Positions 1 through 25,178 of a DNA stretch of 25,178 nucleotides are shown here, piece after piece. The DNA lies in NCBI GenBank assembly GCA_041690795.1, contig JBEPVV010000001.1:1-25178 (forward strand), read 5' to 3'. How positions within the stretch are numbered: position 1 is the stretch's first letter; every line of letters starts with the position of its first letter. This DNA is from Gemmatimonadota bacterium. GTDB taxonomy: Bacteria; Gemmatimonadota; Gemmatimonadetes; Gemmatimonadales; GWC2-71-9. Made by a program: the position numbers and the translations under genes. The notes beneath the pieces are model-generated. The model did no database searches, was not told the DNA's origin, and worked only from the letters and a program-made list of their open reading frames with translations.

Positions 1-1520
1 TGGTAGAGGTCGGGAAGGATGGATCCGTCGACGGGACCCTCGATGCACAGGGCCACCACCCGGAAGTCGACGCCGAGTCTCCGCAGCGAGGCGATGCGGT
101 GGTTGGAATCGAGCAGCAGGTTGGTTCCGTTGCCGCCGACGATCCAGAGCGGAATACTCGAACCCACGTTGCCGCGCACCATGGCGGTGTCGCTACCGCC
201 GTGCAGATACAGGCGGATCGCGCGGGTATCCGCGGCGTCGAAGCGGCGGTGGTACCACGGCGGAAGTGCACCCGATTGCAACTCGACGTCGACGTGACGG
301 TCGTCAACCCGGGTGATCGTTGCATGATCGGCCGCGTCGGTTGCGTGCACGTCGACTGCAGCCGCGAGGAACGCATAGAATCGTGACGCCGCGCCTGGCA
401 ACCCGTCGCGGCGCAGCCGGAGCGTGTGCACAACGTCGGGTGCAGCCGATCGATATTCGCGCGGCAGCGCGGCCACCGCGGCGTCGATCACTGAATCGCG
501 GAGTCGCATCACCAGCGAGTGGGCGATGGAATCGAATATTGGCCGGTCGAGACCGGACAGCATCCGCCGGTCGAACTCCCGGCTGTTGATCGTCAAGCCG
601 GTCATAGTCCCATAGGTGCTGTCGAACTTCATCAGATACGGATAGGCGTGGCTTGCGAGGTCGAGCAGGAAACCGCTGTACGAGATGAACGCCTTGTCGC
701 GGTCACGGGCGATCGGCTCCCAGGGCGCGGATTCGGCGCTGTCGAACTGCGCCCACTTCCATTGCTTGGGGTGACGGTCCCAGTCGTTCAGGAACATGTC
801 CATCAGGCGAGCCGTCAGGAATGCGCGCGCGTCGACCTGCGCCTGCGAGTCACGATCGATGAGTTGCAACAGCGTGTCGCTGTCGATGACGCGCAATGCG
901 CCGCGAAAACCCGCTGCATGTTTTGGTTTCGACGGGAATTCCTCGATCATGCCAAGGCGTCCGGCGAACTTCTTCCGGAACTCCCCCAGCAGCGAATCGT
1001 CCGGCATCACCACCAGCACCGGTGCGGGGTTCAGCACCGAAGCGGCGTCCAGTAGTTGGGTCGCGACCACTGCTGAGGCCGGGAAGCTGCTGCTGACCTG
1101 GTCGAGCGCAATACGCTCGACCGCCGTCCCTTTCCACTCCGCCGGCACCTCGACCGCATCCTTGTCGACCGATCGAAATACGTATTCGGTACCCGACGCG
1201 GCGCGGAACCGCAGCGAAGCGGTCTGGACCCCTCCGCCCGCCTTGAGCGGTTTGATTCCGCCGGCGAACGTCGTCAGGTTGAGCACCGGCGCCCTGATTG
1301 GCGTAATCCAGAGGTCGCGATAGTAACCGCCCAGTAGTGATCGATGGAAGTTGCCGGCGCGAAAGTGCGCACCCGCGGCGACCATCACCGAATCGGGCGA
1401 ATCGACAACCGGTGGGGTCGAAGACGTCTGTGAACGCAGTGCTCCGGGCGTGATCGTCGCTGCGGCAATGCCGACGAGCGCGATTCTCCCCAACCGGCAG
1501 AAACGCCGTCGCAGAATCAT
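1..1520 (-). CDS. Large secreted protein, 3'-partial (runs off left edge). Matches the central region of the metallophosphoesterase/BamA-TamA-type outer-membrane protein family and has atypical-kinase-like motifs
   Basis: Hand translation; absent from the ORF track because there is no stop inside the window. ATG at 1520 overlaps the upstream TGA (ATGA), and I found no stop down to base 1. The N-terminus MILRRRFCRLGRIALVGIAAATITPGALRSQ looks like a signal peptide. Motifs: YRDLWITPI, GGGVQTASLRF, EYVFRSVDK, FLTARLMDMFLNDWDRHPKQWKW, PIARDRDKAF, IRLYLHGGSD. The family assignment is recalled, and any beta-barrel would lie outside the window. Confidence 0.85.
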   Translation of the reverse strand, partial: MILRRRFCRLGRIALVGIAAATITPGALRSQTSSTPPVVDSPDSVMVAAGAHFRAGNFHRSLLGGYYRDLWITPIRAPVLNLTTFAGGIKPLKAGGGVQTASLRFRAASGTEYVFRSVDKDAVEVPAEWKGTAVERIALDQVSSSFPASAVVATQLLDAASVLNPAPVLVVMPDDSLLGEFRKKFAGRLGMIEEFPSKPKHAAGFRGALRVIDSDTLLQLIDRDSQAQVDARAFLTARLMDMFLNDWDRHPKQWKWAQFDSAESAPWEPIARDRDKAFISYSGFLLDLASHAYPYLMKFDSTYGTMTGLTINSREFDRRMLSGLDRPIFDSIAHSLVMRLRDSVIDAAVAALPREYRSAAPDVVHTLRLRRDGLPGAASRFYAFLAAAVDVHATDAADHATITRVDDRHVDVELQSGALPPWYHRRFDAADTRAIRLYLHGGSDTAMVRGNVGSSIPLWIVGGNGTNLLLDSNHRIASLRRLGVDFRVVALCIEGPVDGSILPDLY

Positions 1521-2431
1521 CGCGGCCACCGATAGAGCGTGATCGCGCCAGGAGAACTTTCGCCTTCGTCACTGACGATCAGCACGCCGTCTCGGGTGAT
1601 CGCTACCCCTTCGGGCTGCGAGTGCCCGGAAGGAAGTGGCCGCGCGAAGACGACCTCGCCTGCCGGAGTGATTTCGATGATCGCCTTCTCTTTCGACGCC
1701 ACGAGTACGTAGTTGCCGCTGCGCGGGTCGATCGTGATGTCGGACGGATGGACGCCGTCCCAGCCGTTGTTGCCGACCAGTTTGTCAAACGCCACCCCGA
1801 TATGCTCGACCGTGTCGGTGCTCGCGTGAGGGATCTTCCAGCGGAAGATGATGACCGAGTCACGCATGCCCTTGTCATGAACGCGCTTGCAACCCAGCAG
1901 CAAGGCGTTGATGTGCGGATCGAAGGTCATCGCCTCGAATTCGCACTTGCTGCCCAGGTCGGTGTCTTCGCGCGTGTAGGGCACAGCCGTGGAATCGCCG
2001 ATCGCGAAATGATAGAGCACCCCTTCGCTGTCCATCAGGTAGAGCGAATCGCCGACCGAGGTGATCGCCTCGAAGTCCCCGTGAATCGCGGGGTTGCCCA
2101 CGTCGAACTCGCGCTCGATCACGCCGCGTCGGTAGTCGATCTGGTAGATCCGCGCCCGCTCGTCGCCGTGAGTGAAAAGCCGGCCATCGGCCGTGAGCGC
2201 CAGGCCCGAGATTTCCTTGAGTCGCGCCGGCAGCTCCCAGCGCGCGATCGGTGCGTCGCCATCGCGCTCGCCCGAGTGTGCCAGTGCCTCGCGGAAGTGC
2301 GCCTCTCGCTGCACGACGACAATGCTGTCAGCCCGGGCCTGCGCGCGAAACGCCTGCTTCCCGCATGCCGTCAGCAGGGACAGCGCGCCCAGCCCCAGCA
2401 GCCCACCCGACCGCCAACGCCCGGCGTTCAC
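1517..2431 (-). CDS. SdiA-regulated (YjiK-like) beta-propeller domain lipoprotein
   Basis: 304 aa. GTG start overlaps the upstream stop (GTGA). Lipobox LLTAC. Repeated blade motifs: LKEISGLA...LFTHGDE, GDFEAIT, EFEAMTFD, HPSDITID, QPEGVAITRDGVLIVSDEG. Confidence 0.85.
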   Translation of the reverse strand: MNAGRWRSGGLLGLGALSLLTACGKQAFRAQARADSIVVVQREAHFREALAHSGERDGDAPIARWELPARLKEISGLALTADGRLFTHGDERARIYQIDYRRGVIEREFDVGNPAIHGDFEAITSVGDSLYLMDSEGVLYHFAIGDSTAVPYTREDTDLGSKCEFEAMTFDPHINALLLGCKRVHDKGMRDSVIIFRWKIPHASTDTVEHIGVAFDKLVGNNGWDGVHPSDITIDPRSGNYVLVASKEKAIIEITPAGEVVFARPLPSGHSQPEGVAITRDGVLIVSDEGESSPGAITLYRWPR

Positions 2432-3522
2432 TTCGCCTCGCGCTTCTCGGTGGCGACCGGGTCGCCGATTTCCAGGTCAACCGCGAGCACCTTGTCCCCA
2501 GCGCTCGCGCGCACCGCCGTGAGGAACCGATCCCGCGTGATTTCCTTCCGCACGCCGACGAGATAGTACAACTCCGACGGCTTGCCTTCGTTGGTGATCA
2601 CCTGATCGAGGCGCCAGCGGCGTGCCAGTCCGTCCAGCACCACCTGGATCCGCTCCTGCGCTTCGCTCAGTGATTCGGTCGTGACCGAGAGGATCGCGTT
2701 GAATCGCGGTTTTTTCTTCGTCGGGCCGAGGATCTTCCGTACCCGGTTGAATCGCTTTGCGAGGGCTGCGGCCTTCTTGGGGCTGAGCGCCAGCACCAGG
2801 TCGCGGTCAGGGACGCTGACGGCATCGACCCGGTTGTCGGCGAGTTCGGTCAACGGCTCGGTCCAGGCAGATGCCGCAGTCGGCTCGAGCACGTTGCGGC
2901 CGAAGTCGTATCGCCATGTCAGCAGCACCACGAAGTTGAAGACGATCGACAGTACCGCTGCCACTGTCAGCGACTCGACGCCCGCCGCCAACCCGACTCC
3001 GATACCCAGGAAGATGTACACCGTGTCGCGCACGTCTCGCATGGTGGTCCGGAATCGCAGTCCGGCCACGATACCGCCGAGGCTGAATGCGAGCGCAAGG
3101 CTGGTGCGAACGACAAGCACGATGCCCGCGACGACGATCGGCAGGATAATCAGCGTCTGCACGATCGACTGGTTGAAGTCACGCGTTCGCCGTGCTGACA
3201 TGAAGACCCAGCTCACCGGGAGCATCAGCGCCAGCGTACTCATCATTACCATCACCGCGGTGATAGTCAGATCCAGCCGGGAGCTGCCGTCCGCAATTGG
3301 ACCACCCTTGCCCTTGGCCGCGGCTAGTCCGTCATCGAGCAGCTGCGGATTCTTGGTGATATCCTGGATGTGCTCACCGGAGAGGAGCCGGTCGAAGAAG
3401 GGGATGAAATGGAAGAGGAGGAAGACGACCGCGCCCAGCACGACATAGTAGGCGATCAGGCGGCGGATGGGTCGGTCCGAACCGAGGGTGAAAAAGTCGA
3501 TCAGACGTTTGAACCAACCCAT
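2428..3522 (-). CDS. DUF4956 domain membrane protein with extra N-terminal helices and a C-terminal soluble domain
   Basis: 364 aa with several hydrophobic segments. The core SLALAFSLGGIVAGLRFRTTMRDVRDTVYIFLGIGVGLAAG is the DUF4956 signature. Confidence 0.85.
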   Translation of the reverse strand: MGWFKRLIDFFTLGSDRPIRRLIAYYVVLGAVVFLLFHFIPFFDRLLSGEHIQDITKNPQLLDDGLAAAKGKGGPIADGSSRLDLTITAVMVMMSTLALMLPVSWVFMSARRTRDFNQSIVQTLIILPIVVAGIVLVVRTSLALAFSLGGIVAGLRFRTTMRDVRDTVYIFLGIGVGLAAGVESLTVAAVLSIVFNFVVLLTWRYDFGRNVLEPTAASAWTEPLTELADNRVDAVSVPDRDLVLALSPKKAAALAKRFNRVRKILGPTKKKPRFNAILSVTTESLSEAQERIQVVLDGLARRWRLDQVITNEGKPSELYYLVGVRKEITRDRFLTAVRASAGDKVLAVDLEIGDPVATEKREAK

Positions 3523-3526
3523 GAAT

Positions 3527-3588
3527 CCGCCGTGTAAAGGATATGTAACGGAGAGGGGACGGCTTAACCCCCTCCGCCTACACGCGGC
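3527..3588. other. Nested imperfect inverted repeat filling the DUF4142-DUF4956 intergenic region
   Basis: Outer arms CCGCCGTGTA / TACACGCGG; inner arms CGGAGAGGGG / CCCCCTCCG; bulged. No U-tract, so the function is unclear. Confidence 0.45.
3533..3548. promoter_or_regulatory. Candidate OmpR/PhoB-family operator: TGTAA direct repeat at 11-bp period
   Basis: TGTAA at 3533-3537 and 3544-3548 (minus strand GTTACA-TATCC-TTTACA), 11-26 nt upstream of the DUF4956 ATG. It overlaps a TANNNT (TATCCT, 3543-3538). Confidence 0.35.
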
Positions 3589-4140
3589 TTACTTCCCAAT
3601 ACCAGCCAACAGCGTTTCGCCGGCCTTTTCGTGCTGCACGAATACCGGTGCCACGCGGTCGACCAGCGCCTTGAGCTCGGCATTCTGGATCGCGGGCAGC
3701 AGCGTGCCCGTAACGGCGGCGATGACGGCCTTGTGGTAGGCGATCTCATGTTCGAGGAAGGCGTGATCGAAGCCGACGCCATGAGCAGCAGCGCGCAGCG
3801 TCTTCATCGCGGCGGCATGCGCCTCGGCGCTGGCCCTGCCGGCCGGCGGGGTCGGCGTGACGCCCAGCTTTTTCGCCAGGTCACGTCCCTGCTGGCGGGC
3901 ATCGGTGTGGGCCTTGACCAGCATCGCGCCGTAGTCGCGAACCGCTTGGGTCGATCCCTTGGTGGCGCCGAGCTTGCCGGTCTCGATGTCATCGGTGTTG
4001 GCGCCGTCGTAGATGGCCACGATAGTCGCATCGTCGAGGGCGACGCGGAGTGCGTCCGTGGCTGCCGGGGCCGGAATGACGCGGGCAGGCGCAGGAGCTG
4101 CGGCGAGGGCAGCGAGCGTGGAGATCAGGATGAGCGACAT
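3589..4140 (-). CDS. DUF4142 domain (ferritin-like) exported protein
   Basis: Start placed at ATG 4140 behind GGAGG. Signal peptide MSLILISTLAALAAAPAPA. Motifs: VRDYGAMLVKAH, LAKKLGVTP, FDHAFLEHEIAYHKAVI, IQNAELKALV. Confidence 0.85.
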   Translation of the reverse strand: MSLILISTLAALAAAPAPARVIPAPAATDALRVALDDATIVAIYDGANTDDIETGKLGATKGSTQAVRDYGAMLVKAHTDARQQGRDLAKKLGVTPTPPAGRASAEAHAAAMKTLRAAAHGVGFDHAFLEHEIAYHKAVIAAVTGTLLPAIQNAELKALVDRVAPVFVQHEKAGETLLAGIGK

Positions 4141-4194
4141 GGATCCTCCATTTGGGTGGCAAGCGGGCCGAGGTTTCGGCTGGGCAGGGAACAT

Positions 4195-4245
4195 GGCACA
4201 TTACTCTAATATGTCAAGGTTTTCATGGTTATATTGTAAGATACC
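4195..4245. promoter_or_regulatory. AT-rich divergent promoter/operator region
   Basis: Marked AT island between divergent genes. TTGACA on the minus strand (4217-4212) points to DUF4142, with only a weak -10 (TG-C-CATGTT) at about 16-17 bp spacing. TATATT on the plus strand at 4230-4235. Confidence 0.45.
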
Positions 4246-4267
4246 CCGTCTCTGGTTTGATTTGGTC

Positions 4268-4885
4268 ATGGACGAACGCCTCGCAGCCACCGACCCGACG
4301 CGCGATCGCGTCCTTGAGGCGCTCCGTTTCGGGGCGAAGACGGTCGAGGCGCTGGCTGGCATGATCGGCGTGACGCGGAATGCGATCCGGGTGCACCTGG
4401 CGACGCTTGGCCGGGATGGATTGATCGAAAGCACCGGCGTGATCCGGTCGCCAACGCCAGGGAAACCGGCGCGGGTGTACGCGTTGACCCGCGCCGCGGA
4501 GACAAGGTTCTCGTCCGCCTATCCGGCCACGCTCACGGCGCTGATCGGCGTACTCTCCGAGCAACTTCCGGCCGACCATCTCGACGCACTCTTTGCGGCG
4601 GCCGGAAGCCGACTCGCCGGCGAGCCCCTTGGCGTCGCTGCCAACAACCCCGCACTGACCGCGAAGCGACTGCTCGAATCGCTCGGTGCAGCAGTCACGC
4701 TTTCGGCCATCTCGGGGACAACGACGATGGTGTCCGGCGCCGCGTGTCCGCTCGCAGTTGCCGTACGTGAGTGTCCCGGGAGTTGCGAAATGGTCCGGGC
4801 GATGCTGGTTCGCGCGACGGCGAGCGCGGTGGTGACCTGTTGTGTCCACGGTGATTCGCCGCGCTGCAACTTCGAAGTAGGCTGA
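4268..4885 (+). CDS. HTH transcriptional regulator, ArsR/SufR-like, with a Cys-containing C-terminal sensor domain
   Basis: Start placed at ATG 4268. wHTH: TRDRVLEAL...TVEALAGMIGVTRNAIRVHLATLGRDGLI...GKPARVYALT. C-terminal CPLAVAVRECPGSC...TCCVHGDSPRCNF. Confidence 0.8.
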   Translation: MDERLAATDPTRDRVLEALRFGAKTVEALAGMIGVTRNAIRVHLATLGRDGLIESTGVIRSPTPGKPARVYALTRAAETRFSSAYPATLTALIGVLSEQLPADHLDALFAAAGSRLAGEPLGVAANNPALTAKRLLESLGAAVTLSAISGTTTMVSGAACPLAVAVRECPGSCEMVRAMLVRATASAVVTCCVHGDSPRCNFEVG

Positions 4886-5035
4886 ACAACTTCCGCGCCT
4901 GGCGCGGTGTCCCCGTTCCATCCCGCTCGCCTACTTCACGCCATCGCGAGACTCACGTAGCTTTGCTGCGCCCGGGCCGTCGTCGTTTTCGGTGCCGGCA
5001 GCTCCTCTCTTCATACCCAGCACAGCGGATAATCG

Positions 5036-6730
5036 ATGCCCATCCACACGCGACGCGATGTCTATGACGTCTGCATTGTCGGCTCGGGGGCCGGCGGCGG
5101 CATGGCCGCGCACGAACTGACGAAGGCGGGCGCGAGCGTCATCATGCTCGAGGCCGGCGGAATGTGGGACAACACCAAGGACTCGGACATGTTCGTCGAG
5201 CCCTGGGAAACACCGCGGCGCGGGCGGGGCACGACGGAGCGTCCGTTCGGCGAGCACGATGGCTGTATCGGCGGCTGGACCGTCCCCGGCGAACCGTTCA
5301 CCACCGCGCCGGGAAGTCAGTTCCAGTGGTGGCGGGCGCGCATGCTTGGCGGCCGGACCAATCACTGGGGCCGCATTTCGTTGCGGTTCGGGCCAGATGA
5401 TTTCAAGCACAAGACCGCTGATGGACTTGGCGACGACTGGCCGATTTCGTACGACGACATGGCGCCGTACTACGACGACGTCGATCGTCTCGTCGGGATC
5501 TTCGGCAGCCGCGAAGGGCTGCGGAATCATCCCGATGGCGTGTTCCTGCCGCCGCCCAAGCCGCGCTGCTGGGAGACGCTGGTCAAGAAAGCCGCCGACA
5601 AGCACGCGGTGACCTGCATTCCGTCGCGTCTCTCGATCCTGACCCGGCCGCTCAATGGGCGACCGGCGTGCCACTACTGTGGCCAGTGCAATCGTGGCTG
5701 CCGGGTCAACGCGAACTTCTCGTCGACCAACGTGCTGATCAGCCCGGCGATGCGCACCGGCAAGCTGACACTGCGCACCGACGCCATGGTGCGCGAAGTT
5801 TCGGTTGGCGCCGACGGTCTCGCCAACGGCGTGATCTACATCGACAAGGTCTCACGAGAAGAACGCCGGGTCGATGCCAGGATCGTGGTCCTCGCCGCCA
5901 GTGCGCTCGAATCCTCGCGCATCCTGCTCAACTCCAGTTCGGCCAGGTTCCCGCACGGGCTGGCCAACTCCAGCGGCATGGTCGGCAAGTACATCACCGA
6001 CACGACGGGAACCGACGTCGGCGGATACATCCCATCGCTGGTCGACCAGCCGCGACACAACTGTGATGGCGTGGGCGGCGCACACCTCTACATGCCATGG
6101 TGGCTCGACAACAGGAAGCTCGATTTCCCGCGCGGCTATCACATCGAGATCTGGGGCGGAATGGGCATGCCGGGGTACGGCTTCATGGGCGGCATCCAGA
6201 GCTACCCTCCCGGCGGCGGCTATGGCGCGTCGCTCAAGAACGACTATCGCAAGTACTGGGGCGCGACGATCGGCTTTTCGGGGCGCGGCGAAATGATCCC
6301 CAACGAGAACTCGTATTGCGAACTCGATCCGCGCACGGTGGATCAGTGGGGAATCCCGGTGCTCCGCTTCCACTGGAAGTGGAGCGATCACGAGTATCTC
6401 CAGAGCAAGCACATGCAGGAGACCTTCCGGACCCTGCTGCACGAAATGGGCGCTGAGGTCTGGTCGACGATGCCGACCAAGGAACAGGGATACGGGATCT
6501 CGACCGGGGGATCGATCATCCATGAGGTCGGCGGCACTCGCATGGGCAATTCGGCAACGACGAGCGTGCTCAATGCGAACAGTCAGGCCTGGGACTGCAG
6601 GAATCTCTTCGTCGCCGATGGCGGACCGTTCGTAACCCAGGCCGACAAGAACCCGACCTGGACGATCCTGGCGCTCTCCATGCGCACGTCGCGCTACATC
6701 GCATCGCAGCGGAAGGAAGGCAGACTGTGA
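5036..6730 (+). CDS. GMC family FAD oxidoreductase (glycoside 3-dehydrogenase / gluconate 2-dehydrogenase flavoprotein-like)
   Basis: 564 aa. FAD motif DVCIVGSGAGGG; RARMLGGRTNHWGR; Cys cluster CHYCGQCNRGC; catalytic-region HEVGGTRMG and KNPTWTILALS. Confidence 0.92.
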   Translation: MPIHTRRDVYDVCIVGSGAGGGMAAHELTKAGASVIMLEAGGMWDNTKDSDMFVEPWETPRRGRGTTERPFGEHDGCIGGWTVPGEPFTTAPGSQFQWWRARMLGGRTNHWGRISLRFGPDDFKHKTADGLGDDWPISYDDMAPYYDDVDRLVGIFGSREGLRNHPDGVFLPPPKPRCWETLVKKAADKHAVTCIPSRLSILTRPLNGRPACHYCGQCNRGCRVNANFSSTNVLISPAMRTGKLTLRTDAMVREVSVGADGLANGVIYIDKVSREERRVDARIVVLAASALESSRILLNSSSARFPHGLANSSGMVGKYITDTTGTDVGGYIPSLVDQPRHNCDGVGGAHLYMPWWLDNRKLDFPRGYHIEIWGGMGMPGYGFMGGIQSYPPGGGYGASLKNDYRKYWGATIGFSGRGEMIPNENSYCELDPRTVDQWGIPVLRFHWKWSDHEYLQSKHMQETFRTLLHEMGAEVWSTMPTKEQGYGISTGGSIIHEVGGTRMGNSATTSVLNANSQAWDCRNLFVADGGPFVTQADKNPTWTILALSMRTSRYIASQRKEGRL

Positions 6731-7362
6731 TTGATCCCATCGAAGGCGCAGCCGCAACACCCGTTACGCGTCGCAGTGTGGTCGGCGCCCTCGCAGCCAC
6801 GGCCGGCGCGTTCATGATTCCCCGGCCGGCGCAGGCGGTCGAAGCCTCGCGCGTGGCTACGATCAGCCGCAACGCGGCCGCGCTTCGCGGCGCCGCGTAT
6901 TCTCCGAAGGTCTACTCTGCTCATGAGTGGGCGACAGTGCAATTGCTGGTGAACTACATCATCCCCAAGGACGCGACCAGCGGCTCGGCTACCGACGCTG
7001 CCGTGCCGGAATTCATGGATACGATGCTCGACCTCGAACCCGGGATGCGCACCGCGAATCGCGGCGGGCTGGCCTGGATCGATCATCAATCGCATCAGCG
7101 CTTCGACAAGGACTTCGTCGACGGAACCGATGCCCAGCGCCGCCAGCTGCTCGACGACATCGCCTATCCGGCGAAGAGCAAGCCGGAGATGGCGATGGGC
7201 GTGGCGTGGTTCAACTCCTTTCGTGATTTCACTGCCACCGGATTCTTCACCTCCGAGCTGGGAGTGAAGGATCTCGGCTACCAGGGAAACACGGCGGTCC
7301 CCGAATGGACCGGATGTCCGCCGGAGAACTACACCCGCCTCGGTACGAGCAAGCCATCGTGA
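6727..7362 (+). CDS. Gluconate 2-dehydrogenase subunit 3 family protein (Tat-exported small subunit)
   Basis: GTGA overlap with GMC. Twin-arginine TRRSVV plus hydrophobic stretch and AQA. Motifs: IIPKDATSGSATDAAVPEFMD, FRDFTATGFFTSELGVKDLGYQGN. Confidence 0.88.
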   Translation: MIDPIEGAAATPVTRRSVVGALAATAGAFMIPRPAQAVEASRVATISRNAAALRGAAYSPKVYSAHEWATVQLLVNYIIPKDATSGSATDAAVPEFMDTMLDLEPGMRTANRGGLAWIDHQSHQRFDKDFVDGTDAQRRQLLDDIAYPAKSKPEMAMGVAWFNSFRDFTATGFFTSELGVKDLGYQGNTAVPEWTGCPPENYTRLGTSKPS

Positions 7363-8612
7363 AGCGCGATAACAATACCGGTCGCCTCGGCATCGGTTTC
7401 GTCGGGTCCGGGTTCAACACCCGCTTTCACATTCAGGGGTGGACCGGCGTACGCGACGCCGACGTCCTCGGCGTCTGGAGTCCCAACACGAAGAACGCAG
7501 CGAGTGCGGCTGCGTTGTCGAAGACGCTTGGCGTCGGCGACGCGAAGGCGTATCGATCGATTGCCGAGATGGTGAGCGACCCAGCGATCGATGCGATCTG
7601 GTTGTGCGGGCCGAATCAGGCGCGCGTCGAGAATGTTGAAGAGATCTGTGACGCGCTCCAGCGCGGCAAGGGGGAACTCCGGGGCATTGCCTGCGAGAAG
7701 CCGCTGGCGCGCGGTGTGGCCGAGGCGAAGCACGTGCTCAAGCTGGTGGAGCGCACCGGTATCATGCACGGATATCTGGAAAACCAGTTGTTTGCGCCGG
7801 GTGTCACTCGCGGTCGCGACCTGATCTGGGCCCGCGGTGCTGCGGCGACCGGTCGGCCGTACCTCGCCCGTGCAGCAGAGGAGCACTCGGGTCCGCACAA
7901 TGCCTGGTTCTGGCAGGGTGAGAAGCAGGGCGGTGGCGTCCTTAACGACATGATGTGTCATTCGGTCGAGGTGGTGCGCTTCCTGTTGACCGAGCCGGGC
8001 GCAGCGCGCTCGACCCTGCGTCCGGTTTCGGTGGCTGGACGGATCGCCTCATTGAAGTGGAGCAGGCCGGAGTATGCGAAGCAGTTGAAGGCGCGGTTCG
8101 GCAAGGAGGTTGACTACACGAAGCGGCCGTCGGAAGACTTCGCGTCGGTGACGATCACCTACGAAACGCCGGATGGTCTGCCCGCAATCGGCGAAGCGAC
8201 CACCTCATGGAGTTTCGTCGGGCCGGGGCTGCGCCTGTCAGCCGAATTGCTGGGGCCTGAATATTCGATGAACTGGAACTCGCTCAACTCGGAACTCGCC
8301 TGTTTTTTTTCCCGCGAGGTGAAGGGACACGCGGGCGAAGACCTGGTTGAAAAACAGAATGCCGAAATGGGACTGATGCCGGTGGTGCCCGACGAAGCGG
8401 CCACGTACGGTTACGTCAACGAGGATCGTCACTTCGTGCGCGCCTTCCTCGGCAAGGAGGCGGCGATGCTGACGTGGCACGACGGTCTCGAGGTGATGCA
8501 GATCCTGATGACGGCGTACATGAGCGCCGAACAGGGCAAGACGCTCGCGTTTCCGCCGCGCGGGCTGGATGGATTCCTCCCGGCGGTGGCGAGGGGCGCA
8601 TGGCAACCCTGA
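7359..8612 (+). CDS. Gfo/Idh/MocA family NAD(P)-dependent oxidoreductase
   Basis: Start placed at GTG 7359 (GTGA overlap). [10 protein letters not shown] Rossmann start, [18 protein letters not shown]. No export signal seen. Confidence 0.9.
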
Positions 8613-8965
8613 AGCATCGCGGGCAGGAAATTCCCCACGAACTGACGACGACGGCGTTCGAGATTCCGGGTTGCCATGTGGTGCAGTCGCTGGGACTGGT
8701 GCGCGGGATCGTGGTGCGATCGCGCTCGGTCTTCGGCCGGGTCGGCGCCGGGATCCAGATGCTGTTCGGCGGCAACATCACCCTCTATACCTCGATGTGC
8801 GAGCAGGCGCGCGAGAACGCGTTCGAGATCATGCTCGCGCACGCGCAGAACGTCGGCGCCAACGCGGTGATCGGCGTGCGGTACGATGCGACCGAGATCA
8901 TGGCTGGCGTCTCGGAAGTGCTCTGTTACGGCACGGCAGTGATCGCCGAAGAGACAGTGGGGTAG
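8600..8965 (+). CDS. YbjQ/UPF0145 family protein
   Basis: Start placed at ATG 8600 (13-nt overlap). [12 protein letters not shown]...[19 protein letters not shown]...[11 protein letters not shown]...EVLCYGTAV. Confidence 0.88.
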
Positions 8966-8973
8966 GAGCGAGG

Positions 8974-9014
8974 CGAGAGACGAGAGGCGAGAGGCGAGAG
9001 GCGAGAGGCGAGAG
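8974..9014. repeat. Heptamer tandem repeat (CGAGAGG)x~6 between convergent genes
   Basis: CGAGAGA, then CGAGAGG x4, then CGAGAG, read directly; a degenerate CGAGG precedes it. Confidence 0.9.
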
Positions 9015-9015
9015 C

Positions 9016-9750
9016 TTAACTGATTGCGCGCTTGACCGCCGAGATCCTTTCGACATCGGTCACCTGGCGCGCGAGTTCGTCTGCGGGCAAGGCGCTCCGG
9101 AAACGAATATCGTGCGCGCGTCCGACGTCATGTTGCAGCATCGCGCCGCGCAGGTGCACTTCGGTCACGCCGGTGACGCCAACTAGTTCGACCGCGTTGG
9201 CGGCATTCACGCCGCTGCCGGCCATGATGATGATCCGCCCGGCCGCGGCGCGCACCAGGTCCCCGATCAACATGCGTCCCTCCCAGGCCGTCTGACGCTG
9301 GCCCGACGTCAGCAGCCGGTCGATGCCCAGCCGGATCAACGTGTCGAGTGCGGCGAACGGGTCACGGCAGACATCGAAGGCACGGTGGAACGTCAGCTGC
9401 ATATCGCGCGCGTCGCCGCGCAGCGCGGCGATGGTTGCCTCATCGACATCGCCATCCGCCGTCAGCGCTCCGACGACGGCGCCCTTTGCATTCATCGCCT
9501 GGAACAGTTGCAGGTCCGCTCGCATCACCGCGACATCGGTGGCGTCATAGACGAACCCGCCGCCGCGAGGCCGGACCATTGGGAAGACCGGGACGCCGGC
9601 CTGCTCGAGGGCGAGCACGAACACGCCGTGACTCGGCGTGGTGCCGGCATCGGCGAGGTTGTCGCAGAGTTCGAGGCGATCGGCACCGCCGCGCGTGGCC
9701 GCAAGCGCTGAGGCGAGGGAGTCGACGCAGGCTTCGATCAGCACCGGCAC
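9016..9750 (-). CDS. cutC: CutC family TIM-barrel protein (so-called copper homeostasis protein)
   Basis: Start placed at GTG 9750 (alternative 9744), just after the MFS stop. LIEACVDS, GGADRLELCDNLADAGTTPS, PMVRPRGGGFVY, TFHRAFD, RLLTSGQ, IMAGSGV, EVH. Confidence 0.92.
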   Translation of the reverse strand: MPVLIEACVDSLASALAATRGGADRLELCDNLADAGTTPSHGVFVLALEQAGVPVFPMVRPRGGGFVYDATDVAVMRADLQLFQAMNAKGAVVGALTADGDVDEATIAALRGDARDMQLTFHRAFDVCRDPFAALDTLIRLGIDRLLTSGQRQTAWEGRMLIGDLVRAAAGRIIIMAGSGVNAANAVELVGVTGVTEVHLRGAMLQHDVGRAHDIRFRSALPADELARQVTDVERISAVKRAIS

Positions 9751-9758
9751 GGCCCGCG

Positions 9759-10958
9759 CTACGCTGCTCCCGCCACCGATCGTGGTGGTCGGAAAAGCAC
9801 CGCAAAGATCACGAAGATCACCGCCGCGCCCACGGCAGGGACCATCCAGATCGCCGGCCAATTGTGGATCGTGGGGCTGCTGGCGTAGCCGTTGACCACC
9901 GCGCCAGACACCAGCGCACCGATGAAGTAGCCCACGCCATTGGTGAGAAAGTTGAGGAACCCCTGCGCTGCACCGCGGATTCGCGGCCCGGCCTTTTCGT
10001 CGGTGTAGATCTGTCCCGCGACGAAGAAGAAGTCGTAGCACATGCCGTGCAGCACGATGCCGACCCAGACCAGCCACATCATCGACGTGGAATTACCGTG
10101 CGCAAAGGCGAAGTAGCGCAGCGCCCACGCCGCCATGCCGCCCAGCATGATGCCCTTGATGCCGAAGCGCCGAAGCAGGAAGGGCAGCGTCAAGAGGAAA
10201 GCGAGTTCCGACCACTGGCCGAACGTCTGGATGAAGGCCGCGTCCTTGACGCCGATCTCGTTCAGGAAGGGATTGGCGAAGGTGTAGTAGAACTGCAGCG
10301 GGATACAGAGCAGGAACGATCCCAGGCAGAAGATCAGGAACGAGCGGTCCTTGAGCAGCGACAGGGCATCGAGGCCAAGTGCATCCCGTACGCTGAACGG
10401 CGTTCCCGCGGCGCGGGGTGGCGTGTGCGGCAGCAGCAGGCAGTACGCCGCCATCACGATCGATGCCCCAGCGGCCAGCCGCATCGGAAGCGCCAGCGCG
10501 TCGGCATGCAGCACCTTGCCCACCACCGTGCCAGCCACGATCCAGCCGATCGTTCCCAGCACCCGGATCATCGGGAACGCCCGCGCGGGATCGTCGACGT
10601 GATGGAACGCCACTGAATTGGTGAGCGACAGCGTCGGCATGAAGCAGAGGGCGTAGAGAATCAGTAGCGGATAGAAGGTGCCGAACGTGGTCTGGGTGGA
10701 CAGGAACCACATGATGATGCCGCCGGCCAGGTGGAGAACGGCCAGCAACCGCTCCGATGCGAAGAACCGATCGGCCACCATGCCGATGAAAAACGGACTC
10801 ACCAGCGCCGCGATGGCCGTGGCGCCATAGGCCAGCCCGACCTGGCCGCCGCTGAACTGCCGCGTCTGCGAGAGATAGGTCCCCATGGTGACGAACCAGC
10901 TTCCCCAGATGAAATACTCCAGGAACATCATCGCCTGCAGTCGCGGCCGCGTGCTCAT
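9759..10958 (-). CDS. MFS transporter, NupG/nucleoside:H+ symporter-like
   Basis: Start placed at ATG 10958 (ATGA overlap). [47 protein letters not shown]; about 12 hydrophobic segments. Confidence 0.9.
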
Positions 10959-11677
10959 GAGAGGTCCTTGATACGGATGGCGCGGAACCAGACCTTGCCG
11001 CCGTGCGACTGCAGACCCACGTGTCCGCGGCGCGACTTCCCGAACGTGAGCCACTGCTTGAACTTGCTGGCCGCAATCTTGTCCTTCACGATCTTCGAAG
11101 CGAAGTCGACGTCGACGGTACGGATACCGTTGAGGAAGTACTGGACCCGCGACCCGTGCACGACGATGCGCACCTCATTCCACTCACCGACCGCCTTCGG
11201 CGCGTTGATCGGCGCGGGATAGAGCGCGTAAAGTGATCCGGCCGCCGTCATCGGCGACTTGCCGTCGGGGTGCCCACCGTTATCGAGAACCTGCATCTCG
11301 GGGGAGTTTTCGTAGATCTCGCCGGTGCCTTCGTTCGCCCAGATGAAGATGCCGCTGTTAGCGCCCGGAGCCACCTTCCACTCGAGGTCGAGCTCGAAGG
11401 ATGAATACTGCTGATCGCTGACGAGATCGCGTCCATCACCGGGGGTGTAGATCGCGCTGTCGTTCACGCTCCATCCAGTGGTGACTCCAGGCGACTGCTG
11501 ATAGGCGTGCCATCCGGTGAGGGTGCGGCCATCGAACAACGTCATCCAGCCGCCTCGCCGGATCGAATCACGCGGCATCATCCCGTCGTTTCGCGGGCGC
11601 TGCGAATAGCCACCGCAGCCGAGCGTCAACACGCAGAGAGCGGACGTCACGAGCGGAATGAACGCACGTCGATTCAT
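10955..11677 (-). CDS. DUF1080 (3-keto-disaccharide hydrolase/lyase) domain lipoprotein
   Basis: 240 aa. Lipobox [71 protein letters not shown]. Confidence 0.9.
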
Positions 11678-11722
11678 GGAGATTCCTCACAGCGATGGAG
11701 AAGGCATCGGGAATGCCGAAGG

Positions 11723-13759
11723 TTATGGCGTTCGCCGGGACGGCGGAAGGGCCGACACCGCGTCGACCAGGACCCTCACGGCGTCGATGCTGGTGGGTCG
11801 CAGCGTCCACCGCCCGATCCGGGCCGACGCCACGCTGGCGAGCACGGCGTCGCTGCCCGCGCGCCATCCAGAGTCAGCTGTCGCCTTCTGCTGTGTGCGC
11901 TCCAGAGATTCAAGACCGACGCGCGCCAGCTCCTTGAGCGCCGCCGCGACCTCGGCCGCCTGCTGGGCGGCGGGAACCCGGTCGCGGATCGCCGCGAGTC
12001 GTCCGTCGAGCCCACGCATCTCGGTGAAGGCCCGCTGCAACGCCGCGATCGCAGTCGTGTCGCCGGCGACGGCGGCGCGAGCGACGCCGGCCATGTTCCA
12101 GCTTGCACGCGGGTCGGCAACCGCCGCGTCAATCAGCCCCGAATGCGGCCACATCTGCGTGTCGCCGCTGCCGCCGAAGTCGCGCGGGCGGACGAATCGA
12201 AGCAGTGATTCGAAGACGTCGATCGAGTCTCCCGCCAAGGGACGGACCATCCGACGTGAGTGATCAAGGTGAGTGATTCCGAGTTCGCCAAGCCGGGTCG
12301 ATGTCGGGTCGAGTCGGCGGTACATGTCGGTCACGTCGTTCACCGACGCCGGCGACCAGAAACGCTCGGCGATCACCGCCAGCCGCGGCCAGATGCGCGA
12401 GTCGATGGTTTCCGGTGTCACGTATTCGCTCCACATGCATGCTTCGCCGCCGAGCACGAGCTGCTGCTGCTCCGGCGTCAGGTCGGTGTTGGCCGGGAGG
12501 GGATCGGGCAGGTAGAAGTCGGATGCGGGCTTCTGATGATCGATGTAGTACGGCGCCGACAGGATGCCGCGAAAACCGGCCTTGGCCGACATGGCGAGGA
12601 CGTTCGAGCCGGTCCATGACTGGATGACCGCGGTCGTCGGCAACCCGGGCTGGAAGATTTCGTTCCAGCCCACGGGAATCCGGTCGTGCTTCTGGACAAT
12701 GGCGAAGAGCCGACGGTTGAACTCCGTGTGCAGAGCTGCTTCGGTCGCGATGTGGTGCGCCTTCATCCACGCCTGGATTTCGGCGCGCTGCTTCCACTGG
12801 GTCGGATCGACTTCATCGCCGCCGATGTGCCAGTACTGGTCGGGAAAGAGACCGCTGATCTCACCGATGAAGCGGTCGAGAAACTTGTACGTCGATTCGC
12901 GGGTTGGGTCCATCGTCGGCGCAAACGTGCCCCACCGTCTCGCGATCGCGAACGGGCCCTGGCCAATGGTCAATTCCGGGTATCCCACGAACCAGGCGCT
13001 CGAATGTCCCGGCACATCGAATTCGGGCATCACCCGGATGCCGCGGTCGGCGGCATAGGCGACGATCTCGCGAATCTCGCTCTGGGTGTAGAAGAACGAA
13101 TCGGAGCCGAACTCCTGCAGACGGGGAAAGACGCGGCTTTCGACGCGAAACCCCTGGTCGTCCGACAGGTGCCAGTGAAATACGTTGAGCTTGACCATCG
13201 CCATGCCGTCGAGCGTGCGCTCGATCACGCTCACCGGTTCGAAGTGCCGCGAGACATCGAGCAGCAGTCCGCGCCAGCGGAACCTCGGGGCATCGTGAAT
13301 GCTCGCGCCCTGGAGGTAGAGCCCCTGCTGATCGGCGTCCTGTAGCTGCAGCAGCGTTTCGAGTCCGCGAATCACTCCCACGACGCTCGGTGCCTTGAGG
13401 ACTCCCTGCCTGGGTGACACGTTGAGCTGATACGACTCATCGTCGTCGAGGCCGGGGATTGCCGGCCCGGCACTCGCTGCGTCGATCACGAGCGTGGCGG
13501 TGCGTCCGGTCGCGTAGGTTCGCGACACCGGGACGCCGATCCGCCGCTCCAGTCGAACGATGGTTCGGGTGATGGCGCGCTCGAGCCGGGGGGTGCGTAC
13601 CCCGGCAATGGCGATCGTGAAGCCGCTGTCGAGGCGCAGCCGGTCGTTCGATAGCGTGACCGCCGCAGGAACCGGCATCAGCGTATGAGTCATCGAGGCC
13701 TGGGCAGTGACCGCGCAGGGGGAGAGGCAGGTGATCACCAGCGCGGAGATGGCGCGCAT
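11723..13759 (-). CDS. Beta-N-acetylhexosaminidase, glycoside hydrolase family 20, secreted
   Basis: Start placed at ATG 13759 (signal peptide MRAISALVITCLSPCAVTAQA). PRFRWRGLLLDVSRHF, HWHLSDDQG, MPEFDVPGH, HIGGDEV (catalytic DE pair), GGEACMWSE, IWPRL. Confidence 0.93.
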   Translation of the reverse strand: MRAISALVITCLSPCAVTAQASMTHTLMPVPAAVTLSNDRLRLDSGFTIAIAGVRTPRLERAITRTIVRLERRIGVPVSRTYATGRTATLVIDAASAGPAIPGLDDDESYQLNVSPRQGVLKAPSVVGVIRGLETLLQLQDADQQGLYLQGASIHDAPRFRWRGLLLDVSRHFEPVSVIERTLDGMAMVKLNVFHWHLSDDQGFRVESRVFPRLQEFGSDSFFYTQSEIREIVAYAADRGIRVMPEFDVPGHSSAWFVGYPELTIGQGPFAIARRWGTFAPTMDPTRESTYKFLDRFIGEISGLFPDQYWHIGGDEVDPTQWKQRAEIQAWMKAHHIATEAALHTEFNRRLFAIVQKHDRIPVGWNEIFQPGLPTTAVIQSWTGSNVLAMSAKAGFRGILSAPYYIDHQKPASDFYLPDPLPANTDLTPEQQQLVLGGEACMWSEYVTPETIDSRIWPRLAVIAERFWSPASVNDVTDMYRRLDPTSTRLGELGITHLDHSRRMVRPLAGDSIDVFESLLRFVRPRDFGGSGDTQMWPHSGLIDAAVADPRASWNMAGVARAAVAGDTTAIAALQRAFTEMRGLDGRLAAIRDRVPAAQQAAEVAAALKELARVGLESLERTQQKATADSGWRAGSDAVLASVASARIGRWTLRPTSIDAVRVLVDAVSALPPSRRTP

Positions 13760-13818
13760 CGTCTTCCGATGGGAGAGGAAGGCGAAAGATGGCCGATGGC
13801 GCGGCGTTCGGTAAGGCA

Positions 13819-13824
13819 TATAAT
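13819..13824 (+). promoter_or_regulatory. Consensus -10 hexamer TATAAT 5 nt upstream of the MOSC ATG (candidate leaderless promoter)
   Basis: TATAAT-TGGCA-ATG with no Shine-Dalgarno in between; no recognisable -35. Confidence 0.5.
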
Positions 13825-13829
13825 TGGCA

Positions 13830-14630
13830 ATGCAGATCACCGCCCTCAACATCTATCCGATCAAGGGATGTCGCGGTATCCCGCTGCGGGAAGTCGCCGT
13901 CGACCGAATCGGCCTCGTCGGCGACCGTCGCCTGATGCTCGTCAGTCACGACAACCGCTTCCTCAGCCAGCGCGAAGCCCCGGCGCTGGCGACACTCGAA
14001 CCCGCGCTTGATGCCGAACGGATACGTGTCCGTGCTCCTGATCGCGAACTGCTCGACCTGACGATCGATCCAGCCGGCGCGCCCCGGGAGGTCTGGGTCT
14101 GGTGGGACCACGGCATCATGGCCACCGATCAAGGTGACCGTGCGGCGCAGTGGTTCTCCGATGCGCTCGGCATCAACTGCCGGCTGGTGCATTTCGGCGC
14201 AGCGGCCCGCAACCGCGTTGATCCCGCATACTCGATTCGCACCGCGGCAGACACGGCGTTCACCGATGGATATCCGATCATGGCCGTGTTGCAGGAGTCG
14301 CTCGACGATCTCAATACGCGACTGAAGGAACCCGTGCCAATGGCACGTTTCCGGCCCAGCGTAGTCGTCGCCGGTGACGCTGCGTGGACTGAGGACGAGT
14401 GGCGGGGATTGCAATTGGGTGATCTGGCGTGCGATGCTGTCAAGCCGTGCGGCCGGTGTGTGGTGACGACCACAGATCAGCTCACCGGCGCGCGCAACGC
14501 GGCGCAGGAGCCGCTCCGGACACTGGCGACCTTCCGCACGATTCCGCGGCTTGGGGCCATCTTCGGCCAGAACATCGTGCCACGCGAAATCGGGCGCCTG
14601 CAGGTTGGCGACGCGGTCCGCCGCACGTGA
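13830..14630 (+). CDS. MOSC domain molybdenum-cofactor protein (YcbX/mARC-like, with MOSC_N)
   Basis: Start placed at ATG 13830. ITALNIYPIKGCRG, GDRRLMLV, FTDGYPI, MARFRPSVVV, VKPCGRCVVTTTDQ. Confidence 0.92.
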   Translation: MQITALNIYPIKGCRGIPLREVAVDRIGLVGDRRLMLVSHDNRFLSQREAPALATLEPALDAERIRVRAPDRELLDLTIDPAGAPREVWVWWDHGIMATDQGDRAAQWFSDALGINCRLVHFGAAARNRVDPAYSIRTAADTAFTDGYPIMAVLQESLDDLNTRLKEPVPMARFRPSVVVAGDAAWTEDEWRGLQLGDLACDAVKPCGRCVVTTTDQLTGARNAAQEPLRTLATFRTIPRLGAIFGQNIVPREIGRLQVGDAVRRT

Positions 14631-15802
14631 CCGAACGGCTCTACTACCGCGACGCGCAAGTGCTGACGTTCGACGCGAACGTCATTGCCTGCGCCGGCGA
14701 TGCGACGCACATCCTGCTCGACCGGTCCGCGTTCTATCCCACATCTGGTGGTCAGCCGCACGACACGGGACGCCTCGGCGGCGTTCGCGTGATCAATGTG
14801 ATCGACACCGATGCGGGCGTCGTGCATGTAGTGGAGATGCCGGTGCCGCTTGGCCCGGTGCACGGCGAAGTCGACCGGGCGCGCCGCGAGGACCTTACGA
14901 TCCAGCATTCGGGTCAGCACCTGCTATCAGCGCTGGCCGCTGACCGTTTTGGCTGGGAAACGACGAGCGTGCATTTCGGTGACGAGGCGTCGACCATCGA
15001 GTTTGCGGTGGCGTCGACCCCGCCGGAGCGACTCACCGAGCTTGAGGACGCGGCGAATGCGGCGATCGGCAGCGCGCTGGAACTCAGCGTTTCCTTTGAA
15101 GAAGCTGCGGCGGCAACCCGCGCCGGGCTTCGCAAGCCAACCGATCGTTCCGGATTGGTTCGTGTGGTCACCATCGACGGCGTGGATCGCAGTGCCTGCG
15201 GCGGAACGCACGTGCGCCGGACCAGCGAACTCGGAATGATCATGGTCGGCGGGACGGAGCGGATCCGCGGCAATGTGCGGCTGAACTTCATCGCCGGCGC
15301 ACGAATCCTGCGCCGGCTGCGGAGCGTGCAGGAAACGCTCGACACGCTGGCAGCAGCAGCCGTCTGTGCGCCGGACGGTCTCACCGCGCTGATACCAGCG
15401 CGGCTGGCCGAGCTGAAGGATTTGCGCGCGAGGATGGCGGACGCCGAAGAACAACTTGCCCTGATGCGCCTGCGTGAATTGCAGTCACTGTCGGCGGCGG
15501 ACGCTGACGGCCTGCATCGTGTTGTCCATCGCGCCAGCAGTGAGTCCGCAGCGATGCTGCGCCAGATGGCGCAGGCCGTGTCGTCGATGCGGCGACTGCT
15601 CTTCATCACGCTCGATGAGAACGCGCGCACCGTTTACGTGGGGGCCAGCGCTGACACCGGGATCGACGCCGGTGCCCGGCTCAAGGCGGCGCTCGCCGCC
15701 GTCGGGGGTCGTGGCGGCGGCTCACCGCGACTCGCTCAGGGGACCGTTCCGACGAACGAGGCGCTTGAGGCACTTGTGGTTGCGCTTTCCCCGCCGGGGT
15801 GA
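14627..15802 (+). CDS. Free-standing alanyl-tRNA editing protein (AlaX/AlaXp-like) with C-terminal DHHA1/C-Ala domain
   Basis: Start placed at GTG 14627 (GTGA overlap). TERLYYRD, SAFYPTSGGQPHDTG, Zn motifs HSGQH and CGGTH, C-terminal GGRGGGSPRLAQG. At 391 aa it lacks an aminoacylation domain. Confidence 0.9.
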   Translation: MTERLYYRDAQVLTFDANVIACAGDATHILLDRSAFYPTSGGQPHDTGRLGGVRVINVIDTDAGVVHVVEMPVPLGPVHGEVDRARREDLTIQHSGQHLLSALAADRFGWETTSVHFGDEASTIEFAVASTPPERLTELEDAANAAIGSALELSVSFEEAAAATRAGLRKPTDRSGLVRVVTIDGVDRSACGGTHVRRTSELGMIMVGGTERIRGNVRLNFIAGARILRRLRSVQETLDTLAAAAVCAPDGLTALIPARLAELKDLRARMADAEEQLALMRLRELQSLSAADADGLHRVVHRASSESAAMLRQMAQAVSSMRRLLFITLDENARTVYVGASADTGIDAGARLKAALAAVGGRGGGSPRLAQGTVPTNEALEALVVALSPPG

Positions 15803-15869
15803 CCGGCGACATCCTCGTTCGGACGATTCCCATCGCGTTACCTTCCGGCATGATCATTCAGGGGCACGC

Positions 15870-16169
15870 GTGATCCGCTACGAGGTCACGCTCGAGTGTT
15901 CGGAGTCGACCGCACCCGCGCTTGAGCGCTGGATGCGGAACACGCACATCCCCGACATGCTGGCCACCGGGTGTTTTGTCGCGGTACACTTCGACACCAA
16001 TGACGGCCGCTTCCGCACGGTGTACCAGGCATCCGCCCGACCGCACCTCGATCGCTATCTCGACGAACACGCCGAGCGGCTGCGCGCCCAGTTCCGGGCA
16101 CAATTCCCCGATGGCGTCGCCGTGTCGCGCGACGTCTGGGAACAACTGCAGAGCTGGGCGCCGATGTGA
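15870..16169 (+). CDS. DUF4286 family protein (dimeric alpha/beta barrel-like)
   Basis: Start placed at GTG 15870. YEVTLE...WMRNTHIPDMLATGCF...YQA...LDRYLDEHAERLR. Confidence 0.8.
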   Translation: MIRYEVTLECSESTAPALERWMRNTHIPDMLATGCFVAVHFDTNDGRFRTVYQASARPHLDRYLDEHAERLRAQFRAQFPDGVAVSRDVWEQLQSWAPM

Positions 16170-17284
16170 TTCCGCGCTGTGCGATCAACCGCGTCACGTC
16201 ACCACCACCAGGCCTTACCGAATCGGCCGCACTCGCCGACATCGCCTGGTCGTTCCATCGAGGATTTCGCGGCTACGCTCCCACGCCTGTTCGTCGGCTC
16301 GACCAGCTCGCTGCTGAACTCGGCATCGGTTCTCTCCACGTCAAGGATGAGTCGCCGCGTTTCGGCCTCAACGCATTCAAGGGACTGGGCCCTTCATTCG
16401 CGATGCACCGCTGGCTCGCGACGCACGCGGTCGCGAGCGATGCGGTGTTTACCACAGCCACCGACGGAAACCACGGACGCGCCGTCGCGTGGATGGCGCG
16501 GCAGCTCGGTTTCCGGGCCGTGATCTACGTTCCCGCAAACACCGCCATGGATCGCATCGAGGCGATCAACAATGAGGGTGCCAAGGTCGTCCTCGTGACC
16601 GAGGGGTATGATGCCGCGGTGCGTCTCGCGCTGACCGCAGGCGAAGAAAAAGGCTGGATCGTGATTCAGGACACTGCGGTGCCCGGATACGTGGACGTCC
16701 CGGCGTGGATCGGCGCCGGTTACTGGACGATGGCGCGCGAGCTCGAAACAACGCTGCATCTTCCGGCCAGGGCCGACGTCGATCTCGTGCTGGTGCATGC
16801 CGGCGTCGGTACCTGGCCCGCAGCGATGGTCTCCTACTACTGGCATCGGTACGGGACGAATCGCCCTCGCATCGTCGTGGTCGAACCGACCGAAGCTGCC
16901 TGCGTGACCGAATCGATTGTCGCCGGACACCCGACACAGGCTACCGGGTCGCTGCGTACGATCATGGCGGGGCTGAACTGCGGCTTCCCATCAATCACGG
17001 CGTTCGAGACACTGCAATGCGGTGTCGATGCCTTCATCACGATTCCAGATCGCTGGGCCGAGCGCGCGATGCGCACGCTCGCCGCCCAGCAGCCACAGTT
17101 TATTTCGGGGGAATCCGGCAGTGCGAGCGTGGCGGGTCTCATGGCGCTCATGACCGACCCGGAATATGCTGCGGTACGCGAACATGTCGATCTCGGCGCC
17201 CAGACGCGGGTGCTGACATGGTCGACCGAAGGGGCAACCGATCCCGAAGGCTGGGAACTGATCGTGGGGCGGCCGCCGGAGTGA
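16166..17284 (+). CDS. dpaL: Diaminopropionate ammonia-lyase (PLP fold type II)
   Basis: 372 aa, GTGA overlap. VKDESPRFGLNAFK (PLP Lys), TATDGNHGRAVAW, IQDTAVPGY, GYWTM, AGVGTW, TIMAGLNCG, SGESG, STEGATDP. Confidence 0.85.
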   Translation: MIPRCAINRVTSPPPGLTESAALADIAWSFHRGFRGYAPTPVRRLDQLAAELGIGSLHVKDESPRFGLNAFKGLGPSFAMHRWLATHAVASDAVFTTATDGNHGRAVAWMARQLGFRAVIYVPANTAMDRIEAINNEGAKVVLVTEGYDAAVRLALTAGEEKGWIVIQDTAVPGYVDVPAWIGAGYWTMARELETTLHLPARADVDLVLVHAGVGTWPAAMVSYYWHRYGTNRPRIVVVEPTEAACVTESIVAGHPTQATGSLRTIMAGLNCGFPSITAFETLQCGVDAFITIPDRWAERAMRTLAAQQPQFISGESGSASVAGLMALMTDPEYAAVREHVDLGAQTRVLTWSTEGATDPEGWELIVGRPPE

Positions 17285-17304
17285 ACTTGACGCAGGAGCG
17301 TGCG

Positions 17305-17838
17305 ATGTCTGCTGATCCGAAATATCCAGTCGGGCGTTTTGTGCCGCCGCTCGCGTGGGATCCCGCAGCCACGTCTCAGTGGCTCGGCGACCTCGCCGCG
17401 CTACCCGCCAGCATCACGTCGGCCACAAGTGGCCTGAACGATCGCCAGCTCGACACGCCATATCGCGACGGCGGGTGGACAGTGCGTCAGGTCGTGCACC
17501 ACCTCGCCGATTCGCACCTCAACGCCTTCTGCCGTTGCCGGCTCGCGCTGACCGAAGAGGCGCCCGTCATCAAGCCGTACGAGGAGGCGCGCTGGGCCGA
17601 GCTGCCGGATGCCCGGACGGCGCCGATCGCGCTGTCGCTGCAGATTCTGGATGGCTTGCACCCACGATGGGTCGCGCTGCTGCAGGCTCTGACCACCGAA
17701 CAGTGGCAGCGGGTCTTTCATCATCCCGACCATGAACGTCCGCTGACGCTCTGGCACACAGCGGCGTTGTATGCATGGCACGGACGTCATCATACCGCCC
17801 ACGTCATCGCGCTGCGAGAGCAGCTGGGTTGGACATAA
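17305..17838 (+). CDS. bstA: YfiT/BstA family DinB-superfamily thiol (bacillithiol) S-transferase
   Basis: Start placed at ATG 17305 (GTG 17281 also possible). KYPVGRF, LDTPYRDGGWTVRQVVHHLADSH, IKPYEEARWAELPD, YAWHGRHHTAH. Confidence 0.88.
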   Translation: MSADPKYPVGRFVPPLAWDPAATSQWLGDLAALPASITSATSGLNDRQLDTPYRDGGWTVRQVVHHLADSHLNAFCRCRLALTEEAPVIKPYEEARWAELPDARTAPIALSLQILDGLHPRWVALLQALTTEQWQRVFHHPDHERPLTLWHTAALYAWHGRHHTAHVIALREQLGWT

Positions 17839-18299
17839 TGCCGGCTCGGTTGGTCATCGGGTACTGCACTGTGATCCTCGCGGCGGTCGGTCGCACTGGA
17901 CCGTGGCGTGCCGCCGAACTGGGGCACAGCAACCAGGCAGAATGGACGACGCCTTCCGTCACCCCGATCGGCGATGCGGCGACATTCAAGGCCGCGTGGG
18001 TGCAGCTGTATTCCGTGCAGGCTTTTCGTCCTGCCGTGCCCGCCGTGGACTTTCACAGCTGGCGCGTGATACTGGTGGCGCTCGGAAGCCGCCCGAGCGG
18101 CGGTTACTCAGCCCGGCTCGACAGCGCGAGGGTCGTCAACGACACCGCGGTGATCGTCGTCGGCGTGGTGACGCCCCCGAAGGGCTGCGCCGTATCGATG
18201 GAACTGACGACGCCCGCGGTGGCCATCGCCACTCCGGCTGTCCCCCTTCCGTATCGGATCGTATTTCACGAGCGCGCCGACAGCGCGCGCTGCAACTGA
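17838..18299 (+). CDS. Exported protein with a PrcB C-terminal-like domain
   Basis: ATG 17838 overlaps the bstA TAA. Hydrophobic N-terminus. PAVDFHSWRVILVALGSRPSGGYSARL...TPPKGCAVSMELTTP. Confidence 0.7.
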   Translation: MPARLVIGYCTVILAAVGRTGPWRAAELGHSNQAEWTTPSVTPIGDAATFKAAWVQLYSVQAFRPAVPAVDFHSWRVILVALGSRPSGGYSARLDSARVVNDTAVIVVGVVTPPKGCAVSMELTTPAVAIATPAVPLPYRIVFHERADSARCN

Positions 18300-18322
18300 C
18301 CACCCCGACGCTGGAGTAGTGC

Positions 18323-18688
18323 ATGGATCGGCAGACCGTGGACGGGATCGGTGGGGTAGTGCTGTTCGCTGATCACGCCGACTCGCTGGCGCAGTGGTAT
18401 GAAAAGCATCTCGGCATCTTTTTCACGCGAGAGCCGGGTAGCCACGAGTGGTGGTGCGACTGCAAGGGCGCCGCCTTCGCGATCCACCAGACCAAGCATC
18501 CGCTCGGTCACGACCGCAGGCTGGTCGAGATCACCTGGCGGGTGGAGAATCTCGATGACTTCGTCGAGCAGCTTGGTGACCTTGGCATCACCGTCGACGA
18601 GCGCCAGGAAACGCCCGAGGGCGGGTACGCTTGGTTCGACGATCCCGAAGGCAACCGGATCGAACTCTGGCAGGAACCCGAGAAGTAG
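18323..18688 (+). CDS. VOC/glyoxalase family protein
   Basis: GGAG RBS. GIGGVVLFADHADSLAQWYEKHLG, ITWRVENLD, YAWFDDPEGNRIELWQ. Confidence 0.88.
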   Translation: MDRQTVDGIGGVVLFADHADSLAQWYEKHLGIFFTREPGSHEWWCDCKGAAFAIHQTKHPLGHDRRLVEITWRVENLDDFVEQLGDLGITVDERQETPEGGYAWFDDPEGNRIELWQEPEK

Positions 18689-18885
18689 GCAGGATCCGTC
18701 ACCTCGTCCACCGGGAACCATGGGGCTGACGGCGGGGTATGTGAGGAGGCGCCGAATATCCCGGGAATTGCCATTTTGGCACGGGATGTGAAGCGATCAG
18801 GGGGCTGGCCCTTACTGGGCCCACTGTGCATCGTTCGGGAAGACGGGACGTCCCTTCTCGTTGACCCATCCAAGGGAGACAAATC

Positions 18886-19791
18886 ATGCGAAAGACCATT
18901 ATGGCCCTGGTCGCGGCCGGGGCGCTCACGGGCTGCGTCAGCAAGAAGCGCTACGACGAGTCCGTGCTGGCTCAGCAGCGTGTCAGCGAGCAGAAGGATT
19001 CGCTCGTCAATGACGTGCTGGCCACGTCCCAGATGATGGCCGACATCAATTCCGACTTCGCCGCCGTGAAGGGCCTCGGCGTGAGCCCCGTGTCCAACAG
19101 CGATCGCCCGCTCTCCGGCAAGGCCGAAGACCGCGCCGTGATGCTGGGCAAGGTTCGCGAAGTTATCGCCCGGCTCAACGCCGCCGAGCAGCAGGTCGTC
19201 GCGAGCAAGAAGCGGATCAATGGCATGTCCTCGAGCTTCGCCGAGCAGAAGAAGCAGTTGACTGCCCAGCTCGACACCTATCAGAAGACGATCGATGACC
19301 TCAAGGCATCGGCCGAGCAGCAGGAAGCGATGATCACGCAGCAGAAGGCGCAGATCACCACGCTCGCCAGCCGGGTTGACACGTTGACGCAGCAGTCGGC
19401 AGTGCTCAGCACCGAGAAAGCAGCTGTCAAGGACACGCTCACCCATGTGATCGACCAGGACAACACTGTGTACTACGCGGTGGGTACCAAGGCCGAACTG
19501 GTGAAGCGCGGCATTTTGGTGAGCGAGGGCAGCAAGTTCCTGATGTTCGGCAGCAAGACGCTCGAGCCGGCGCGCGACCTGAAGCCGGAGCTCTTCCAGC
19601 GTCTTGATCGTCGCCGTGACACCGTGCTCTCGGTGCCGGATCCGAGCAAGGAGTACAAGATCGTGACCCGTCAGAGCCCGACCTACCTGGCGAGCAACGG
19701 CCTTGAAGGCAACAAGGTCAAGGGCGACTTGCATGTCACCTCGCCGGCGTTCTGGGATGCGGGTCGTTATCTGATCGTGGTTCGCGACTGA
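18886..19791 (+). CDS. Coiled-coil lipoprotein resembling the Bacteroidota Cbp1-like family
   Basis: GGGAGA RBS. Lipobox LTGC then VSKKRYDE. Long Q/K/E/L/A-rich heptad region, then VYYAVGTKAELVKRGIL and a terminal SPAFWDAGRYLIVV. Family resemblance is recalled, not searched. Confidence 0.7.
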   Translation: MRKTIMALVAAGALTGCVSKKRYDESVLAQQRVSEQKDSLVNDVLATSQMMADINSDFAAVKGLGVSPVSNSDRPLSGKAEDRAVMLGKVREVIARLNAAEQQVVASKKRINGMSSSFAEQKKQLTAQLDTYQKTIDDLKASAEQQEAMITQQKAQITTLASRVDTLTQQSAVLSTEKAAVKDTLTHVIDQDNTVYYAVGTKAELVKRGILVSEGSKFLMFGSKTLEPARDLKPELFQRLDRRRDTVLSVPDPSKEYKIVTRQSPTYLASNGLEGNKVKGDLHVTSPAFWDAGRYLIVVRD

Positions 19792-19816
19792 TCCAGCAGC
19801 ACCGACGGCCGTAAGC

Positions 19817-19849
19817 AAGAAAGGGCGATCGTGTTGATCGCCCTTTCTT
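19817..19849 (+). terminator. Intrinsic terminator-like hairpin
   Basis: Perfect 14-bp inverted repeat AAGAAAGGGCGATC-gtgtt-GATCGCCCTTTCTT, 25 nt after the stop; the 3' arm ends in TTTCTT. Confidence 0.8.
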
Positions 19850-19898
19850 CTGCCCGCCATCATCGGCTAGATATCCCATCCACCTTCAGGAGTTGACG

Positions 19899-20363
19899 AT
19901 GACCACACTGCGATCCGCGCATGGCCGCATGCTCGCGGCGGCGTTGCTGATTGGTGGCGCGACCGTGACTGCATGGCGAAGCGCACCGGCGCCCCTCCCT
20001 CCGATGCGCGTCGTCAAGGCGCCCACCTGCGGCTGTTGCAGCAAGTGGATCGACTCGATGAAGCAGCAGGGCTTTGCGGTGACCGCCCAGGACAAGGCGG
20101 ACTTCACCGCACTCAAGCGCGCCAGCGGCGTGACGCGCGAACTCGAGTCGTGCCACACCGCCTTCGTCGGCGGCTATGTCATTGAAGGCCATGTACCGGC
20201 AGATCTGATCAAGAAGCTGCTCGCCGAAAAGCCGGCTGGGATCAAGGGACTGGCGGCGCCCGGAATGCCGGCAAGTGCGCCGGGGATGGACATGCCGGGT
20301 CAGCATTACACGGTCTACTCGTTCGACGCCGCCGGCCACTCCAAGGTGTACGCACAGCGCTAG
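19899..20363 (+). CDS. DUF411 family exported metal-binding protein
   Basis: Start placed at ATG 19899 behind CAGGAG. Signal peptide; KAPTCGCCSKW, SCHTA, GYVIEGHVPA, GLAAPGMP, PGMD. Confidence 0.9.
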   Translation: MTTLRSAHGRMLAAALLIGGATVTAWRSAPAPLPPMRVVKAPTCGCCSKWIDSMKQQGFAVTAQDKADFTALKRASGVTRELESCHTAFVGGYVIEGHVPADLIKKLLAEKPAGIKGLAAPGMPASAPGMDMPGQHYTVYSFDAAGHSKVYAQR

Positions 20364-21127
20364 GCGCTATTGGTTCGCTCGAACTCCTGCTGAAGGTTTT
20401 CCCGTGCGGTTTCCATGCGAAGCCGCACGCGCTGTTTCAATTCCTGCACCGTTACACCGGTCGTCGGCTCCGGCGCCAGCACTTCGACGACTGCGCTCGC
20501 CGGGTTGATGCGCCAGTCGTGGCGCGCGATGGCGTTCCGCGTCCCGTGAATGACCAGCGGAAGTATCGGAACTCCGGCGTCGATGGCCAGCCGGAATGCG
20601 CCGTCCTTGAACGGCAGCAGTTCCCGGTGGGGGGAGCGCGTTCCCTCGGGAAAGATGATCACCGACACATGTCGCTGCAGCCGGGCGCGACAGGCCGCCA
20701 TTGCCGCCTTCGCGCTCGCTGCGCGCCCGCGCTTCACCCCGACGTCATGCACGGCCCACATCAACCAGCCGAGCACCGGCACCCACATGATCTCGACCTT
20801 GCTGAGCCACTTCATCTCCCAGGGAAGGAGGCAGAGCAGCAGCATGTCGGCGAACGATTCGTGATTGGAGACGACGACGTATGGGTGGCGCGGATTCGCT
20901 GGCAACTGACCGCGCACCGCAAAGCGCCACCGGGGCGTTAACCAGACGGTGATCGCGCCGGCCAGGCGAAAGAGGCGCCCGCCGTAGTAGTTGGTCCGAT
21001 CGAATGGCCACGCCACCACGGCCCAGACCACGATGAAGGGGAAGAAGAGGATCATGGCGAGGACGAGTACCGCCCACGTCCAGGCGGCGGCAACGGTCTC
21101 GCGAATGCGGTGGGCGGCGTCAGCCAT
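20360..21127 (-). CDS. plsC: 1-acyl-sn-glycerol-3-phosphate acyltransferase (PlsC family)
   Basis: 255 aa. N-terminal TM; NHESFAD (HX4D), FPEGTRS, PFKDGAFRLA, VPILPLVIHGT. Its stop overlaps the DUF411 stop convergently (CTAG). Confidence 0.88.
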   Translation of the reverse strand: MADAAHRIRETVAAAWTWAVLVLAMILFFPFIVVWAVVAWPFDRTNYYGGRLFRLAGAITVWLTPRWRFAVRGQLPANPRHPYVVVSNHESFADMLLLCLLPWEMKWLSKVEIMWVPVLGWLMWAVHDVGVKRGRAASAKAAMAACRARLQRHVSVIIFPEGTRSPHRELLPFKDGAFRLAIDAGVPILPLVIHGTRNAIARHDWRINPASAVVEVLAPEPTTGVTVQELKQRVRLRMETARENLQQEFERTNSA

Positions 21128-21155
21128 GATAGAAGCTAAACGACGCCACCAAGCC

Positions 21156-22211
21156 TCAGATGTGCAGCGCTTTCCTCGCCTCGCGATTGCCGATCCGCTC
21201 CAGCGCGTGCCACGCCGCCGTGCGCACCTCGACCTGCTGGTGCTTGAGCAGCTGGGTGAGCATCGGGACTGCGCGGTCGAGTCCCTTCCGCCCGCAGATC
21301 TCCGCCGCGTCGCGCGCCAGCTGAAACCGGTCGCTCTTCAGCGCGGTGAGCAGGAGATCGTCGCAATCCCGGCAATGCAGCACGGCATCGAGATAGGCGC
21401 GGCGCTCCTGCGGACCGGGCGCCCCGCTCAAGGCTTCAATCAGCGCGGTGGCGCCTTCATGCCCGAGCGAGCCCAGCAGCCGGCTGATGACCGGCGAAGT
21501 GCCCGAGCGTGGAATCAGGCGCGCCATGGCGCTGAGCACGTCTGGCGGAGCCACGCGACGTCGTTCGCGGGCGACGATCGCGCGGCGGTCGTCGCTGCTG
21601 CTTTCCTCCAGTTCCCGGATCTGGAGCAGCACGTCGGCGAGCGCGTGCAGGTCCTGATGGTCGCGGGCCTGGGTGGCAGCGTGTAACAGGGGATCGAGCT
21701 GCGCAGTGAGCTCGGTGAGTTTCGGCGTGCGGACGGCAGTGCGCCACGGCTCCATGCTCTCGGACGTCGCGCGCAATCCGGGCAATTCGAAGAGCGCACC
21801 GCGCAAATCGCCCTCGGATGCACCGCTGCGTGTCTCCCAGACGACAGCGTCGCGCACGGTCACGCGAATCGCGTCCCGCAGATCGTCGAGCGAGGCGTAG
21901 AGTCCCGGGGCGGAGCCGTAGAGCTCGACGATTACGCGCCATTGATCGGCGGTGATGCCCGCGGGAAGTGCCAGGCGACCGGTGTAGTGGTTGGTGAGCG
22001 CTTGGTGCACCATGGCGGCGCCGGGAGCATCGAGACTCATCCGCGCCTCGTTGACGCGCAGTTCACCATCGAAGACCTCGACGCGAAGTGCGGAGCGGCC
22101 GGAGGCGCCAACGAGCAGGTCGAGTGTCGCGTCGACCGACGCGGGGTCGATCAGCTCGGATCGGACCTCGTAGAGTGCTGCCGCAAGCAGCGCGGTAATC
22201 GAAACCGACAT
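21156..22211 (-). CDS. HEAT-repeat domain protein with an uncharacterised N-terminal domain
   Basis: Start placed at ATG 22211 behind GGAGGA. C-terminal HEAT-like units: LLLTALKSDRFQLARDAAEICG, AVPMLTQLLKHQQVEVRTAAWHALERIG. Confidence 0.75.
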   Translation of the reverse strand: MSVSITALLAAALYEVRSELIDPASVDATLDLLVGASGRSALRVEVFDGELRVNEARMSLDAPGAAMVHQALTNHYTGRLALPAGITADQWRVIVELYGSAPGLYASLDDLRDAIRVTVRDAVVWETRSGASEGDLRGALFELPGLRATSESMEPWRTAVRTPKLTELTAQLDPLLHAATQARDHQDLHALADVLLQIRELEESSSDDRRAIVARERRRVAPPDVLSAMARLIPRSGTSPVISRLLGSLGHEGATALIEALSGAPGPQERRAYLDAVLHCRDCDDLLLTALKSDRFQLARDAAEICGRKGLDRAVPMLTQLLKHQQVEVRTAAWHALERIGNREARKALHI

Positions 22212-22221
22212 GAATCCTCCA

Positions 22222-23886
22222 TCAGTGCAGGCGCAGCGCGGTAGCGACGTCAGCCCGGCGGTCACGGCCGGGCGGGAGCCCCATGATTTCTGCAATCACG
22301 AGCGCTGCGGGCTTGCGCAGCGTCACGTCGTCGATGATCTCCCGGATCATTCCATCCCGGGTCATGCGTCCATGCTCGAGCAGCACGCCGCGGCCGAGTG
22401 CCTCATGGGCGAAGCCGGCGTCGTGTGTCACCGCCAGAACCGTCGTGCCCCGCGCGCATGCATTCCTGATGACGTCGATCACCCGCTCGCGTGAAGCCGG
22501 GTCGAGTCCTGCCGTCGGTTCATCGAGGAGCAGCAGTCTCGGCTCGGCCGTCAGGATCGTTGCCAAGCCAACCAGGCGTCGCCGCGGAAGCGGCAGGTCG
22601 TACGGGTGCTCCTCTGCAGTTTCGGACAATCCGAGCTCGGCTAGTACCCTCGTGATCGAGCTGGCAATCCTGGCACTGTCCCATCCCGCCAATCGGGGCG
22701 CAAGCTCGCATTCCGAGCGGACTGACGTCGCGAACAGCTGGCGATCCGGCTGTTGAAACAGAAAGCCGACTTGGGGCGCCAGATCCTCCGGGTGGCGACC
22801 GCGGGTATCGACCCCCAGCGTGGCGACTGAGCCGGTTGTGGGGCGTTCCAGCGCCATCGCGAGCCGCAGAAGGGTGGACTTCCCAGCACCGTTGACGCCG
22901 AAGAGGCCGACCGCTTCGCCTGCCCGCACCCTGAAATCGACCCCGGTCAATACTGGGGGCAGCTCCGCGCGATATGAGAAGGCAAGATCAACACACTCAA
23001 AGGCCACCGACGCCTCTGGCTCAGACTTGGAGCTGCGATTCGCGGCTGCGACGTTGATCTCCCGAACGCCGACGTTGCCCAGCCGCGCCAGCAGGGTTTC
23101 GCGCCTCAGCGGTCGCGGCGCCGGCATTCCGGCGTCGAGCGCGAGCGTGGCGGCGTCGGTCGAGCCAGCGCCTGACGCGATGATGGCATCGCCTGCGAGC
23201 ATGTCGGCGGGCGCGCCGTCGAGCACGATTCGTCCCGCGTCCAGCACGATGATCCGGTCCGCGATCTCGAGCATCGTGTCGGCGTCATCACAGGTGATGA
23301 TTACCGAGGCGCCAGCGCGTGCGACCTGGCGAAGCAACCGCTGCAGTCCGAGCGTGCTCTCGAGGTCGAGCGCGGAAAACGGTTCGTCGAGGAGCCATGC
23401 GCGCGGCGCCGCTGCCAGCATCGACGCCACCAGCATCCGCTGCGTCTCACCACCCGACAGCGCGCTGGGATCGCGCCCGGCCAGCGGTAGCAGCGCGAGC
23501 GTCGTCATCGCGCGTTCGGTCTGCTCGAGGATCTCCCCGCGCGTGCGACCGAGATTCATCGGCGCGATGGCGATCTCATCGCGCACCGTCGGCGCGATTC
23601 CGCTCAATTGCAATGCCGGCGACGCGCCGAGGTAGGCTATCCCTGCTTGCAGCGGTGACAGCGTAGCGATGTCGACGCCGTCGACAACGACGCTTCCTTC
23701 GGCGGTTCCGCCGGTCAATCGTGGTGCGAGCCCGGCGAGTGCGAGCAGGAGTGTGCTGGTGCCGCTGCCGAGTGTGCCCGTCAGCCAGGTGATCTGTCCC
23801 GGGAGGATGTCGAGCTGAACGTCCCGAATCGCCCAACGCTCCTGGACAGGATACCGATAGCTCAGCTGCTCGACGCGAAAGCGCAT
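22222..23886 (-). CDS. ECF transporter ATPase with two fused ABC domains
   Basis: 554 aa. NBD1: GTLGSGTST, LSGGETQR, LLDEP. NBD2: GVNGAGKST, FLFQQPDRQLF, HPYDLPLPRRR, LLLDEPTAGLD, VTHD. Adjacent to the T and S genes. Confidence 0.92.
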   Translation of the reverse strand: MRFRVEQLSYRYPVQERWAIRDVQLDILPGQITWLTGTLGSGTSTLLLALAGLAPRLTGGTAEGSVVVDGVDIATLSPLQAGIAYLGASPALQLSGIAPTVRDEIAIAPMNLGRTRGEILEQTERAMTTLALLPLAGRDPSALSGGETQRMLVASMLAAAPRAWLLDEPFSALDLESTLGLQRLLRQVARAGASVIITCDDADTMLEIADRIIVLDAGRIVLDGAPADMLAGDAIIASGAGSTDAATLALDAGMPAPRPLRRETLLARLGNVGVREINVAAANRSSKSEPEASVAFECVDLAFSYRAELPPVLTGVDFRVRAGEAVGLFGVNGAGKSTLLRLAMALERPTTGSVATLGVDTRGRHPEDLAPQVGFLFQQPDRQLFATSVRSECELAPRLAGWDSARIASSITRVLAELGLSETAEEHPYDLPLPRRRLVGLATILTAEPRLLLLDEPTAGLDPASRERVIDVIRNACARGTTVLAVTHDAGFAHEALGRGVLLEHGRMTRDGMIREIIDDVTLRKPAALVIAEIMGLPPGRDRRADVATALRLH

Positions 23887-24617
23887 CAGCCGCGGATTCG
23901 CCAGTAGAGCGCCGCGACGACCATGATCAACGATACCCAGCGTGTCACGCGATCGAACGCGGAGTCGCGGGGCGGGTCGATGGCGTACCGGTGCGACGTG
24001 AGCATCATCCCGCGGGTCTCGAGTGCCAGCGCGCGATCATCGGCCTCGGTGAGCGACGCCAGCAGGAGCGGAAAGATCAGCGCAGGCAAGGCTCCGATGC
24101 GCACGGCGATCGACCCCGAAACCCTCACTCCGCGGGTGCGCTGCGCTTCGCGCAGGCGTCGTGCCTGCTCGCCCAGGGTGCGGGCGGCGTCGAGCGTGGC
24201 AACCAGCAGGTAGGCCGGTGCGAATGGCCATCCGCGGTCGATTGAGGCCTGAAGGAAGCGGTGCGGGTTGAACGATGCGGCAAACGTCAGCGACGCGGTG
24301 GTTATCAACGCCAGCCGGCTGCCCTGTGAGAACGCCCACACCAGTCCGCTCGCCGATAGCGTTCCGCCCCACGGCGCGGAAACTCGGTCGCCGTCGCCGA
24401 ATATCCCCTGAAGAACAAGCAGCAGGAGCCAGATCGGAATCATGATGAACAACGCGGCACGGACACCGGACCCCGCACCCACGGCGATCGCAACCACGCA
24501 CGTGAGCACGAACAGCGACGCGGCCATCCCGGCGGGTACGATGAACGCCATCGCGATCAGCGCGAGGGCGACAGCAGCCGGTGTGAACGGATGTACCCGT
24601 CCAATCGGGCCATTCAT
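23886..24617 (-). CDS. ecfT: ECF transporter transmembrane coupling subunit T (EcfT/CbiQ family)
   Basis: Start placed at ATG 24617 (ATGA overlap). Hydrophobic N-half; coupling motifs EAQRTRG and ALETRG. Confidence 0.88.
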   Translation of the reverse strand: MNGPIGRVHPFTPAAVALALIAMAFIVPAGMAASLFVLTCVVAIAVGAGSGVRAALFIMIPIWLLLLVLQGIFGDGDRVSAPWGGTLSASGLVWAFSQGSRLALITTASLTFAASFNPHRFLQASIDRGWPFAPAYLLVATLDAARTLGEQARRLREAQRTRGVRVSGSIAVRIGALPALIFPLLLASLTEADDRALALETRGMMLTSHRYAIDPPRDSAFDRVTRWVSLIMVVAALYWRIRG

Positions 24618-25178
24618 TGCGCGATCGCTCTGGCGGCGAGTGGGAAACGGCCAAGGATGCGTTTCGGGAGCGAGCGAAGCAGCAGGCCCACCACCACCAC
24701 CACGATGGCCTTGTCGAGCACATCGGAGCTTCCGGAACCGAGCGCGACTGCCACCGGCAGCGGGAGCCCGCTGGCGCGAAGGGCGGCCGTGACCCACGCC
24801 ACGCCGCCGCCGGTAGCCCCGGCGAACAGGAAGTATGAAATCACCGCCGAGACTGCCCCGCAGCAGACGCCGCAGACGACACCCCACCCGATGGTGCGGG
24901 GCAGGGTCGCGAAGCCGGCGCGCCGTCCAGCCGCTGCGGCGAGGAAGGCCAGCAGCCACTGGATCACGACAAAGGGGAGGTAGAGGTATCCTGTGAGGAG
25001 CCCGAGGAGGATCTGGCTGATGGTGCCGACCAGCACGCCCGCCCGGAAACCAGCCAGCACCGCAACCAGCACGGTGCCAGTGGTGTCGAGAAAGACGGGA
25101 AGTGACAGCTCCTTCACGATGCCGCCGACGACCAGGTTGATCGCCACCGCGACAGGCACCAGGGCGAAGAGTCGCGGC
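24614..25178 (-). CDS. ECF transporter substrate-specific S component, 5'-partial
   Basis: The frame stays open to the right edge (..PRLFALVPVAVAINLVVG..). LSLPVFLDTTGTVLVAVLAG, about six hydrophobic segments, SDVLDK; directly upstream of T and the ATPase. Confidence 0.85.
   Translation of the reverse strand, partial: PRLFALVPVAVAINLVVGGIVKELSLPVFLDTTGTVLVAVLAGFRAGVLVGTISQILLGLLTGYLYLPFVVIQWLLAFLAAAAGRRAGFATLPRTIGWGVVCGVCCGAVSAVISYFLFAGATGGGVAWVTAALRASGLPLPVAVALGSGSSDVLDKAIVVVVVGLLLRSLPKRILGRFPLAARAIAQ

Follow-up and report, generated by a model that had tools for sequence, protein, structure and literature searches.

Can a reading frame that is cut by the end of a contig, and on which Pfam and NCBIfam give no useful match, be assigned a family, a fold and a role? 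The question is raised by the left edge of the window, the stretch of 25,178 nucleotides analyzed here, which comprises bases 1–25178 of contig C1 of a MAG that is 58% complete and consists of 369 contigs. A minus-strand frame of at least 506 codons with a signal-peptide-like N-terminus and an atypical-kinase-like motif set had been described there in an earlier note. The ORF listing contains this frame (3–1529, minus strand, 509 aa from a GTG at 1529, open at the left edge); an ATG at 1520–1518 (506 codons, 3–1520), taken as the start here with the GTG as the alternative, overlaps the TGA of the upstream gene (1519–1517) in an ATGA arrangement. The N-terminal composition, with five K/R followed by a hydrophobic 10-mer (mean Kyte-Doolittle 2.31) and no acidic residue, bears out the second half of the description. 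Homologues carry the same kind of N-terminus, often ending in A-x-A-Q, and when P0014, a syntenic homologue, was modeled at full length the region came out with low pLDDT, as expected of a signal peptide. By sequence comparison the frame is more than a chance one, as it has 871 close homologues, 2,902 clusters and motif residues that are near-invariant among 265 members. Arithmetic on the translation showed all four motif coordinates of the earlier note to be exact. The features of the frame are as follows.

3–1520, minus strand: partial CDS encoding the signal peptide, kinase-fold domain and beta module of an Omp85-family protein, its 3' end cut by the contig start
1431–1520, minus strand: signal-peptide-like N-terminus, about residues 4–33, a basic n-region followed by a hydrophobic core
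363–1295, minus strand: predicted protein-kinase-like fold domain, about residues 79–389, onto which an N-terminal extension (~45–78) packs
1221–1238, minus strand: Gly-rich loop GGGVQT, residues 98–103, between predicted beta1 and beta2
1161–1187, minus strand: beta3 motif EYVFRSVDK, residues 115–123, on a predicted strand
762–785, minus strand: putative catalytic-loop motif DWDRHPKQ (DWDRH, residues 249–253, at 785–771), aligning with FDRHNGNW of CtkA and the NwD Asp of CotH
687–707, minus strand: RDRDKAF, residues 275–281, the putative equivalent of the metal-binding DFG position by sequence and profile alignment
108–359, minus strand: all-beta module, about residues 391–474, eight strands in the predicted structure, linking the kinase-fold domain to the barrel
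3–107 (~35 codons) or 3 to ~101 (~33 codons), minus strand: last codons, which after ...LLDS match neither the family nor contig C31

Although individual Pfam searches of 70 members returned isolated sub-threshold matches only, the homologues revealed what kind of protein the frame encodes. They are ~850 aa long and come from Gemmatimonadota and Ignavibacteriales. Among the 871 close ones, those that are named belong to Gemmatimonadota, almost all are 820–880 aa long, and many end in an Omp85 domain (PF01103); Ignavibacteriales is represented by one named member, a distant one. An exhaustive HMMER scan yielded the 2,902 clusters at 50% identity. The family layout consists of a signal peptide, an unannotated conserved module (residues ~45–476 in the window protein) and a C-terminal 16-strand Omp85 barrel, while some relatives, such as P0257, add an N-terminal Metallophos domain. 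The earlier note had stated that relatives are annotated only as metallophosphoesterase or BamA/TamA proteins; indeed, AlphaFold-DB cluster representatives at TM 0.90–0.94 to the predicted model bear the names “Bacterial surface antigen (D15)”, “BamA/TamA family” or “Calcineurin-like phosphoesterase”. The full-length P0014 model (pLDDT 88.4) is divided into a kinase-like domain (~40–382), an all-beta module (~384–467), a short beta linker and 16 long strands (518–851), the last being the TamA/BamA-like barrel (PF01103) that marks the Omp85 superfamily. Between residue 384 and the barrel the model contains beta strands only, with no beta-alpha-alpha-beta-beta pattern of a POTRA domain. In the window protein, the all-beta module (108–359, minus strand) has two similar turns, LHGGsD and GGNGTN, occupies the place of the POTRA before the barrel, and gives a marginal profile match to the designed Ig-like protein 8bl3 (E 0.011). 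When 301 genomes of the phylum were sampled, 100 contained the conserved module, some with two to four matches and some with copies in tandem; tandem kinase-Omp85 duplicates within one operon were seen at L052 (7896–13214) and L058 (7793–13301), as well as on G319:C14. No description of a kinase-like or phosphoesterase-bearing Omp85 protein was found in the literature searched, whose journal coverage was incomplete, and the architecture is absent from the 2014 survey of the Omp85 superfamily. The protein represents a new family and a new architecture inside known superfamilies.

The window frame itself has no barrel. Since the window begins at contig base 1, the kinase-Omp85 gene is truncated by the assembly, and the earlier note had suggested a possible barrel anchor beyond the window and, as a check, extending the contig to the left. 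The contigs of the MAG were searched with the barrel of P0014 and with a Metallophos profile. Both the barrel and the continuation were found at the end of contig C31, where a barrel with 56% identity to that of P0014 (8316–9458, minus strand) lies in a frame that runs off the contig end at 9495. Directly downstream is a Metallophos lipoprotein gene (7298–8248), and beyond it C31 keeps synteny with locus L003 (AP_endonuc_2, 79% identity). The C31 frame begins SSTVAGHG...SYGGDTLFDRRP and fits the family exactly from the ...LLDSS point, the very point where the window ORF ceases to resemble its homologues. The last ~33 codons of the window ORF share the reading frame of the rest and probably arose as an artefact at the contig end; no second copy of the first ~104 nt of the window was found in the MAG. 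A frameshift at the 3' end was ruled out, as homology keeps to one frame and the other frames are without match. On sequence grounds, C1 and C31 should be joined at the ...LLDSS codons, with C31 (L082) 7298–9495 as the continuation. The true protein would then be ~870 aa long, and the window ORF would give its exported N-terminal ~476 residues, about two thirds.

What, then, is the N-terminal module? The earlier note had claimed a phosphotransferase fold, and a structure search for a kinase-like fold had been set beforehand as its test. An AlphaFold2 model of the module, built from a 70-sequence alignment, reached a pLDDT of 94.4 and a pTM of 0.93 and displays the bilobal fold of the PKL superfamily, with an N-lobe sheet and helix and a helical C-lobe with the catalytic loop. 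Foldseek searches against the PDB and Swiss-Prot models returned kinase folds for all top matches (CtkA, HipA/HipT, CotH, PI4K, Fam20C, PI3K, Rio2 and UbiB), and in a second, Foldseek-independent structure search of 48,161 chains, kinases filled all of the top 50 places. Model and searches therefore support the claim, kinase folds being top-ranked throughout. Sequence searches gave no significant link: phmmer with the single sequence against PDB sequences gave a vicilin chance match only, hmmsearch with the full-length profile gave no match in the same set, and the profile of the module alone reached CtkA at E 0.69, below significance. An hhalign comparison with a nine-sequence CotH profile gave a local P of 0.049 but no meaningful score globally, the N-lobe aligned too weakly in a greedy alignment for this to be used, and the nearest Pfam-bearing clusters in an ESM-Atlas feature search were CotH, HipA_2 and HipA_C, at low score. 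The sequence links to known kinases are individually insignificant, yet agree with each other and with the fold. Predicted structure thus supports the assignment of the module to an unannotated family of the protein-kinase-like superfamily, with PI4K type II, CotH and CtkA/HipA as its nearest structural relatives.

Residue conservation, counted across 265 members down to ~37% identity, was then set against this fold. The predicted strand order agrees with the kinase order of motifs that the earlier note had read from the sequence: the GGG lies between beta1 and beta2, R119 ends beta3, D143 falls within the helix after it, the D251-R-H-x-x-Q stretch comes behind a long helix, and a pair of short strands precedes D276-x-D278. 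In the Gly-rich loop, G99 is found in 250 members, G100 in 243 and T103 in 257. R119 and K123 are invariant (265/265). From the strand order in the model, R119 would occupy the position of the kinase ATP-binding Lys; the conserved beta3 Lys of the superfamily is accordingly replaced by Arg in every member, with the invariant K123 four residues on. In canonical kinases a K-to-R change at beta3 usually inactivates the enzyme. D143, the acidic residue in the helix after beta3, is present in 252 of 265 members and D244 in 262. The catalytic Asp and the downstream metal-binding residue that characterize the superfamily are both retained, D251 in 264 members and D276, 25 residues past it, also in 264, while R252 and D278 occur in all 265. 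Conservation of D-R-H and the downstream Asp, which the earlier note had named as a check, thus holds for D251, R252, D276 and D278 and is looser for H253, the least conserved residue of the D-R-H set (H in 243, G in 12). Position 256 is Q in 227 members and N in 37 (Q/N in 264/265). The family-wide departures from canonical kinases are two, Arg for the beta3 Lys and mostly Gln for the loop Asn.

Comparison with characterized systems places the family close to several of them and inside none. The best structural match of the module is PI4K type II alpha/beta (PDB 4pla, 4wtv, 4hnd), at 11% identity; the PI3_PI4_kinase HMM (PF00454) has no match on the window ORF or among 70 members. The DRHxxN loop of PI3/PI4-kinases appears here as D-R-H-x-x-[Q/N], only the minority of 37 members having the N, the equivalent of PI4KII K152 is Arg, and the palmitoylation insertion is missing. 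Unlike PI4KII, the family is bacterial, exported and fused to an Omp85 barrel, and a lipid substrate would be conjectural. Fam20C, the Golgi casein kinase (PDB 4kqa, 5yh0), is a more distant structural match; it is eukaryotic and its ATP is supplied by Golgi transporters. Among the CtkA, HipA and HipT kinases (PDB 3akk, 4pu3, 8ezr), it is CtkA whose residues 147–178 (FDRHNGNW...PIF) align with the DwDRHxxqW...PIp block of the family profile, a sensible local alignment at the non-significant E of 0.69 noted above. The HipA_C HMM (PF07804) reaches a single member out of 70, at E 0.3. HipA and HipT act as toxins in the cytoplasm and have antitoxin partners, whereas here there is neither an antitoxin nor a HipA N-terminal domain. 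The spore-coat kinase family CotH (PF08757; PDB 5jd9/5jda) is likewise a structural relative, from which the family differs by its fusion to an Omp85 barrel and by the lack of a VTC polyP polymerase partner. The CotH HMM gave no match on the window ORF, in the window genome (G000) or in the module-carrying congeners G002, G003, G006, G007, G012, G015 and G017, and matched 1 of the 70 members, at E 0.056. D251 and D276 of the family align with conserved CotH Asp columns in the weak hhalign alignment (P 0.049). In CotH, D228 and D251, 23 residues apart, are experimentally required (PMC7821199). Because it fails the sequence-model tests for CotH, PI3_PI4_kinase and HipA_C, the family is considered separate from all three.

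The overall layout, an N-terminal enzymatic domain followed by a 16-strand Omp85 barrel, is that of PlpD and the patatin-Omp85 (type Vd) proteins. An accessory, non-essential distribution and a likely role as a periplasmic envelope enzyme are also common to both. In contrast to PlpD, the family has a kinase fold instead of a patatin lipase (no patatin Pfam match was found on the window ORF), an all-beta module in place of a recognizable POTRA, and co-encoded phosphatases. The topology analogy is imperfect, as no POTRA is evident in the model.

The kinase-Omp85 gene is the third of three overlapping minus-strand genes in the window. The genes upstream are as follows.

2428–3522, minus strand: DUF4956 membrane protein, 364 aa, first gene of the cluster, overlapping the next gene by 4 nt
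1517–2431, minus strand: lipoprotein, 304 aa, with an LTAC lipobox and an SdiA-regulated / phytase-like propeller signature, translationally coupled and upstream of the kinase-Omp85 gene
3589–4194, minus strand: DUF4142 gene; the corresponding genes of L003 lie at 3200–3751 and 9609–10151

Loci L003–L006 show the same DUF4956–propeller–kinase-Omp85 order, and a Metallophos gene of ~320 aa comes next. Its product, a lipoprotein, retains its metal motifs intact and is similar to purple acid phosphatases. Metallophos genes of a second type share 44% identity with the fused domain of P0257. In 40 loci taken with ±8 kb, which were hand-picked and are phylogenetically related, so that counts are descriptive, a Metallophos gene of either type was present in 18, DUF4956 in 17 and the propeller lipoprotein in 14; any of the three occurred in 26 loci and none in 14. 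A distant family member is followed by a PF01663 phosphodiesterase gene. Complex prediction with P0014 residues 36–470 and the mature Metallophos protein of the operon scored 0.00 and gave no answer, counting neither for nor against an interface. DUF4142 genes also border the canonical operon, on one flank or on both, in a number of genomes (window, L003, L047, L061).

Gene sets of cotH, polyphosphate polymerase and DUF4956 are known in Gram-positives (bioRxiv 10.1101/768473). In the phylum studied here, four true CotH loci have DUF4956 within 1.5 kb, and in a congener a canonical 211-aa DUF4956 (L002:429–1064) lies 17 nt upstream of a bona fide CotH. Because it adjoins both CotH and kinase-Omp85 genes, DUF4956 partners two structurally related kinase-fold families. 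A search of five near-complete genomes that carry the operon did not recover the VTC polyP polymerase (PF09359). The DUF4956 proteins of the operon, at ~360 aa, have an extra C-terminal ~160 aa (window 2428–3039, minus strand), a region with a weak Atlas lead to MgtC_SapB_C (0.78); this extension may compensate for the lack of a VTC partner or have another role. At L057 (6367–10494, plus strand), a DUF4956-like region and a kinase-Omp85 share a single 1375-codon open frame, which may be a fusion or a run-on from high GC content. Two further neighbors accompany paralogues. A ~740-aa MFS/TLC ATP/ADP-transporter-like protein with HEAT repeats (L051:10580–12793, plus; L077:4682–6934, minus; L079:~15524–17401) is encoded immediately downstream of a kinase-Omp85 paralogue in two genomes; in a third the distance is ~5 kb. 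Its TLC match scores 23.2 bits against a cut-off of 21, and speculatively the protein could supply nucleotide to a periplasmic kinase. One divergent paralogue group is always followed by a ~720-aa protein without Pfam match (L066:4660–6813, minus; L067:10533–12689, plus; L068:10579–12741, plus), 61–80% identical among the three loci.

The data presented above have led us to propose, with a probability of roughly 0.6, that the best explanation of the locus is an exported kinase-fold module on an Omp85 barrel that is periplasmic, catalytically competent and part of an envelope phosphoryl-transfer system; catalysis, phosphate donor, substrate and periplasmic location are what we infer here. The kinase-fold domain would remain periplasmic and be tethered beneath the outer membrane, as in PlpD, and to our knowledge every characterized Omp85 protein, PlpD included, keeps such a domain there. 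Periplasmic placement is proposed because with an even number of strands both ends of the barrel face the periplasm and because the enzymatic domain of PlpD is periplasmic. The domain would transfer phosphoryl (or nucleotidyl) groups in a metal-dependent manner, the acceptor being an envelope substrate, be it lipid, glycan or protein. It would work with the co-encoded exported Metallophos lipoprotein, fused to it in other lineages, which may act on the same substrate or on the product of the kinase-fold module. In the clade of the window, the DUF4956 inner-membrane protein and the propeller lipoprotein would join, and the partners together could form an envelope phosphoryl-transfer and phosphoester-turnover system. 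As the periplasm is generally held to be without ATP (PMC11116518), an ATP-dependent kinase there would have no obvious donor. A stronger version of the proposal, which we put forward tentatively and at less than even odds, is that these proteins form a large undescribed family of active, outer-membrane-anchored periplasmic kinases, responsible for reversible phosphorylation of lipids, glycans or proteins of the Gram-negative envelope, opposed by the Metallophos phosphatases. The donor would then be something other than cytosolic ATP, or nucleotide obtained via a membrane partner, with delivery by DUF4956 or by the TLC/MFS-HEAT transporter found beside some paralogues.

The same lack of periplasmic ATP, together with the R119 and Q256 substitutions, keeps alive the notion of a pseudokinase, in which the module would bind nucleotide or another phosphorylated ligand and, without transfer, serve the Metallophos phosphatase under the outer membrane as scaffold, as sensor or as the subunit that presents the substrate. 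The Arg at the beta3 Lys position in 265/265 members, the Gln at the loop Asn position in 227/265 and a recurrent partner that is a hydrolase, in cis or in trans, all fit this notion. We nevertheless consider it unlikely, since loss of the catalytic Asp, the metal-binding Asp or the Gly loop, or of several of these, is usual in pseudokinases, whereas D251, D276, D278, R252 and G99/G100 remain near-invariant here down to ~37% identity. R119 and Q256, as atypical residues at two nucleotide- or metal-contacting positions, and the position of the family outside every known kinase family by sequence could also point to another chemistry, such as AMPylation (as in SelO), ATP-dependent ligation (as in SidJ) or phospho-anhydride hydrolysis. 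Kinase folds with non-kinase chemistry are established in SelO and SidJ. Here, however, the best structural matches are bona fide kinases, no SelO- or SidJ-type enzyme is among the top 50, and nothing positive speaks for any of these activities, which makes this explanation quite improbable.

Location offers a further choice. The kinase-fold domain might be exported through or beside its own barrel in a type V-like manner, be displayed on the surface or released, and act outside the cell on substrates of the environment or of neighboring cells, with extracellular nucleotides as donor. An N-terminal enzyme on an Omp85 barrel was originally read as type Vd secretion, the P0014 model shows no evident POTRA, and the structural relative CtkA is annotated as a cell-translocating kinase. 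By established Omp85 topology, an even-stranded barrel has both termini in the periplasm, and the 16 strands here would place them on that side. The partners, lipoproteins and an inner-membrane protein, also suit a periplasmic system. Moreover, the domain of PlpD was shown to remain in the periplasm, and passage of a folded domain through an Omp85 barrel is not known (PMC11116518). We thus regard a surface location as improbable and retain the periplasmic, catalytically competent module as the preferred reading.

If this reading is true, the family would be the second within Omp85, after patatin-Omp85 (PlpD), to carry an enzyme instead of POTRA-based assembly or translocation machinery. Its 2,902 clusters at 50% identity make it a large family of exported kinase-fold proteins in free-living FCB-group bacteria. 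The motif set, intact but unusual in its Arg on beta3 and Gln in the loop, lies in a compartment held to be without ATP, which raises the question of the phosphate donor. The pairing of DUF4956 with two kinase-fold families, CotH and kinase-Omp85, provides a handle on an uncharacterized membrane protein family, and thousands of database entries now called just “BamA/TamA family” or “metallophosphoesterase” could receive a new annotation.
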